From the IMG/VR virus record IMGVR_UViG_3300036800_000175, positions 32,001-96,000 of that record: DNA of 64,000 nt; one strand, 5' to 3'. The notes below the pieces were generated by a model. The model made no database searches and was not told where the DNA came from. It saw nothing but the letters and a program-made list of their open reading frames with translations. Positions within the stretch are counted from its first letter, which is position 1; every line of letters begins with the position of its first letter. Shown one piece after another: positions 1 to 64,000 of the stretch. A program made the translations under genes and the position numbers. The stretch is from a virus.

Positions 1-2345
1 CCCTCACCGGGTCGGTCGGGAACCTGCTCAAGGCACTGGCTTTCTCTGGTGGCGGGGATCTGCGGGTCCTGACAACCGCGTTGCAGGCCATCTCAGCCCT
101 GCCACCCGGCGCGATCGTCGCGATCGCGGACGCCTACCTGGCCATCAGCGTCGGCCTCCGCGCCGCGACCCTGGCCATGGGCGCGTGGAACATCGCGTCC
201 ACCATCGCCAAAGGCATCCAGGCGGCCCTGTCCGATGAGATCAAGGTAACCGGCGCGGCGCTGGTCATCCAGAAGATCGCGACCCTGGCCATAGCCGCCG
301 CTGACGCCGTGGTGGACGCCGCGGAAACCATTTACATCGCCCTCATGCTCGTCGCGGACGCCGTGTCCCTGCCCCTGATCGCGGTCATCGGCGCGATCGT
401 CCTGGCCGCCGCCGCCCTGGCGTTCGGGATCTATGAGCTGGTCACCCACTGGACCACCGTGTGGCACGCCATCCTCGCCGTGACCCAGGTCGTGTGGAAC
501 TGGATCAAGGGGAACTGGCCGCTGCTGGTCGGGATCCTGCTGGGGCCGGTCGCCACGGCCGCTGTCCTGATTTACCAGCACTGGAACACGATCAAAAACG
601 ACGCGATCGACGTGTGGGATGCGATCAAGTCGTTCTTCACCGGCTGGTGGTCCGGTGAGGTCGCGTCCTGGAAATCCACCCTCAACACGGTCACCGGGAT
701 TTTCCGGAGCGCCTGGAACACGGTCTCCTCGGATGCCAGGTCGGTTTGGAATGCCATCAAATCGTTCTTCACCGGCTGGTGGTCGGCGGAGGTCTCCGGG
801 TGGAAGACGATCATCTCCCAGTTCACCGGGTTCTTCCGGGCGGCATGGAACACGGTGAAGTCCGACGCCCAGTCCATCTGGAACGCCATCAAAAGCTTTT
901 TCTCCGGCTGGTGGACCACTGAGGTCGCGGGCTGGCGGGCCACGATCGCGACGGTAACCGGCATTTTCCGCAACGCGTGGAACGCCATTTACAGCGACAT
1001 CAAATCGTCGTGGGGCCAGATCAAATCGTGGTTCGGGTCGTTCTGGTCAAGCCTCGAATCCGGGTTCAACACCGTCGTCGGCCGGATCAAAACCATCTGG
1101 AAAGGTTTTCAGACCGACATTTCCGCGCCCGTCAACTGGGTGATCAGCAACGTGTACGACAAGTACATTGTCCGGTTCTGGAACGACGTCGCCGGGGCGG
1201 TCGGCCTGCCGAAGTTGAAGGGCCTCGCGGAAGGCGGCATCGTTCCCGGCGGGTACAGCCGGTCCGACAACCAGCTCATGTGGATGCGGTCCGGGGAAGG
1301 CGTGTTGCAGCCCGGTGCGGTCGACGCGCTCGGCGGCCCGGGGTTCATCCACTGGGCCAACGCCAAATACGGGGACCTGGGTGCCGGGCAGAACGCCCCC
1401 GGGCATTTCCAGTTCGGCGGGATCTTCCACGACATCGGCAGTCTCCTGTCCAGCCCCATCCGCGAAGTGCTGTCCATCGGGAAAACCCTTGAGCACGCGG
1501 TCGATGACGGGGTCCTCGCCCCGTTTAAGGCCATCACCAGGATCATGGTCAACGACCTGGCGAAAATTCCTGGGCCCAAGGGTGACGGCATGGTCGGCAT
1601 CATGCAGAAGATGCCGCTGAAAATGTGGGACGGGTTCGTCAGCTGGGTCGGGAACCATCTCCCGTTCGCCAGTAGCGGCAGTGGTGGCGCGTCCGGGCCC
1701 GGGTCGGCTAAAGGCAACGCCATCACCGATTTCGCGGAACGATACCTCGGCACGCCGTATGTGTGGGGCGGGACGAGTCCCAGCGGCTGGGACTGCTCGG
1801 GGTTCACAGAGTTCGTGTATGACCATTTCGGGTGGACCCCGCCGCGGACATCAGAGGAACAGTTCGGCTGGGTGAAACGCATCGCCGCGCCGGTGCCTGG
1901 TGCTTTGGCGTTTTTCGCCGGGTCACCCATCGACCCGCCGCCCGGGCATGTGGGGATTGTCACCAGCCCCAACACGATGATCGACGCCTATGGCACGGGT
2001 TACGGCACGATCTACAACACGATCAACGGCAGTTCCGGCACGGTGATGGGGTTCGGCATCCCGCCGTCCGGATTCAAGTTCGATGACGGCGGGTGGCTGC
2101 AACCCGGCGCGAGCCTGGTGGTCAACACCACGGGCCGGCCAGAGCCGGTACTGACGGGTGAGCAGTGGGGCGCGGTCATCGGCGGCGGCCCGGCGACTGA
2201 GCGGCTGGACGCGATCATCGCCCACCTGGGGGCCCTGGTCAACGCGACCGCAGCAGGGCCGTCCGCGACCGCGGGCGGCCTGGGCCAGGTGCTGAACAGC
2301 ACCGCCCGCAACGCAGCGTTCCGCAACCGCTACCGCACCCGCTAG
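1..2345 (+). CDS. Tape measure protein, C-terminal part (5' truncated by window), with NlpC/P60 peptidase domain
   Basis: Frame open from the window edge; Trp-periodic repeats (IKSFFTGWWS..); LAEGGIV motif; PYVWGG..WDCSG..GHVGI NlpC/P60 motif; FDDGGWL C-terminal motif. Confidence 0.9.
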   Translation, partial: LTGSVGNLLKALAFSGGGDLRVLTTALQAISALPPGAIVAIADAYLAISVGLRAATLAMGAWNIASTIAKGIQAALSDEIKVTGAALVIQKIATLAIAAADAVVDAAETIYIALMLVADAVSLPLIAVIGAIVLAAAALAFGIYELVTHWTTVWHAILAVTQVVWNWIKGNWPLLVGILLGPVATAAVLIYQHWNTIKNDAIDVWDAIKSFFTGWWSGEVASWKSTLNTVTGIFRSAWNTVSSDARSVWNAIKSFFTGWWSAEVSGWKTIISQFTGFFRAAWNTVKSDAQSIWNAIKSFFSGWWTTEVAGWRATIATVTGIFRNAWNAIYSDIKSSWGQIKSWFGSFWSSLESGFNTVVGRIKTIWKGFQTDISAPVNWVISNVYDKYIVRFWNDVAGAVGLPKLKGLAEGGIVPGGYSRSDNQLMWMRSGEGVLQPGAVDALGGPGFIHWANAKYGDLGAGQNAPGHFQFGGIFHDIGSLLSSPIREVLSIGKTLEHAVDDGVLAPFKAITRIMVNDLAKIPGPKGDGMVGIMQKMPLKMWDGFVSWVGNHLPFASSGSGGASGPGSAKGNAITDFAERYLGTPYVWGGTSPSGWDCSGFTEFVYDHFGWTPPRTSEEQFGWVKRIAAPVPGALAFFAGSPIDPPPGHVGIVTSPNTMIDAYGTGYGTIYNTINGSSGTVMGFGIPPSGFKFDDGGWLQPGASLVVNTTGRPEPVLTGEQWGAVIGGGPATERLDAIIAHLGALVNATAAGPSATAGGLGQVLNSTARNAAFRNRYRTR

Positions 2346-2427
2346 CCCTCAGCCGGGCCGGGCAACCGCCTGCCAGCTCGCCAGCCATCCGCTCTCCCTT
2401 CCCTAGACCCAAAACCCGGGGGGGCGT

Positions 2428-5400
2428 GTGGCCGACAGCCTGGTGATCGCCAACGCGATCGAACTGCTCGGCCACCAGGCCGTGTCGGCCAACCCGCGGT
2501 GCGCCGGTGCGCAATTCATGCTGCAACCCGGGTTCTCGCTGGGGGCGCCGCAGCCCACCACAGATTTCGTGGCGTCGCTGATCCTCGATGGGGAACGGCC
2601 CTACGGGCAGCGGTCATCCAACCGCACCATCTCCCTGCCCATCTGGATCAAGGCACCCAACAGGTACATCCTCGCCGCGGCCCGCGAGGTCCTCGAAGAG
2701 GCGATCAACCAGCAGACGTGGACGCTGGCTTGGACACGCGACCCCGGGGCGGGCGGGACGCCGCTGACATTGCTGCTGGACTGTTTCCGCGCCCAGCCGT
2801 CCGTCCCGACGTACAACACGTCGGCGGAAAAACAAGGCGGGGTCCTCGGCTCCCAGATCACGATCCAGTTTGAGGCGCTGCCGTTCGGCCGGTCCGACAC
2901 CCAAACCCAGGTCGCGTTCGCCGCGCCCGTCCCCACCGCGCCGCCGCCACCGCCGGCGCCGGTGGTGCTGGACAACTACTCCACGATCAGCACCCCCACC
3001 TTTTCCCAGTCCACGCAGTGCATCGTCGGCCCGAACTCCGGCTGCTGGGATCCGGACTCGTTCGGTGACCCGGGCGGGCAGGTCAGCCCCCTGGCGTACA
3101 GCGCCATGTTCGGCACCCCGCTGAACCTCACCGGGATGACGTCGGTGCAGGGATATGTGGGGCTCGGTTCCCGGTACTGGTGGGCGCTCGAGCACAGCGG
3201 GAAGACGCGGATCCGCGTCGATATGACGCTGACCGACACCAACGGGCAGACGCTGTCGTTTTCGAGGTCGAACCTGCTCATCCCGGTGTCGCCGGTCTAC
3301 TCAGTCCCGGTGTTCTCCCGGGTCACCCTGTTCATCCCCCAGGGCAGCACGACGTTCCTGTACGGCTCGGTCGCCTCATACTCCCTCAAGATCACGAACC
3401 GGGCGTATCCGGCTGACCGTTTCGCGTGGACCACCGCCTACCTCGATGCGCTGACCGCCTACCCGGCGTCCCAGACCGCCGCGCCGGTGACCCGCGGGAA
3501 CGTTTACACCCTGTACGGGGTCGTCGGCACCGCGCGGGCCCCCGCGTCGCTGTCTTTCCAGCAGGCACCCACCCCGGGGACGCCGACCACGATCACCACG
3601 GCCGGTGCCGGGACGTACACCGTCCCCGCGGGCACCGTCTACCTCAAAGTTGAGGCCATCGGTGGTGGTGGTGCCGGGGCGAGCCAGGCCGTCGCTGGTG
3701 TCGGCGGCGGTGGTGGCGGTGGTGAGGACGCCCAGGAACCCGTGTTCGCCGCGGTCCCCGCCCAGGTCATCCCCTACCTAGTCGGCGCCGGTGGCACATC
3801 GGGTGCGACCCCGGTCAACGGGCAGCCCACCGTGTTCGGGCCCGGGCCGTCCAGCTCCCTCGCGGTGGTCGCCAACGGTGGCCAGTCCGCTGCGCAGAAC
3901 TCGATCACGGCCGGGCCCGGCGGATCCGGGTCCGGAAACCTGACCCACTTCCCCGGCGGCCCCGGCCGCACCGCCTCCGGTTCCGTCGGTGGTGGTGGCG
4001 GGAGCTCGGCGGGGAGCCTGCTGCCCGGTAACACGCCGACCGGGACCGCGAACGTCACCCTGACCGGCTCAGGGAACTGGACGGTCCCGCTCGGTGTCAC
4101 CCAGGTCACCGTGACCGCGATCGGCGCGGGCGGCGGGGCGGGGACCGGCGGGGCAGGCAACGGCGCGGGGGGTGGTGGCGGGGAATCCGCCATCGAGACG
4201 TTCACCGTCACCCCCGGGGCCAGCATCCCCTACTCCTGCGGGGCCGGTGGCACCCCCGGTGCGACGTCGGGGGACCTGCCGGGCAGCGCGGGCGGGAACA
4301 CCACCTTCGGGCCGGTCAGCTCGGTCACCCTCACCGCGCATGGTGGCAGCGGCGGCCCGTCGTCCACGCATTCGGTGTCCGGCGGGCCCGGTGGCACCGG
4401 GTCGGCCGCGCCCGTGCACTTCAACGGCGGGCAGGGCGGCACGAACAACCCCTACACCGGGGGTGGCGGATCGTCAGCCGGGCCGGCGTCTGCGGGGAAC
4501 GCAGGCAACGGGTACGCCGGCGCGGGGGTCGCGCCCTCCGGTGGCGGCGCGGGCGGCGCGGGGTCGGGAAGCCGCTCCGGCACAGGTGCGTCCGGGTCGC
4601 TGCCCGGTGGTGGTGGTGGTGGTACCTGGTCGTCGGGGTTCACCGCCGGGACGGGCGGCGCCGGGCAGATCGTCATCGCCTACCCGGGTGGCGCACCCAC
4701 GAACAACGGTGCTGCCGCGCCAGCTGGCGGCGGCGCTGGTGGTGCGGGCGGCGCGAGCGCCAACACTGCGGGGACGGCCGGGACGGCACCCGGTGGTGGT
4801 GGCGGCGGCGCCGATTCGACCGGCACCAGTGAGGCGGGCGGCGCGGGCGCGGCCGGGAAACTGATCATCACCCCGTACACCAACCCGGCGTTCAAAACGC
4901 TGATCGTGCACCGGCCGCCGCTCGGCACCCCCAAAACCTTCCAGCCCCTCGTCAGTGTGGGTGGCGGGACAGGTGTGCCGAACGGCGGGACGCAGTACAC
5001 CATGCCGCAGCCCATCACCGGGGTCTCCGCCGATTTTTCCGGCACCTACACCCTGTACCTGGTCAACGCGTCATGGAACGGCAGCACCTCGCGGACGATC
5101 ACGGTCACGGTCACCCAATGGGACGTGACCGGCGGCACCTCCAACGCAGTGTCCACCACCCCGATCACGATCACGCCCGCGCAGATCACCAACGGGATCG
5201 TGACCGCCGGGGTCCTCACATTGCCGCAACGAAGGGTCGCCGCCGACAACACCGGCGGTTTCTACACCGTGTCGGTGACCGACACCAACACCAGCGACCG
5301 TTTCTATGACCTGATTTTCCTCGACACGATGGGCCAGACCGCCGTCATCAACGAGCCGACAACGGGCTATTCCACCTACTGGATTGATGAGCCGGACGCG

Positions 5401-5607
5401 CTCACTGATCTGGGCCTGCACCTGGGTTCCAACTCCGGGCGGCCCAACGCGATTTCGGTGATGGACGCGTGCCCGTCGCTGTCCGGCGGGCCGATCACCC
5501 TGGAACCCGCCGACGGGGATAACCAGCTGTTCGCGTACTGCCTTGAGGGCGCCCCGTCCATCGGCCTCACGTACTACGCCAGATGGTTCTTCGACCGCCT
5601 GTTCTGA
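2428..5607 (+). CDS. Distal tail / minor tail protein with long glycine-rich domains
   Basis: Directly after TMP; N-terminal Dit-like segment (NRTISLPIWI); repeated GGGGGG and VxAIGxGGxG glycine-rich modules. Confidence 0.75.
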   Translation: MADSLVIANAIELLGHQAVSANPRCAGAQFMLQPGFSLGAPQPTTDFVASLILDGERPYGQRSSNRTISLPIWIKAPNRYILAAAREVLEEAINQQTWTLAWTRDPGAGGTPLTLLLDCFRAQPSVPTYNTSAEKQGGVLGSQITIQFEALPFGRSDTQTQVAFAAPVPTAPPPPPAPVVLDNYSTISTPTFSQSTQCIVGPNSGCWDPDSFGDPGGQVSPLAYSAMFGTPLNLTGMTSVQGYVGLGSRYWWALEHSGKTRIRVDMTLTDTNGQTLSFSRSNLLIPVSPVYSVPVFSRVTLFIPQGSTTFLYGSVASYSLKITNRAYPADRFAWTTAYLDALTAYPASQTAAPVTRGNVYTLYGVVGTARAPASLSFQQAPTPGTPTTITTAGAGTYTVPAGTVYLKVEAIGGGGAGASQAVAGVGGGGGGGEDAQEPVFAAVPAQVIPYLVGAGGTSGATPVNGQPTVFGPGPSSSLAVVANGGQSAAQNSITAGPGGSGSGNLTHFPGGPGRTASGSVGGGGGSSAGSLLPGNTPTGTANVTLTGSGNWTVPLGVTQVTVTAIGAGGGAGTGGAGNGAGGGGGESAIETFTVTPGASIPYSCGAGGTPGATSGDLPGSAGGNTTFGPVSSVTLTAHGGSGGPSSTHSVSGGPGGTGSAAPVHFNGGQGGTNNPYTGGGGSSAGPASAGNAGNGYAGAGVAPSGGGAGGAGSGSRSGTGASGSLPGGGGGGTWSSGFTAGTGGAGQIVIAYPGGAPTNNGAAAPAGGGAGGAGGASANTAGTAGTAPGGGGGGADSTGTSEAGGAGAAGKLIITPYTNPAFKTLIVHRPPLGTPKTFQPLVSVGGGTGVPNGGTQYTMPQPITGVSADFSGTYTLYLVNASWNGSTSRTITVTVTQWDVTGGTSNAVSTTPITITPAQITNGIVTAGVLTLPQRRVAADNTGGFYTVSVTDTNTSDRFYDLIFLDTMGQTAVINEPTTGYSTYWIDEPDALTDLGLHLGSNSGRPNAISVMDACPSLSGGPITLEPADGDNQLFAYCLEGAPSIGLTYYARWFFDRLF

Positions 5608-5630
5608 CCATTCAACGGAGGGGGACTGCC

Positions 5631-6353
5631 GTGTTCCTGCTGTCGCGCCGTCAGGCGCACGCCGCGCTCGCCGGCGCGGGGACTGCGCTGGCGTATCTCG
5701 CCGCCGCTGAGGTCGGCTCTAAAAAGCCGGTCCGGGCCGGCAGCCTGTTCGTGCTGTCCAGCATGGCTCTCGCTGGCCTGATGACCGCCAAGTCATCGGT
5801 GAAAGCCCGCGGCACCGAAGCCCGGCTCAACCATTTCTTCAACAACGGCGGGTCGGTCGGCGGCGACTTCGTCGTGAACGGGAACCACACTGTCACCGGG
5901 GATATCAGTGGCGGCGGCCACATGCAGGTCCCGGGGAACATTTCTAACGCCATCGCCGGCGGAACCGGGAACATCAACACCAACGGCGACATCAACGGCA
6001 CAGGGAGCATCGGCGGCAGTGGGGCGCAGTTCACCGGAGGCGGCGTCACCACGACCGGGGGGGCGACGATCGGCGGGGCTGTATCGGCAGGCGGCAACCT
6101 GAACATGAACGGCAACAACGTCAACTCGGCGGGAACGCTCAACGCTGGCGGCCTTAACACTTCGGGTGGTGCGACTGTTGGCGGGGCGCTATCCGCAGGC
6201 GGCAACGTGAACATGAACGGCAACAACATTAATGACATCGGCAGCCTGGGCGGGAACGGCGGGAACATCGGCACGACCAACGGCATCGCCGTAGGCGGAA
6301 ACATTAGCATGGGCGGCAATATCAATATGAACGGGCACACGGTTAACCCGTAA
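5631..6353 (+). CDS. Gly/Asn-rich beta-repeat tail-associated protein with hydrophobic N-terminus
   Basis: GGAGG RBS before GTG 5631; repeated GGNxNMNGNN motifs; lies in the tail operon. Confidence 0.55.
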   Translation: MFLLSRRQAHAALAGAGTALAYLAAAEVGSKKPVRAGSLFVLSSMALAGLMTAKSSVKARGTEARLNHFFNNGGSVGGDFVVNGNHTVTGDISGGGHMQVPGNISNAIAGGTGNINTNGDINGTGSIGGSGAQFTGGGVTTTGGATIGGAVSAGGNLNMNGNNVNSAGTLNAGGLNTSGGATVGGALSAGGNVNMNGNNINDIGSLGGNGGNIGTTNGIAVGGNISMGGNINMNGHTVNP

Positions 6354-6354
6354 A

Positions 6355-7494
6355 ATGACGACGTACAGCGTCCCGAATGCCAGCCAGGTATCGGTCACCG
6401 CCCCCGGGTCGTCATCGCCGCAGTGGTTCGGTGCGTTCGGGCACGTCACCGGCCTGTCCTACGCCTACGCGTGCCCCGGCGGGTGCGACAAAGCGTCATG
6501 GACGTTGCAGGTGCCCCCCGGGTACCGCAACCAGGCGATGAACCCCGGCGGGAACGTGTCGATCCACCGCGGCGGCCACGTCGTGTGGAACGGGAAACTT
6601 GATGAGCCGGTAGCCACCCCCACCGGGTGGACGATGACCGCGATCGGCACCGGGAACCTCGGCACCGACTACCTCGCCCTGTACACGGGGACCTGGCCCA
6701 CCGGGCTGCCCGACAGCGCGGTCAACGCGGCGATCACCCGGGGGCTGCCGTGGGCCAACCCGGGCATCGGCACCCCGACGGGGATATGGCTGGGCCAGGA
6801 AATCGACTCCGGCGCGCAGACCGTCACCGACCTGCTCACCCTCGTGACCAGCCGCGGCGGCCTGACCTGGTATGTGAACAGCCAGCCCGGCGGGCTGCCC
6901 GGCAACGACCTGAGCGTCTTTGCCCTGCCGACCGTGCCGAACCGGCTGCTGGTGTGCAACACGCCCGTCCCGCGGACCCTGGGCGGGGATATCAACACGA
7001 TCTATCTGCGCTACATGGTGACCGCCGACAACGCCACCACCGGCGCGGCCGCGGCATATGCGACGACCAGCGTGGCCAACGCCGCATCGGTCACCGCTCA
7101 CGGCGTGATCGAAACGTACATCGACCTGTCCGACGTCGGCGTGCAGACCGCCACCGCCGCGCAGGCCGTCGGGAACTATGTTCTGTCGATCTACCAGCGG
7201 GCCAGTTTCGCCGGCCCGTTCACCGTCTCCCCGGGGCAGCTGCTGACCACCGGGGGGCAGCCCGTCGATCTGGGCACCGACCAGGCGGGCACCGTCTGCC
7301 GGCTCATATTGACCGACTACGGCTACGGCGGCGAGGTCACACCGGGCCCGGTCACGTTCATCACCGGCGCGTACGTGTACGACGACCAGGCGCAGACCGC
7401 GCAGATCACCCCGTACCAGTCGCTGGATGAGTCCCTGACGGGGCTGCTGAGCATGGAAAACACGATTCTCACCCCCATCGCCGCAGCGTCCTGA
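6355..7494 (+). CDS. Minor tail (hub/Tal-like) protein
   Basis: PGGCxxASWTL, VVWNGKL motifs typical of actinophage tail hub proteins; position. Confidence 0.7.
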   Translation: MTTYSVPNASQVSVTAPGSSSPQWFGAFGHVTGLSYAYACPGGCDKASWTLQVPPGYRNQAMNPGGNVSIHRGGHVVWNGKLDEPVATPTGWTMTAIGTGNLGTDYLALYTGTWPTGLPDSAVNAAITRGLPWANPGIGTPTGIWLGQEIDSGAQTVTDLLTLVTSRGGLTWYVNSQPGGLPGNDLSVFALPTVPNRLLVCNTPVPRTLGGDINTIYLRYMVTADNATTGAAAAYATTSVANAASVTAHGVIETYIDLSDVGVQTATAAQAVGNYVLSIYQRASFAGPFTVSPGQLLTTGGQPVDLGTDQAGTVCRLILTDYGYGGEVTPGPVTFITGAYVYDDQAQTAQITPYQSLDESLTGLLSMENTILTPIAAAS

Positions 7495-7527
7495 CCCGCC
7501 ATCCCCACCGCCGCGAGAGAGGCACCC

Positions 7528-7872
7528 ATGCCAGACACGTACGTCTATGAGCATCCGGAAAGGCTGGGCCTCGGCCAGCATCACACCAGCGAGGACCTGG
7601 CTGGCCGGCCGGCGCAGCCACCGGAAGCTGCCGCGGCGCTGCGGGCCGCCATGGAAGCCATCGAGCCGACCCCTGAGCAGCGGGCGAAGATGGACGCCCT
7701 GCTGGGCCAGACCATGGCCGACCTCGACATGCCCCACGGCACCCAGGCCGGGTTCGTGGCCACCGACGAAGCCACCGGCCATCACATCGTCAGCTGGACG
7801 GACAAGGCGGGGACGGCGCGGTACACGTCGGTCAGCCCGGAACTGTTCGCCCAGTTTTTCCGGGAGGCGTGA
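7528..7872 (+). CDS. Hypothetical virion-operon protein
   Basis: ORF with GAGG RBS in operon. Confidence 0.6.
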   Translation: MPDTYVYEHPERLGLGQHHTSEDLAGRPAQPPEAAAALRAAMEAIEPTPEQRAKMDALLGQTMADLDMPHGTQAGFVATDEATGHHIVSWTDKAGTARYTSVSPELFAQFFREA

Positions 7873-7875
7873 CCC

Positions 7876-8328
7876 ATGGCCACCATCAGTGCCGGGCAGT
7901 TCATGGAATCCGGTGAGATCGCCGCCGTCTACGCCGCGGTCGGCAAGGGCGGCACGGCGACCCCGTACACCACGACCTATATGGCGCTGGCGCAGAACGC
8001 GGCGTCGGGCAGCATTGACGACACCTGGGTCCTGATGTCGTCGGGGGTCACTGAGCAGTCCGGTGACGGGTACGCCCGGCAGCCGATCACCACCTCATCA
8101 GGCTGGTCGACACCCACGTCGGCGTCACCGTCGGTGATTTCCAACGCGGCGGTGCTCTCATGGGGGCCGGTGGTCACCGCCAACTGGACTCAGGTCAACT
8201 GGGGGATGCTGGCCAGCGCCCTGACCGCCGGGATCCCGCTCATCGCCTACCTGCTGACCACACCCCGGACCGCGCTGATCGGTGACACCGTCGCCGGCGC
8301 GATCGGGGCGTTCACCGCGCAGGTCTGA
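7876..8328 (+). CDS. Minor tail / tail-fibre-associated protein
   Basis: ExSGxGYARQ..ISNAAVLSW..ANW motif seen in small phage tail proteins. Confidence 0.65.
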   Translation: MATISAGQFMESGEIAAVYAAVGKGGTATPYTTTYMALAQNAASGSIDDTWVLMSSGVTEQSGDGYARQPITTSSGWSTPTSASPSVISNAAVLSWGPVVTANWTQVNWGMLASALTAGIPLIAYLLTTPRTALIGDTVAGAIGAFTAQV

Positions 8329-8332
8329 CCCG

Positions 8333-8647
8333 GTGGCCGTCCATCTGGTCACGCCGGTCCGGCATGTGGTGCCCGACCTCAAGGTGCCCCGCATGTGGCC
8401 GTGTGAGGCGTCCGGGACCGGGCTGGCCGCCCGCAAATGCGGGGCGACCCCGGCCAGCCTGTGGCGGCGGTCCTGCCGCAACGGCCATTCGCGGGACGTG
8501 CGGCTATGCCCGTCGCACGCCCAGCTGATCACCTCAGGGCTGGGTGCCTGCGCGGAGTGCGCTGACCGGGGCGCTGCTGCTGCCGCGTTCCTGGCCCCGG
8601 TGGACCTGGTGTTCGTCCCGGGCACACGGGCAGGCGACCGGAGGTAA
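8333..8647 (+). CDS. Cys/His-rich putative Zn-binding protein
   Basis: C-x11-C-x3-H-x6-C-x2-H..CxxC pattern. Confidence 0.55.
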   Translation: MAVHLVTPVRHVVPDLKVPRMWPCEASGTGLAARKCGATPASLWRRSCRNGHSRDVRLCPSHAQLITSGLGACAECADRGAAAAAFLAPVDLVFVPGTRAGDRR

Positions 8648-8650
8648 ATC

Positions 8651-11233
8651 GTGGCCGGCGCACGAGTCCAGTCCTGCGTCGCGTCCGCCGCCGGGGTCAC
8701 GACGATAACGGCGACGTTCACCGTGCAGAACGTGGTGACGGGTAACAAGTATGTCGTCTGCGTCGGCTGCAACTCCGCGACGCTGACCAGTGTCAAAAAC
8801 GGTGCCGGGACCTCACTGACCGCTCTCGCGAGCAAGCTGAACAGCACTAACGGTGTCTACACCTACCTGTACGGCCTGGACATCCCGTCCGGTGACGGCG
8901 GTACGAAGTCGCACATCACGGTTGTCTTCCCGGGATCGACGTTCGGCGGGATGGTCGTCCAGGAAGTTTCCGGGCTGCTGGCCGGTAACACGACCGCGAT
9001 GATCGACGGCGCGGCGGGCAACTCGAGCGGCAGCGCCGCGACCACGGCCAACCCGGCGTACACCGCGGCTGTGGCGGGCGAGTATCTCGTCACGCTGCTC
9101 GGCGCGAACGGTGGCACCCCGACGACCCCGTCCGGGTTCACCGCCGACGCGAACAACACGACCGCCGAAGGTCCGTCCGAGATCTTCTATAAGGCGTCTA
9201 CCGGCAGCGCTGAGTCCGCCGCGATCACCCTCGGCGCAACCGCCGGCTATGCGCAGCTGATGGTTGCGTTCAAGCTGTCATCGACCGCGTGGGCTGCTGC
9301 CGGGACCGCCCCGGGCACCTCTGCCGCGTCGGGGGCTTTCACCCCGGCCGGCGTCGCCGGGACTGCTGACTCCACCGCGGCGGACCAGGCCAGCGGCACG
9401 ATCACCCTCACCCCCGCCGCCGTCGCCGGGACCGCCGCAGGCACCTCAGCCGCGTCGGCTGGTTTCACCCCGGCCGGTGTCACCGGGACAGCCGCAGCCA
9501 CCAGCCATGCGGCGGGGGCGTTCCTCCCGGCCGCGGCAGCCGGGATCGCGGCGGGCAGCAGCGCCGCATCCGGCACCCTGGCACCCGCCGTCATTGCCGG
9601 GACAGCCACCGCCGCGAGCTCGGCGGCCGGGGCGTTCACGCCAGCCGGCGTCGCGGGTTCCGCGGCGGCGGGCAGCCTCACGTCAGCGGCCCTGACGCTC
9701 ACCGCCGGCGTCGCCGGGACGGCCGCAGCCGCCAGCCATGCGGCCGGGGTGTTCCTCCCGGCCGCGGTCGCGGGCACCGCGGCGGCCCGCAGCGGCGGCG
9801 CAGGTGCGTTCACCGCCGCACCACTGGCCGGGGCGTCGGCCGCCTCGAGTTCCGCGGCGGGTGCGTTCACCCCGGCCGCGGCCACCGGCACCTCCGCAGC
9901 GTTCAGCGCTGCGGCCGGGACGGTCACGCTTACCCCGGCCGCTGCGGCCGGGACAGCGGCCGGGCTGAGCGCCGCTGCGGGCGTGTTCCGGCCCGCGCCG
10001 CTCACCGGGACCGCGGCGTCTCACCCTGCCGCGGCCGGGGCGTTCCTGGGTGCCGCCCTGGCTGGCACCTCGCAGACCTCGAGCGCCGCGGCGGGCGTCA
10101 CTACCCTCACCCCCGCCGCGGTCACAGGGGCAGCAGCCGGCCACAGCGCAGCAGCCGCCGCGCTACTCCCCGCAGCGGCCGCGGGGACCGCATCATCGGC
10201 CAGTTCCGCGGCCGGGGCGTTCCAGGCGGCACCCGTCGCGGGCACCGTAGCCCAGGCTTCCAGCGCGGCCGGGACGCTCACCTTCGCCCCCGCGGTCATC
10301 GCGGGCACCGCCGCGACGCTCAGCGGAGCCGGCGGGGCGTTCGCGACCACATGGACCGGCGCCGGGACCGCGGTGGCAGGCTCCGCCGCCGCGGGCGCCT
10401 TCCAGGCCGCGCCGCTCACCGGGACCGCATCATCGGCCAGTTCCGCGGCCGGGGCGTTCCGGCCCGCGACGATGGCCGGGGCAGCAGCCGGTCACAGCGC
10501 GGCGTCCGGCGCGTTCACCCCGGCGGCGCTCACCGGGACAGCGGCGGCAGCCACTGCCGCATCCGCAGTGTTCCTCCCGGCCCCGCTCGCCGGGACCGCG
10601 GTCACCCACGCTGCGGCCAGTGGCACGTTCACGCCTGCGGCCCTGGCTGGCGCCGCGCAGGCCCACAGTGCGGCGGCCGGTGCTTTCACCCCGGCACCCG
10701 CCGCGGGGACGGCGGCCGCGGCCAGTTCCGCGGCCGGGGCGTTCACCCCCGCGCCGATCGCGGGCACCGCGTTCACGCACACCACGACGGCCGCCCTGCT
10801 GGCCCTCGCCCAGGCTGAGGCCGGGACCGCGCTGGCCCGCAGCCTCGCATCGGGTTCGCTCACCCCGGCCGCGGCCGCGGGCACGGCGGCAGGTGCCAGC
10901 GGTGCGTCCGGCGGGTTCCTGGCCGCACCCATGGCCGGGGCCGCCGCCACCGCCGCCGGGGCGGCCGGGACGCTCACGGCCGCGATGGTTCTCAGCGGGC
11001 ACGCCGTCACCGTGGCGGCGGCCACGGGAATACTGCTGGACATCCCCGCGGTGCAGCTGGCCACGGTCACCTTGTCCGGCACCGTGCTGATCCCCGGCCT
11101 GGCCGGTCTCCCGTCTGTGCCCGGCGCCGGGGGAGCCGCCGGCCGGCCGCAGCTCGCCGGGACGGCCAGCAGCAGCAGCATGGGCGGGATGGTGACGCAA
11201 ACCCCCGCTGGCGGGACCGCGGCAGGCACTTAG
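8651..11233 (+). CDS. Ala/Gly-rich repeat tail-fibre-like protein
   Basis: N-terminal beta-sandwich-like head, then many ~20-aa repeats (AGTAAAxSxAAGAFTPA). Confidence 0.7.
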   Translation: MAGARVQSCVASAAGVTTITATFTVQNVVTGNKYVVCVGCNSATLTSVKNGAGTSLTALASKLNSTNGVYTYLYGLDIPSGDGGTKSHITVVFPGSTFGGMVVQEVSGLLAGNTTAMIDGAAGNSSGSAATTANPAYTAAVAGEYLVTLLGANGGTPTTPSGFTADANNTTAEGPSEIFYKASTGSAESAAITLGATAGYAQLMVAFKLSSTAWAAAGTAPGTSAASGAFTPAGVAGTADSTAADQASGTITLTPAAVAGTAAGTSAASAGFTPAGVTGTAAATSHAAGAFLPAAAAGIAAGSSAASGTLAPAVIAGTATAASSAAGAFTPAGVAGSAAAGSLTSAALTLTAGVAGTAAAASHAAGVFLPAAVAGTAAARSGGAGAFTAAPLAGASAASSSAAGAFTPAAATGTSAAFSAAAGTVTLTPAAAAGTAAGLSAAAGVFRPAPLTGTAASHPAAAGAFLGAALAGTSQTSSAAAGVTTLTPAAVTGAAAGHSAAAAALLPAAAAGTASSASSAAGAFQAAPVAGTVAQASSAAGTLTFAPAVIAGTAATLSGAGGAFATTWTGAGTAVAGSAAAGAFQAAPLTGTASSASSAAGAFRPATMAGAAAGHSAASGAFTPAALTGTAAAATAASAVFLPAPLAGTAVTHAAASGTFTPAALAGAAQAHSAAAGAFTPAPAAGTAAAASSAAGAFTPAPIAGTAFTHTTTAALLALAQAEAGTALARSLASGSLTPAAAAGTAAGASGASGGFLAAPMAGAAATAAGAAGTLTAAMVLSGHAVTVAAATGILLDIPAVQLATVTLSGTVLIPGLAGLPSVPGAGGAAGRPQLAGTASSSSMGGMVTQTPAGGTAAGT

Positions 11234-11478
11234 CCGGGTAGCGGCACTTCGGTGACAGGCCCCAGCGGGCAGTCATGGCCGTCCGTGTCGTGGCATTTCT
11301 TGCAGAACCGGCCTTTCATGACCGGCGCGGTGGCGCAGACCGGGCACAGTAACCCCAGGCGCGTATGCCCGCACCCGCATTCCGCCTCATACAGGCCCTC
11401 CGCCGGCTGCGGGCACGGCACGAGGGGTGCGCTCTCCGCCGCCTGCCAGTAGCCCGTGCACGGTACACCGAACCCCAT
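11230..11478 (-). CDS. Cys-rich putative Zn-binding protein, antisense insertion in tail operon
   Basis: Same C-x11-C-x3-H-x6-CxxC pattern; GGAAG RBS-like sequence upstream. Confidence 0.6.
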   Translation of the reverse strand: MGFGVPCTGYWQAAESAPLVPCPQPAEGLYEAECGCGHTRLGLLCPVCATAPVMKGRFCKKCHDTDGHDCPLGPVTEVPLPG

Positions 11479-11510
11479 GCCCGTGATCTTCCCAGACCGG
11501 AGGCACGCGC

Positions 11511-11852
11511 GTGTTGCAGTCCAACATTGTCCTCGGCCAGAACAACGATGAGGCGATCAACCTCGCGATCACCTCCGCCGGGGCGGCGCAGGATCTGACC
11601 GGCGCGACCGTTGAGGTGGTCGTCAAACCGCGGGCATCTGCCGCTGACACCGACCCGGCGGCGATCAGCGCCAGCGTCACCATCACCGACCCGCTGAACG
11701 GGCTGGCCACCGCCACGATCACCGCGGCGCAGCTCGCCACGGCGGGCCGCTGGTACTGGCATTGCGACGTCATCGCACGCGACGGGGAACGGAAAACCGC
11801 CCTGTACGGGGATGTGCTGATCATCCCGGTCGCGGCCGCGCTGGGGGGATGA
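11511..11852 (+). CDS. BppU-like baseplate upper protein N-terminal domain
   Basis: DLTGATV..ITDPLNG..GRWYW pattern; GGAGG RBS. Confidence 0.65.
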   Translation: MLQSNIVLGQNNDEAINLAITSAGAAQDLTGATVEVVVKPRASAADTDPAAISASVTITDPLNGLATATITAAQLATAGRWYWHCDVIARDGERKTALYGDVLIIPVAAALGG

Positions 11853-12272
11853 GTGGTACGGACCCGCAGGGCGGTGGACTGGCTGACCCGGGCGGGCCGG
11901 CTGGACCTGTCCGTGATGGCCACCGCGTTCGTGATTTTCGGTGTGTCCCTGGCCGCCCAGCCGCACCGCTGGGCATCCACACCCGCGTACCACATTCTGC
12001 TGCTGATCTTCTCCGCGCGGGCGTGGGGCGGCCTGTTCCTGCTGGGCGGCGCGGTGATGGGGGCAGCGGCGTGGCAGTTTGAGCGGCGCCGCTGGGTGTT
12101 GGTCACGGCGCTGACACTGGCGTTCACCCTGACGACCGGGTGGATGCTGGCGTTCGTCGTCCGCTATGTGTCCTCCCCGAACACCACCCCGGAAACGTGG
12201 GTCAGCTGGATGGTGTTCGATTACCTGCTGCTGAAAGTGTCGGCCAGCCTTGACCGTTCCCCGCCGCCATGA
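11853..12272 (+). CDS. Membrane protein (lysis cassette)
   Basis: About 4 hydrophobic segments. Confidence 0.6.
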   Translation: MVRTRRAVDWLTRAGRLDLSVMATAFVIFGVSLAAQPHRWASTPAYHILLLIFSARAWGGLFLLGGAVMGAAAWQFERRRWVLVTALTLAFTLTTGWMLAFVVRYVSSPNTTPETWVSWMVFDYLLLKVSASLDRSPPP

Positions 12273-12619
12273 CCGGCCTGGCCGACGCCGCCGGCGGGGG
12301 TGGCGTGAACACGGTCACCCTGATCACCGGGATCCTGCTGGCCCTCGCCGCGGTCGTGTCGTCGCTCACGCCGATCGTGATAGCCCGCCGGCGGTCACGC
12401 AAGGAAGCGGCCGCTGCGACCGCCGCCGCGGCGGTGGCTGGCAGTGACCTGACCCTGGCCGGGTGGACCCAGCTGAACGCCGCGCTGCAACAGGAAATCG
12501 CGCGGCTGCAAAAGGTCACTGAGCGGATGCAGTCCCGCATTGATGATCTCGAAGGGGAGATCGCGGAGCTGCAAAAACTGGCCATCAGGTTGCAGCAGAA
12601 AGGCAGCGGCGGTGCCTGA
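12269..12619 (+). CDS. Membrane-anchored coiled-coil protein (lysis cassette)
   Basis: One TM followed by heptad coiled coil; ATGA overlap. Confidence 0.6.
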   Translation: MTGLADAAGGGGVNTVTLITGILLALAAVVSSLTPIVIARRRSRKEAAAATAAAAVAGSDLTLAGWTQLNAALQQEIARLQKVTERMQSRIDDLEGEIAELQKLAIRLQQKGSGGA

Positions 12620-12938
12620 CCTGGTGGTCATGTTCCTCATCGTGTCGTGCGTGTCGTGGATGTTCCAGCTGCTCGCGTTCATCCGCATCGCCGCACGGCG
12701 GGCCACGACACCCACGGAGGAACTGGTCGGCGGGGGGTACCTGCGGACCGTCGCGTGCCGGGTGCTGGCCGCCACCATCTATGTCGTCGTCGCCGCGACC
12801 CAGCTAGCCGGGTCGGGAACCCTGACCGCTGAGGCGCTGGTTGTTTTCGGTGCCGTGCAGCTGATCTGGCAGGTGAACTCCGTGATGGATGTCCGGATCA
12901 GGCGCAGCCTCAGCCAGCGCCCGGGGGATCCGCCCTGA
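12612..12938 (+). CDS. Membrane protein (lysis cassette)
   Basis: 3 hydrophobic segments; overlapping start. Confidence 0.55.
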   Translation: MPDLVVMFLIVSCVSWMFQLLAFIRIAARRATTPTEELVGGGYLRTVACRVLAATIYVVVAATQLAGSGTLTAEALVVFGAVQLIWQVNSVMDVRIRRSLSQRPGDPP

Positions 12939-13117
12939 TGCCGCAGCCGCCGGATGACGTCCCCCATGAGGAGGCGCAGCAGCTGGCCCGCATCGCCGCG
13001 GTGACCGATGACCTGGACAGAACCCTGGACGAACTGTTCGTGATCGCGGCTGAGCTGAAAACCATCCTGGCCCGCACAGAGCCTGGCCCTCCCGGCCCAC
13101 TCAAGGAGGCGCCGTGA
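12938..13117 (+). CDS. Small hypothetical protein (59 aa, absent from ORF track)
   Basis: TGATG and GTGA couplings on both sides. Confidence 0.55.
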   Translation: MPQPPDDVPHEEAQQLARIAAVTDDLDRTLDELFVIAAELKTILARTEPGPPGPLKEAP

Positions 13118-13587
13118 GCGAGCCAGACCATGACGCGGTCACGGCCGCTGAGGGGCTCACCGTCGCACTCCGGGGGATCCGGGAGGATCTGGCGGGGCTG
13201 CGCGGCGACCTGGAAGCCGCGCGGGTGGCCAGCGAGAAACGGGACGCCCGGCTGGCGAAGGACGCGCGGCGCAGCAGGAACGTCGTCACCGGCCTGATCG
13301 CCTCGTTCTGCGTGGACCTGGCTGTCACCGGCCTGGTCGGCTGGAACACGATCCGGGTCAACGACAGCCAGGACGCAAGCCACGCCAGCGAAATATCGGT
13401 GTGCCGGCAGGCCAACGTGAACCGGCGGGAGGACATCGCGATCTGGAATCGGTTTCTCGATGACATCGCGCCGCCGGACGCGAAGACGACACCGAAGGTG
13501 CGGGTGGAACTGGCGGGGCTCAACCGCCTCATCCGGCTCAAAGACACGCCACGCAACTGTGTGGCCCTGTACAGCAACGGCCCCTGA
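13114..13587 (+). CDS. Membrane-anchored protein with C-terminal Cys pair (spanin-like position)
   Basis: AAGGAGG RBS; coiled coil, TM, extracellular Cys..Cys. Confidence 0.55.
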   Translation: MSEPDHDAVTAAEGLTVALRGIREDLAGLRGDLEAARVASEKRDARLAKDARRSRNVVTGLIASFCVDLAVTGLVGWNTIRVNDSQDASHASEISVCRQANVNRREDIAIWNRFLDDIAPPDAKTTPKVRVELAGLNRLIRLKDTPRNCVALYSNGP

Positions 13588-13670
13588 CGGTGGCCGGGGA
13601 CTACATGAGCCGGCGGCCTGACTGGCGTGACCGGCTCGACAGTCAACTCACAACGGGGGGAATCGCCGTC

Positions 13671-14039
13671 ATGAACATCATCCGCCGGGAACCGGCTCTG
13701 GTGTGGTCCGGGATGCTGTCCGCCGCCGCGGCGCTGGCCGTGTACTTCACGACCGGGCTGACCCAGGCGCAGCACGCGTCGATCGTCACCGTCGCGGTCG
13801 CGCTCGGCGCCGCGATCGTCGCGATCGACTCCCGGCCGGTGCAGGTACCCATCCTGACCGGGATCATCGGCACGATCCTGGCTGCGCTCGGCGCGTTCGG
13901 GTTGCACATGGACGCCCACATGCAGGCGGAGTTCCTCACCGGCATCGGGATCGTGCTCGGCCTGGTCCTGCGGCTGCACCAGACCCCCGTCACCCCACCG
14001 GCCGTCACCCCACCGGCGGCGGCGCACGCGGCCGGGTGA
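13671..14039 (+). CDS. Putative holin
   Basis: IRREPAL start, about 4 TM segments, near endolysin. Confidence 0.6.
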   Translation: MNIIRREPALVWSGMLSAAAALAVYFTTGLTQAQHASIVTVAVALGAAIVAIDSRPVQVPILTGIIGTILAALGAFGLHMDAHMQAEFLTGIGIVLGLVLRLHQTPVTPPAVTPPAAAHAAG

Positions 14040-14344
14040 CCGGCTGGCTGGGGCACTGGCTCGGCCTCGACAACGTCGCGGGCCAAATCTACGCCTGGTG
14101 GTCCGGCAGCGGGTCGGTGATCCTCCCGTGGATCCTGAACTCCCTCACGGTCGCGGCCCTGTTCTGGTGGCACCACCAGTGCCACGTCTCCGGGTGCTGG
14201 TGGTATGCCCGCCGCACCACGGCGGCCGGTGAACGCGCCTGCTGGCGCCACCATCCCCATCCGCGGCGGACCGCCGCGGATCTGCTCACCGCGCATCACG
14301 CCGCTATCCGCGCCGGCACCAACACGAACGGAGGCGCACCGTGA
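14036..14344 (+). CDS. Membrane protein with Cys/His motif (HQCHVSGCW..CWRHHP)
   Basis: GTGA overlaps on both ends. Confidence 0.6.
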   Translation: MTGWLGHWLGLDNVAGQIYAWWSGSGSVILPWILNSLTVAALFWWHHQCHVSGCWWYARRTTAAGERACWRHHPHPRRTAADLLTAHHAAIRAGTNTNGGAP

Positions 14345-15189
14345 CCCTTGCAGGTGTTGACGTGGCGGTCTACCAGGGGACACCCGGCAGCTGGCGGGCG
14401 GAGGCAGGCGCGATCGCGTGGGCCGGGGTGAAGATCAGCGAACTGTCATCCGCCGGGCCCTACATTTCCCCGGACGCCGCGGCGGACTGGGCGTATCTCA
14501 AGGCCCACGGCAAAGGCCGGGTCGGCTACCTGTTCGGTCACCCCGCCACCGGCCCGGCGGCGACGGTCAGCCTGTTCGCGGATGAGCTCGCCCGCCTCGG
14601 CCTGGACGACGGCGACGGCATCGCGCTGGACCTCGAGCAATCCGACGGGCTGCCGCCCGGCCATGTGGCCACCTGGGCGGGGCAGGTCATGGCACAGCTT
14701 GAGCATGTGCTGCACCGGACCCCGCTGCTGTACACCTTCCTCAGCTTCGCCCAGGGCGGGAACTGTGCCGGGCTCGGCCGGTACCCGCTGTGGATCGCGG
14801 ACCCGTCCAGCCCGGCCGGCCACCCGCGGGTACCGGGCCCGTGGTCGGGGTGGGCGATCCACCAGCATTCGATCACCGGCAGCATCGACCGGGACGTCGC
14901 CGCCTGGGCCACGATGGCCGCGATGCGCGGCGAGCTCGGGAAGAAAGGAACCGCCGTGGCAGGGCAGACGATCGACTGGAAGGCTGCGGGCAGCAGCAAG
15001 ACGCTCGCGGAGCTGGCCGCGGACCGGAAGGTGGGGCCGTCCACGATCCTGCGGCTGACAGCGCAGCACGGGGCGGGGGGGAAGTTCCCCGGCCCGGTCG
15101 CGGCGTGGCTGGACGCGGTATTCACTGGGACGACGGCACCGTCGGCGCCGATCCCCGCGGATGTGGTGCTGCGGGTGCCTGCCAGCTGA
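14341..15189 (+). CDS. Endolysin, GH25 muramidase
   Basis: GVDVxxYQG, ALDLE, YPLWIA, HQHS..DRD GH25 motifs; C-terminal possible cell-wall-binding segment. Confidence 0.85.
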   Translation: MTLAGVDVAVYQGTPGSWRAEAGAIAWAGVKISELSSAGPYISPDAAADWAYLKAHGKGRVGYLFGHPATGPAATVSLFADELARLGLDDGDGIALDLEQSDGLPPGHVATWAGQVMAQLEHVLHRTPLLYTFLSFAQGGNCAGLGRYPLWIADPSSPAGHPRVPGPWSGWAIHQHSITGSIDRDVAAWATMAAMRGELGKKGTAVAGQTIDWKAAGSSKTLAELAADRKVGPSTILRLTAQHGAGGKFPGPVAAWLDAVFTGTTAPSAPIPADVVLRVPAS

Positions 15190-15316
15190 AACGCGCGGTG
15201 GGCGGCGTGCGGGGCCTTGCGCGACGGAACTCGGCAGCCGGCTTCACCAGGCTCCGACGAACAACCCTTGCTCCCCGCACGCCGCTTCGGGACAGTCTGG
15301 CCCGTCTCGTCCGCAT

Positions 15317-15416
15317 TGTCTACCTGGTCTGTGACTAACGGTCACAATGGTATGTGTGGCTGATACGGGTGATACCCGGGGTACAGGTGTGACGGGCCCG
15401 GTCGTAACGTTGGGTC
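15317..15416 (+). promoter_or_regulatory. Operator/promoter region of small GntR gene
   Basis: TGTCTACCTG (also at 59112), palindrome TGTGAC-N5-GTCACA (15330-15346), -10-like TAACGT 6 nt before ATG. Confidence 0.5.
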
Positions 15417-15668
15417 ATGTCCGGGGAGATCGACCGTTGGAGCGAGACGCCCTACAAGGAGCAGCTCGCCGGGTTCATCCGCGCCCAGATCCAGGCCGGT
15501 GACCTGCAACCGGGCCAGCAACTCCCCAGCGAACAGCACCTCATGGCCACCTACCAGCTATCCCGGTCCACCGTCCGCGGTGCCCTTGAGCTACTCCGCG
15601 GCGGCGGATGGATCGAAACCCACCGTCGGCGCGGGTCACGCGTCAGCCAGAACCCGCCGCCCCGCTAG
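15417..15668 (+). CDS. GntR-family winged-HTH regulator (DNA-binding domain only)
   Basis: YxQLA..I..G.L.PG.QLPSE..L...Y.LSRSTVR.AL..L. Confidence 0.9.
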   Translation: MSGEIDRWSETPYKEQLAGFIRAQIQAGDLQPGQQLPSEQHLMATYQLSRSTVRGALELLRGGGWIETHRRRGSRVSQNPPPR

Positions 15669-15674
15669 CGGCCG

Positions 15675-15727
15675 CAAAAGCAAAGAGCCCCCGGCAGCGT
15701 TCGCGCTGCCGGGGGCTCCCCTTTTTG
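15675..15727. terminator. Bidirectional intrinsic terminator
   Basis: 15-bp stem GAGCCCCCGGCAGCG/CGCTGCCGGGGGCTC, TTCG loop, A-rich left flank and T-tract right flank, between convergent genes. Confidence 0.85.
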
Positions 15728-15739
15728 CATGTGCTGGGG

Positions 15740-15919
15740 TCAGCCGTGGAACATGTCCGGGGACGCCCCGTGGTACATGTCCGGGGACGCCGCCGCCACG
15801 ACCGGGGCGGAGTTCGCGGTGGCGACGATCGACGGGACCGCCACGGCGGCACCGGAACTGATGGTGCCGGCCACGATCATTGTGGCGGCGAACTTTCTCG
15901 GGATGCGGGTGATTCTCAT
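15740..15919 (-). CDS. Secreted pre-peptide, 59 aa, with tandem C-terminal octapeptides ASPDMYHG / ASPDMFHG (candidate signalling peptide)
   Basis: Hand translation MRITRIPRKFAATMIVAGTISSGAAVAVPSIVATANSAPVVAAASPDMYHGASPDMFHG; GGAAGGAA RBS; basic n-region, hydrophobic h-region, Ala-rich cleavage-like region; terminator directly downstream; below the 60-aa ORF-track cutoff. Confidence 0.8.
   Translation of the reverse strand: MRITRIPRKFAATMIVAGTISSGAAVAVPSIVATANSAPVVAAASPDMYHGASPDMFHG
15743..15790. repeat. 24-nt tandem repeat x2 encoding the octapeptides
   Basis: gccgtggaacatgtccggggacgc / cccgtggtacatgtccggggacgc. Confidence 0.9.
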
Positions 15920-15962
15920 CGGGCGGGTTTCCTTCCATCGGGGGGGCCTTCAACGTCGGGGA

Positions 15963-16343
15963 TCATGAGACGGGCCACTGCGGTTCCACCAGCGCAGCCA
16001 GCTGGGTGAGCCTGCTGCGGCCCATGAGCGACGGCAGCCCGGTGCCCTCAGCGCGGCATGAGTTGGTGGTGATCTGCCAGGTGCTGCCGAGGTACTCACC
16101 GTCGGCTTTGCTCACCGCGGCAACCCCCGCCTCAGGGGCCAGTTCCCGGGCGATGCTCAGCAGGTCAAGGCCCTTGTCGCGGTCACCGAAAATCAGGGTG
16201 AGGATGTCACCCTTGCCGTCGTTGAAATTGATCGCGGCCACATCAATAGGCCGCTCAGCGGTCTCCGACCACCACAGCGGGCAGACACGCGCCAGACGCG
16301 TAAGGGTGCGGTAGACGCTTGCGTCAGCGTCCTGAAAAAGCAT
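15963..16343 (-). CDS. Hypothetical protein with one TPR-like motif, upstream of the peptide gene
   Basis: GGGGAG RBS; KGDILTLIFGDRDKGLDLLSIARELAP fits TPR positions G8,L11,G15,small20,L24,A27,P32 with one insertion. Confidence 0.55.
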   Translation of the reverse strand: MLFQDADASVYRTLTRLARVCPLWWSETAERPIDVAAINFNDGKGDILTLIFGDRDKGLDLLSIARELAPEAGVAAVSKADGEYLGSTWQITTNSCRAEGTGLPSLMGRSRLTQLAALVEPQWPVS

Positions 16344-16557
16344 CGGCTTCTCCCCGTTGCTCCTGTGTGTCTGGCTGGTACCCTACGTCTGCTTAGTACG
16401 ATCCGTCTAGGTCCCCGGCGGGTACCGCAGGCTGGCTTCCGGAACGTGACCGCGGAGGTGGGGGGGGGCCAGCTGAATCCGGTTACCCGCCGGGTTGCTT
16501 AGCGGGTTAGCGTGAAGCAACGGCTTGACCTGAGTCGTTGTTCAAGGGATTGCGCAG

Positions 16558-16603
16558 GAACGCCGCCCGGCCCCCGCAGCGGGGGGCCGGGCGGCGTTCT
16601 TCT
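16558..16603. terminator. GC-rich hairpin terminator downstream of the 16.6-17.8 kb minus-strand genes
   Basis: GAACGCCGCCCGGCCCCC..GGGGGCCGGGCGGCGTTC stem. Confidence 0.75.
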
Positions 16604-16604
16604 G

Positions 16605-16832
16605 CTATGCGCGGGGTACGGCGCCGGGGAGGGCGAGCGCGGCGCGGATCAGCGCCCACGGGCCGTCGCCGTAGCGGTGCCACACGGTGCCGACATCGGT
16701 CGTGTCCCGGGTGACCAGGTACGTGCTGACCGTGCCGGGCGGCAGGCCACTGGTTTCGGTGTTGCTGGTCCGGCGGATCACCAGCGTGCCGATCCGCTCA
16801 TCGTTGACCATGAGCGGGAACCACAGGCTCAC
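16605..16832 (-). CDS. Hypothetical protein
   Basis: GTGA-coupled ORF; HRYGDGPWALI motif. Confidence 0.6.
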   Translation of the reverse strand: MSLWFPLMVNDERIGTLVIRRTSNTETSGLPPGTVSTYLVTRDTTDVGTVWHRYGDGPWALIRAALALPGAVPRA

Positions 16833-17293
16833 GGGGAGTCCTGGTCGCTGGTTTCCGGCGTGGCCCCCGATTCCGCGCCGGAAACCAGCTGATCCCAGTC
16901 CACCACCACCGCTGGATCCAGGTCCGGCACCTCACCGGCGATGACGTCGCGGGCCGCGCCGGGGCCGAGCCGCTCGAGCACGGCGGCGAGCGCCCGGTCA
17001 TGCCCGGCGTTCGCAGCCGCTACGGTGGCGTACCGCTCCTGATAGTCGTCCAGGTCGTCATCGCCGCCGATGTGGACGTCACCGGGCGCGAAGATCATCG
17101 TCTCAAAGATGATCGGCACGGTGGATCCCCAGCCGTGGTCGATGCCGAGCCACACGGTAGAGATCGTCCAGCCGCGCACATGATGGACCGCGACCCGCAG
17201 ATACTCAAGATCCCCATGCTTGACCGCCCATTCCTCGGGCTCAATGGGCTGCCCATCGCGGTCGTAGAACAGGTGGTACCGGCCGTAGAACAC
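16829..17293 (-). CDS. Conserved phage hypothetical protein
   Basis: ISTVWLGIDH..PIIFETMIF..YQERYAT motif recurrent in phages. Confidence 0.7.
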   Translation of the reverse strand: MFYGRYHLFYDRDGQPIEPEEWAVKHGDLEYLRVAVHHVRGWTISTVWLGIDHGWGSTVPIIFETMIFAPGDVHIGGDDDLDDYQERYATVAAANAGHDRALAAVLERLGPGAARDVIAGEVPDLDPAVVVDWDQLVSGAESGATPETSDQDSP

Positions 17294-17299
17294 GGGAGG

Positions 17300-17797
17300 T
17301 CAGCCGACCGTGGCCACGGCCGCCGCGAGCGTGGCGAGCGTGGCGCAGGTGCTCTTGACGTAGCCGGCGTCCCGGTACGCCTCGCCGCCCATCCGGATCG
17401 GCTCCCAGCCGTACTCGGCTGCGTCGTGGGCATCCTGGCCGGGCATGACGTCCCAGGTGCCGGCGCAATGGAATCCCAGCCACCACACCCGGTCGGGCTC
17501 GCCCGGGCCGGGGACGTGGCAGATGGTGCGGTCCTCCGGGCCCGGCTCGCACAACCCGGAATAGGTCAGTTCCCGGTCGCCGGCCCACAGGGGAATTGAG
17601 TCGCAGGGCGCCTCAAACCAGGGGTGGCCTTCGGGGACGCCGACGTAGCCGCACAGCGCACCGGACCGGGGGTTGCGTTTCAGCAGGCACGGCAGGCCGG
17701 TGGACTCATCGGCCCACTGTTCCTTGTCGGGCTCACCCATCCACGGGCCGGGTGCCCAGCTGGTTTTGTCGATCGTGGTCCACGTCCGGTTATCCAC
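17300..17797 (-). CDS. Conserved phage hypothetical protein
   Basis: GALCGYVGVPxGHP..LTY..WWLGFxCA motif recurrent in phages. Confidence 0.7.
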   Translation of the reverse strand: MDNRTWTTIDKTSWAPGPWMGEPDKEQWADESTGLPCLLKRNPRSGALCGYVGVPEGHPWFEAPCDSIPLWAGDRELTYSGLCEPGPEDRTICHVPGPGEPDRVWWLGFHCAGTWDVMPGQDAHDAAEYGWEPIRMGGEAYRDAGYVKSTCATLATLAAAVATVG

Positions 17798-17934
17798 CGC
17801 CGGAGCCTCCCCCCGTCTGCGGCGTCTGGCGGAGCCTGCCTACGGGAAAGTCAGCGATGAAGTTACCCGCAGGCAGGTCCGGTTAACTCAATGTAGCGGG
17901 AGGGTGGGGGGCGTGCCCAGCGGAAACGCCAACG

Positions 17935-18162
17935 TCAGCGACGGCGGGCGCGGCGGCGGCGATCCGTCTCAGCGTGCGCGGCCAGCAGGCCGTACACGGC
18001 CAGGAAGACGATCAGCGCGGCCAGGACGGTGATGAGGACGCCCAGCCACAGGGCGGCGATCCACGCCCAGGTGACGCCACCGGCGGCGAAGATGATCAGG
18101 TACAGCCAGCCCGCGCCGGCGACGCGGCGGCGGCGGCGGATGCATGCTCTCACAGCCCCCAC
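17935..18162 (-). CDS. Small membrane protein
   Basis: Two TM segments; -10-like TATAGT just upstream of GTG 18153. Confidence 0.55.
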   Translation of the reverse strand: MGAVRACIRRRRRVAGAGWLYLIIFAAGGVTWAWIAALWLGVLITVLAALIVFLAVYGLLAAHAETDRRRRARRR

Positions 18163-18390
18163 TATACCCGGTCAAGTTGACCACGTCTAAAACGGCCAAC
18201 ACGGCAACCGGGCGGGCGGACATATCCGAAAATACAGGAGGGGCCAGGGCGGCGGATGCGCATATCCGTCTTCGCCCGCCCTGGCCCCGCCTGCCCCCCC
18301 CGATCAGGACGCACCACCCCGTGCCCGGGTAATGCGACGCCCAGCGTACGGCAAACGATTACATCCCGCGCCCCTGAGATTACGGATCCT

Positions 18391-19011
18391 TTAACGTGAC
18401 GGCCTGCCGCGCACCCCGGCCGTATCGCGGCGGCCACCACCGCCGAACCCGGCGGGCAGCGGCGCGCTGCGGGACACCACCGCCCGGAACATCGTCATCA
18501 GGGCATCCGGGACGTCACCTTCCAGGCCTTCGACGCGCTGCGTGTCGATCCTGTCCTGGCCGCGGGTCTGGAACGCGGTGAACATGCCCATGCGGGTCAT
18601 CGCCCACACGGTCCGCTGCTCAACCCGGCCCGGGTGAGCGTACAACCTGCGGCGGTGGGCGGCGCGCTGCGCCCGCCGGACCGCGGCCTCATCGCTGACC
18701 GGGGTGGCGACCGTCCATGTTTCGCAGCGGAACACCACGCCGTGGAACGATTCCGGGGCGAGGGCGACCAGCGCCTCACGGTACGGCGGTTCAGTCATGT
18801 TCCGGGCCAGGCCGGCCAGCACCTGCGCCGGCGGCCCTGACGCCCACACGCACTCCGGGACCAGCGACCGCCCGGAAATCCGGATCCGGCTGCCGTCGTC
18901 GTTGTACATGAAATGCAGGGCGGGTGGCTCATCCCACGCGCGGCGGGCCCGCAGCAGGTCCGCGAGCGCCATGCTGGTCAGGTCGGCCAGCGCCTGGCGG
19001 GACAGTTCCAT
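18391..19011 (-). CDS. Hypothetical protein
   Basis: ORF in operon; weakly resembles 23879-24415 (WDxP..HP/RPDxVE). Confidence 0.55.
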   Translation of the reverse strand: MELSRQALADLTSMALADLLRARRAWDEPPALHFMYNDDGSRIRISGRSLVPECVWASGPPAQVLAGLARNMTEPPYREALVALAPESFHGVVFRCETWTVATPVSDEAAVRRAQRAAHRRRLYAHPGRVEQRTVWAMTRMGMFTAFQTRGQDRIDTQRVEGLEGDVPDALMTMFRAVVSRSAPLPAGFGGGGRRDTAGVRGRPSR

Positions 19012-19012
19012 G

Positions 19013-19276
19013 TCAGCCGATGCTCCCCGTGCACGGCTGGGCGGCGAGCTGCTCACTGTAGGCCTGCTCACATTTGAAACAGCCGGTCCCGCCGAAACCG
19101 ATCATGTTTTCCACGTCCAGCAGCATCGACGTGTCGTCCCGGGTGCGCGGGTCGGGGATCCGCCACACGGCGGTCACGCACCACAGATGCTCAGCAGGCC
19201 CGTCCGCGACGGCCAGCCGGGCCAGCAGCGTGCCCCCGTCGGGCGGGTTGTAGGTGCTGTCCAGCCCCCTGATCAT
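19013..19276 (-). CDS. Hypothetical protein with CxxC
   Basis: ATGA-coupled; GCFKCEQ. Confidence 0.55.
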   Translation of the reverse strand: MIRGLDSTYNPPDGGTLLARLAVADGPAEHLWCVTAVWRIPDPRTRDDTSMLLDVENMIGFGGTGCFKCEQAYSEQLAAQPCTGSIG

Positions 19277-19592
19277 GTGGCGTCGTCCCACGCCTGCATG
19301 GCGTCTTTCAGGCTGTCCGCGATGCGCCGGCCGCCGCTCGAGCGGAGCCGCAACGCGAACACCGGGCACAGTTGCGCGGCGAGATCCTTCCCCGCGTACG
19401 TCATCGCGGTCACCAGCGTCGCGACCGGCATGGCGTCGTCTGAGCGCTGGATCCCGAACGCCGGCACGCTGGACTCGCGGAGCCGGGCGGGGACACGCAC
19501 ATCCGGTCCCAAGGGCAGGTCGTGCAGAGCATGGCCGGGTCGGAGCCTTCGGCCAGTGCCTTCGACGCCGCCTCATAGTTACCCACACACAC
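19273..19592 (-). pseudogene. Probable frameshifted gene (N-half MCVGNYE..CTTCPWDRMC in one frame, C-half ..CPVFALRLRSSGG in another)
   Basis: Two overlapping ORFs (19410-19592, 19273-19512), each protein-like over only half its length. Confidence 0.45.
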
Positions 19593-19614
19593 CCCCAGTT
19601 ACGTTAAGCGAGGG

Positions 19615-19893
19615 CTATGTTACCGCGCGTCCCTCCCCGGCCGCGGGATCTCCGGTCAGCGACTTGAGCAGCACCCGGAACCCGTCGCTCTTGGCCTGGC
19701 ACGCCAGATGCCAGCCGCAGCGGCCCCGGGTCGCAGCCCGGCACGCGTCGCAGGTCAGGGCTTCCTGCGTGGTGTCCCACGTTGCGATGGATTCCTCAAG
19801 GGATTCCAGGACCTGCGGGAGGGCGTCCCCGGCGACGATGATCGGCACGTTGCGGCCGCGGACGATGACCGTCTGCTCGATGACTGCGGTCAC
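19615..19893 (-). CDS. Hypothetical protein with CxxC..CxxH
   Basis: GGGAG RBS. Confidence 0.5.
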   Translation of the reverse strand: MTAVIEQTVIVRGRNVPIIVAGDALPQVLESLEESIATWDTTQEALTCDACRAATRGRCGWHLACQAKSDGFRVLLKSLTGDPAAGEGRAVT

Positions 19894-20258
19894 GGCGTTT
19901 CTCCCTACGGCGGGGGGGACTGCGTTTCCAACGATGCCGTAAATGGGCGAAACCGGCCAGCGACACGCTCTGAACAGGGACGGTGCCGGCGTGTCATGCA
20001 GGTATCCGCAGGCACCTTAGGCTAGGCGACACGCCGCAACGGCGGACACACTGCACGCAACGGTGCCGGCGATGGCAGGATGACCGGTCAAACCCGGCTG
20101 CCAACCTGGCGAACGAACACCGGAGGTTACCCAGGAAAAAAACAAGGCCCGCACGAGGCGGGCCCACACACAACTCCACACAGATCCGGGATCCAGCTAG
20201 CTAGTTAGCTTGGCGGCGACGACCTAGCAGGAACCCATCCGAGCAACCGAGGGCTACT

Positions 20259-21179
20259 ATACGCGAAGCCGACTCGGCTGGTAGCCCTGCGCCCGATTTT
20301 CAGCGTGTCGGTTCCCGGCCGGGCACCCCTGTTCCTGCAACCTCCCAGGCCAGATGGCTGCGCCTGGCGGAGGCCTTCGCCGGCGACGCCCGCGCCGAGC
20401 TCCGCGCCGACGCAGCCGCGAACCTGCTGCGCGTCGCCCGGGCGGTCGGGTGGGCCGCCGACTGGCAGACCCTCCGGACCCGGCCGACGCTCGCCGCGCT
20501 GACCGGACGCACGGGGCTCGCCCGGCGCACCGTGCAACGGTGGCTCCGCGTCCTCGAGGACGCCGGGCTGCTCGAGGTCCTCGAACCCGGCACCACTCCC
20601 CGATTCCGGCCCGCGATCCTGCACCGCGGCGAACCAAACCTCGCGCGGGAGTGGGTTCTCACCGACCCGGATGCTGAGCCTGTGGACGGATCTGGCACCC
20701 CCTCGGGTCCTGTTACCTGTAACAGGACCCAGGGAATCGCCCCTACGCAGGCGCGCGAGGCCGGGGACACTGCGAAACCCGGAAAATCGCGCCAGCGGCG
20801 CGGGTGGCTGACGATCTGCCAGACGCTGCGGGCTCAGAATCCGAACCTGCGGCGCATCCCCGTGCTGCTGCTGCGGCACATCCTGCGGCCGTGGCTCACC
20901 GCCGGGTACACCGCGGGCGATGTGGTGCACGCCCTGGACTGGCGGGCCGACGGCGGCGAGCATTTCTGCACCGACCGGGTCCGGTTCCCGGCCGGGTGGC
21001 TCCGGTCCCGGATGGCCTGCTGGGCTGGCCCCGACGGGGCACCGCTCCCCCCGTGGTCGGCTGTGCTGGCCAGCCGGCACGCCACTGAGCGGGCGCAGGT
21101 GTACCGGGCTCCGGCCGGGCGTGGCAGCGAGCCTCCGGCCGCCTGGCACGCCGCCCGTGCAGCCATGGGTGCCCGGTGA
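20259..21179 (+). CDS. Plasmid-type replication initiator (wHTH Rep), start codon uncertain
   Basis: Frame open from 20205; SQARWLRLA..ADWQTLRTRPTLAAL..TGLARRTVQRWLRVLEDAGLL HTH; AGYTAGDVVHALD..VRFPAGWLRSR..W C-terminal motif of actinobacterial plasmid Reps. Confidence 0.65.
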   Translation: MREADSAGSPAPDFQRVGSRPGTPVPATSQARWLRLAEAFAGDARAELRADAAANLLRVARAVGWAADWQTLRTRPTLAALTGRTGLARRTVQRWLRVLEDAGLLEVLEPGTTPRFRPAILHRGEPNLAREWVLTDPDAEPVDGSGTPSGPVTCNRTQGIAPTQAREAGDTAKPGKSRQRRGWLTICQTLRAQNPNLRRIPVLLLRHILRPWLTAGYTAGDVVHALDWRADGGEHFCTDRVRFPAGWLRSRMACWAGPDGAPLPPWSAVLASRHATERAQVYRAPAGRGSEPPAAWHAARAAMGAR

Positions 21180-21334
21180 CCCGCCCGGCCAGGCCCGGAA
21201 GGGAGCGTGCCCGGGCGGGCGCGCGGGCACGCGCCCGCGCGTATACATCCCCGCGCACCCAGGCGCAAGGGCGCGGGGCATGTCGCGGACGGGCCCCCGC
21301 ACGCACAGGAATGCGGGGGCCCGTGCTGGCGCGC

Positions 21335-21760
21335 TCATCCCCCAGCGGGATCGCGCGGCGGGACGTCCACGTCCGCGTCAGCGGCCGCGGCCGTCAGCAG
21401 GCGCTCACCTGCGCCCGCTGCCCGTGCGTCCGCGCATAGGCGCACCCATTCGGCGGTGGCCGCTTCCGCGCGGTCCCGTGCGGCGGCGGCGGCCCGCGCT
21501 GTCGTGCCGAGCTCCCGGCGCCAGCGCCGCTCTAGGCGCTCATCCATGCGGGCGGGGGCCGGTGGGGGAGTGGGCGCGGGAACGGCCGCGAGCGGCGGCG
21601 CTGTAGCGGCTGCGGGCGCTGCGGGCTGATCTGGTGCGGTAGCAGGGGGGTGGCTGCCCGGCGCGGCAGGGGCCGCCTCAGCGCCGTCGCCCAGCTTGGC
21701 GGTGCCGATCTTCCCGAACGCTGCCTCTGCGGCCGCACCGGCGCGCTGGCGGGCCATCAC
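21335..21760 (-). CDS. Putative ParA partner (centromere-binding/ParG-like)
   Basis: Coupled downstream of parA; disordered N-terminus plus helical C-terminus. Confidence 0.5.
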   Translation of the reverse strand: MMARQRAGAAAEAAFGKIGTAKLGDGAEAAPAAPGSHPPATAPDQPAAPAAATAPPLAAVPAPTPPPAPARMDERLERRWRRELGTTARAAAAARDRAEAATAEWVRLCADARAAGAGERLLTAAAADADVDVPPRDPAGG

Positions 21761-22365
21761 GCGGCCGCCGCGTCGCTGGCCAGTTCCTCGAGCACGCCTG
21801 CGTACTCGCCCAGGTCGGCGGGCACCGTGCCGTAACCGAGGGGGTACCGCTCGAGGTTGTGCACCTCAGCGGCCATGACCTTGAGGTTGTGGTCGGTCAG
21901 CCACGCGCGGGCTAGCCGGCTGCTGCGGGTGCCGGCGCGGATCTTGACCAGCAGCACCTGGGGGTACACCGGGGACACGGCGTCGATCTCGGCGGCCAGG
22001 GCGAACGTGTCGGGCAGCTGCTCAAGTTCCATGGGGCTCGGGGCGACCGGGATGAGCAGCTCGTCGGTGATCATCAGTGCTTTGCGCAGCAACAGGTCGT
22101 CGTGGGGGCTGGTGTCGATGAGGATGTCATCGAAGTCGCCGGCGATGGCCTGGATGCTGCGGACCAGGTCGTCCCCGAACGCGAGCACGGTGACTGACCC
22201 GGGCCAGTCTGGGGCCAGGGCTTTCCATTTCAGGCAGGTTTTGTTGGTGGTGTCCTCATCCACGATGAGGACCCTCCGCCCTTGCCGGGCGAGGGCGAGC
22301 GCGAGGTACACGGTGGTCGTGGATTTCGCCACGCCACCTTTCAGATTGCCTATGGTTGCCTTCAT
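21757..22365 (-). CDS. parA: ParA partition ATPase (short type Ib)
   Basis: NLKGGVAKSTT deviant Walker A, RVLIVD, ILIDTSP, LLIPVAPS; true start MKAT at 22365, leaderless behind TACTTT. Confidence 0.9.
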   Translation of the reverse strand: MKATIGNLKGGVAKSTTTVYLALALARQGRRVLIVDEDTTNKTCLKWKALAPDWPGSVTVLAFGDDLVRSIQAIAGDFDDILIDTSPHDDLLLRKALMITDELLIPVAPSPMELEQLPDTFALAAEIDAVSPVYPQVLLVKIRAGTRSSRLARAWLTDHNLKVMAAEVHNLERYPLGYGTVPADLGEYAGVLEELASDAAAA

Positions 22366-22458
22366 GTGGGGTAAAGTACCGCGCCCAATCCTGCGGAGCG
22401 CGGACACGCCGGGCGACACACACGAAAAACGACCTAGCCCCATCGTAGAGTTCTGACT

Positions 22459-22764
22459 ATGGCCCCCCAGGCGCGCATGACGCTGCCGACCGCGCTGGTG
22501 CTCGCCCGGCTCGCGACGGCCGCGCCCGGCGAGCTGTACGGGCGGCAGATCATGACCATGACCGGGCTCCGCGGCGGCACCATTTACCCGCTGCTGGCCC
22601 GCCTCGAAAGCAGGGGCCTGGTCGAATCGCGGCGCGAGACAATCAACCCGGCGAGGGAAGGGCGGCCGCCGCGCCTGTTCTACCGGCTCACCGACGCCGG
22701 GAAGGCTGAGGCGCAGGCCCACGCCACCCGGTACAGCGCCACCTTCACCCCTGGGGAGGGATGA
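22459..22764 (+). CDS. PadR-family transcriptional regulator
   Basis: LYGxQI..GTIYPLLARLE..GRPPRxFYRLT. Confidence 0.9.
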   Translation: MAPQARMTLPTALVLARLATAAPGELYGRQIMTMTGLRGGTIYPLLARLESRGLVESRRETINPAREGRPPRLFYRLTDAGKAEAQAHATRYSATFTPGEG

Positions 22765-22767
22765 GTC

Positions 22768-23244
22768 TTGGATGCAGCAGCGATCGGTGAGGCAGCCGAC
22801 CAGGCGTTCCGGGCCGCGTTCAACGGCGACCGGGAAACAGTCGCGGACCGGCTGGGCGACATTGCGGAGCGCTGGGGACCGCCCGGGATCCACGCCGCGG
22901 TCATGGGCTGGTCCGCGATCACCCTCAAAGCCATGACCGGCGACGGGTTCAATGACCGGGCCGAGTTCTACGCCCTTGAGGTGACCGAGAACGCCACAGG
23001 CAAGACGACCAGCGTCGACCAGATGTACTCCGGGCCCGAACAGCAGGCGATCCAGATGGTCACCCTGTACGGCAACCGCGACGACGCCACCTCGATCGCG
23101 ATGATCAAAACGGCATGCGCGGGCCCGGACTATGGCGCGGGCCTGATGGTCGCATCGGTCACCCTCGCTGCGGAATCTGCCCGCAGCCACCTTGAGCAGC
23201 ACGCCGCGACCTGCCGCGGATGCAATAAGGATCACCCCGCATGA
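22768..23244 (+). CDS. Hypothetical protein
   Basis: ORF in operon. Confidence 0.55.
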   Translation: MDAAAIGEAADQAFRAAFNGDRETVADRLGDIAERWGPPGIHAAVMGWSAITLKAMTGDGFNDRAEFYALEVTENATGKTTSVDQMYSGPEQQAIQMVTLYGNRDDATSIAMIKTACAGPDYGAGLMVASVTLAAESARSHLEQHAATCRGCNKDHPA

Positions 23245-23492
23245 CTGACCGCGATCCGGTTCCGTACCAGGTGACCCGCGTGTGGACGGTCCTGGCCACC
23301 GACGGGCAAGACGCGTTGGACAAGGCCCGGCCGGGGGAGCATCACGACGTGGTCGTCCGACCGATGCCATGCGGTGACTGGCCGTTGCCGTGCACCCACA
23401 ACCCGCAGCACGTCCGCCCCGCCGGTGAGCGCGAGGCGCGGCGCGAGCAAATCCGGCGGGACTTCGCCCCACCGCGCGAGTCTCCGTCATGA
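23241..23492 (+). CDS. Hypothetical protein
   Basis: ATGA coupling. Confidence 0.5.
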   Translation: MTDRDPVPYQVTRVWTVLATDGQDALDKARPGEHHDVVVRPMPCGDWPLPCTHNPQHVRPAGEREARREQIRRDFAPPRESPS

Positions 23493-23656
23493 TCCACGTC
23501 ACCTACGACGGCGACACCTACTGGCTGCAATGCTTCGCGGACGACCCGGACGCTGAGCACGGCGAGATCATTCACCCGATAGACGCGGGTGACAGCTGGG
23601 ATGAGATGGCGGCGAAGGTGGCCGGGCACCGGGCCGAGCACGGGTGCCAATTGTGA
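23489..23656 (+). CDS. Small hypothetical protein (55 aa, absent from ORF track)
   Basis: MIHVTYDGDTYWLQC..HGCQL; coupled at both ends. Confidence 0.5.
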   Translation: MIHVTYDGDTYWLQCFADDPDAEHGEIIHPIDAGDSWDEMAAKVAGHRAEHGCQL

Positions 23657-23898
23657 CGGCCGGCACCGGCTGGGCGGATCTGTGCCCGGCGACCCGCGGC
23701 ACCGGCCCCTGCATCTGCGCGCCGGGGCCGCCGCTGACCCACTACTGGCACTGCTGGCGTAACCCCGGCCATCACGCGTGCGCCGTGGCACTGATCGAAC
23801 GGCAGGCCGCTGAGAATCAGCAACTGACCGGCCAGGTGGCCGCGCTTGAGCGCGCGGCCCGCGACGACAAGGAGACTCATGCTGACGCCGCCGAATGA
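23653..23898 (+). CDS. Hypothetical Cys/His protein
   Basis: THYWHCW..HHACAVALIE. Confidence 0.5.
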   Translation: MTAGTGWADLCPATRGTGPCICAPGPPLTHYWHCWRNPGHHACAVALIERQAAENQQLTGQVAALERAARDDKETHADAAE

Positions 23899-24415
23899 GG
23901 TGCTCGCCCGCGAGACACGCCGCCTGGTCACGGACATGCACGTTGAGTGGGACGCCCCGCACCAGTTCGTCACCCTCCACTGGGACGGGAACAAGATCAG
24001 TTACGGCGTGGTGGCGTGCATCATGACCGACATCCACCCCACCCAGTACCCGCAGCTCATGGCCGGTTTCGTACGTGAGCAGTCCCGCCGCCGCGACCTG
24101 CCGCCGATGTGCGCCTGCGCCGTCCAGGTCGAATCCCACGGCGTCACAGAGCCCGGCCCGGACGCCAGCGTCGCTGAGCGTCTCGCGTATGACCGTGACC
24201 GGGTCGGCCGGACGTTTCACCAGCGACCCGACGCCATCGAATCAGCCGACGCCTGGTGCGCCGACTCATACGGGTTCCTGTGGGCCGCCGCCAAACGCCG
24301 CGACGATCCGCGCACCATCGTTGAACGGTTCTACAAACCCGGCACTGCGCCAGGTGGCCATCTGATCGCCGCGGTGCTCGCGGCTGCCCGCCTGCCCGTC
24401 GTGGCAGGCAACTAA
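23879..24415 (+). CDS. Hypothetical protein
   Basis: AAGGAG RBS. Confidence 0.6.
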   Translation: MLTPPNEVLARETRRLVTDMHVEWDAPHQFVTLHWDGNKISYGVVACIMTDIHPTQYPQLMAGFVREQSRRRDLPPMCACAVQVESHGVTEPGPDASVAERLAYDRDRVGRTFHQRPDAIESADAWCADSYGFLWAAAKRRDDPRTIVERFYKPGTAPGGHLIAAVLAAARLPVVAGN

Positions 24416-24653
24416 CCCCCCCACGGAAGGAAGGACCCCCGATGCTCCGTGTCGTGTCCGCAGTCTTCGTTGCAGGCTTCATGATCGCCGCGATTGTGTG
24501 CGTGATCGCGGGCCGCTGGCCGGAGGGCTTCCTGTTCGCGGCGGTGGGGCTACTCCCGGCAGCCCTGTTCGTTGTCCAGACGCGTCAATGACCGCCCGCC
24601 TGCCCGTCGTGGCAGGCAACTAACCCCCCCACGGAAGGAAGGACCCCCGATGC
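24386..24653 (+). repeat. Perfect 60-bp direct repeat (24386-24445 and 24594-24653)
   Basis: gcccgcctgcccgtcgtggcaggcaactaacccccccacggaaggaaggacccccgatgc twice. Confidence 0.9.
24442..24591 (+). CDS. Small 2-TM membrane protein (49 aa) between the direct repeats
   Basis: MLRVVSAVFVAGFMIAAIVCVIAGRWPEGFLFAAVGLLPAALFVVQTRQ; AAGGA RBS from the repeat. Confidence 0.65.
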   Translation: MLRVVSAVFVAGFMIAAIVCVIAGRWPEGFLFAAVGLLPAALFVVQTRQ

Positions 24654-25144
24654 CCCGGTTCCGAAGGACCGCCCCGATGGCCCAGTTCCGCCGCCGCCCG
24701 GTTCCCCCAGCCCGGCTAGGCCCCCCGGTGCTGTACGCGGTGCCGATCGACCAGTCTGAGGCGCACCTATTAGTGATCGCGCTACGCACCCACGACCGGA
24801 TGCAGCGCGAACTGTACTGGACACCCGGCAGCGGTCCCTCACACTCCGCCGGGATGGCGGACCGGATCCTGAAAACTGCGGGGACAGCGGCCTGCTACGG
24901 CCAGCAGGCCATCCCGCTCGAGGTGGCCGACCTCGACTCGCTCCGGTACACGCTGGCCTACTTGCAGGAACAGCAGCCGACCCAGCCGACCCACGCGCTG
25001 GCGCAGCTGCTGAACATGCTGCACGCCCGGTCCGGCATGGCCAGACTCCGCCAGTGGCGGGTCACCTGGTCCGATGAGGCCGGGACCATGTGGTGGGAAG
25101 GCACCCCGCCGCAGCCCGCGCCAGCAGATGGGATCAGCGGATGA
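24650..25144 (+). CDS. Hypothetical protein
   Basis: RBS from second repeat copy. Confidence 0.6.
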   Translation: MPRFRRTAPMAQFRRRPVPPARLGPPVLYAVPIDQSEAHLLVIALRTHDRMQRELYWTPGSGPSHSAGMADRILKTAGTAACYGQQAIPLEVADLDSLRYTLAYLQEQQPTQPTHALAQLLNMLHARSGMARLRQWRVTWSDEAGTMWWEGTPPQPAPADGISG

Positions 25145-25890
25145 CCCAGACCACATGGCCGTACAGGGTCGTGGATGCCGACAATCAGGGCTGGTACCTC
25201 ACCCACGACGCCGGCCCGGGCCGGCGCGAAATCTACAGCGCCGGGTACCGGCGCCAGGACCTGCCCGCCCGGAGCGGGGATGAGCTCGCCGCGACCCGCG
25301 GGCCGCTCCGCCCGGTCCTGCCGATCACCGATGAGGATGAGCAGCGGATGCGGGAACTGTTCGCTGAGGCTGGCCGTAAGGCGGTCGCGACGCTCGCGGC
25401 CGCGCTGGACACCGTGTTTGAGCAGCTCCGCGACTCCCGCGGTGGCCTGGGTCACGCCGGCGACTCCTACGCGTACGCGATGCGGACGATGAAAGCCGGG
25501 CGGGAAGGATCCTGGGAAGCTGAGGCGCTGGACAACGTCATCTACTTCGGCAACGAACTGAACCTCACCCCGGCCAGCGGCAAACGCGGGCGTGGTTTCC
25601 GGGACGCTGCCACCCTCCGCGCGGCCGGCCCGTCGAAACGCGTCAACATGGCCGTCCACCATGAGTTGACCGCGATGCTGACCCGGTGGGTCACCGGCCC
25701 GGACAGGTACACCGAAGTCGCGGAAACCCTCGCCGCGGTGGTGTCCAGCTACGCCGACGACGCACCGGCTGGCTGGTACGACGTGGCGGATCAGTGGCTG
25801 CAACCCGGCGGGCTGGCCCGTGACTCGTTCGTCAACTGCTACCGGCTGCTGTACTCCCGCAGCCCGCTCCTGGACACGAGCCTGCTATGA
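25141..25890 (+). CDS. Hypothetical protein
   Basis: ATGA coupling; GPLRPV motif. Confidence 0.6.
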   Translation: MTQTTWPYRVVDADNQGWYLTHDAGPGRREIYSAGYRRQDLPARSGDELAATRGPLRPVLPITDEDEQRMRELFAEAGRKAVATLAAALDTVFEQLRDSRGGLGHAGDSYAYAMRTMKAGREGSWEAEALDNVIYFGNELNLTPASGKRGRGFRDAATLRAAGPSKRVNMAVHHELTAMLTRWVTGPDRYTEVAETLAAVVSSYADDAPAGWYDVADQWLQPGGLARDSFVNCYRLLYSRSPLLDTSLL

Positions 25891-26147
25891 GCGGCTGGGA
25901 TTGTGAGGCCTACGGCCCGGAAATCGCCCACACCGGCGCCGTGTGTTTCATCGCCGGGGAGCTCGGCAAGCGGGTCTGCGCCAGCCAGGACGCGTGCCAC
26001 GAGGTGATAACTGCTGAACGGCAGCGCGTTTACAGCCGGATCAGCGAGCTGGCCGCCCACGGCGACCCGGTGATGGAAGACGTGGCGGGCGCCATTGGCA
26101 GCCCCGGCCAGATTCTCGGTGGCGGGGACGATGGGGATGAGCGGTGA
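25887..26147 (+). CDS. Hypothetical protein
   Basis: ATGA coupling. Confidence 0.5.
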   Translation: MSGWDCEAYGPEIAHTGAVCFIAGELGKRVCASQDACHEVITAERQRVYSRISELAAHGDPVMEDVAGAIGSPGQILGGGDDGDER

Positions 26148-26530
26148 TGGCCAGATTCAAGCGGCTCACCGACGCGGAAGCACGCACGCTTACCCGGTCC
26201 GAGATTCTGGACCGCGTCGAAGCTGAACAGCAGTATTGGATCCGCAAGCACAGGCGCGGCATGACCGAAGAGGACGTGACGGCCGAGCGGGAGTTCAACC
26301 GGATCATGTACGCCTACCTGGATCCGATGGCGGGACTAGATGCGCTCCGGGACACGCTGGAAGGCCGCCGGTCGGACTACTGGGAGTCGAGACCGGGGGA
26401 GGAATCAGCGCCGCCACGCGGCGATATCACCCTCGAAGGCGGCCTCGTCATGGATGAGGGACAGCAGGCCGCCCTGCGTTACGGGTTGCGTGAAGCGGCG
26501 AAGATGGACGCCCGGGAGCGGGACTCCTGA
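26144..26530 (+). CDS. Hypothetical protein
   Basis: Coupled ORF. Confidence 0.55.
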   Translation: MMARFKRLTDAEARTLTRSEILDRVEAEQQYWIRKHRRGMTEEDVTAEREFNRIMYAYLDPMAGLDALRDTLEGRRSDYWESRPGEESAPPRGDITLEGGLVMDEGQQAALRYGLREAAKMDARERDS

Positions 26531-26643
26531 TGGCATACAGCGTCGTGGTAGCCGACCTGATGCGCCGCGCCGGCCGGGCCCTTGACGCCGCGATACGCGC
26601 TGCAAGCTGAGGCGGCGCGCTATGAGGCGTATCTGAGGCAGTC

Positions 26644-27084
26644 ATGAGAACCGACCCGGCGCTCGCCCCGGCCGTCACCGCTGACCCGCCCCTCGCGGCG
26701 CGGCGGGACGCGTCCTGGTGGAACAGCCCGGGTACCGCGTACGTCTACCACGTCGCCACGACGGACATGGCAGCGTGCTGTTTCCGGGATCAGCCGCTGG
26801 CCGAGTTCACCAGCCAGGACGCCGCCAAAGTTCCCGCCGCCCAGCGCTGCCGCCGGCGAGGCTGCGCCACCCGGTGGCCGGCGGACCCGGGTCCGCTCAA
26901 GACGTTCCCGATCCAGATCGCCGTGTTCTGCGACGTGTGCGGCACCGAGGTTGTGCATGACTACGTGGTCCACGATCTTATGACCCGTGACCAGAGGCTC
27001 GGTGTGGCTCGCACGCACCTGACCCGCAATGAAGGCTGGTCATGCACTCTGGCCGGTGACCTTTGCCCGGGGTGCGCAACATGA
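26644..27084 (+). CDS. Cys-rich hypothetical protein
   Basis: RCRRRGC, FCDVCG, DLCPGC. Confidence 0.55.
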   Translation: MRTDPALAPAVTADPPLAARRDASWWNSPGTAYVYHVATTDMAACCFRDQPLAEFTSQDAAKVPAAQRCRRRGCATRWPADPGPLKTFPIQIAVFCDVCGTEVVHDYVVHDLMTRDQRLGVARTHLTRNEGWSCTLAGDLCPGCAT

Positions 27085-27110
27085 GCAGGTCAGCGGTGGT
27101 GGGGGAGTGG

Positions 27111-27374
27111 TCAGTCGGCAGGAGCCAGGTCGCGGGCCGGGCGGATGAACACCGCGAGATAGGCGCCGTCGTCGTCGGACAGGAAGTCATCGAACTCGCC
27201 GGCCTTGGCGCCGTCGATGAATGCGGCCAGTTCAGCGCGGGTGTATCGCAGCTGCGGGCCGTCCGGGTCGCGGCTGTTGCGCATCGCGATGTTCCCGTCA
27301 GGCAGTTCGGCCACCTCAACGCAGTTGCCGTTGTGGGCGCTCCAGCTGGACTTGCGCCAGGAAAGATCATCCAC
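27111..27374 (-). CDS. DUF397 (BldB-like) protein
   Basis: WRKSSWS..GNCVEVA..RNSRDP.GP.L.Y...E..AF..G.K.GEFD. Confidence 0.9.
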   Translation of the reverse strand: MDDLSWRKSSWSAHNGNCVEVAELPDGNIAMRNSRDPDGPQLRYTRAELAAFIDGAKAGEFDDFLSDDDGAYLAVFIRPARDLAPAD

Positions 27375-27594
27375 GGGTTGGTGTCTCCGTCCGTACGCCC
27401 GGCGGGTGGCCACCCCGGAGTCCCCAGTGTCCCGTTCAGCCGCCTGCGGGGTGGCCCCCCAGGGTGCCGTAGCGGGATCAACCTACCGGCTCTGCGGGGC
27501 GGGTTGCAGGCGGTTGGCTGCATGTACGGGAAGGTACCTTACGCGCTACGCCCGGCGGGGGACAACCCCTCCCGGACCAGGGCAAAAACCGCTA

Positions 27595-27622
27595 GCTTTA
27601 CATAATCAACGTTATCGGCGTA
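27595..27622 (-). other. dif: XerC/XerD dif-like recombination site
   Basis: Minus strand TACGCCGATAA-CGTTGA-TTATGTAAAGC: 11-6-11 layout with GCCGATAA and TTATGT arms as in actinobacterial dif; AT-rich intergenic. Confidence 0.85.
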
Positions 27623-27752
27623 AGACAAAGGGGGGCAAACCGGGCACGTCTCGTCTCACCGAACATGTCGTTTGCCAGCCATCATGTCGCTGTCAGCGCC
27701 GTCCCATAGGCTCGCAGGCACCACGTTTGGCCTACGTTTCGGAGACCCCCCC

Positions 27753-28148
27753 ATGGCCACCCTGATGCTCCCCCTCGAGGTACACGAGCACACCGTCAAA
27801 TGCGGCACCTGCGGCGGTACCGGCGTCACCGGCGACCGCTACGACATGGAAGCGGGCGAGCACACCCTCACGCTCGAGGTGATCTGCCCGCAGTGCGGCG
27901 GGTGCGGCAACGGCGACCCCGGCCACCGTGACTGCATCGCGGACTGGCACGCCTACCCCGAAGACGTCCTCGGCATCGACGGACTGGAACCCCTGATGGA
28001 CGTCGATGAGATGCCCTGCCCGTCGTGCCAGTCCGGCCGCGGCTGGTACCCGGTGCAGGGTTTCACCGGCGAGGGTGACGACGCGGAAATACACATCCTG
28101 CGGACGCTGTGCGGATGCTCCACGGACCGCCTGGTGCCCGCTGAGTGA
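27753..28148 (+). CDS. DnaJ-type CxxCxGxG zinc-finger protein
   Basis: CGTCGGTG, CPQCGGCG, CPSC. Confidence 0.6.
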   Translation: MATLMLPLEVHEHTVKCGTCGGTGVTGDRYDMEAGEHTLTLEVICPQCGGCGNGDPGHRDCIADWHAYPEDVLGIDGLEPLMDVDEMPCPSCQSGRGWYPVQGFTGEGDDAEIHILRTLCGCSTDRLVPAE

Positions 28149-28405
28149 ACCTGGCCCTCCCCCGCGCCGACCCGGCCACCGCGGCCAAAGGCAGCACCAG
28201 GCGGCCGCGTGTGCGGCCCGCGCTGGTCACGGTCGCCCTGGACGACGGCACCTGGGCTGAGGGTGAGGTGATCGCCGTCGCGAAGGACCTGGCCAGCCGC
28301 CGTTGGCGGCTCCTGATCCGCTGGTATGACCCCGGCCCGCCCAGGTCGATGCGGGACGACTGGGTCATGCACGACCCGCCGCTGATCCGCGACCTGGCCG
28401 TGTAG
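28145..28405 (+). CDS. Hypothetical protein
   Basis: GTGA coupling. Confidence 0.45.
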   Translation: MNLALPRADPATAAKGSTRRPRVRPALVTVALDDGTWAEGEVIAVAKDLASRRWRLLIRWYDPGPPRSMRDDWVMHDPPLIRDLAV

Positions 28406-28613
28406 CGGATCACTACACGCTTACTTCCGCAGGTCAGCGAGTCGTCGAATAGGTCGGCTACCGATCTATCCCGGGTGGCGCGCGTCGTCAGCGCGTTTGC
28501 CTGTGGCAGCCGCGGCGTTGTGCGCCGCCATGACGTCGTCCCACGCGACATCCTCCCCGCGCATGAACGCATCCCACAGATGGTCAGCGATGAGCCATGC
28601 CGCGGCTTCCTCG

Positions 28614-28874
28614 CTAGCCTCCGGAGACATTCCCGCCCGCCTGGTCACGGGCCGGCTGGACGTCGACGCCGTGGGCGGCGAACTCATCCAGGATGTCCCG
28701 CTCAGTGTCGCCGTAATGGATGACGATCATGACTTCCGGGCAACCCAGCTGCGCCAGCTCCCGCGGGGAGATCGCGACCGGCTGCCCCGCGGTCAGCCGG
28801 TCGATGTTCTCCCGGGTAAGGCCGAGGATCACGATCGGCTCACCGAGCCCCGTCCGGCCCGCCAGTTTGATCAT
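28614..28874 (-). CDS. Conserved hypothetical protein
   Basis: MIKL..ILGLTRENIDRL.AGQP..YGDTE. Confidence 0.6.
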   Translation of the reverse strand: MIKLAGRTGLGEPIVILGLTRENIDRLTAGQPVAISPRELAQLGCPEVMIVIHYGDTERDILDEFAAHGVDVQPARDQAGGNVSGG

Positions 28875-29085
28875 CGCTGCAACTCCCCTGGGATAAGCCG
28901 GTAGTCCGGGCGGTGCGGCGGCAGACCCGGCCGTTGCGTCCGGTACCACCGTTCGTAGACCGCGCGCCTGCCGTCGCTGACACCAACCTCGCGGGCCGCG
29001 TCGACGGGGAGCGCACCCCCGTCGCGGAGCGCCGCATAGGCGGCCAGGCGCAGATCCCGGGCGGCGGGAGCTGGTGAGAGGCGGG

Positions 29086-29712
29086 TCACTGCGGCGCCCG
29101 GATCCGGGCACCGCAGTTCCCGCACACCCCGCCGGCTGGCAGGCCGGCCGCAGGCTTGGCCAGCAGGAACCCGCACGACGGGCACGGGAACTCATCCAGC
29201 TTGGGCCGGAACCCCGGCGGGAGGTTGTGGCGGGCCCGCAGGCCCACACCACCCCGGCCGGCGGCCATGACCCGCTGCATGTGCGCGCGGGCCGCCGGTG
29301 GCAGGCTCGCGATGTCACGCTCCCGGGCCACGCCGTGGCCACCGGCCCGGTCCGCTTCGGCCAGCAGGTGCCAGCCCTGCTCATCGGTGAGGAACCCGCC
29401 CTGAGGGACACAGCCGCGGGGGCATTTCATGCCTTCCACGGCGCCCCACACGCGGCAGATCATCGGGCGGAGCTCATAGACGGCGCATCTGTGGCCCTCG
29501 GTCAGCGCCTCACACCAGTACGTGTCGGCCTGCATCCGCGCCCGCTCGCTGGGCGTGATCTTGTAGCCGGCGTCGCGGAGCCGCTGCCGTTCCCGGTCAG
29601 CCATCTCAACCGGGCCGCAGGAAATCCAGCACGACCCGTCGCAGTCGGGGATCTCAGGGACCTGGTCATACAGGTCCTGTAGTTCGGCGTCGATCTGGCT
29701 GCGGCGGCCCAT
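29086..29712 (-). CDS. YkgJ-like cysteine-cluster protein
   Basis: CDGSC..SCGP..CEAL..CAVYELRPMICRVWG. Confidence 0.75.
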   Translation of the reverse strand: MGRRSQIDAELQDLYDQVPEIPDCDGSCWISCGPVEMADRERQRLRDAGYKITPSERARMQADTYWCEALTEGHRCAVYELRPMICRVWGAVEGMKCPRGCVPQGGFLTDEQGWHLLAEADRAGGHGVARERDIASLPPAARAHMQRVMAAGRGGVGLRARHNLPPGFRPKLDEFPCPSCGFLLAKPAAGLPAGGVCGNCGARIRAPQ

Positions 29713-29999
29713 CAGTTCGGGCCCGCGCCGAGACTGTCCCCGCTCAGGAACGTCACCGTCTTGCCGTGCGCCGCGAACAAGCCTTGCAGGTGCTGGGCCA
29801 GGTCCACGAGTGCGTCGGGGCCGTCTTCCTCGTCGTAGCCGAAGACGGCGATGCCGCTGCGGGTGCCCGCGACCAGCATGATGATGCCCCGGACGTCGTC
29901 ACCGTTCTCCGGGTGTCCGTTGATGCCGTCGACCGCGGCATCGGCCAGCCGGGTGAGCCGTTCCTGCGGCGTCTCCGTCCGCTCAACGTCGCCGGTCAT
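29712..29999 (-). CDS. Hypothetical protein
   Basis: Coupled ORF. Confidence 0.55.
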   Translation of the reverse strand: MTGDVERTETPQERLTRLADAAVDGINGHPENGDDVRGIIMLVAGTRSGIAVFGYDEEDGPDALVDLAQHLQGLFAAHGKTVTFLSGDSLGAGPN

Positions 30000-30526
30000 G
30001 CGTCGTCCCGTAGTTGCCGCAGCCGGGTGAACAGCCGTTCGGTGAGCGCCGGGTCGGCGGACGGGAACTCTTCGAGCGCCCGCACGACCAGCCGGTCCGA
30101 TTCGGTGGCCTCCGCCGCGGCGAACCACGCCCCCGCCATCTCCCTCGCCGCAGCCGGGGACACGACCCCTTCCCACTCCGCCATGGGGCCGCGGCGCAGC
30201 AGGACGACCGCCTCACCGCGTTTGGTGGATCCGGCGGGCAGCAGATCCAGAGTGGCCGGGGTGCCGAACCGGGTCCGGCCGGACGTGGCCAGCAGGTCGG
30301 TGGTGAACCCGGCGGCCGTCTGCGCGGGCAGTTTCAGCTTGACGGCGAGCTGCATCATCATTTCCGCGTAGGCGGCGCAGGTGACCAGGTCGATCGCGGT
30401 GCTGCGGATATCGGCCACCGGCGCGTGCCAGCGCTGTGTGCCCCATGTGAGCTCACATGCCGGGTCCGGGCCGCCGCGGGTGGATGTCACCCAGATCGTG
30501 CCGTCATCGTCGTTGTCGCTGGCCAA
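29996..30526 (-). CDS. Hypothetical protein
   Basis: GGAGG RBS; AAEATESD motif. Confidence 0.6.
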   Translation of the reverse strand: MASDNDDDGTIWVTSTRGGPDPACELTWGTQRWHAPVADIRSTAIDLVTCAAYAEMMMQLAVKLKLPAQTAAGFTTDLLATSGRTRFGTPATLDLLPAGSTKRGEAVVLLRRGPMAEWEGVVSPAAAREMAGAWFAAAEATESDRLVVRALEEFPSADPALTERLFTRLRQLRDDA

Positions 30527-30700
30527 CGCGTGGCCCTCCCCCCAAGGCTGGCTGAATCGCGACAGCAGGTTAGCACCATGTAACTGCGGGTACCTTGCCT
30601 TCTGCGGTCAGCCGCGTACCGTCAGGAATCAAGTAGGCACCTCCCGGACGGCTGACCGCCGCGCGCTGAGGTGCCTCCCGGGCCGTGCCAGGCGGTTTCC

Positions 30701-30991
30701 CTACAGCGCCCCGCCGGCACGGCCCGGCTCTGCGCGGGCTCCCGGTTCCGGGGACAAGGCCTCCGTCGCCTCCCCGTCGGGGAACGTCAGCCGGATGATT
30801 ACCTGCTGCGCGTCGTTCACCTCATCCGCTCCCGGCATCCGGCACACCCCCGGGCCTGTGATCTCCGCCGACCAGCATTCGCGGCGCGTCGCGGCGTCCA
30901 GCATCTGGATCCGGAGGGGGAAGTCGTCCGGACCCAGGTCGTGGAACACCATCTGCTCAGGCCGGGCCGCGTGCGGCTGCGGCTGCACCAT
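30701..30991 (-). CDS. Hypothetical protein
   Basis: ORF with GGAG upstream. Confidence 0.45.
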   Translation of the reverse strand: MVQPQPHAARPEQMVFHDLGPDDFPLRIQMLDAATRRECWSAEITGPGVCRMPGADEVNDAQQVIIRLTFPDGEATEALSPEPGARAEPGRAGGAL

Positions 30992-31391
30992 GGGTTCTCA
31001 CCCACTCCCAAACGCGGATCGCTTCCTCCCGCGCCGTCAGGCCCGGCGTCTCGTTACTGCCGCCGTAGCAGTGGCAGCGGCCCTCGAGGTGGGCCAGGGA
31101 GCCGATGACACTGCGGAGCGAGCATTCCCGGTGGGCGTGGCGGATCTCCGACCGGCCGGCCGCCAGGATGCACGGCATGGCCTGCCCGGAATCCCCCGCA
31201 GCCTGGTCGAACACCTCGCCGCAGTGCAGGCACGACTCCCCCACCGGGAACGCCTTGCGCATGTCGGTGAGCAGCTGGCCGTCTTCGCCGTAACAGATGA
31301 ACGACCACCACGGTTCCCCGAACCATCCCCAGTTTTCCCGCCGCACCTCGATCGGCAGTTCGTCGTACGGCGTGCTGATCATCATGGGCAC
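30957..31391 (-). CDS. Cys/His hypothetical protein
   Basis: CLHCGE..HRECSLRSVIGSLAH. Confidence 0.6.
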   Translation of the reverse strand: MPMMISTPYDELPIEVRRENWGWFGEPWWSFICYGEDGQLLTDMRKAFPVGESCLHCGEVFDQAAGDSGQAMPCILAAGRSEIRHAHRECSLRSVIGSLAHLEGRCHCYGGSNETPGLTAREEAIRVWEWVRTHGAAAAARGPA

Positions 31392-31560
31392 CGGACCCCT
31401 CTCCCCCGTCGGTGCTGGTCAGGCCGCACCAGCCTAGGGCAGGCACGGCGGGTACCCGCAGTAGAGTTAGGTTACGTGCCGGTATGCCTGATTCGCGGCC
31501 CCGGTCCGTGATAGCCAAGAGGGCGTAGGCCCTCAGGTTCGGACTGGTAAAGGGACCAGC

Positions 31561-32178
31561 ATGGTCAGGCTTCGTTACGCGGACATGCCCGGCGGGATCC
31601 GCGCCCGCATCAACCGCGGTCACCACCCGGGCCGGGTCACCATCGTCCTCGCCCCGGACATGACGGGGCCGCGGCGCCGGGCGATGCTCCGCCGGCTGAT
31701 CCGCAACTCCCGCATCCCCGGCTACGGCCCGCCGCTCCCCGCCGCGGGCGTGTGGGGTGCGCTCGCCTGGGATGTCGCTGCGGCGAACGTGCGTAACGCC
31801 GTGGCTGCGATGCGGCTGCACCCGGCACAGTCGCTGCTGTGCGGCGCGTTCGTCGCCGGGGTGGTGACCTGCTACATGATGTTCGCGGCGGTCAGCGTCC
31901 AGATCCGCCCTGCTGCACCCGGGCCGGGCGGCCCGCCGCTGATCCCCGTCGCCCGGCATCACCACCGCCGCCGGCCGGGCCGGCCGGCGGTGTATGTGCC
32001 GCCACCGGAACGGGTTGCCATGGCCACGAGCCCGGCAGCCACGGAGGGCCGGCAGGTGCCGTCGCCGCTGACCGCGACCGCGGCACCGCAGCCGTCCCCG
32101 CCGGTGCCCGCATCGCCGTCGCCCAGCAGCGGGGCGTGCCTGCGACTGGGCCCGGTCGGGGTGTGCGTCGGCGGTTAG
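31561..32178 (+). CDS. Hypothetical membrane protein with Pro-rich tail
   Basis: One TM, Pro/Ser linker, C-terminal CLRLGPVGVCV. Confidence 0.55.
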   Translation: MVRLRYADMPGGIRARINRGHHPGRVTIVLAPDMTGPRRRAMLRRLIRNSRIPGYGPPLPAAGVWGALAWDVAAANVRNAVAAMRLHPAQSLLCGAFVAGVVTCYMMFAAVSVQIRPAAPGPGGPPLIPVARHHHRRRPGRPAVYVPPPERVAMATSPAATEGRQVPSPLTATAAPQPSPPVPASPSPSSGACLRLGPVGVCVGG

Positions 32179-32720
32179 CCTTCGAGCGGGACCGGGCGGA
32201 CCGGGATCCCTGCCCGGCGGGCCCGGTCAGCGCAGTACGTGGTGCCGTGTGATTCGTGCGGCCTGGGCTCGCCGCAGCGCCGGTCGGCGCACGGGCCGGT
32301 GAACGCGAGACACAGCACCGCGCCGGCTTTGACCATCGCCGCGCTGCGGATGAACCCGCCCTGCCGCGGGTAGCTGTGCCAGTCCGCCGGGTGCCGCTCC
32401 GGCTCAGGCCAGTCCAACTCAAAGGCGGCGACGTCCGCGAGCCAGTCCCCGCCAAGCAGCCGCTTCTGCTGCTCGAGCGGGAGTTTCTCGGCGTCGTACC
32501 ATTCGATCACCTTGCGGGGGTCGTCCGGGTCGCGCGGGTCGCACTGGCCATGCACCACCTGGACGGGCCGGCCGTACTGGGCGGCGACGGCGGCGAGCTC
32601 GCCGCGGACCACCTCATAGGGGCCGAAGTAGCGGGACGCGGTCACCAGCACCCGCACCGGCCCGGCCGGGAGGCCCGGCTCAAACAGCATCCCGCTGCCG
32701 GGCATCCGCACCGGCCTCAC
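32175..32720 (-). CDS. SLOG / DUF2493-family protein
   Basis: RVLVTASR..VVHG..GGDWLAD..ERHPADW..GFIRS..MV..LAF..SHGT. Confidence 0.8.
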   Translation of the reverse strand: MRPVRMPGSGMLFEPGLPAGPVRVLVTASRYFGPYEVVRGELAAVAAQYGRPVQVVHGQCDPRDPDDPRKVIEWYDAEKLPLEQQKRLLGGDWLADVAAFELDWPEPERHPADWHSYPRQGGFIRSAAMVKAGAVLCLAFTGPCADRRCGEPRPHESHGTTYCADRARRAGIPVRPVPLEG

Positions 32721-34423
32721 CGGGCAGCCGCCAGGAAGAACACGTCCGCAGCGCTGACCTCATCGCCGGTGACGTCGGCCAGGCCGTTGCTGCGGAGGGT
32801 GGACAGGTACGACCCGAAGGTGCCGCCGGTGCGCTCAAGCCCGGCCGCTTCCGCGAGCTGGTCACGCGTCAGCGCGGCCGGGTGGGCGGCCAGCAGCGCG
32901 TCCAGCATCAGGCGCGCTCCCGCTTTCAGCGGACCGCGCCACCTCTCGCGGACCTCATCTGCGGTCATCGGCGCCCCGGGTACGCCGGGTTCCGCGCCGG
33001 CGACGGCCAGGCCCTCATGGGTGATGGACACCACCCCCGCGGTTTCGCTGATCAGCCCTCCGGTGCGCAGCGCCGAGAAGTACGACCCGAAGGTCCCGCC
33101 GGTGCGTTTCATCCCGGCCAGCGCCGCCAGCTGCGCCCGGGACACGGTCAGCGGGTACTGGCGGGCGAGCACGCCCAGCATCCGCCGCGCGCCCGCTTTC
33201 AGGCCCGGCGGCCCGTCCGCCGCTGCCGACCGGGTGTACCTGCTGTCGCTCCGCAGCGCGCCGGCCGTGGCCACCGCCGGCGCGGCCTGGACGGCGGCGG
33301 GCCGGGCCGCGCGGGACAACGCCAATTCCAGGCCCGCAGCCGCGTCCCGCAACCCGGTGATGATCTGCTCAACCGCGGCGATCTCGCCGTGCTGCACGAC
33401 GGGCACCTCAACCTCACGGGCCGGCTGGGCCCGGACCGCGTTCAGTTCGGCGGACAGCCGGGCGATCTCACGGCGCAACTCCGGGTCGCCCGCCGCTGGT
33501 GACGACGGGGCGGGCGTCTCAGCGTCGGCCTGCGTGAGCAGCCCGGCCATCCGGGCCAGGTCGGCCGGGTCGACGCGGGCGAACTCGCGGGGCATGATCC
33601 GCCGCTCCCCCACCTTCGGCGTCGCGGACGAGTCGAACGTCCGCCGCTTGCGCACCTGGATCCGGGTGAGGATCTCAAGCCACCCCGGCGACCACACCCA
33701 CGCCGCGCCGACCGGCAGTTTCGGCAGGCTCGCTTTCAGCTCACGGGCCTGGTCAGGGTCGGCGTGCGCGCTGATCCAGTCGTCTATCGCCGCGATATCC
33801 AGCTTCCCGGTCAGCCGCATCGCGAACAGCACCTCACACTGTGACCGGATGTCCGCGTTCAGCACTGCGGGCCGCTGCGTGATGCTGGTGCAGCCCAGTC
33901 CCTTGACCCGGCCGCGGCGGACCACGTCGTTGTAGGCACCGACCAGGCGGGCGATCTCCCCCCGGGTGTGCTGCGGCGCGAACATGTCGGCCTCGTCCAC
34001 GAACAGGTGCAGCGGGTCGCGGTTGTGATCGAACAGCCACTCAAACAGGTCCATGACGAACCGGCGTTGCTGCGTCTTCGACATGGCTGACAGATCGAGG
34101 ATGACGGGGATCCGCTCAGCGATGATCAGCTGGGCGACCAGCGCGCCGGACTCCGGGGTCAGGGGCAGGTCGGCGTGGTCGCCGCCCAGGATCGTGACCG
34201 GGAGGCCGGGGCCGGTCCCGTCGGCGCTTGATCGCAGGCCCCACCACACGCCCAGCGGGTCGATGATGCATACCGGCAGGCCGGCTGTGATCATCTCTTC
34301 GGCCATGACCGACGCGGCATAGGTTTTGCCGACCCCGCGCTTCGCAAAGAACAGGAAGGTCTCTGTCACCGCGTCCAGGGGGAACGCCAGCGAATCGGAG
34401 ATCCGGAGTTCGGGCGTGCTCAT
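32717..34423 (-). CDS. HerA/DUF87-like P-loop ATPase with tandem C-terminal winged helices
   Basis: AKRGVGKTY Walker A, LFVDEAD Walker B, TQRPA; two GGTFGSY.S.LR..GL repeats. Confidence 0.8.
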   Translation of the reverse strand: MSTPELRISDSLAFPLDAVTETFLFFAKRGVGKTYAASVMAEEMITAGLPVCIIDPLGVWWGLRSSADGTGPGLPVTILGGDHADLPLTPESGALVAQLIIAERIPVILDLSAMSKTQQRRFVMDLFEWLFDHNRDPLHLFVDEADMFAPQHTRGEIARLVGAYNDVVRRGRVKGLGCTSITQRPAVLNADIRSQCEVLFAMRLTGKLDIAAIDDWISAHADPDQARELKASLPKLPVGAAWVWSPGWLEILTRIQVRKRRTFDSSATPKVGERRIMPREFARVDPADLARMAGLLTQADAETPAPSSPAAGDPELRREIARLSAELNAVRAQPAREVEVPVVQHGEIAAVEQIITGLRDAAAGLELALSRAARPAAVQAAPAVATAGALRSDSRYTRSAAADGPPGLKAGARRMLGVLARQYPLTVSRAQLAALAGMKRTGGTFGSYFSALRTGGLISETAGVVSITHEGLAVAGAEPGVPGAPMTADEVRERWRGPLKAGARLMLDALLAAHPAALTRDQLAEAAGLERTGGTFGSYLSTLRSNGLADVTGDEVSAADVFFLAAAR

Positions 34424-34714
34424 GATGGATGGTCGCTCTCTGGTGTCGCCGTTACGTCGCCCAGGTCTGGCAGCGGCTCGCCTCTCGATATCCTGCGCAG
34501 GCACCGCCGCCAACTGGAATGTGACATAGAGCCCTGTTCGGCATCCCTGAGCGCCATGAGGTGCTGGGCCATCTTCCGCCGCACATCCCGTTCAATGAGG
34601 GGCAACGCGACTTCGAGCGCCATCCTGACTTTGGCCTCTTCGGCGGCTGAGATCCATGCCCCCGAAGCCTCCAATGCCCTGAGGGATGCGCGTAGGACCC
34701 CGCGCGGGAGTTTG

Positions 34715-35245
34715 TCAGCCACGGGTCACCTCCCCGCTTACCCACTCGATCACGTAGGCCAGCAGGCATTCGTGCCCGGCGTCGTCTTCGCAGCGGGGGC
34801 AGGACAGGATGCCTGTGCACTGCTGGATCTCAGCGCAGCACCCAGCGCACGCCGCCGCCCGGTTGACGTGTTCGTGGGCGCAGGCGAACGTGATGACCGC
34901 GACCGACCGCTCCCCGCAGGCAGTTATGGCCGTGTTGGGCCAGTTGTCGCGGGGGTCGGTGGCGCTCATCATGCAGGGCGTCAGCCGGGGCCCGGTCACG
35001 CGTTCCTTGCGGCCGTCGGGGTGGACGATGTACACCCGGTCCTGGATGCCTAGCGGACCCTGGCCGCCGGCGTTGGGCTGGGTCCGGTCAAGTTCCTCGA
35101 GGCGGCGGAGCGCGTCGGTGTGGGCCGCCTCATAGCTGTCGTAGGCCCGCTGGTAGTCGTAGTCGGTTGCGCCGGGATACTTCCCGAGCGGGTATTCCTC
35201 AGCGGAGAACGTGTCGTAGCCTTCCAGCCGCCAGACCTCACCCAT
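34715..35245 (-). CDS. Two-domain protein with C-terminal Cys-rich Zn-binding domain
   Basis: N-terminal GYDTF..GGQ..GIQDRVYI; C-terminal C-x11-C-x3-H-x6-CxxC. Confidence 0.6.
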   Translation of the reverse strand: MGEVWRLEGYDTFSAEEYPLGKYPGATDYDYQRAYDSYEAAHTDALRRLEELDRTQPNAGGQGPLGIQDRVYIVHPDGRKERVTGPRLTPCMMSATDPRDNWPNTAITACGERSVAVITFACAHEHVNRAAACAGCCAEIQQCTGILSCPRCEDDAGHECLLAYVIEWVSGEVTRG

Positions 35246-35470
35246 CGGTTACCTCCCCATTGGCTGCTGCTGGCGGCGTGCGGTGGATCGTGTAGCCGAG
35301 CCGTTCACCCTGATCCAGGCAGGCAGCGCATGCGCCCTTCGGATGCAGATCCCACGACTCCACATAGCCCACGGCCGGGAGGGACGGGTGAAGGTTGCAC
35401 GGCCCGCTGGCGGCTTCCCGGCGCATCCCGGTGAGCGCCCCGGTGATCCGGTGCAGATTCCGCACGCCGC

Positions 35471-35863
35471 TCACCGATCCCCCTCGGCCGTTTTTTGCGG
35501 GTCGCGGATCAGGGCGATCACCTGCGGGCGCAGGTCGTTGCGGTCCCGCCGGGTGATCCCTAGCGCATCTGGCCACGCCGGGTTGCTGAATATGTTGCCG
35601 CCCGCCCCAGGCATGACCCTGGTGGTCAGGTACACGCCCGGAACGGCCCGCAGCGCGGTCTCAAGGACGGCAAGCGCGTCCAGCGCGGCGGTGGTGTAGA
35701 ACGCATGCACTTCATAGTGGTCGGCGTCATACGCCGGGCAGCGGCGTTCACGGCGGTCGCGGGGGGTGACGCGGACAGCCGCGCTGTGGCCCGGCCAGCG
35801 GGGCAACTCGGCCTGCAAGCGGTTCCGCAGCTCAGCGGGCAGGCCCAGCCTGAACGTGGTCAT
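35471..35863 (-). CDS. Hypothetical protein
   Basis: Coupled ORF. Confidence 0.5.
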   Translation of the reverse strand: MTTFRLGLPAELRNRLQAELPRWPGHSAAVRVTPRDRRERRCPAYDADHYEVHAFYTTAALDALAVLETALRAVPGVYLTTRVMPGAGGNIFSNPAWPDALGITRRDRNDLRPQVIALIRDPQKTAEGDR

Positions 35864-36312
35864 TGAGTCCCCTGATCCCATCCGTTGGCGATGTACAGCA
35901 GCGCCCGCCCGTGGCACATGTCCACCTCATCGCCGGCGGGCAGCGGGCACCAGCAGCCCAGATCCTGCCCGGCCAGCGTCAGCCGGGCCGCCTCAACCAG
36001 TTCCGGCTGGTCATCCAGCCACAACAGGTACGCGGTGACGGCGACCAGGGGGGTGACGGGCGGCAGCAGATCATAGGCGGCGCGCTGTAGGTCGATGCTG
36101 ACCGGCGGCGTCACATGCGCGAGCGCCCGCTCAACGTAGCCGCGGAGATGGTGGTCGCGGGGAAACATGCGGCGCAGCCTGAAAGGGTTAGCGAACGGCG
36201 ACGCCAGCAGTCCCGGGGTATGGCGCCCGACATACACAGCGCCGTCGGGAAGAACCGGGTGGAACAGGTCGCCGGTGACCGTGACCCGGCGCGGCCGCTG
36301 CTGGTCAGACAC
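35860..36312 (-). CDS. DUF4326-family protein
   Basis: AVYVGR..SPFANPF..LAGQDLGCWCPL..CHGRALL. Confidence 0.85.
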   Translation of the reverse strand: MSDQQRPRRVTVTGDLFHPVLPDGAVYVGRHTPGLLASPFANPFRLRRMFPRDHHLRGYVERALAHVTPPVSIDLQRAAYDLLPPVTPLVAVTAYLLWLDDQPELVEAARLTLAGQDLGCWCPLPAGDEVDMCHGRALLYIANGWDQGTQ

Positions 36313-36619
36313 CGGGCACCTCCCGACGGGCTTTCTCCCGGTACGCCGCCGCGACCGCCTCAGATACCTCTGGGTCGGTGAACAGGGCGCGGGAGATGGC
36401 CTCGCGGACGTGGTCGGCACACGCCCGGTAGCCGTCCTGGAAGATGGTGGAGCCCGGTCCAATGTCAAGGACGTCCAGTGCAGCCACAACCGCAGCGAGG
36501 AAGCCGGGGAAGAGTTCGGCCGCGATCTGGTGCTCAGTCTCAGCGTCCTGCGGGATCCCGATGAGCGCGCGGACCTGTTCCAGGTAGTTGGCCACATGGG
36601 CTTCCGTTATCTCAGGCAT
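36305..36619 (-). CDS. Hypothetical protein
   Basis: GGAGG RBS. Confidence 0.55.
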   Translation of the reverse strand: MPEITEAHVANYLEQVRALIGIPQDAETEHQIAAELFPGFLAAVVAALDVLDIGPGSTIFQDGYRACADHVREAISRALFTDPEVSEAVAAAYREKARREVPGV

Positions 36620-36908
36620 CGGGCACCTCCGGGTCGGTGAACAGGAACCCGTCAGCAGCGTTCGACTCAGCCCGGCGCTGCATCGCGCCGACCGTGGACA
36701 GGCCCTCTACCGGCTCGCCGTACCGCTCAGTCATCGCCTCCGCGAACGCTTCCGCTGAGGCGGCAGGGACACGCCACGCCCGGGAGTGCGCTGTCGCGCC
36801 GAGCTCACGGCTGCTGGCCGTGATCAGTGAAACCAGCGTCAGGCCGTCAGCCATCGGGCTCGCCCTTTTTCGGGTGCGCCGGACAGTAGTCGAGACGCTC
36901 GGTTGCGC

Positions 36909-37490
36909 TCACGGCGCGGTCCGGAGGGTGACTTTGACCGTGCAGCCGTAGCCGCCGGGGTTGGTGCCGGCGAACTGCGCCCGGTAGCCGCGGGCCCGCA
37001 GCCAGGACTCCACAGCGATCGCGTTCCCGCCTGAGTTCAGCCGCAGCAGCACCGCATCCCCGGCCCGGTCAACAGCGATGAGCGCGTCCGGGGCGTCATA
37101 TTTGAGCCGGTGCGCGATGGCCCGGCGGGCATGGGCGGCCAGGGCGCGCGTGTTCAGCCGGATCGGGTAGGTCGCGACGCGTGTCCCATCGGGACGCCAC
37201 TCCGGCAGCAGACGGCGGCTCACAGGGCGGCGGTCGGTCCCTAGCCGGGTCACGGCCCTGCGCCAGAGCGCGGTCGCCGCGTCTTTGGTCACGCCCAGCC
37301 GGGCAGCCAACTCCGCCCAGGTGTCCCCAGGATGGTCACGGCGGGCGCACACCACATCCCACGCGGGGGTTTCGGGTAGCAGCCGGCCGCTGGCCAGCAG
37401 CCGCCGGGCCGTCTCCTGATCGCGTTCCGCGGCCCTGGCCTGCCGTCGTACGTTGCTGGCCCGCAGCATCTGTAGACGGTCGGTGGTCAC
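36909..37490 (-). CDS. Protein with WhiA C-terminal HTH-like domain
   Basis: SNVRRQARAA..ARRDHPGDTWAELAARLGVTKDAATALWRR resembles the WhiA HTH (ANLRRSARAA..RLEH..SLEELG..TKDAVAGRIRR). Confidence 0.6.
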   Translation of the reverse strand: MTTDRLQMLRASNVRRQARAAERDQETARRLLASGRLLPETPAWDVVCARRDHPGDTWAELAARLGVTKDAATALWRRAVTRLGTDRRPVSRRLLPEWRPDGTRVATYPIRLNTRALAAHARRAIAHRLKYDAPDALIAVDRAGDAVLLRLNSGGNAIAVESWLRARGYRAQFAGTNPGGYGCTVKVTLRTAP

Positions 37491-37915
37491 CGCTCCGCCT
37501 CCGGGGCTACCTCGGCCCACCATGTGCGCGTCCCCGTGTCCGGGTTCGGCTCGACAGCAGCCACTAGGTTGTTTTCGTCAGCCATGCCGCCCGGTGGCAC
37601 GGGACCATCACCTGAGTAGACCGACAGTGAGCGCCAGCCCTGCCGGTAGCGGTCCTCAACGACAGCGGCGACGGCGGCGGGGGTGAGGATCATCCGGCCT
37701 TGCACCTGCCCGCCGTGGGAGTTGACGCCCCGCCAGCGGTATGCGGCCTCCCCGGCCGGCGGATGGTTCCTGTTGCAGCCGACGTCGCCGCAGCCCAGAT
37801 TCGGATGTGCTCTGACGTGGCCAACTTCGGCGCACCGCTCGCAGTGGCCCGGCAGGCCGACCGACTGGCGTTCTGAGTTTGAGCCAGCGAACTCATGCGT
37901 TGGGTAAGGCACCAT
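37487..37915 (-). CDS. Hypothetical protein with N-terminal Cys/His module (copy 1)
   Basis: YPTHEFAGSNSERQSVGLPGHCERCAEVGHVRAHPNLGCGDVGC. Confidence 0.6.
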   Translation of the reverse strand: MVPYPTHEFAGSNSERQSVGLPGHCERCAEVGHVRAHPNLGCGDVGCNRNHPPAGEAAYRWRGVNSHGGQVQGRMILTPAAVAAVVEDRYRQGWRSLSVYSGDGPVPPGGMADENNLVAAVEPNPDTGTRTWWAEVAPEAER

Positions 37916-38100
37916 CTTCTAGCCCTTCGGCGGGTAGCCAGGATCGTGGGGGTCGCACCAGGAGATTTGCACCGGCTGGCCGTCGATGACCATCGACGTG
38001 CAGCCGCAGGGGCGGCTGACCATCATCGGTTCCGGGTCAGGTGCGCGGAGCGGGAACGGGAAGTCGGCACCGTCAGGCATCTGGATCTCGGCCGGTTCGG

Positions 38101-38430
38101 TCACAGCGGCACCTCCGTGCCGGCCGCGGTCAGGCCGTACTCATCGCGGATGGCCAGATACAGGTCACCGACCCACGCGAGATCTGGGTCGGGCCGGTCG
38201 GTGAAGTAGGACGCTGACCCGAACCGGCGGCCCACGGTGCCATCTTTCTTGCGCTGTACGCCGGTCACCCAGACGGAAGCCCGTTCGCCACGGGTCAGCC
38301 TTATCTCGATCGTGGTAGGGAAGACGACAGTTTTGCGGCTGTAGCCCTGGATGATGTCGGGCCAGTTGTCACCGTCGCGCGTGACGGTCAGCGTCCATGT
38401 CTCGGTGTTGACCAGTTCGATCTGCGCCAT
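38101..38430 (-). CDS. Hypothetical protein
   Basis: G..RKKDGTVG motif; RBS. Confidence 0.6.
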   Translation of the reverse strand: MAQIELVNTETWTLTVTRDGDNWPDIIQGYSRKTVVFPTTIEIRLTRGERASVWVTGVQRKKDGTVGRRFGSASYFTDRPDPDLAWVGDLYLAIRDEYGLTAAGTEVPL

Positions 38431-38433
38431 CGG

Positions 38434-38775
38434 TCAGTCCTCGACGGCGAGGCGCTCATTGGCCTCAGCTGCGACGCGCGTGGCATGTGCGATGACGTCC
38501 ATGAGCGCTGGCACGTACTCCGTGCGGACGCCACCCAGGCCGAGGTTTTCCGGCAGCTCGATGACCGCGAACACCCCGGGGGCCACCTCGTCAGTCTCGG
38601 TGATCTTCACCCACACCTGGGGACGGGTGTCGAACATGGTCAGCCCAGCTGCGGCGTCGCCGCCGTCGAACTGGGCGAGCACGCGAACCTTGCGGAAACC
38701 GTCCAGTTCCCAGCGGATCTTCTCGGCGTCTAGGTCGCGCGACCCGTCGGTGACCCTGATCGTGTAGTTGCTCAT
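38434..38775 (-). CDS. Hypothetical protein
   Basis: Coupled ORF. Confidence 0.55.
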   Translation of the reverse strand: MSNYTIRVTDGSRDLDAEKIRWELDGFRKVRVLAQFDGGDAAAGLTMFDTRPQVWVKITETDEVAPGVFAVIELPENLGLGGVRTEYVPALMDVIAHATRVAAEANERLAVED

Positions 38776-39257
38776 GGGGTTCGGGCCCTCTCATTTTCGG
38801 CGGCGGTTTTCATCGCGGCGCTGATCGCGGCGATCACAACCTGTGCCGGGGTGCCAGCGTGGAAGTCGGCAGTCCAGCGGTTCGACCAGTACGGCACCAG
38901 CGACGCCGAGTTCAGGTGGACGCACGGGGCCGGGGCAGCGGGTGCGGGGACCGAATTGCCGCGCGGGTAGACAGCGACGGTGATCATCGTGTCCGCGACC
39001 TCGCGGAGGTACCAGCGGGCATGAGGCCGGCCGGTGTCCCGTTTCCGGGTGAACCCGCAGGCGGTCAGCATGTCGTAGATCGGGGCCAGGTCGGTCACTG
39101 CCGCCGTTGGATGATCCCGGTCGCAGCCGACGTCGCCGCAGCCCAGATTCTTGTGAGCCCTGACGTGGCCGAACTGCGCGCACCGCTCACAATGTCCCGG
39201 CAGGCCCACCGACTGGCGTTCAGAGTTCGAGCCAGCGAACTTATGTGTCGGATACAT
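38772..39257 (-). CDS. Hypothetical protein with N-terminal Cys/His module (copy 2)
   Basis: YPTHKFAGSNSERQSVGLPGHCERCAQFGHVRAHKNLGCGDVGC. Confidence 0.6.
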   Translation of the reverse strand: MYPTHKFAGSNSERQSVGLPGHCERCAQFGHVRAHKNLGCGDVGCDRDHPTAAVTDLAPIYDMLTACGFTRKRDTGRPHARWYLREVADTMITVAVYPRGNSVPAPAAPAPCVHLNSASLVPYWSNRWTADFHAGTPAQVVIAAISAAMKTAAENERARTP

Positions 39258-39918
39258 CTCCGGCGTCTCCCTCCCCGGGTCGCTTTACCCGGTCAACTTC
39301 ACCGTACCATAGGATGCGCCTTATCGGGGGCAACCTGGTGCTACCATGATCGGCATGCCGTCCCTGTCGCCCAAGCAAATCGCTGCGCTCCGCAAGGTGT
39401 CCCTGGACACCGTCGAACGTGAGATCCACCGCGGCAACCTGGCCGCCGTGAAAGTCGCCGGCCGGTGGCAGATCGAACCGGCCGACGCGGACAAGTGGGT
39501 CGCCACGTTCGTCACCTACGCCGCCCTGCGGCAGCCCCGCGGGAAACGCCGCACCTAACAACCACCCGCCCGGCCATCGCCCCGCCCAGGCCGTGACAGC
39601 CGCGACCGCGGCACCGGGCACCGCGTATTCCTCAGCGACCACGTCCGGGTCCTCCCCCGCCGCGAGCATCCCCGCGATCGCGTCGACCACCCGGTGCCGC
39701 TGATCCAATCCCCGCCGGCCGCAGATCCCGCACGGGCCGATCCGCGGGAACCACGGGTCTAGCGCGGGGTCGGCGTGCGCGGCCAGCGCGAGGGCGAGCC
39801 GGACCCGGACCTTGTGCGGCCTGCGGGCCCAGTCGGAGATCGTCATGCACCTCTGCCCGGGGATCGCCCCGCAGTGATCACAGGACGCGGTCAGCGGATC
39901 GACGTCCGCCGGGTTCAC
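39241..39918 (-). CDS. Zn-finger protein (CxxCGA.PG..C..H) with DUF433-like segment
   Basis: SCDHCGAIPGQRC..PHKVR; IAGMLAAGEDPDVVAEEY; 3' end runs antisense over the xis-like gene. Confidence 0.5.
   Translation of the reverse strand: MNPADVDPLTASCDHCGAIPGQRCMTISDWARRPHKVRVRLALALAAHADPALDPWFPRIGPCGICGRRGLDQRHRVVDAIAGMLAAGEDPDVVAEEYAVPGAAVAAVTAWAGRWPGGWLLGAAFPAGLPQGGVGDERGDPLVRVGRFDLPPAGDFHGGQVAAVDLTFDGVQGHLAERSDLLGRQGRHADHGSTRLPPIRRILWYGEVDRVKRPGEGDAGDVSDT
39355..39558 (+). CDS. Excisionase-type (MerR-like HTH) DNA-binding protein
   Basis: LSPKQIA..VSLDTVEREI.RG.LAAVKV..RWQI; leaderless behind TACCAT. Confidence 0.8.
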   Translation: MPSLSPKQIAALRKVSLDTVEREIHRGNLAAVKVAGRWQIEPADADKWVATFVTYAALRQPRGKRRT

Positions 39919-40279
39919 CAGCCCGCCCCCCCGGGCTGCGGCTGCCACACCCGCCGTGGCCGCTGAGCGTCCCGCATGCCGGCGGCGAGTTGGGCGATCC
40001 GGGCCCGCGACTTCGCCCCGTACGCGCGGGGTGCCCGTTTCCGCCGCGACCGCCGCGACCGCCACCACAGGTACGCAGCGACGGCACCGCTGGTCATGTG
40101 GATGGCCAGGACCGGCCACTGCTGCGGGGGCAGGAGATCCGCAGCGGCCCCGCCTGCCTCAATCAGTAGCCACAGCCAGTAGTTCGGCCACACAGGGTGC
40201 CTGCGCCTCCGCGCGAGTATCCACGGCAAACCGAGCCCGATGAACGGCCCCCACACCGCCGCGATCACCAGAGACACGA

Positions 40280-40522
40280 TCATGATGCCAGCCACCTCGC
40301 TGTTAACCCGGCCGCTGGCCGCCAGCGGGTGCACGGCCGCCGGTCCTCCGGGGTGCGCCGCCCTTCCACGGCGGCCACCTCCCCCGCGTCCCCCATGCGC
40401 CGCAGCGCCTTACGGACCGTGGACGCCGATTCCCGCAACGCGCGGGCGATCTCCGTCGCCGTCAACCCCGGATACGTCCGCACATGCACGATGATGCGGT
40501 CACGCAACGGTTGCGGCGTCAT
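40280..40522 (-). CDS. Winged-HTH DNA-binding protein
   Basis: PGLTATEIARAL..STVRKALRRM. Confidence 0.7.
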   Translation of the reverse strand: MTPQPLRDRIIVHVRTYPGLTATEIARALRESASTVRKALRRMGDAGEVAAVEGRRTPEDRRPCTRWRPAAGLTARWLAS

Positions 40523-41160
40523 GCTGGCACCACCTCAAGGGCACGCTCATAGGTGGCGTCCAGTTGCGCCACAGCCGCCGGCCCCTGCTGTTCGGCCATG
40601 TCCCGCAGCAGCGGCAACCCCGACGTGATCGACTCGAGGACCTCAGCCCGGGTCGCCGGCCGGCCGCGGGCGAACCACAACGCCTCCCGCGGCTCCCCGA
40701 TATCGAACAGGCGGCCACCAGCACCGTCGGACCGTTCCCCCCACGCCCGGTACCGGGTGACCCACACCAGAGCCACACCCGGGTTACGGCGGATCATCAC
40801 CCCCGCCGGCGGCGTCGTGCCCTCCGGCATGCGCCGGTCACGGCGGACCATCTGCGGCGTGTTCAGGAACGGGCACGCCAGCGCGGAGTACACCGCGCAG
40901 TCCCGGTGCGCCGGCGGCTCCGCGCTGACCCGGTTCACCGCGCACATCGGCCCGATCGTGAACGCCCGGTCCTCCTGCCGCAGGAACACGATCCCGCAGA
41001 TCCAGCACACCCGGTGGGCGAGCGCCTGGCCGGCCGCCCCCGGCTTGACGACCCGGAAGTCGGGCTTGCCGTCGACCCAGGCCACGAACCACGGGACGGG
41101 CCGGCCCACATGATCGCGGGGCAGGCGGGCGATCCGCCCCGGCATGTCCGGGCCCGTCAT
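40519..41160 (-). CDS. Conserved Cys-rich hypothetical protein
   Basis: PVPWFV..CWICG..EPPAHRDCA.YS..ACPFL. Confidence 0.7.
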   Translation of the reverse strand: MTGPDMPGRIARLPRDHVGRPVPWFVAWVDGKPDFRVVKPGAAGQALAHRVCWICGIVFLRQEDRAFTIGPMCAVNRVSAEPPAHRDCAVYSALACPFLNTPQMVRRDRRMPEGTTPPAGVMIRRNPGVALVWVTRYRAWGERSDGAGGRLFDIGEPREALWFARGRPATRAEVLESITSGLPLLRDMAEQQGPAAVAQLDATYERALEVVPA

Positions 41161-41534
41161 CAGGTCACCCCCGCCGCTGCGGACAGCCGGGTGATCGCGT
41201 CGCGGAGCATCGGCAGATGCCAGTGCGCCGGGTCAGGGCGGCCGCGGATCTCATCCGCCACATGGGCCAGCAGGTACTGGATGTCTTCCCGCCGGACGAT
41301 CACGTTGCTGCTCGGTGCTATTGAGGGGACGCCGCTGCCGAGCTCCGTCAGCGCGTGGCGGAACAGCCGCATCACCTCATCCACCCCGTCGCAGCAGGTC
41401 AGGACATTCAGCCCGTTGTTCCCTGTGGCTGCGATGGCGTAATGAGAGTTCTCCGCCAGCGGGATACCGGCGGCCCGGGCCAGCAGGGCGCGCACCTCAC
41501 CAACGGTGACGTCTTCCCCCGGTGCTGTCGTCAT
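41160..41534 (-). CDS. Hypothetical protein
   Basis: Coupled ORF. Confidence 0.5.
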   Translation of the reverse strand: MTTAPGEDVTVGEVRALLARAAGIPLAENSHYAIAATGNNGLNVLTCCDGVDEVMRLFRHALTELGSGVPSIAPSSNVIVRREDIQYLLAHVADEIRGRPDPAHWHLPMLRDAITRLSAAAGVT

Positions 41535-41690
41535 CAGTCGTCATCCTCCCTGTCTCCGTCCTCAGCGCAGAGCCAGCCGCCGTGGCCGGTGCTGTAGGCG
41601 GCGAGGAACCACGGGCCAAGCATCAGGCGTCACCCCTCAGGATCGTTAGGGTACCTACAGTGACCTGCCGTTCCCTGCGGACACGGCGCA

Positions 41691-42245
41691 TCAGGCTGTC
41701 CCCCGTGCCGCCGCGGTGCGGGCGGCGGCGTACAGCAGGGACGCCATCGACGCGGGCGGGATCGGGTGCACCTCGCGGAACGGCGCGGCGATGACCTGCT
41801 GCAACCGCCACCCGCCGGCCCACCGCCGGGCCGCCAGCAGTCCCCACCCCGGCGGCAGTTCCCCGTCTTTCACGATCACCTGGTCAGGGACCGCCAGCCA
41901 CCAATACGAACACCACCCCATGCAGGCCGCAGCCTTGCCGGGCGTTTTGAGCTCGCGGAGCCAGTCGGCCCGGCTGACTTTGACCTCAACGCCGTGGATG
42001 GCGCATTTGCCGCTCGCCCAGGTGTCCACGGCGACGAAATCAGCCGTCCTGGCCGACGGGTCACCACGGTCAAAGAATCCGCTCTTGGCGCGGACGTGCT
42101 CGGCCTTGACGTACTGGGGTTTCGGGACGCCGCCGTTGTGGCTGACGAAGCCGTACCGTTTGTGCAGCAGCTCAAGCATGTCCCGCTCCGTCAGCGGCCG
42201 TGCCGCCAGGACGGGCATGTCGGGGAAGGTGTCCGGTGCGGTCAT
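41691..42245 (-). CDS. MmcB-like PD-(D/E)xK nuclease-fold protein
   Basis: RTADFVAV..HGVEVKVSRADWLREL..P.K..YWWL..ELPPGWGL. Confidence 0.75.
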   Translation of the reverse strand: MTAPDTFPDMPVLAARPLTERDMLELLHKRYGFVSHNGGVPKPQYVKAEHVRAKSGFFDRGDPSARTADFVAVDTWASGKCAIHGVEVKVSRADWLRELKTPGKAAACMGWCSYWWLAVPDQVIVKDGELPPGWGLLAARRWAGGWRLQQVIAAPFREVHPIPPASMASLLYAAARTAAARGTA

Positions 42246-42382
42246 GTCTCTCCCCGCGCGATCTGCTGGGCGCGGGTGACCACGTCAGCGCGCATCACCG
42301 GCCCTGCACACCTGTCAGGAACGACGCCGTTTGCACGGAGGGCAGGGGGGCGGGCTCATCGGGGGGGAACCCGGTGGTTTCG

Positions 42383-42793
42383 TCAGGCATCGTGCGCGGT
42401 CCTTCCGGTTGGGGGGGTTACGCGGCTTCGCGGCGGACGCCAAGGGCCGCGGTAGGCGCACCCGGAGGTGCAGGTTTCCCTGACGACGACCTGTGTCAGC
42501 GGCAGCGAGCCGGTGAGCCGGTCCCAGATCCAGCGGGTCAGGTTTTCGCTGGTCGGGTTGGCCAGGCCAGGTATCTCGTTGAGGTAGTGGTGATCCAGTT
42601 GGGTGTGCAGCGGCGCGAACGCGTCCTTGAGATCCCCGAAATCCATCACCCAGCCCGTGTCCGGTCCGACGGGACCGCTGACGTGGATCTCCACCCGGTA
42701 GGAGTGGCCGTGCAGCCGGGCGCACTTGTGCCCGTCGGGAACATGAGGCAGCCTGTGAGCTGCCTCAAAGGTGAACTCGCGGGAGATGTCCAT
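42383..42793 (-). CDS. queD: 6-carboxy-5,6,7,8-tetrahydropterin synthase
   Basis: [44 protein letters not shown]. Confidence 0.95.
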
Positions 42794-43435
42794 TTACGGG
42801 ATCCCCAGGTATTTGTGGGTTTGCAGGCTGAGCCGCCACGCGGGGTGCGCGAGGCAGTATTCGACGGCGAGGCGGGTGTTTTTCTCCCTGTCCGGCCCGT
42901 CCATCGGTTGCAGCAGCAGCCGCGGGAACCCGAGATCCTCAAAGACGGCGGGGTCAAGGTCGTCTTGCGGATAGACAAGTTTCAGTTCGTCGCCGCGGGT
43001 GAGCCGCAGCGTGGTGCCGCGTTTGGGGCTGACACAGATCCAGTCCAGACCGGGCGGCGGGTCCTGGGTTCCGTTCGTTTCAACAGCGACCTCAAACCCG
43101 GCGGTCTGCATCGCGCGGACTGCGGCCTGGTCTAGTTGCAGGAGCGGTTCCCCGCCGGTGCACACCACGAACGGCTGCACCCGCTCACCCCTCGCCCCGT
43201 CCCACGCGGCCGACACCGCGGCAGCCAACTCGAGCGCGGTGGTGAACCGGCCGCCGCCGGGGCCGTCGGTGCCGACGAAGTCGGTGTCGCAGAACTGGCA
43301 GATCGCACGGTGCCGGTCCCGTTCCCTGCCGGTCCACAGGTTGCAGCTGGTGAACCGGCAGAACACAGCTGGCCGGCCCGCATGGGTGCCTTCGCCTTGG
43401 AGGGTGTAGAAGATCTCTTTCACCCGGTACGTCAC
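42794..43435 (-). CDS. queE: 7-carboxy-7-deazaguanine synthase (radical SAM, CX14CX2C type)
   Basis: [44 protein letters not shown]. Confidence 0.95.
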
Positions 43436-44121
43436 CGCCGGTCACCCGCCAGTGCCGGGTCAGGGATGCCGAGTTCGGTGAACGCCGCAGCGCGCACACT
43501 GCACGCGCCGCACGCACCGCACGGGCCGCCGGGTGCGGGGTTGTAGCAGCTGAGGGTCGGCGTGTAGTCCACGCCCAGCCTGAGACCGTGCCGGATAATC
43601 GCCGCTTTGGTCATGCGGATCAGTGGGGCCCGGATCTGGACGGGGCCGGCGCTGGTCGCCAAGCCGGCCATCTGCTGGAACGCGGCCAGGTATCCGGGCC
43701 GGCAATCCGGGTATCCGTCGTGGTCGCCGGCGTTGACACCGATGAAGATGTCCCGTGCTCCGATGGTTTCGGCCCAGGCCAGCGCGAGGGACAGGAACAC
43801 CGTGTTGCGAGCTGGCACGTACGTCGCGTCGATACTGGCGGCCGGCCCGGCGGGCACGTCGGCGGCCGGGTCGGTGAGCGCGGATCCGCCGAACACGCTG
43901 ACATCCACATCCAGGATGAGGTGCCGCACGACGCCCTGCGCGGCGGCGACCCGGCCCGCAGCGGCGAGCTCAGCTGCGTGCCGCTGGCCGTAACGGAAAC
44001 TCAGCGCATACGGGGCGAAACCTTCGCTGCGGGCGACCGCCAGGACGGTCGCTGAGTCGATGCCGCCGCTGAGCAGCACCACAGCTCCCCGGATGGCTGA
44101 ACGCGGCGGGGCAGTGATCAT
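43432..44121 (-). CDS. queC: 7-cyano-7-deazaguanine (preQ0) synthase
   Basis: LSGGIDS, YGQRH, TYVPARN, YPDCR, SCY..CGACGAC. Confidence 0.95.
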
Positions 44122-44885
44122 GACGCCTCATCCCATAGGAAGCCCTGGTCGCGGGCGGCGAGTTGCTGCCGGGCCATGACCTCGTTGAGGCACGGCGGGG
44201 CCTGATGGCGCTCGATGCGCTCAGTGAGCACGTCGGCCCGGGTTTCGTTGGTGGCGGGCATGTAGACCCCGCTCGCCCAGTTCCCGTCGATGCCGATGTT
44301 GCGCGCCACGTTCGTTGAGTCAGCCGACGCCATCGGCACGGCGGCGACGATGCGGTGGCTCAGCATGCGCAAGCCGTGGAGTTTGGTGACCGGCTGCCCG
44401 TTCCGGCAGATCGCGGGCAGCACCTTCGGGTCATAGAGGCGTCCAAGGCACTTCGACGGTGCCGACACGTCCCACTCGGCGGCAGAGCCGAGCGCCACCC
44501 GCGGCCACTCACCAGCCAGCCGTACCAGGCGCTCAGGTGATTCGTTCAGGTGCCACACAGGGACGCCGCGGTGGCCGAACGGCCACGCGGTGAGCAGTTC
44601 GTCGTTCTCATCCTCAGTGCCGCCGATGACGTCGGGGATGATGGCCCAGTCACACGCCGGGTGAGCGAGCCACTTATCGCACCACCTGTAATACGCCTGC
44701 CAGTCCACCGCCTTCCCCTGCTTCCAGAGCGTGAACGCGCCGCAGTCGAGCGCGAACGTCTGGCAGATCGCGGCGGCCAGTTCGAGTTGGCGCGGCTCAG
44801 CGAACGATATGAAGGCGTGCCGGCCACGCCATACCCGGTAGGCACATGTTTCGGGCGTGATCGGGCCGCCGTGGTAGTGGATCAC
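44118..44885 (-). CDS. TGT-fold (tRNA-guanine transglycosylase / DpdA-like) protein
   Basis: LDCGAF (cf. DSGxF), PDVIGG, VPVWH, VALGS, KLHGL, SADSTN in TGT barrel order; ATGA-coupled to queC. Confidence 0.65.
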
Positions 44886-45511
44886 TACGCTGCCGCCTCA
44901 CGGCGGACGCCGCACGGCCGGGCTTTCGGGTCGTCCATGTCGATGCCGTCCCACGCGGCGGGAGGCGCGTGACCGTGCTGGCGGGCTTTCCCCGCAGTGT
45001 GATTAGACGGGCCGGGGTGGTTGGCCAGTTCGTCGTAGACGGTGAGTACCCGGGTGGCCATCCGCACCGATACCCGATCCACGTAGATCCGCGCCAGCAG
45101 CGACCGGGATGAGTAGCCGGCGCGTTCCGCGATCACTGCGCCGGGCCAGCCCATCCGCATGAGGGCCTGCACCCGGCGCCTGGTCCCGGTCGACGGGACG
45201 CCACGCCGGGACTCACCGGCCGGGCGGAGCGGGACCGCCAGGATCGCTTGCTCATTCCGCGCCCGGATCCGCTTGACCCTGCCGGTGTACAGGTAGTACA
45301 GGTTCGCGGTGCCGGTGACGGCCTCAGCGGCGATCTGATCCCACGTCCACCCGTACACCTCACGCAGCTGCCGCAGGTGCTCACGGGCCAGCCCGCCACC
45401 ACGGAGCCCACCCCGGCCCGTGTGCAGCCGGTAGCGGTAGTCAGGCCCGCAGAACCCGTCGGTCTCGCGTGGCCCTTTGCAGCCGGGCCGGGCGCACGTC
45501 GGGGCGGTCAC
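44885..45511 (-). CDS. Double-HTH actinophage protein
   Basis: REHL..L..GWTW..IA; GTRRRVQALM.MGW; PPAAWDGIDMDDP. Confidence 0.65.
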   Translation of the reverse strand: MTAPTCARPGCKGPRETDGFCGPDYRYRLHTGRGGLRGGGLAREHLRQLREVYGWTWDQIAAEAVTGTANLYYLYTGRVKRIRARNEQAILAVPLRPAGESRRGVPSTGTRRRVQALMRMGWPGAVIAERAGYSSRSLLARIYVDRVSVRMATRVLTVYDELANHPGPSNHTAGKARQHGHAPPAAWDGIDMDDPKARPCGVRREAAA

Positions 45512-46147
45512 GCGGCACCGGCCAGTGTGTTCGCGTCCTGTCCGGCGGCCTGGTCGCGGTCGGTGAGTTCCTGGCACTGCCACAGCACCCGAACCTCACC
45601 GCCGGCCAGGTCGGCCAGTTCCGCGGCCGCCTCATTGCGCCACTCCCAGCCGACGTCATCCCAGTCAGGCGCGATCAGCTCATACGCCTCAGCGGCCTGC
45701 CGTGACAGTTCCTGGCAACGCGGGCAGTACCCGCCAGTGCTTATGTTGCGGGTCCGGCGGCACCGGACACCCATCCCGCCCCGGCAACGGCCCTTGACCG
45801 GCACCAGCGCCTCAGCTAGCACCCCGACCAGCGGGTGCAGGTCGGTGTCGCCGGTGTGACGCAACGGCGGCGCCGGCCGCGGCGCGGCGGGTTCCACGCC
45901 ACACTGATCCGCGATCACATCCAGCAGATCACGGAACAGGTCATCAAGCGACGCCGGGGCCTCACCGCCGGTGGTCATGCTGCGGGCTCCCGCCTGGTAG
46001 GGCCCGGGCGGTCGGTGATGGTGACGATGCGCCTGCCAGTCCAGCGCTGCCGGCTGGTCGTGATCAGCGGTGCGCAAGCGTGAGGCTCATACTCGCCGCA
46101 CGTCTCGCAGATACGCCGGGGGCGGGGCGCGCCGCCCGGGGTGGCAG

Positions 46148-46501
46148 TCATGCTGCGGGCTCCCGCTTCGCGGGCTGCGGCGTGGATGGTGTCACCCGCG
46201 GCCCGGCGATCTTGGCCTCAGCCACCCGGGCGTGAGCGTCGGCGCGGATCTTCGCCGCCGCCTCAAAACCGAGCGGGTCGGCCTTGCGTACGGTCGGGTC
46301 GTTGCACGCCTCGATCAGCTCGCGGGGGTGGGCGTCCTCACGGCCGAGTAGCCGCGACGCGTGGCCGTAGAACTGCGGCCAGTCCCAGGCCGCGCGGACC
46401 TGCGGGTTGGCTGCTGCGCCTTCGAGGGCGCGGGCCCAGTCGGGGCCGCGCATGACGGCGGCGAGGTCGATCAGTTCACGGTAGGCAGGGTTGATCGTCA
46501 T
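46148..46501 (-). CDS. Hypothetical replication-associated protein
   Basis: Coupled downstream of initiator; LAAVMRGPDW. Confidence 0.5.
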   Translation of the reverse strand: MTINPAYRELIDLAAVMRGPDWARALEGAAANPQVRAAWDWPQFYGHASRLLGREDAHPRELIEACNDPTVRKADPLGFEAAAKIRADAHARVAEAKIAGPRVTPSTPQPAKREPAA

Positions 46502-47514
46502 GAGACTGCGGCTTTCTGGTCGTTCAGGGGGTGGCAGTTCGGGCAGCGCTTGGGGGTGTCGGGCTCTCCGACCCATCTGTGTTCCGTGCTGGTGCACTCG
46601 CCGCACCACGGCGGCCAGGACCCACGGCCGGGTGGCGCGGCCTGCTGGGCCGCGGCGAGATCCCACCAGTCCCCGTCGTGCTCGAGGCGGCCGGGTTGCT
46701 TGGAATCGCGGCGACGGGCGACGTCGATCATGGCGGGGCGGGCCAGTGCCCAGCCGCGTTCGATGACGGCGGGCCGGGTTAGGGCGCGGCGGATGGATGA
46801 GGTAGGCCAGGCGGGGCGGATCTCCCGGACTTCCGCGATGAGGGCGTCAATGTCGGCGGGGTTGATCCCTTGGAAAATTTCCCCCTCCCCCTCCGTTTGG
46901 ACAGCGGCCATCAGGGGCGGCTGCTTCCATGCCGGCGGGGGGGTAGGGGGGGTTATCTTCTTGTCTTCTCTTCTATGGGCGCGACTGTCGCGCGACTTTC
47001 CGGCCTGGTTATCCACAACTTGCAGGTCAGGGGGTGGCTGTGGAAAACCCGGCGACCCCAGTTCGGCGGTGTCGCCGCTACTAGTCGCGGAGGGTGTCGC
47101 GCCACTAGTCGCGCGACCTGTAGCGCGACTGTCGCGCGACACTTGAACGTCCCGGGCGTCACGGGCGGCCCGCTCAGATGCCCGTTTCGCCGCCATCCGT
47201 TCCCGGTCGGCCCTGCGTTTCCGCTCAGCCGCGTCGCTCAGGTTCCGTTCCTCATTCCAGATGTCCGGATTGAGCAGGTAACCCCGGTCTTCCTCAAGCC
47301 AGATCTCTTCGCTGACCAGAGCTTTGACCCGCCTGTCCAGGTCCGGGCCCGCGAACCGCGGCACCTGCGTGCGCGGGATGAAGCCCTGAGACTCTGCGCT
47401 GGTCAGGTAGCACATGCTCTCGATCAGCAGCCACCCGGCGCCGGGTGCGCTGTGCTCCGCAGCCTGGACGCATGGCTGGTCCGGAAGCGACGCGTAGAGG
47501 CGGCACCATTCCAT
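46498..47514 (-). CDS. Phage replication initiator (replisome-organiser type)
   Basis: N-terminal W.RL..GFIP wHTH, basic RRADRERMAAKR, low-complexity middle, C-terminal PPWCGEC..RCPNCHP. Confidence 0.7.
   Translation of the reverse strand: MEWCRLYASLPDQPCVQAAEHSAPGAGWLLIESMCYLTSAESQGFIPRTQVPRFAGPDLDRRVKALVSEEIWLEEDRGYLLNPDIWNEERNLSDAAERKRRADRERMAAKRASERAARDARDVQVSRDSRATGRATSGATPSATSSGDTAELGSPGFPQPPPDLQVVDNQAGKSRDSRAHRREDKKITPPTPPPAWKQPPLMAAVQTEGEGEIFQGINPADIDALIAEVREIRPAWPTSSIRRALTRPAVIERGWALARPAMIDVARRRDSKQPGRLEHDGDWWDLAAAQQAAPPGRGSWPPWCGECTSTEHRWVGEPDTPKRCPNCHPLNDQKAAVS
46979..47140. repeat. Iteron-like repeats inside initiator gene (putative lytic origin)
   Basis: GCGCGACTGTCGCGCGAC at 46979 and 47123; ACTAGTCGCG at 47080 and 47104; adjacent purine/pyrimidine-skewed tract. 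Confidence 0.6.
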
Positions 47515-47622
47515 GCAGTCACCTCCCCCGCTTCTTGTTCAGATAGGGCGCCTCATGCAGGCGCGCTTGCTTCCGCTTCAACAGCACCATGTGCGCGAGC
47601 GTCGCGGCGGTGTCCGTCCCGT

Positions 47623-49191
47623 TCATGCGGCGGCCCCGCGGCTGCTGAGCTCCGGCATGGCCAGCCCGCTCGCCATCGCCACCACATGCGCGGCCAGCAA
47701 CGGCGGCACAGCGTTGCCGACCTGCTCAAACTGCTTCGTCCGCGTGCCCTGCCACGGGTAATCCGGCCTGAACGATTGGAGTACCGCGGCTTCCTGGACG
47801 GTGATCCGCACAGAGTCTTGGGCGGCCGAGACGGCGTCCTTGGTCACCCACTGGCACCGGGTGTTGGCGGTGATGCTCACTGCCGGCCCGCTGCGCAGGA
47901 TCCAGTCCTTGGCCTTCGTGGTCACGGCGTGCGCGGGGCGGGTTGCCGGGTCCATCTCATGAGTGCCATGGGTGCCGCTGCCCGTGGCTTTCGGCCCGGT
48001 CCACGGCTTGCCGAACGAGGTGCGCAGCACCCACCGGCCGCTGTCGCGCTCAGCCTCGAGCAACTCGCGGCCGCGGGTCGGGAACGGCTCAGCGCCGCCC
48101 GTGGACGTCCCCCCGGCGGTCACAGCGGGCCCGGGGCGGCTGGTCGCACCCCAGCCGAGGGCGTCGGCCATCGACACCCACAGGGCGCCCCACAGCTGCA
48201 TGCCTTTGCGGGGGTCGTAGTGGGTCGGTTCGGGCCGGTACACCTTCCGGACGCGGGAGGCGACCAGGATGGCCCGTTCCCGGGTTTGGGGCACGCCGTA
48301 GTCCGCGGCGTTGAGTTTCCCGCACCAGACCGAGTAGCCGCGGGCCCGGAGTTCCCCCGCGTAGACCCGCCACAGCGGGAGGACTGCGGGGACCTGCTCA
48401 AGCGCGACCCATTCGGGCTGGCCGGCGTGGATGTACCGGGCCGGCTCGATCACCAGCGATGCCGACCGGACGGCAGCCCAGATCTTCGCGGAGCGCTGAG
48501 CCCGGGTCGGATGCGCGCTGCTGCCGGCCGACGCGGCCATGTCGCGCCGCAGCCTGGCCGGTGAGCCCCTGCGGGCCAGCAGCTGGCGTTTCCATCCCGC
48601 CTGGTTGTCACGGCGCCAGATGTGCGCCATCAGGTCGGGCTTGCAGGCCAGCGGATGGGGCGCCGGGCGGTCGGCACCCCACTTCGACACCCGCAGCGCG
48701 TGGGCCATCTCCCGGCGCCGCAGGGCGCGTGTCGTGCGCCCGGCCATGGCGTCGCGGATCCCTGCGGCGAGGATCGCCGTGACGACGTTCCCCGCCTGGT
48801 CGCCGGCCGCGCTGAACGTCGTGCAGGGCGGGGAGTGGACCTGGCCGCGAGTCTTCCCGGCCAGCCGCTCGAGGGGGAACGTGGCGACGTCCGCGCGGAT
48901 CGTCGCGTGGCCGGCTGCGCGGCGTGTGGCGCAGGCCGCGGCGTCCAGTTCGATGCCGAGTTCGGGGAGGCCGAGCATCCGCAGCCCCTCCGCCCAGCCG
49001 CCCGGCCCCGCGCAAGTCCCCAGCGCCTCGATCAGGCCGGGGGTAGCGCCCGGAGGGGCGGCGGGGGACACCTCCGCCCCTCCGGGCCCGGCCGCGCTCC
49101 CCGGGGGAGAGTGGGGATCACGCGCGGCCGGCCCAGCCGCTGCCCGGGTAGTGTCAGCAGCGGCGGCCTGGTGGGTCTCAACAGCGGTCAT
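47623..49191 (-). CDS. C5 DNA cytosine methyltransferase
   Basis: CAGPGG (I), SPPC..FS.AG (IV), LEQV (VI), YGVPQTRER (VIII), QSF..QVGNAVPP (IX/X). Confidence 0.9.
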   Translation of the reverse strand: MTAVETHQAAAADTTRAAAGPAARDPHSPPGSAAGPGGAEVSPAAPPGATPGLIEALGTCAGPGGWAEGLRMLGLPELGIELDAAACATRRAAGHATIRADVATFPLERLAGKTRGQVHSPPCTTFSAAGDQAGNVVTAILAAGIRDAMAGRTTRALRRREMAHALRVSKWGADRPAPHPLACKPDLMAHIWRRDNQAGWKRQLLARRGSPARLRRDMAASAGSSAHPTRAQRSAKIWAAVRSASLVIEPARYIHAGQPEWVALEQVPAVLPLWRVYAGELRARGYSVWCGKLNAADYGVPQTRERAILVASRVRKVYRPEPTHYDPRKGMQLWGALWVSMADALGWGATSRPGPAVTAGGTSTGGAEPFPTRGRELLEAERDSGRWVLRTSFGKPWTGPKATGSGTHGTHEMDPATRPAHAVTTKAKDWILRSGPAVSITANTRCQWVTKDAVSAAQDSVRITVQEAAVLQSFRPDYPWQGTRTKQFEQVGNAVPPLLAAHVVAMASGLAMPELSSRGAAA

Positions 49192-49194
49192 CGG

Positions 49195-49698
49195 TCACAC
49201 GCCGGCCGGGTCATAGGGGGTCAGCGGCATGTCGGCGGGCACGTACAGGGGATGCCACGGCTGGCCGATGCAGGTGACGCCAAGACAGAGCAGGGAGACG
49301 CCGGCGTCGGCCAGCATCGCGGTGACCTGCTGCGCGCGGCTGCGGCGGATCCCGTGGTTGCCCCACGCGGCGACGACCCGCACCCCGGGCTGGCAGTGGG
49401 CGCGGATGTAGTCATCGTTGCCGGGCCCGACCGGGTCGGGGTGGCGGGACAGCTCGCGCGGGTTGGTGGCACGGAGAGCGAACAGGTTGACCACGATCAG
49501 CTTGGACGCCCGTTCACGGTCCGCGAAGCCTATGCATCTGCGGGCGGTCGGGTCATTGATGTACCGGCTGGCGGTTGAGGGGTTCAGCATGATCATCACG
49601 AGTGCCGGCCCGTGGCCGGCCAGTTCCCGGGTGAGCTCATAGCGGTACTCGCCGGTGTCGGCCGGGTCATCGAGGGGGAACAGTGGCTCAGCGGTCAC
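49195..49698 (-). CDS. DUF1643-family protein
   Basis: YRYEL.R..IMLNPSTA..DPT.RRC..VNLFALRATNP..AAWG..HPLYV. Confidence 0.9.
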   Translation of the reverse strand: MTAEPLFPLDDPADTGEYRYELTRELAGHGPALVMIMLNPSTASRYINDPTARRCIGFADRERASKLIVVNLFALRATNPRELSRHPDPVGPGNDDYIRAHCQPGVRVVAAWGNHGIRRSRAQQVTAMLADAGVSLLCLGVTCIGQPWHPLYVPADMPLTPYDPAGV

Positions 49699-50094
49699 CT
49701 GGCCGCCGCCTGACTGGCGGCCTCGGTGGCGCGCAGGTCGGCGTATGCGCCGGCGATCGCCTCGAGGCAGGGCCCGGACGTGGACCAGGCTTTGCCCTGC
49801 ACGCCGGCGTCTTCGGTACCGAACACCATCGTCCAGCCGCCACGCGGCCCGTCTGTGACGTCGACCTCATCCGCGACCGCGGCCGGGATCCGGGGAGCCG
49901 CGGTCATGGCTGGGTCTCCCACCACGCGTCAGACTCGGCCAGGTCGGCTTCGGTGATGCCCAGGCGCTCGGCCATGCTGGGCTCATCCTCAGCGGGAACC
50001 TCGATCACGCTGGCCCTGCGCGCGTCGTCGCACATCAGGACGCCGCTAAAGCAAGCCTCGGTGAGGCACTCAGAGCACACGAGGTGTTTACCTG

Positions 50095-50718
50095 TCATGA
50101 CGGGCCGTCGGTGCAGTATTCGCAGCCGGGACACGGGCAGCAGATCGCGCAGATGCCGAGCGGCTCGCCCCAGCAGCCGACTTCGGTCCGCCGGTGGTGG
50201 CGCAGCAGCAGGCAACCCCACCACTCGGCCGGCCGCCAGAGGATCATGCCGCTGCCCCACCGCCAGCCGGTGTGGCAGCCGGTGCAGCCGCCGCCCCAGC
50301 TCGCGGAGGTGGATCCGCCGACGCCGAGCATGGCCAGCCAGTGATCTGCCCGGCGGGTGATCCTCCACGACTGCCACTTGTGGTGGTGGGAGTGGGCACA
50401 CCCGGAGTGGGCGGCGGCTTCGGAGTCCCACGCGCAGTACATGCACGGCGCGGGGTAACCCTCGCTGGCGTGGACGAACGTGACCGGGTGCCCGGCGTCG
50501 CATTCGATGCGTTGCAGGCCGGGGATTTCCATGGGGGCGTGGCGGGGGCAGCCAGCGCGGTCGGTGATGGGCTGGCCGCACAGGTTGCAGGAGAATCCCC
50601 AGTCGTGGTAGTCGCAGTCGCAGCCCTCATCGCCGGTGGCGCGGAGGCAGCCGAACAGCTCGAGGTACGGCGGGGGTGGCGGGCTGGCGGCGGTGGTGGG
50701 TGCGGTCATCTCTCTCAT
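50095..50718 (-). CDS. Cys-rich hypothetical protein
   Basis: Multiple CxxC; ATGA coupling. Confidence 0.55.
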   Translation of the reverse strand: MREMTAPTTAASPPPPPYLELFGCLRATGDEGCDCDYHDWGFSCNLCGQPITDRAGCPRHAPMEIPGLQRIECDAGHPVTFVHASEGYPAPCMYCAWDSEAAAHSGCAHSHHHKWQSWRITRRADHWLAMLGVGGSTSASWGGGCTGCHTGWRWGSGMILWRPAEWWGCLLLRHHRRTEVGCWGEPLGICAICCPCPGCEYCTDGPS

Positions 50719-51206
50719 CTCCGTGCTGCGTGTGGTGCTGGGGTCTCCGCGGCCTGTCCAACCCCCCGGTAGACCGGGCCGCGGAGACCGTCTAAGGGGC
50801 CGGCCAGTGCCGGCGGTGGTGGCCCGTCCCACGAGTGCCGGGACAGGCCCTTGGGGTAGGCGTCGGGGAACGCCTCATCGGTGATCGCGGTGTGACACGG
50901 CCTGGCCACGACCGCCATGTTCGGCGGGTCGGTGATGCTGCCACCGCGGGCGCGGGACAAGATTTCGTGGACGTCGTCAGCGAGCCGGCCGCAACCGCAG
51001 TCGCACAGCGGCGGCGGCTCATACACGGGGAACAGGACGGCGATCACCTTGGCGCGGACCCGGTTTTCCGCCGCCCGCTTGGCGGACACCGCCCGGATCG
51101 GGCCGCCCCGCTCGAGCGAGCTGGACCGGCCGGGCTCCCCCGTCCGCGTCAGCGGGGTGCGGGAGACCAGCGGGACGGTGCGCGGCTTCATCGGGGAACG
51201 CTTCAC
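50715..51206 (-). CDS. HNH endonuclease-like protein
   Basis: CDCGC..DVHEILSRARGGS..N..PCH. Confidence 0.7.
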   Translation of the reverse strand: MKRSPMKPRTVPLVSRTPLTRTGEPGRSSSLERGGPIRAVSAKRAAENRVRAKVIAVLFPVYEPPPLCDCGCGRLADDVHEILSRARGGSITDPPNMAVVARPCHTAITDEAFPDAYPKGLSRHSWDGPPPPALAGPLDGLRGPVYRGVGQAAETPAPHAARR

Positions 51207-51613
51207 GACCGGGCCGCCTCCCGGTCCTCATCACGCCATCCCGGGGGTTGCCGGGCGCGGTCGGTGTCGATCGCGGCGACCAGGCGCCGGGCGGCGAAGT
51301 ACAGGGCTGTCTCAGCGCGCATGAGTGCGGGGACGGAGTCTTCGGTCATGGCCAGTTCGAGTTCGGCCAGCAGCAGCGCGAGGGCACGGTGTACCGCGTC
51401 GCGGGCGGCAGCGGCGACGCCGGGGGTTTCATGGTCGTCGTCCCGCCAGCCTTTGGGTTGCCGGGCACGGTTGGCGTCCAGGCAGCGGACCAGCCGCCGG
51501 CAGGCGAAGTACAGGGCCGCCTCAGTGCCCCGGTCGCGGGCCAGCAGCAGTTTGATGGAATGACGTTTTACGGTCTCCCGGGCTGCGATCACCTCACCGC
51601 CGACTAGGCTCAT
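51203..51613 (-). CDS. Hypothetical protein with internal duplication
   Basis: Two copies of E.ALYFA.RRLV..D..RARQP.GWRD. Confidence 0.6.
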   Translation of the reverse strand: MSLVGGEVIAARETVKRHSIKLLLARDRGTEAALYFACRRLVRCLDANRARQPKGWRDDDHETPGVAAAARDAVHRALALLLAELELAMTEDSVPALMRAETALYFAARRLVAAIDTDRARQPPGWRDEDREAARS

Positions 51614-52698
51614 GCGGCCTCGCCGGTGAGTTCGGTGTACCGGGCTTTGAGGTAGTCGATCAGGGGCTCATGGACGTCGGGGTCGTGGTCAGTGCACACC
51701 GACGTGTCTGGCGGGACCTGCTGGCGCTTGCACTGGGCGACCAGTTTGTTGATGTCGTCGCCACTGGTGGCCAGGCCGGCGAGATCCGCGATCCGCTGCG
51801 CCGCGTCCTCTTCGGTGGTGAGCATGGCGGCCAGATCCTCGATCCGCTCAGCGGCATCCTCCGGCGGGGGCACGTCGCCGGGATTGGCCCGGTCTGCGAG
51901 AGCTGCGGGCAGGGCGCGCTGTTCCGGCACGCCCTTCAACTGGGCGATCAGGCCGGCCGGCCCGGCGGGCAGTTGCCCTTGAGCGATCTGCCGCATGGAC
52001 AGGCCGATTTGCAGGCTCAGCACCGGGTACGGGCTGCCGTCATCGGCGCGCTTCCGCCAGTGGATGAACAGCACTGCCGGGAGGTAGACCCCGCCTTCGC
52101 GGGCGATTTCCATCGCCTCACCGGAGTCCGCGATCTCTACGGCAGCGTTTTCGCTGCCGGTGTTGATCCTGAACACGCCGGTCATGCCGGGCAGGTCGGG
52201 GATGGTGACACTGATGCGGGTCAGCACCTTGCACGCCTGCGGCGGCCGCAACTTGGACAGGCGATTGCGCTCATCGTGGGCGCGGCGCACCGACGCTGCG
52301 TCGGTGGGGTCATCGGCCAGCGGGCACATGCAGGACTTGCCTGAGAGTTCCTCAGTGATCCCGTCGCAGCGGCGCAGGCGGCGCTGGCCGTCCCACAGTT
52401 CCATGCTGGTGTCGACCGGCTGGCCGCGGGCGGGCACCCACACGTCCAGGGCGGTGCGGTCGGTGATGACCTCGAAGTAGCCCCGGCGCTGCGGCCAGGG
52501 GGCGACCGTGCCGCTCTCGTAGTGGGCGGCGACCGCCTCAGCAGTCTGCCGGGTGGGGAGGGTGAACCGGAACGTATCGAGGCGGACCGGCTGGCGGCCT
52601 TTCTTGCCGGGCACCTCCTTGGAGGTGCCGATACGGATCTCACCGAGCGGGAGACTGCGGCGTTGCAGGCCGAGCAACTCAGGGGCACGTATGGGCAT
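51610..52698 (-). CDS. Gp3-like recombination / single-strand annealing protein
   Basis: GEIRIG..PVRLDTFRFT..RRCDG..CK..TR.SV..PD..GVFR..TGS.NAA; next to exonuclease. Confidence 0.75.
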   Translation of the reverse strand: MPIRAPELLGLQRRSLPLGEIRIGTSKEVPGKKGRQPVRLDTFRFTLPTRQTAEAVAAHYESGTVAPWPQRRGYFEVITDRTALDVWVPARGQPVDTSMELWDGQRRLRRCDGITEELSGKSCMCPLADDPTDAASVRRAHDERNRLSKLRPPQACKVLTRISVTIPDLPGMTGVFRINTGSENAAVEIADSGEAMEIAREGGVYLPAVLFIHWRKRADDGSPYPVLSLQIGLSMRQIAQGQLPAGPAGLIAQLKGVPEQRALPAALADRANPGDVPPPEDAAERIEDLAAMLTTEEDAAQRIADLAGLATSGDDINKLVAQCKRQQVPPDTSVCTDHDPDVHEPLIDYLKARYTELTGEAA

Positions 52699-52704
52699 GG
52701 GGGG

Positions 52705-53886
52705 TCACGCCGCCTTCACTTTGGGGGGTTCGTCCGCGAGTCGCAGGCCGTGATCGGCCAGCATGATCCGGATGGTTTCGATGAGCTTCGGGCCGATGCC
52801 CTTGATCGCGAGGACGTCAGCCGGGGTGAACCGGGCCAGGTCCTCAAGTTCGGCGTCCGCTCCCAGTGCTTTGCGGAGCGGGGCGAGGGCGTGGCCGTAG
52901 CCTTCGCTGGCCAGGTCGCACACCCGCGGGCCGGGCAGCGTCCCGTCGGGCCGCAGCGCCCGGATGACCTTCCCGGGCTTGGCCTTGACTTTCTGCCGGT
53001 CACGGAAGATCCCCGCGGCGACCTGGAATCGTTGCCACGCGGCTTCGTCGTCGTCACCGGCGACCAGCATGAGCAGGTAGCCACCGGGGTATTCGGGCCG
53101 CAGGTGCAGCACGGCACCGGCGTCGGACGGCGGGGTCGGGTGCATCTCACGGAGGCGCAGCGCGCATTCGGGCATGCGCCGGTAGGCGGCGAGTTGCTCT
53201 TTCCAGGTCCCTTCCGGGTTCTTCCCTGTTTTGGTGTCGATGCAGAGCACCAGCAGGTTGCCGGGGGACGCGATGACCTGCCCGTTGAGGATGGCGTAAC
53301 CCTCAAGCACGACGATCATGTCGAGTGTGCCGGCGATGCCAAGCGGCTGGTTGTACACCTGCATCTCAGTCGCGAGGAACCGGGGGTTGAAGTCGTGGAC
53401 CCACTGGACGAACCCGTCCGCCATGAAGTCAACGACGTCGGTGAGGGGCAGCCATTCGTCGGCGCCCATGTTGTACCAGGCGTCGGCCAGATGATCCGGG
53501 AGCAGCGGATAGGGGACGGTGGCGCCCTCAGCGCCTGCGGCGGCCCAGTAGATCAGGGCTTCCTGCACGTCGTGGATGTAGGTGCCGGCTTCGGCCCGCA
53601 TCTCGCGGATCCGTTCCGCCTCATCCTTCCCGAGTTGGATGGCTTCGTCGCGGCCCTGGTCGCGGAGGGTCTGGGCGAGCAAGGTCATGTGGTCGACGGC
53701 CCACGCCATCGACACCCCGCCGGACCATTTGACCAGCCACGGTTTCGCGTCGGTGGCACCGATCACGGTGGTGACGGAGTCGAGCAGTTCCCCGGTCGGC
53801 GGGTACGGGTAGTGCCGGCCGTCCCGGTCCTCAAATCTGGCGGCCGGGTCTGCGGCTGGGGGTGCGGCGGTCACCGTGTCCACCAC
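52705..53886 (-). CDS. PD-(D/E)xK exonuclease with C-terminal HhH / RNAP alpha-CTD-like domain
   Basis: SVTTVI..GT.IH..E..AGTLD..DTKTG..QLAAY; tail DLARFTPADVLAIKGIGPKLIETI. Confidence 0.85.
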   Translation of the reverse strand: MVDTVTAAPPAADPAARFEDRDGRHYPYPPTGELLDSVTTVIGATDAKPWLVKWSGGVSMAWAVDHMTLLAQTLRDQGRDEAIQLGKDEAERIREMRAEAGTYIHDVQEALIYWAAAGAEGATVPYPLLPDHLADAWYNMGADEWLPLTDVVDFMADGFVQWVHDFNPRFLATEMQVYNQPLGIAGTLDMIVVLEGYAILNGQVIASPGNLLVLCIDTKTGKNPEGTWKEQLAAYRRMPECALRLREMHPTPPSDAGAVLHLRPEYPGGYLLMLVAGDDDEAAWQRFQVAAGIFRDRQKVKAKPGKVIRALRPDGTLPGPRVCDLASEGYGHALAPLRKALGADAELEDLARFTPADVLAIKGIGPKLIETIRIMLADHGLRLADEPPKVKAA

Positions 53887-54236
53887 CCGGCGGTCAGCGC
53901 GGTGAGCGCCTGCGTGGCGTAGACATCTGCGATCTCCGCAGCGACTTCCTGCCGGCCGGGGCAGGTCAGGCCGGGATCCACCTCACGCCAGTCCGCCACC
54001 CCGGACAGCAGGTCGTCGCGCAGCGCGACCGCCTCAGCGGCCTCTTCCCACCGGATGCGCAGCGCCTCGCCGCCCAGCGCCGCCCATGCGTCCAGGCAGG
54101 TAGCGACATGGCGGGGGGAGCGGGTGCCTTCGACGTAGCCGGCGGCGAGGCTGTCCAGCAGCCCGGTCAGCAGCCGGTCCCGGGTCCGGTCCGGGGCGTA
54201 GACCAGGGTGACCCGTTCGGGGGCGACCGCGGTCAT
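53871..54236 (-). CDS. Hypothetical protein
   Basis: Coupled ORF. Confidence 0.5.
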   Translation of the reverse strand: MTAVAPERVTLVYAPDRTRDRLLTGLLDSLAAGYVEGTRSPRHVATCLDAWAALGGEALRIRWEEAAEAVALRDDLLSGVADWREVDPGLTCPGRQEVAAEIADVYATQALTALTAGWWTR

Positions 54237-54510
54237 GACGTGCTGCCGGCTGTGGCGGGCGCAGTCTCGCGGAGGCAGTTAGCGTCGCACCACGCGCGGA
54301 GTTTCCCGCCCACCTGATACAGGGCGGGCCGGTCCTCGCGGGCGAAATCCCCGACGATGGCCGGGACGATCAGCGTCTGATGGTCGGCGCGGGTGTACAG
54401 GGCGCGCGGCGGCATCCGGGTCCGCTTCGCCTTGACCGGCGGCGGATCGGCGCGGCCGTCCAGGTAGGCCCACTGCGGGTGGTCGGCCAGGACCGTTTCC
54501 AGGGTGCCGG

Positions 54511-54780
54511 TCATGCTGCTGCCGCCTTCCGTGCGTTCATTGCGTCCAGCCGGTCCGCGGCCTGCGTCCACGCGGCTGCGTGCGCGCGGGCCAGTTCCGG
54601 ATCGGTGACCCATCCCCAGGACCCGTCCTCGTACTGGAAGTGCACGGCGGGCCGCGGGTCGTTGCGGGGGTGGTCGGTGAGCAGGGGGACGCCCATCACG
54701 GACGGCGGCTGGTAGTGGTAGGCACCGCGCCGGGCGGGGGGTTGTGCCTCCGCCGGCCCGGGGGTGGTGTGTCGTGTCAC
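54511..54780 (-). CDS. Hypothetical protein
   Basis: GAGG RBS before GTG 54780. Confidence 0.55.
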   Translation of the reverse strand: MTRHTTPGPAEAQPPARRGAYHYQPPSVMGVPLLTDHPRNDPRPAVHFQYEDGSWGWVTDPELARAHAAAWTQAADRLDAMNARKAAAA

Positions 54781-54800
54781 GGGCTGATCGCCTCTGTTTC

Positions 54801-54867
54801 TGTTAGAATGCGGACCGGCTGATCGCCGGCCAGCCCCGGTCTGAACCACCGGGGCTGCTGCCTTTTC
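54801..54867 (+). ncRNA. Candidate small antisense RNA (extended -10 promoter plus terminator)
   Basis: TGTTAGAAT at 54801, two hairpins, then T-tract, antisense to the leftward operon. Confidence 0.4.
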
Positions 54868-55168
54868 AGGCCGCCGCAGCTCGCTTGGGGGTAGGGGTTT
54901 CGGTGGCGGGGCGGGGGATGTCCTGCTGGCGTGCGGGCGGGTCAAGGAGCAGGGATCCGATCTCCAAGCCGAGGACCAGCTCGAGGATCGCGCGGCGTGC
55001 CGTGCCCGGGTTGGCGCCGGCTTCGATGAGGCCGATGTTCCGGCCATCCACCGGGGCCAGGTACTTTTCGCCGCACAGACGGCCTAGGGCCTGCTGTGAC
55101 AGATTCAGCCGCTTTCGTGCTTCGCGGAGGGCTCCCCCGTCGATCTGGGGGCACTTTGCGAGGGGCAT
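54866..55168 (-). CDS. XRE-family HTH regulator (Cro-like)
   Basis: IDG.ALREARKRLNLSQQALG..I..IEAG.NP; first gene of long leftward operon; leaderless behind TACTTT. Confidence 0.8.
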   Translation of the reverse strand: MPLAKCPQIDGGALREARKRLNLSQQALGRLCGEKYLAPVDGRNIGLIEAGANPGTARRAILELVLGLEIGSLLLDPPARQQDIPRPATETPTPKRAAAA

Positions 55169-55303
55169 GCTCAGTAAAGTAGCGCCAAAGAAGCGCCGGC
55201 CGCAAGTCCTTCGGCCGGCGCGCCCGGCTCGACCTCAGCGCCGCCTTGGCGCTAAGTTGTCTGGCAACACTTCCCCCGGCATCACCGGAAGGGGCACCCC
55301 CCA

Positions 55304-55711
55304 GTGCCAGACACGACCTACAGGTATGCGCGGCTCGCCGCAGAGATGGACAGGGACCGCCGCGCCAACGGCTGGCGGTGGGCTGACATCGCCGCCCGCG
55401 GCGGCCCGTCGGTCGCGCAGCTGCGGGACCTGATGCACGGCCGGACCGGGGAGCTGTACCCGTCCACCATCCCGAAGATCGCCCGCGGCATGGGCTGGAC
55501 GGAAGATCACGTCCGCGGGCTCATCGCTGACGCCGACCCGTTCGACGCCGCAGTCACCGCGGCGTCGCGGGAAGTCGCGGAGGCGTTCGCGGCCCATTTC
55601 CGGGGCCAGGACGTCACCCCGGGTGAGATCGACGCGTGGTTCGCAGGTGGTGAGGTGGCGGAGATCGTGACCCGGCACGGCCTGGCACGGCCGCGCAGCC
55701 GCGAGGCTTAG
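55304..55711 (+). CDS. HTH regulator (CI-like), divergent from Cro-like gene
   Basis: RLA..MD..R..GW.W.DIA.RGG.S..LRDL..G..TI.KI..GMGW. Confidence 0.7.
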   Translation: MPDTTYRYARLAAEMDRDRRANGWRWADIAARGGPSVAQLRDLMHGRTGELYPSTIPKIARGMGWTEDHVRGLIADADPFDAAVTAASREVAEAFAAHFRGQDVTPGEIDAWFAGGEVAEIVTRHGLARPRSREA

Positions 55712-55938
55712 CCGGCGACGCGGAGCCGCTGGCGGGTTCCCCCGCCGTCGTTTTCCCCCCGCTGGGCGTTCAGGACGCCGCGGGTGATCGCTTCCACGAT
55801 CCGCTGATATTCCTCGTCGGGCCGGCGCGGCCGGCGTGGCATCTTGCCGCCCCTGCGGTACCGGACGGCTACGGTGGCTGCGGCTGCGGCGCAGACGGCG
55901 GCCGCGGTCAGTGCCCAGGCGGCCTTTCCTGGCATCAT
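55708..55938 (-). CDS. Small membrane-anchored protein
   Basis: N-terminal hydrophobic stretch; GGAGG RBS. Confidence 0.45.
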   Translation of the reverse strand: MMPGKAAWALTAAAVCAAAAATVAVRYRRGGKMPRRPRRPDEEYQRIVEAITRGVLNAQRGENDGGGTRQRLRVAG

Positions 55939-56195
55939 CCGGCGGGGTTTCCCTCCCTTGTGGCGTGTCGCGGGGTCCGGGCGTCACGGGTGTGTCTGGT
56001 GGGACCTGGGGGTTTGAGCCACCCGCAGGCCACTGAGGTTACCCTCAGTTATCAGCCGGTCGCTAGGGGTAGCGGTGAGTGAGTTATGTCATCCAGGTTA
56101 GGTGCAGATGTAGTAAAGGAACCTGGGTTACGGCCGCTATGTGCGGGTAGCGTGCCGCCCATGCGCATATCCCGTAATACATAGCGTGGCCCAGC

Positions 56196-56477
56196 GTGAC
56201 CACCGACCACATTGACCACGAGGGCGAAACGCCCATTTACTTGCAGCTTGCGAACATTCTCCGCCAGCAGATACTAGCTGGCGAACTCCTGCCACGACGC
56301 CCGATCCCCTCTAAGCGCACACTCACCCAACGGCACGGGATCGCCGGCGTCACAGTGGACAAAGCGACCAGGATCCTCAAAGACGAGGGCCTGCTCAACA
56401 CAGTGCCCGGGAAGGGATTGTATGTCCGGGCACCCGAAGATCAGGGGGGAGGCGGGGGGACCGGGCTAGTGAGCTAG
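56196..56477 (+). CDS. GntR-family winged-HTH regulator (DNA-binding domain only)
   Basis: PIYLQLA.ILR..I..G..IPS..L..TV.KA..L..EGL..VPGKGLYV. Confidence 0.9.
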   Translation: MTTDHIDHEGETPIYLQLANILRQQILAGELLPRRPIPSKRTLTQRHGIAGVTVDKATRILKDEGLLNTVPGKGLYVRAPEDQGGGGGTGLVS

Positions 56478-56707
56478 CCACGTCCGCCATTCCTCCCGGC
56501 CGTGAACGGCGGGGAGGAATGGCGGGCCGCCGGCGTGCCGGCCAGTTGCCCCGCCAGATCGTCCAGAGTCTCCGCCTGGATCTCCCCGGGGCGCCCCGGC
56601 TTATACGCCGACCAGCCCCCCGGGGAGCGGTAAATCCGGTAGCCGCTGGTCTCACGGAGATGCGCCAGCTGCCGGTCAAGGCGCGACTGCACGGCCCAGG
56701 TCGTCAT
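56474..56707 (-). CDS. Hypothetical protein
   Basis: TGATG-coupled; YRI..W.A..AETLDDL. Confidence 0.5.
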   Translation of the reverse strand: MTTWAVQSRLDRQLAHLRETSGYRIYRSPGGWSAYKPGRPGEIQAETLDDLAGQLAGTPAARHSSPPFTAGRNGGRG

Positions 56708-56988
56708 CAGTGCACCCCGCCGCGGCCGGTCCGCTGATCGTGCACCGGGTCTGCCGCGCGCACACCGCGGCCGGTCAGCGGCTGGCATAGCAGCCGGGTT
56801 TCCGCCTGGCACACCTGGACGCGGAGCTGGTCGCTGATCGCGGCCAGATCCGCCCACGCCGCCGTGATCGCGGCGGCCGCGGCGGCCGCGGCATCGGGGT
56901 CACCCGTCCCGCCCTCCCAGTGGGCCAGGTGATCCCGGAGCGCGCCGACATTGTCTTGCAGTGCGTCAAGATGCCCGGTGGCAGCCAT
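56707..56988 (-). CDS. Hypothetical protein
   Basis: GGAGG RBS. Confidence 0.5.
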   Translation of the reverse strand: MAATGHLDALQDNVGALRDHLAHWEGGTGDPDAAAAAAAAITAAWADLAAISDQLRVQVCQAETRLLCQPLTGRGVRAADPVHDQRTGRGGVH

Positions 56989-57516
56989 CGTGTCCTCCCC
57001 TGACGGGAGGGGACTGCGGCGCTCAAAGGCAGATGGCGCGGCCCCCCCGTTCCGTGGGCACGGCTCGAGGGGACCGCCATTACCGAAGGGTAACCGTCCT
57101 GGTCGTCCGCCCGCTGCCTGACCGCGGGGATTACTGCTGCCGTGCCCACGAACAAACCGTAATCAGCCTGCGGCAACGTGTACACCTACTCACCCAGCCG
57201 CACCCAGAATGTCACCAGCAGGTTAGGCCGACGTACCCACGGTGAGAGCGGGCAGGTTAACGTACCTGCCCCAGCCGCGCATGCGGCCCCGGATGCACGC
57301 CACCCCACGGGCAGTGCTGGCAGCAGCACCGGCCCCGGTCATGCACATCCGCGGCGGGGACGATCGCCGCGACCAGCAGACCGGCCTCAGTCAGCCCGAC
57401 CGCATGGATGCCGCGCCTGACCACAGCGTCGATCCCGTCGGCCACGCCGGTCACGTCGGCTATCCCGGACGGCTCACGGCCGAGCCCGGTCACGTCGACC
57501 TGCATCAGGATCTCGC

Positions 57517-58275
57517 TCATGCGGCGGCAGACAGGGACATCCCGCTGGCCAGCAGCGCCTGAGCGCGCCGCTTGATGATCAGGTTCCGCGCCGGCCACTC
57601 AACGGGGTCGGTGTGCGCCGCGTCCGCAGTCATCTGTGCCGGCCATTTCCGGTACAGCATCCCCACGTCGCGGATGAACCATCCGGTACTGGTCGCGTTC
57701 AAAGCCATCATCAGGCCCGTGTCGGCGCCCGCGGGCAGGGCCATCCACCCGCCCAAAGCCATCAGGGCGCCGTACCGGATGCACATGGTGGCCGGATGGA
57801 CCTGAGCCCGGTAGCCGTGGGTGAGCCAGTGGCCCAGCACCGCACCCTGGTCAAGCGTCCCGGTCAGTGGGTCGTTGCCGAAACCGACGGTGGTGCCGTC
57901 GGGCATCAGATCCAGCACCCCGCAGGTCGTCCACATCACATGCGGCCGGGCGGCCAGCACCTTGATTTCCCGGTCCAGTGTGCCGGGGGTGAGCAGGTCG
58001 TCGGCGTCCAGGACCTTGACCAGTTCGCCGTCCGCGCGGGACAGTGCCATGTTCCGGGTGATCGCCTCCCCGCCTTTGCGGCCGTGCCCGACGCTGATAC
58101 GCGGATCCAGATCGGTGAGGTAGTCCACGACGCCGGTCTGGCCGTCTTCCTGCACGCACCATTGCCAGTCCCACCCGCGCGGCATGACCTGCGCGGCCAG
58201 CGAGTTGTAGGTGTCGCGGATGTGCCCGGCCGCCGGTGCGTGCACGGGGGTAACAACAGAGACGATGCGGGTCAC
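57517..58275 (-). CDS. Glycosyltransferase family 2
   Basis: SVVTPVH..QEDG..RNMAL..LDADD DxD motif; GTGA-coupled to GntR. Confidence 0.85.
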   Translation of the reverse strand: MTRIVSVVTPVHAPAAGHIRDTYNSLAAQVMPRGWDWQWCVQEDGQTGVVDYLTDLDPRISVGHGRKGGEAITRNMALSRADGELVKVLDADDLLTPGTLDREIKVLAARPHVMWTTCGVLDLMPDGTTVGFGNDPLTGTLDQGAVLGHWLTHGYRAQVHPATMCIRYGALMALGGWMALPAGADTGLMMALNATSTGWFIRDVGMLYRKWPAQMTADAAHTDPVEWPARNLIIKRRAQALLASGMSLSAAA

Positions 58276-59087
58276 GCTGGCCACCTTTGCAGCTGGGTTG
58301 TGTAGGCGAACACGGTCCGGTCGCCCGGCAGGATCACCTCTGAATACTCCGCCACGTCCCCCGCCGTGTCGATAGACGTTTTCCGGAGCACCAGCACCGA
58401 TTCGCCATCGTCAAGATCCAGCAGATGCTTTTCGTCGTCGCTCGCCGGCCGGCCGGTGAGCTCGTCGGTGATCTTGTCGATCTCGATCCCGACGGTGCGG
58501 AGTTGATGCATGGTGCCGCCTGGCCACGGTTCGTTGCCGGAGTCCAGCAGGTCAGGGTTCGCGGCGACCAGGTCATAGCGCAGCCACGAGGTGACGATGT
58601 TCAGCGGCACGTCTTTCGCCTCGCGGACGCTGGTCGCATAGGTGCGGCGCAGCATCGGGGTGCCTTCGGGTATCCCGAATCGTTCCGCGACATCCCCGGG
58701 CGCGGCCGTCATCTCATAGCCCGCAGTGAACAGCAGGTCGCCCATTTCAAGGCCGGTGTCGTGCTCGGTGGCACCCGTCTCACCCCGCTCGAGCGGCGTG
58801 AGCAGCGCCCGGTCCTTTTCCCACTGGTAGCGGGTGGTGTGGTCGCGGCGCACAGGGTGACGCGGGATCCGGACGAACGTCCCCCGGCCTTTCTCAGTGC
58901 GGATTAGTCCTTCGCCGCGGATGACGTCGATCGCGTGCCGGACCGTGGTCCGCGACACCCCGTAGGCGGCGGCGAGTTCAGGTTCGCTTGGCAGCTTCTC
59001 CCCCGGGCCCAGGTCGCCGCTCGCGATCCGCTCGCGCAGGCCGGCGGCTACCTGGATGTGCTGCGGCCGGTAGTCGTGTGTGGTCAC
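58272..59087 (-). CDS. GntR/HutC-family regulator with UTRA domain (KorSA-like)
   Basis: GntR wHTH plus EPWPGGT..QL..GIE..UTRA region; leaderless behind TAACTT. Confidence 0.9.
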   Translation of the reverse strand: MTTHDYRPQHIQVAAGLRERIASGDLGPGEKLPSEPELAAAYGVSRTTVRHAIDVIRGEGLIRTEKGRGTFVRIPRHPVRRDHTTRYQWEKDRALLTPLERGETGATEHDTGLEMGDLLFTAGYEMTAAPGDVAERFGIPEGTPMLRRTYATSVREAKDVPLNIVTSWLRYDLVAANPDLLDSGNEPWPGGTMHQLRTVGIEIDKITDELTGRPASDDEKHLLDLDDGESVLVLRKTSIDTAGDVAEYSEVILPGDRTVFAYTTQLQRWPA

Positions 59088-59096
59088 GGACCACAA

Positions 59097-59223
59097 GTTA
59101 ACACGCCGGTATGTCTACCTGTCTGAACAGGTTGGCGTGAACCTGTTGACATGTCTGCCAAGTCTGCTTACGCTGGCAACAGCGCAGAACATGGCAGACA
59201 TGCCTACAGGTTGGAGACAGCCG
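59097..59223. promoter_or_regulatory. Divergent promoter/operator region with nested inverted repeats
   Basis: TTGACA(59146)-17 nt-TACGCT(59169); IRs AACAGGTT/AACCTGTT and CATGTCTGCCA/TGGCAGACATG. Confidence 0.8.
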
Positions 59224-59475
59224 ATGACGGACGGCGCCGGAACCGTAGCCCCACTCCCCCACCTGGGGGAATGGCTGCCGCCGAAGGAAGTCGCCCCCAA
59301 GCTGGGGGTGTCCTGGTCCACCGTCTACAGGCTGATCCGATCAGGTGACCTCAAGGCCCGCCGTATCGGCCGGGGCCGGGGCACCCTCAAAGTTGAGATC
59401 AGCGAGATCACCCGCTACCTGGACAGCGCCGAAACGGCAGCAGCAACTGACCTGCTCACGGCGGTGCCGGCGTGA
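59224..59475 (+). CDS. Excisionase-type (MerR-like HTH) DNA-binding protein
   Basis: L.PKEVA..LGVS.STVYRLIRSGDLKARRIG. Confidence 0.85.
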   Translation: MTDGAGTVAPLPHLGEWLPPKEVAPKLGVSWSTVYRLIRSGDLKARRIGRGRGTLKVEISEITRYLDSAETAAATDLLTAVPA

Positions 59476-59792
59476 TCGCCGTCGGCGCGGATGACCGCGA
59501 AGTGATCTTGCGGATCGCGTCCTCAATCACCAGAGCCCAGCACGACCCGATCGAGGTCGTCCGGAACTCAGTCCCGATGCTCACCTGGCTCGAGCACGCC
59601 ACCGATAAGGGTGACCTGGCTCACCGCCTTGAGGCGCTGAACCGGATGTGGTGCAACCTCCCCGACTCCGATGACCGCGGCCCGGTCCTCGACTCACCCG
59701 CCGCGTTCGTCGTCGGGGCGGAGATCTTCTACCTGTTCGCGACCGGAGACCCGGAGATTCCCGACGGCCTGACCGGCGGTGACGCCGTATGA
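59472..59792 (+). CDS. Hypothetical protein
   Basis: GTGA coupling. Confidence 0.55.
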   Translation: MIAVGADDREVILRIASSITRAQHDPIEVVRNSVPMLTWLEHATDKGDLAHRLEALNRMWCNLPDSDDRGPVLDSPAAFVVGAEIFYLFATGDPEIPDGLTGGDAV

Positions 59793-60048
59793 ACCGCGTC
59801 TGCCCCCGCGACGGCACCGTCCTTGACGGCGGCCCGGTCGTGTTCTGGTGCTCCGGCCGCGGCCGGGATGTCCACGGCAGCTGCGCTCCCCTCGCGGTGA
59901 CGCACGCTCCCCATGATCGCGTGGCGGGCCGGGCATCGGCCACCCCCGAAGCCGGGCCGGCCCGCCACGCCCACGAACGCGCGGCCGGGCGCGGGCATGC
60001 CCCGGCGCCCGGCCGCGCCTCCCAGCCAGCAGCAGCGGAAGGGGGTGC

Positions 60049-60333
60049 GTGATGGCCGACGTCCTCGTCCCCCTGGACTCCGTCGGGATCATGCTCGCGG
60101 CCGACGACGCCGCGGACGACCGCTGGCAGGAACGCGCGCTGTGCGCCCAGACCGATCCGGAGGCGTTTTTCCCGGAGAAGGGCGGCAGCACCCGCGAAGC
60201 CAAGAAGGTGTGCCGGGCCTGCGAAGTCCGCGTCGACTGCCTTGAGTACGCGCTCGCGCGGGACGAACGCTTCGGGATCTGGGGCGGACTGTCGGAGCGG
60301 GAACGCCGCCGGATGAAGCGCGAGGCGGTCTGA
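60049..60333 (+). CDS. whiB: WhiB-family transcriptional regulator, closely resembling WhiB/WhiB2
   Basis: WQERALCAQTDPEAFFPEKGGSTREAKKVC..C.VR..CLEYAL..DERFGIWGGLSERERR. Confidence 0.95.
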   Translation: MMADVLVPLDSVGIMLAADDAADDRWQERALCAQTDPEAFFPEKGGSTREAKKVCRACEVRVDCLEYALARDERFGIWGGLSERERRRMKREAV

Positions 60334-60334
60334 G

Positions 60335-60868
60335 ATGGGCGCCGCAGCCTTCGTGGGCTCGGCCTTCGTCGCCGGCATGGCGATAACCGTCGTCGCGCAC
60401 GGCGGGATCCCGCTGGCCCACGCCACCAGTCAGGGCGGCCACGGTGCCCCGGCGCGGCCGGCGGCAGTGACGCGGGCGATCAGCTACGCGTGGGCCCAGG
60501 TCGGCAGGCAACCGTACTGCTGGGGTGGGACCGGCGCGTCGTGCCCGAACCCGCCATACCACGGCTACGACTGTTCCGGCCTGATGTTCAAGGCCTACGG
60601 CTTCCCGCCCGGCCTGCGGACCTCGCAGCAGCAGTGGGCTGGCCTGCCGCACGTCCCCGCCAGCCAGGCCCGGCCCGGCGATCTCGTCTTCGCGCCCGGC
60701 AGTGACGGGACGCGGGCCAAGCCCGGCCACGTCGGCATGCTGCTCTCCCGTGACCGCGTCGTGCAGGCGTACGCCCCCGGCTACCTGGTCAGCGTCACGT
60801 CGCTCAGCAACTTCGCTGCCGGCGCCGGCGGGATCACCGGCTTCGCACGCCCCACCGGAGGTGCCTGA
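60335..60868 (+). CDS. Secreted NlpC/P60 peptidoglycan hydrolase
   Basis: Signal-like N-terminus; PY.WGGTG..GYDCSGL..PGDLVF..GHVG. Confidence 0.9.
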   Translation: MGAAAFVGSAFVAGMAITVVAHGGIPLAHATSQGGHGAPARPAAVTRAISYAWAQVGRQPYCWGGTGASCPNPPYHGYDCSGLMFKAYGFPPGLRTSQQQWAGLPHVPASQARPGDLVFAPGSDGTRAKPGHVGMLLSRDRVVQAYAPGYLVSVTSLSNFAAGAGGITGFARPTGGA

Positions 60869-61008
60869 TGCTCGGCAAGATCATCGGCTGGATCATCATC
60901 ATCCTCACCGTCGTGTGGGTCCTCACTAACCCGCATCACGCTGCGGACGTCGTTCACGGCTGGCTCAGCGGGATCGCGTCCTGGCTCTGGGAGAGGTGGC
61001 ACCTGTGA
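60868..61008 (+). CDS. Small membrane protein (46 aa)
   Basis: MLGKIIGWIIIILTVVWVLTNP..AAD; GGAGG RBS. Confidence 0.6.
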   Translation: MLGKIIGWIIIILTVVWVLTNPHHAADVVHGWLSGIASWLWERWHL

Positions 61009-61523
61009 GCCGCCGCAGCAGCAGCGGCCGCGGGACGGGTGCCGCTGTCGCGGTGGTGGCCGGGCTGTACCTGTCATCCACGATGCACCCCCACGGGTCG
61101 CCCGCAGCGCAGCCCCCCGCGCATCATCACCACGACCGCGCCTCCCTGACGTCCATGCCGCAGGGAAACGGGGGGACGCCCAGCCAGAACCGGGCGCTCG
61201 CGAACGCGATGGCGGCCCGCCGCGGGTGGACCGGCGCGCAGACGCAGTGCCTGGACACGCTGTGGATGGGTGAGTCCGCGTTCGACCAGTTCAACACCTA
61301 CCCCAGCCACGACACCTCGCCGTCGACGCCCGGTTCGCAGATCACGACGGCGTACGGGATCCCGCAGGCGCTCCCGGCGCAGAAGATGGCCGCTGCCGGA
61401 GCGGACTGGCAGACCAACCCCCGCACACAGATCAGATGGGGCCTGGGCTACATCCAGGCGACCTACGGCTACCCCTGTACGGCCCTGAACTTCAAGACCA
61501 CGCACGGAAACAAGGGCTACTAG
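60996..61523 (+). CDS. Secreted lytic transglycosylase (SLT-like)
   Basis: CL..LW..ES..AYGIPQALP..KMA.AG.DW.TNP.TQI.WGL.YI..YG.PC. Confidence 0.85.
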   Translation: MAPVSRRSSSGRGTGAAVAVVAGLYLSSTMHPHGSPAAQPPAHHHHDRASLTSMPQGNGGTPSQNRALANAMAARRGWTGAQTQCLDTLWMGESAFDQFNTYPSHDTSPSTPGSQITTAYGIPQALPAQKMAAAGADWQTNPRTQIRWGLGYIQATYGYPCTALNFKTTHGNKGY

Positions 61524-61554
61524 CCCACCACCCCCACGAAAGGAAACCCCGTCC

Positions 61555-61740
61555 ATGCAGCACACCGGCTTCAACTACTGGATCCACCACGGCAGCGGCG
61601 GCGTCATGTTCGGCCTGCTGATCGCATTCCTGGTCCTGGTCGTCATCCCTGTCGCGCTCATCATCGAGGGGCGCATGAAGGCCAGCCGTGCTGAGGCCGC
61701 CCGCGCCGAGGCCCGCGCCGCCAGCCGCTACGCCGGCTGA
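61555..61740 (+). CDS. Small membrane protein
   Basis: AAGGA RBS; one TM. Confidence 0.6.
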   Translation: MQHTGFNYWIHHGSGGVMFGLLIAFLVLVVIPVALIIEGRMKASRAEAARAEARAASRYAG

Positions 61741-61787
61741 CCCACTCTCTAACCGCTTTGACACACCCCGTGGAAGGGCCGGCGACC

Positions 61788-62165
61788 GTGCCAGACATCA
61801 CCGACCAGCGGCTGCGGGATCTGCTCCGCCGCCTGCCCGACGTGCCCGACGACCTTGTCTGGCGCGCGGTGCAGGCGGAGGACAAGATCCGGAAGGCCCT
61901 CGCAGGCCCGGAGCCGGACTCGCGGGCAGCACGGAACATCGCCTTGCAGTTCTTGCAGGCCGAGCTCACCAACCGGCGCAAGGCCGGCCTGATCAGCACA
62001 TCGCTGATTGAGGTGCAGCTCGCCGGCACGACCCTCGCCATCGGGATCGAGATCCACAACTGGACCCCGGACCGGCCCGCCGGCCCGTGGCCACCCGGTG
62101 GCGGCCAGCTGACGGATGTTTTCTTCCGGAACCTCACTGCAACGTTGGAAGGAGATCAGCAGTGA
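61788..62165 (+). CDS. Hypothetical protein
   Basis: ORF in operon. Confidence 0.5.
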   Translation: MPDITDQRLRDLLRRLPDVPDDLVWRAVQAEDKIRKALAGPEPDSRAARNIALQFLQAELTNRRKAGLISTSLIEVQLAGTTLAIGIEIHNWTPDRPAGPWPPGGGQLTDVFFRNLTATLEGDQQ

Positions 62166-62956
62166 CACACGGCCTGACCGCGCTGCGGGACCTGGCACAC
62201 AACAGGGGAAGCAGCGACGCCAGCCAGGCGGCCCCCGGCCCGGGCGCCCCCACCGATGAACTCGCCGCGGAACTCGCGGCGTCCCGCGAATGGCTGGACC
62301 GCGAGCTGGCTGCCTCAGCCGCCGGCGGCACCATGCCACCGCCGCGCCAGCCGGCCCCCGGGCCCGCCCCGGCCGGGCCGGCCAGTACGGAACCGATCAT
62401 CCGCCTGCGTGAGGGCCGCAAGATGACAGTCGGGAATGAGGCCCGCGCTGTCGTGGGCCAGGTGTGGCGGCAGGCTCGCCGGAATCTCCGTGAGATGCGG
62501 CACCACCCGGGCGGGATGATCAACGGCTGGCTCGCGGCGCAAGGCCCGTCGGTCGATGACCAGATCGCGTACAAGCGGGAAAAGCGGTGGGTGCCCCTCG
62601 GTCATGACGACGGGGTGGCGGACAAGGCCGGCACCGCGTACCAGACCGTGATCGGTGTCCCGGGTGTGGCGTTCTTCGGTGCCTGCAAGGCGATCGTCGC
62701 CCGGCCGTTCCGGTTCGGGGCCACATTCTTCGCCTGCTACCTGCTCACCGCGTTGACGCTGATCCTCGCCCAGCCGCGGATCGCCGGGGTGGCCATGCTC
62801 ATTTGCCTGCCCATCGCCGTGATCGCCGCCCTGATCGGCTTGGAGGGCTGGGCCGCCGCGTCCCGCCGCGCCAGCCAACCGCAGCCACCCGACGACGAAG
62901 ACGACGACGAAGCCGAGGACGACGACCCGGCCGGCTACGAACCCCCATCGGAATAA
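62162..62956 (+). CDS. Membrane protein
   Basis: GGAG RBS; C-terminal TM segments, acidic tail. Confidence 0.6.
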   Translation: MTHGLTALRDLAHNRGSSDASQAAPGPGAPTDELAAELAASREWLDRELAASAAGGTMPPPRQPAPGPAPAGPASTEPIIRLREGRKMTVGNEARAVVGQVWRQARRNLREMRHHPGGMINGWLAAQGPSVDDQIAYKREKRWVPLGHDDGVADKAGTAYQTVIGVPGVAFFGACKAIVARPFRFGATFFACYLLTALTLILAQPRIAGVAMLICLPIAVIAALIGLEGWAAASRRASQPQPPDDEDDDEAEDDDPAGYEPPSE

Positions 62957-62960
62957 GGGA

Positions 62961-63848
62961 ATGATCATGCACGCACACACGGTCGCGCTCGCGGCCAACC
63001 ACGCCGCCGCGCTGACCCCGCCGCACGCGCACGGCTCCGTCATCGTGCTCGCCGTGCTCGCCGGCGCGGCCGGCCTGACCCTGTGGGCGTTCAGGTACAC
63101 CCGCCGGCTGGTGTGCTGGCTGATCGCGTTCGCCGCCGGGATCTGCGCCATCGGGGTCGGCGTGTGGTCAGACGCCCTGGTCGCCCTGGTCACCAGCGGA
63201 CCCGGCCAGATCGCGCTGATCGTGATCGTTTTCGCGTCCGGCATCACGTTTTACCTGGTCGCGGTGCATGACGCGCAAGGCCGCAAGATCCGGCAGGCCA
63301 AAAGGAAGCGCCGCAAGGACAAGAAGGACCGCGGGCGCGACGACTACGACGATGACGTCAGCGCGGAACTCGCCCTCACCGGCGGGAAAGAGATCGTGAT
63401 CCCGCGGCGCAGCAACACGCTGGATCGCCGCAGCCACCACCACCACATCGGCTCCCCGGCGGTCGCCGCGATCTTCGGCACGTCGTTTTCCCTGCTGGTG
63501 ATCACCTTCGGGCTGATCATGACGGACCTGTGGGAGTCGTTCACGTCGCTGGGCAGCACCGTCGCGACCCAGTCCGGCCGGGCCAGCTCCGGTAAGGCAG
63601 CGGCCGCCGCGGTGGCCGGGCATGGCCAGTCGCCCGGTCACATCGTGCTGATCGGCGCGGCGATCCTCATCGCGGTCCTGTACGGCGGTCACCGGGTCTC
63701 ACGGCGGATCCACGGCGACAAGAACAAGAACAACGACGGCGGCAACGGCGGCGGTGGCGGCCGGGGCGGCCGGAAGAAGCGCGGCCGTAACCGTGGCGGC
63801 GGCCAGGTGCAGAACAACCGGCCCACGCAGGAACTGGGGTGGCACTAA
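62961..63848 (+). CDS. Multi-pass membrane protein
   Basis: About 5 TM segments with basic loops. Confidence 0.65.
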   Translation: MIMHAHTVALAANHAAALTPPHAHGSVIVLAVLAGAAGLTLWAFRYTRRLVCWLIAFAAGICAIGVGVWSDALVALVTSGPGQIALIVIVFASGITFYLVAVHDAQGRKIRQAKRKRRKDKKDRGRDDYDDDVSAELALTGGKEIVIPRRSNTLDRRSHHHHIGSPAVAAIFGTSFSLLVITFGLIMTDLWESFTSLGSTVATQSGRASSGKAAAAAVAGHGQSPGHIVLIGAAILIAVLYGGHRVSRRIHGDKNKNNDGGNGGGGGRGGRKKRGRNRGGGQVQNNRPTQELGWH

Positions 63849-63851
63849 CCC

Positions 63852-64000
63852 ATGGCTGGCATGCAGCAGCAGGGAAGCGAAGCCCGGGTCGTGGAGGCTG
63901 AGCATCACGGCCTGCTGGTCCCGTTCTACTGGATGTTCGCCTCCGATGCGACCGTCCTGGCTGCCTCCCTGCTGCTGCCGTCCTGGCGGCTGCTCATCGC
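63852..64000 (+). CDS. Partial CDS (membrane N-terminus), truncated by window
   Basis: ATG after GGGGTGG; hydrophobic stretch. Confidence 0.45.
   Translation, partial: MAGMQQQGSEARVVEAEHHGLLVPFYWMFASDATVLAASLLLPSWRLLI

Follow-up and report, generated by a model that had tools for sequence, protein, structure and literature searches.

Peptide signalling that relies on cytoplasmic receptors with TPR domains is usually seen as a trait of the Bacillota, and actinomycetes are thought to use small molecules. The closest described systems are the Rap-Phr and AimR-AimP pairs of the RRNPP(A) group, found in Bacillota and their phages. A short pre-peptide carries an N-terminal export signal, the active part lies at the extreme C-terminus, and the mature peptides keep a fixed frame but are hypervariable in sequence. 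The mature unit can be tandemly duplicated, as in Phr3T and Phr105, phage-encoded Phr propeptides of Bacillus phages (PMC11343458). The adjacent, co-oriented gene encodes a cytoplasmic receptor of 300–400 aa with TPR repeats and an HTH, and phage-borne copies exist.

A second relevant group is the LAL or MalT-type regulators, defined by an AAA_16 - TPR_MalT/TPR_12 - GerE architecture. MalT-type sensors bind a small ligand via the repeat domain, and LAL ligands, where known, are small molecules (maltotriose for MalT). Our literature search returned neither a gene-encoded peptide ligand of a LAL nor an obligate pairing of a LAL with a secreted pre-peptide, and to our knowledge neither has been described. 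In Streptomyces development, oligopeptide signalling was inferred from the BldK permease and an extracellular peptide 'factor', to which, as far as we know, no gene has been assigned.

A gene with the outline of a Phr or AimP precursor, a short pre-peptide with a putative N-terminal export signal, is present in the window, the 64,000-nucleotide stretch of DNA analysed here, which comes from a soil phage, a putative actinophage. It occupies 15740–15919 on the minus strand (stop codon 15740–15742) and encodes a 59-aa pre-pro-peptide, identical to the product given in an earlier sequence-only reading of this DNA. The strong ribosome-binding site described there is also found, as a Shine-Dalgarno-like GGAAGGAA at 15929–15936 (minus strand), about 10–11 nt upstream of the ATG at 15917–15919. 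Residues 1–35 (15815–15919, minus strand) form a signal-peptide-like N-terminus, assigned from the sequence and its conservation in the family. By eye, the n-region MRITRIPRK leads into a hydrophobic core and then A-T-A before N36, the n/h/c layout of a Sec signal peptide. Two octapeptide units follow on the same strand, ASPDMYHG at 15767–15790 and ASPDMFHG at 15743–15766, the latter being the C-terminus of the protein. Tandem Repeats Finder recovers the pair as a 24-bp unit in 2.0 copies (15744–15791, 95% matches), with TAC/TTC and GGG/GGC as the differences between the units.

Composition alone cannot choose the strand, because an antisense ORF at 15729–15968 (+) has the same wobble position; its GC3 of 0.82 against 0.90 for the peptide ORF does not discriminate. 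The peptide ORF is, moreover, short and Ala-rich, as might be expected if it were a chance ORF or if the antisense ORF were the real gene. We give such a reading almost no credence: dozens of genomes conserve frame, start, length and C-terminal motif, each with a strong GGAGG, and the plus-strand ORF begins within the terminator region and runs into the upstream gene for a 126-aa protein. It is homology that identifies the minus strand as the coding strand.

The nearest homologue among 1.84 billion representatives is P0003 (phmmer E 6.5e-11). Six alleles with 61% identity to the phage ORF retain NSAPVV[AS]AASPxM[YF]HG[AG]SPxM[YF]HG, so that frame and doubled motif are both kept. The octapeptide unit persists as ASPxM[YF]HG in P0003–P0008 and in L008, a 65.9-kb actinomycete MAG contig that carries the same gene; the bacterial or viral origin of the P0003–P0008 alleles was judged from their near-identity to this MAG copy. 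A bacteria-only HMM searched against 2022 six-frame phage ORFs had the 59-aa ORF as its sole match (E 1.6e-4). From the phmmer search, P0004 was judged spurious, being a eukaryote-like repeat protein, and L002, L004, L007, L009 and L010 from the pattern scans were chance matches in other frames or molybdopterin oxidoreductases. A word-index protein search with the peptide gave no match, an initial metagenome scan by alignment gave no confirmed locus, and ESM Atlas look-alikes of the peptide and of the 126-aa protein fell below a useful score or lacked an informative family.

The homologues belong to an apparently undescribed family of 50–65-aa pre-peptides in Streptosporangiaceae-like genomes. 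The HMM search covered 301 genomes of one family and found one copy each in 72 (the 301-genome tallies include one unpublished genome, G812, of which no sequence was used), and no true hits among 400 genomes sampled from the class, where only signal-peptide-like noise was returned. Across dozens of genomes the homologues keep frame, start, length and C-terminal motif, and the bacterial ones share a conserved GGAGG 5–7 nt upstream of the start codon. Mean pairwise identity is 0.60 over the first 24 residues and 0.30 over the last 7. The phage ORF has the homologous signal-like N-terminus and pro-region as well as the C-terminal motif. The comparison with homologues supports the pro-peptide of the sequence-only reading as genuine and conserved, with a signal-like N-terminus and a functional part that would be the extreme C-terminus.

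The family C-terminus is hypervariable on a fixed frame. It ends in P-x(2-3)-[YF]-[HR]-G, the last residue being small, in 1–4 tandem copies, and the motif lies at the extreme C-terminus in all members. In 34 of 35 distinct peptides the last heptapeptide is unlike all others, while overall length is kept together with P at -7 (24/35), Y/F at -3 (31/35) and H/R at -2 (29/35). The phage versions are SPDMYHG and SPDMFHG. Two copies are present in the phage clade and in G669, and three or four in the L006 group, whose genes are otherwise identical; judged from these sequences, tandem copies are a conserved, copy-number-variable feature of the family. Hypervariable mature sequences on a fixed frame and tandem duplication of the mature unit are both shared with Rap-Phr and AimR-AimP. 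A Met/His metal-binding peptide, raised as an alternative in the sequence-only reading, is weakened because neither residue is conserved across the family: most members have V, I, T, L or another residue at the Met position, and 14 of 35 have R, Y or E instead of His.

The same reading had also considered a multi-core RiPP precursor, in which an N-terminal leader would precede C-terminal cores modified, for example at aromatic or His residues, by enzymes encoded elsewhere to give a natural product. A conserved N-terminal part followed by variable, sometimes repeated C-terminal units is indeed the RiPP layout, and the aromatic-His motif recalls cross-linked RiPPs. PikD is an example of a LAL regulator controlling a biosynthetic cluster. 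Such control by LAL regulators is common (PMC5930380), which adds some weight given the partner gene described below. The alternative is nevertheless weakened because no modifying enzymes are linked: neither the phage neighbourhood nor four 15–16-kb bacterial loci contain a radical-SAM, P450, YcaO, lanthionine or other tailoring gene. No NCBIfam precursor family was matched. The 'leader' passes from charged through hydrophobic to small residues, as a Sec signal does and RiPP leaders rarely do, and a precursor lacking its enzymes would by itself give the phage no product. We consider a RiPP origin improbable.

In bacteria the peptide gene has a constant partner. A LAL regulator of roughly 950 aa (AAA_16 + TPR_12/TPR_MalT + GerE) is divergent from it in 41 of 43 loci, with the N-terminus toward the peptide gene. 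The adjacent regulator of the bacterial relatives, cytoplasmic and with TPR repeats and an HTH, is again a feature in common with Rap-Phr and AimR-AimP. However, it is a STAND/LAL protein with a C-terminal LuxR HTH and not an RRNPP receptor as had been suggested, the genes are divergent rather than co-oriented, and the phylum is Actinomycetota. The expected linkage to TPR/HTH genes holds for the bacterial homologues and fails in the phage, which has the peptide gene only. Both genes are present in 66 of the 301 genomes, the peptide gene alone in 6, the LAL gene alone in 5 and neither in 224, and the pair is kept together in two distinct flanking contexts. The LAL orthologues are named 'Streptosporangiaceae bacterium' in NCBI; they match no PADLOC defence family beyond their HTH. 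Linkage inside one clade may in part be inherited gene order, and is equally explained by a LAL that merely activates the peptide gene.

The flanks of the four bacterial loci contain an anti-sigma-like HATPase, XRE/DUF5753, DUF397, an amidohydrolase (in one clade only) and GntR genes. The XRE/DUF5753 (WhiJ-like) and DUF397 genes that flank the cassette, and the TTA codon present in 11 of the 35 peptide genes, provide a link of a developmental type. With the BldK 'factor' the family would share an actinomycete setting, a short peptide that occurs outside the cell and is presumably imported, and developmental-type loci; unlike that factor, it was found only in one Streptosporangiaceae-like clade, and a connection between the two is speculative.

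Could the peptide be a ligand of the LAL protein? A complex prediction of the LAL TPR region (residues 380–885) with the cognate pro-peptide (residues 25–54) gave an ipSAE of 0.51, against 0.01 for the best of three controls; the runs share at least 39% of contacts, with partner pLDDT of at least 36. In calibration, 58 of 80 solved complexes and 2 of 110 mismatched pairs passed the mark for binding, but just 7 of the 80 solved ones did so at 0.60 or under, where both passing mismatches also lie. A score of 0.51 thus falls in a band that is more often wrong than right unless a strong prior applies, and the model lends weak support to peptide-LAL binding. Generic binding of extended peptides by TPR domains also counts against reading the score as specific. 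The distance between the last seven residues of the peptides tracks the distance between LAL TPR regions once the ATPase (NOD) distance is removed (partial r 0.43, n=18, p<0.001), although partial Mantel tests over-reject with phylogenetically related sequences. Within the main clade only, r is 0.37 for peptide and TPR (n=15, p=0.003) and 0.00 for the ATPase part. The LAL orthologues are 64–84% identical and the peptide ends nearly all different; this receptor divergence is smaller than in typical pherotype systems, which counts against peptide-LAL signalling.

These data also bear on a different explanation, in which LAL switches on an exported or membrane-anchored product with an extracellular task other than signalling, such as an antimicrobial or competition factor, a peptide of the surface or cell wall, or an exclusion factor. 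The phage copy would be a moron through which the physiology of the host is altered or other phages are kept out. Activator-type regulators and their targets classically share a divergent promoter region ('regulator plus target'), the better conservation of the signal-like region than of the tail might fit a membrane anchor, and the evidence for LAL binding is weak. In the phage, the peptide gene occupies a typical moron position: it is the final gene in a leftward unit, lies beside the lysis cassette and has a terminator of its own. The C-terminus is harder to reconcile with this explanation. A heptapeptide that is almost specific to each species yet keeps the P...[YF][HR]G frame, invariably placed at a free C-terminus and in some members repeated in tandem, is the mark of ligand families and not of structural peptides. 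Co-variation of the tail is seen with the TPR part of the LAL protein and is missing for the ATPase part, and genes for immunity, transport or a target are not linked to the peptide gene. We regard a non-signalling product as possible but rather unlikely.

The terminator downstream of the phage ORF, noted in the sequence-only reading, is confirmed by a terminator scan and RNA folding. A GC-rich hairpin of 15–18 bp at 15685–15718, with T-runs on both strands, forms a two-way intrinsic terminator common to the peptide gene and a convergent GntR-HTH gene. Its fold (dG -50.8 kcal/mol, z -6.3) is not equalled by any of 200 shuffles. The convergent gene (15417–15668, plus strand) encodes an 83-aa GntR protein with the winged helix only (Pfam GntR 5e-17; PHROG matches of unknown function), a DNA-binding domain without a ligand domain.

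Upstream of the peptide gene, and probably co-transcribed with it, is the gene for the 126-aa protein (15963–16343, minus strand), in which a TPR-like motif had been noticed. The protein has no assigned family. It has no match in Pfam, NCBIfam, PHROG or PADLOC, nor in five host-like genomes, and its homologues form one cluster only (P0002/P0009, 63–66% identity). The ESM Atlas model has a pLDDT of 0.39. The sequence-only reading had called for a structure prediction; the AlphaFold2 model is unreliable (pLDDT 35.6) and contains predicted β-strands. These predictions and searches argue that the 126-aa protein is not a TPR receptor.

The phage record is 109,876 bp long and 100% complete according to CheckV. 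No TPR_12 or GerE domain was detected anywhere in it at E<=1, and tblastn found no LAL homologue. The divergent AAA_16-TPR-LuxR neighbour of the bacterial genes is absent from the phage, whose copy is an orphan. No relatives of the phage region or of its terminase-like protein were found among GenBank phages, none of the peptide or the 126-aa protein in IMG/VR (searched with back-translated patterns and a double-motif DNA pattern), and no family member on any other viral contig. Among sequencing runs, no RNA data set with a match was identified, and the single DNA match is probably the source sample itself.

A phage communication system complete in itself, as first proposed, would need its receptor in the 126-aa protein or in a GntR-type regulator and would set lysis/lysogeny or transfer. 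The arrangement is suggestive, with the peptide gene co-oriented with the 126-aa gene and converging on a GntR-HTH gene. The record also holds four GntR-type matches, three of them above the Pfam cut-off, and a ParA-like domain at 21757–23502 that could fit plasmid-like carriage. However, a self-contained arbitrium/RRNPP system is unsupported because the phage has no LAL, TPR or LuxR gene in its complete record and the 126-aa protein, with its low-confidence strands, has no recognisable fold or family. The adjacent GntR protein lacks a ligand domain, and the constant partner of the peptide in bacteria is the LAL regulator and not a GntR or a homologue of the 126-aa protein. Control of lysis/lysogeny is likewise unsupported, since searches of the phage for Phage_integrase and Recombinase domains, the marks of tyrosine and large serine integrases, gave no match. 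Such a system is very improbable, and because the signal gene is present and the receptor absent, the phage appears to lack an arbitrium-like circuit of its own. In further distinction from arbitrium, there is no known AimX-like output.

We favour, at a probability of about 0.4, the reading that the phage ORF is an allele of a host pro-peptide signal, carried by the phage as an orphan and acting through the LAL regulator of the host. It builds on a real gene, homology to a bacterial family, linkage to LAL, a patterned hypervariable C-terminus, copy-number variation and a receptor-less phage; from there we infer export, processing, uptake, LAL binding and an effect on host or phage. The gene would have been acquired long ago from a Streptosporangiaceae-like host, where the orthologue is the single-copy, divergently transcribed partner of the LAL gene (STAND ATPase, TPR sensor and LuxR HTH). 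Its GC3 of 0.90, compared with 0.55–0.76 in bacterial copies, and the absence of host-type promoter and leader boxes, sought at the phage copy, suggest an old, phage-adapted gene. The signal peptide would be removed during Sec export, and extracellular proteolysis would release the C-terminal units, SPDMYHG and SPDMFHG from each phage precursor. The short peptides may then enter the cell and bind the LAL regulator of the host at its TPR sensor. From infected or phage-carrying cells, the phage would in this way feed an allele of the host peptide into the host circuit as an agonist or a jammer, and it may imitate or jam the host signal. Signals in Actinobacteria are typically small molecules (PMC10075063) and peptide quorum sensing is not established there, which counts against this reading.

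In its fullest form, the proposal is of a pheromone system of Streptosporangiaceae-like bacteria that runs from exported pro-peptide through species-specific heptapeptide to STAND/LAL receptor, and of a 110-kb phage that took only the two-core pheromone gene and speaks or jams the language of its host. We hold this to be doubtful. If it is true, Actinomycetota would gain their first peptide quorum-sensing system, a STAND protein would for the first time be the receptor of such a system, and a viral pheromone without its receptor would also be a first. The pre-peptide/LAL cassette, which roughly one in four of the sampled Streptosporangiaceae-like genomes has, would open testable peptide signalling in the phylum that makes most antibiotics, and would supply a candidate ligand class for LAL regulators, which are mostly ligand orphans. 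Should the cassette work as proposed, it would offer ready-made orthogonal peptide/regulator pairs, with a C-terminal heptapeptide of its own for each species. The phage copy would represent a new tactic in phage-host communication, in which a host signal gene is carried without its receptor.

In the window, bases 32001-96000 of an IMG/VR virus record of 109,876 bp (69.7% GC, 100% complete by CheckV), the plus-strand structural module closes with genes for a holin (13590-14039) and a GH25 endolysin (14341-15189). Downstream of the endolysin lies a gene for an 83-aa GntR protein consisting of the winged helix only (15417-15668, plus; Pfam 5e-17). The pre-peptide ORF, encoding MRITRIPRKFAATMIVAGTISSGAAVAVPSIVATANSAPVVAAASPDMYHGASPDMFHG, is convergent with it (15740-15919, minus). 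It is preceded by a ribosome-binding-site-type sequence, GGAAGGAA (15929-15936), contains two copies of a 24-bp unit with 95% matches (15744-15791), and has a co-oriented gene for a 126-aa protein 43 nt upstream (15963-16343). A GC-rich hairpin with T-runs on both strands (15685-15718; dG -50.8 kcal/mol, z -6.3 by RNA folding) closes both the pre-peptide and GntR genes. Re-examination of the window found all the features described by the sequence-only reading, namely the ORF, ribosome-binding site, tandem octapeptides and terminator. The GC3 of the ORF is 0.90, which alone cannot choose the strand because an antisense ORF (15729-15968, plus) has the same wobble position.

When 1.84 billion representatives were searched exhaustively with phmmer, the phage peptide had a single true relative, P0003 (E 6.5e-11). 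Its 90% cluster consists of five alleles, all from JGI metagenomes. In all five, frame and start are preserved, and so is the doubled end, ...NSAPVVSAASPxM[YF]HG[AG]SPxM[YF]HG (x = S, G or N). Scanning DNA for the double motif turned up two more sets. One is the same gene on a 65.9-kb contig of an actinomycete MAG (locus L008, genome G001); the other, from soil metagenomes (L003, L005, L006), is more distant, its peptides ending in APQMYHG repeated three or four times. An HMM made from them gave no true match among 400 genomes sampled across the class and 11 matches in the order. With a rebuilt HMM, 72 of 301 genomes in a single family proved to carry the gene, always as one copy; neighbouring proteins there are named 'Streptosporangiaceae bacterium' at NCBI. 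An HMM built solely from bacterial members of the family matched just one of the 2022 six-frame phage ORFs, the pre-peptide ORF (E 1.6e-4). Since it picks exactly that ORF, the minus strand is settled. The phage ORF is very probably a real gene and a member of the bacterial pre-peptide family; that it is an artefact, as the wobble pattern alone might allow, is extremely improbable.

Family members are 50-65 aa long, and in the main clade typically read MRIGRAIIIPAILALGVAGSxLxGSAMxAAAGHAPSxHVQ...P-x-x-x-[YF]-[HR]-G, with the stop codon directly after. The conserved part is the N-terminus, with its basic, hydrophobic and small residues: pairs of members share on average 0.60 identity across the first 24 aa, against 0.30 across the last 7. 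Of 35 distinct peptides, 34 differ in their terminal heptapeptide. Despite this variation, the family retains P at -7, Y/F at -3, H/R at -2 and the place where the reading frame stops, so the tail is patterned and constrained rather than drifting. Neither Met nor His is conserved in the family, which argues against a metal-binding peptide. Tandem multiplication of the terminal unit is seen in three separate sub-clades. Otherwise identical genes carry four APQMYHG copies (L003:715-939) versus three (L005 and L006:3582-3785), so natural populations are polymorphic for the number of terminal units.

Bacterial pre-peptide genes have a strong GGAGG ahead of the start codon. An AT-rich spacer of 300-400 bp separates them from the divergent regulator gene described below; its GC content is 47-58%, although the genomes have 65-73% (L006:3786-4088, L008:3400-3817 and equivalents in L025-L067). 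In the main clade, the spacer contains two conserved elements, a box resembling TAGATAATGG and a 5' leader, GGCTGCTGACCTCGGGAATCGCCATGGAGGAATC, whose CCTC could pair with the GGAGG, an arrangement that would permit translational control. Of 35 distinct genes, 11 contain a TTA (Leu) codon, at codon 13 in L008 (3854-3856), L025, L027, L061, L052, L057 and L066, and at other positions in L035, L053, L058 and L059. High-GC actinomycetes use TTA very rarely, and in Streptomyces it is bldA-dependent; its presence hints at developmental control.

In 41 of 43 bacterial loci, the pre-peptide gene stands head-to-head with that of a ~950-aa regulator, the kind of linkage to TPR/HTH genes that the sequence-only reading proposed to look for. 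The two others are L059, which ends at a contig edge, and L051, with no N-terminus of the regulator within its 3.2-kb locus. The AAA_16 domain, TPR_12/TPR_MalT repeats and C-terminal LuxR-type GerE HTH identify the partner as a LAL/MalT-type STAND regulator (LAL), 64-84% identical across genomes. The gene after the LAL encodes an anti-sigma-like HATPase_c_2 protein. Beyond the peptide, main-clade loci are flanked by XRE/DUF5753 and DUF397, whereas an amidohydrolase and GntR-FCD take that place in the clade closest to the phage; the pair thus survives rearrangement of its surroundings. A DUF397-like phage protein (27111-27413, minus) shares 54% identity with the DUF397 flanking the cassette in L006, and its gene is a further host-regulator-like small gene carried by the phage. 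Among the 301 genomes (one of them, G812, unpublished), 66 have both genes, 6 the peptide only, 5 the LAL only and 224 neither; this co-distribution is largely one clade's inheritance and therefore shows a cassette, not an independent association. In genome G798 (L055/L080), the peptide ORF extends ~30 aa beyond the usual stop and the adjoining LAL ORF is only 763 aa, reflecting either joint cassette decay or an assembly error.

We predicted the complex of one LAL TPR region (residues 380-885) and its cognate pro-peptide (residues 25-54), with three controls. The scores were 0.67, 0.51 and 0.45 (median 0.51; best control 0.01), which is above a pass mark that 58 of 80 solved complexes attained, as did 2 of 110 mismatched pairs; passes at 0.60 or under comprised only 7 of the 80 plus both mismatches. 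Contact agreement between runs was at least 39% and partner pLDDT at least 36. The prediction weakly suggests that the pro-peptide binds the TPR region, and the predictor may also be scoring what it has learnt in general about TPR-peptide binding. The LAL of G001, the MAG nearest the phage peptide, was left out because its gene is broken into two overlapping ORFs (651 and 319 aa; L039:4528-7186), by either a frameshift or an assembly error. Terminal-heptapeptide distance tracks LAL TPR distance with the ATPase (NOD) part regressed out (partial r 0.43, permutation p<0.001, 18 cognate pairs). Within the main clade (15 pairs), heptapeptide distance has a raw correlation of 0.27 with distance in the TPR part and of 0.00 with that in the ATPase part, and partial r is 0.37 (p=0.003). 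Tests of this type, the partial Mantel, over-reject on related sequences. Both approaches point weakly toward peptide-LAL contact; neither is proof.

No LAL homologue is encoded by the phage, and neither TPR_12 nor GerE matches anywhere in it, even at E<=1. The 126-aa neighbour, credited by the sequence-only reading with a TPR-like motif, has no family in Pfam, NCBIfam, PHROG or PADLOC. Logan assemblies supplied its one cluster of homologues, and five host-like genomes contain no match. Its models are unusable (ESM Atlas pLDDT 0.39; AlphaFold2 pLDDT 35.6, with predicted strands). On these grounds the motif finds no support, and the protein was rejected as the proposed receptor. A self-contained arbitrium-like phage circuit, suggested by the co-oriented pair, is very unlikely.

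The whole phage record yielded no integrase, and a 581-aa protein (21757-23502, minus) carries a ParA-like partition domain at its C-terminus (PHROG 164, 3.9e-28); plasmid-like carriage of the phage is possible. A 598-aa protein (32717-34513, minus) matches a terminase-large-subunit PHROG over residues 35-273 only, and its sole GenBank phage relative (43% identity) is annotated 'hera helicase', which makes it a doubtful terminase. No family members were found on other viral contigs. The phage pre-peptide gene's GC3 of 0.90 compares with 0.55-0.76 in bacterial pre-peptide genes, and there are no host promoter or leader boxes at the phage gene, which is an old, phage-adapted acquisition rather than a recent pick-up. 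Only at the variable position do SPDMYHG and SPDMFHG, the phage units, depart from the known bacterial alleles in the nearest clade (SPSMFHG, SPGMFHG, SPNMFHG, SPSMYHG, SPNMYHG).

The best-supported reading for the phage copy is an orphan pheromone allele that would act through the host LAL; we give this full mechanism a probability of about 0.4. Like pro-peptide signals, the family shows a putative export signal, a presumed active segment that lies at the free C-terminus and varies almost from species to species within a constant frame, a tie to a cytoplasmic TPR-HTH regulator, and tandem duplication, which is documented in phage Phr propeptides (PMC11343458). The main rival holds that the LAL just switches on an exported peptide with another extracellular role, the phage using the gene as a moron; it is rather unlikely. 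A RiPP precursor, to which the repeated units could also belong, is improbable. The cassette differs from RRNPP systems in receptor class (STAND/LAL), divergent gene order and phylum; an RRNPP survey treats Actinomycetota as small-molecule signal users (PMC10075063). Literature searches turned up no description of such a cassette.

The proposal of a phage peptide-signal system therefore stands in part: the signal idea gains real comparative support, and the arbitrium-like architecture is absent from the phage. Interest shifts from a phage arbitrium system to an apparently undescribed actinobacterial pre-peptide/LAL cassette, of which the phage holds the peptide half only.
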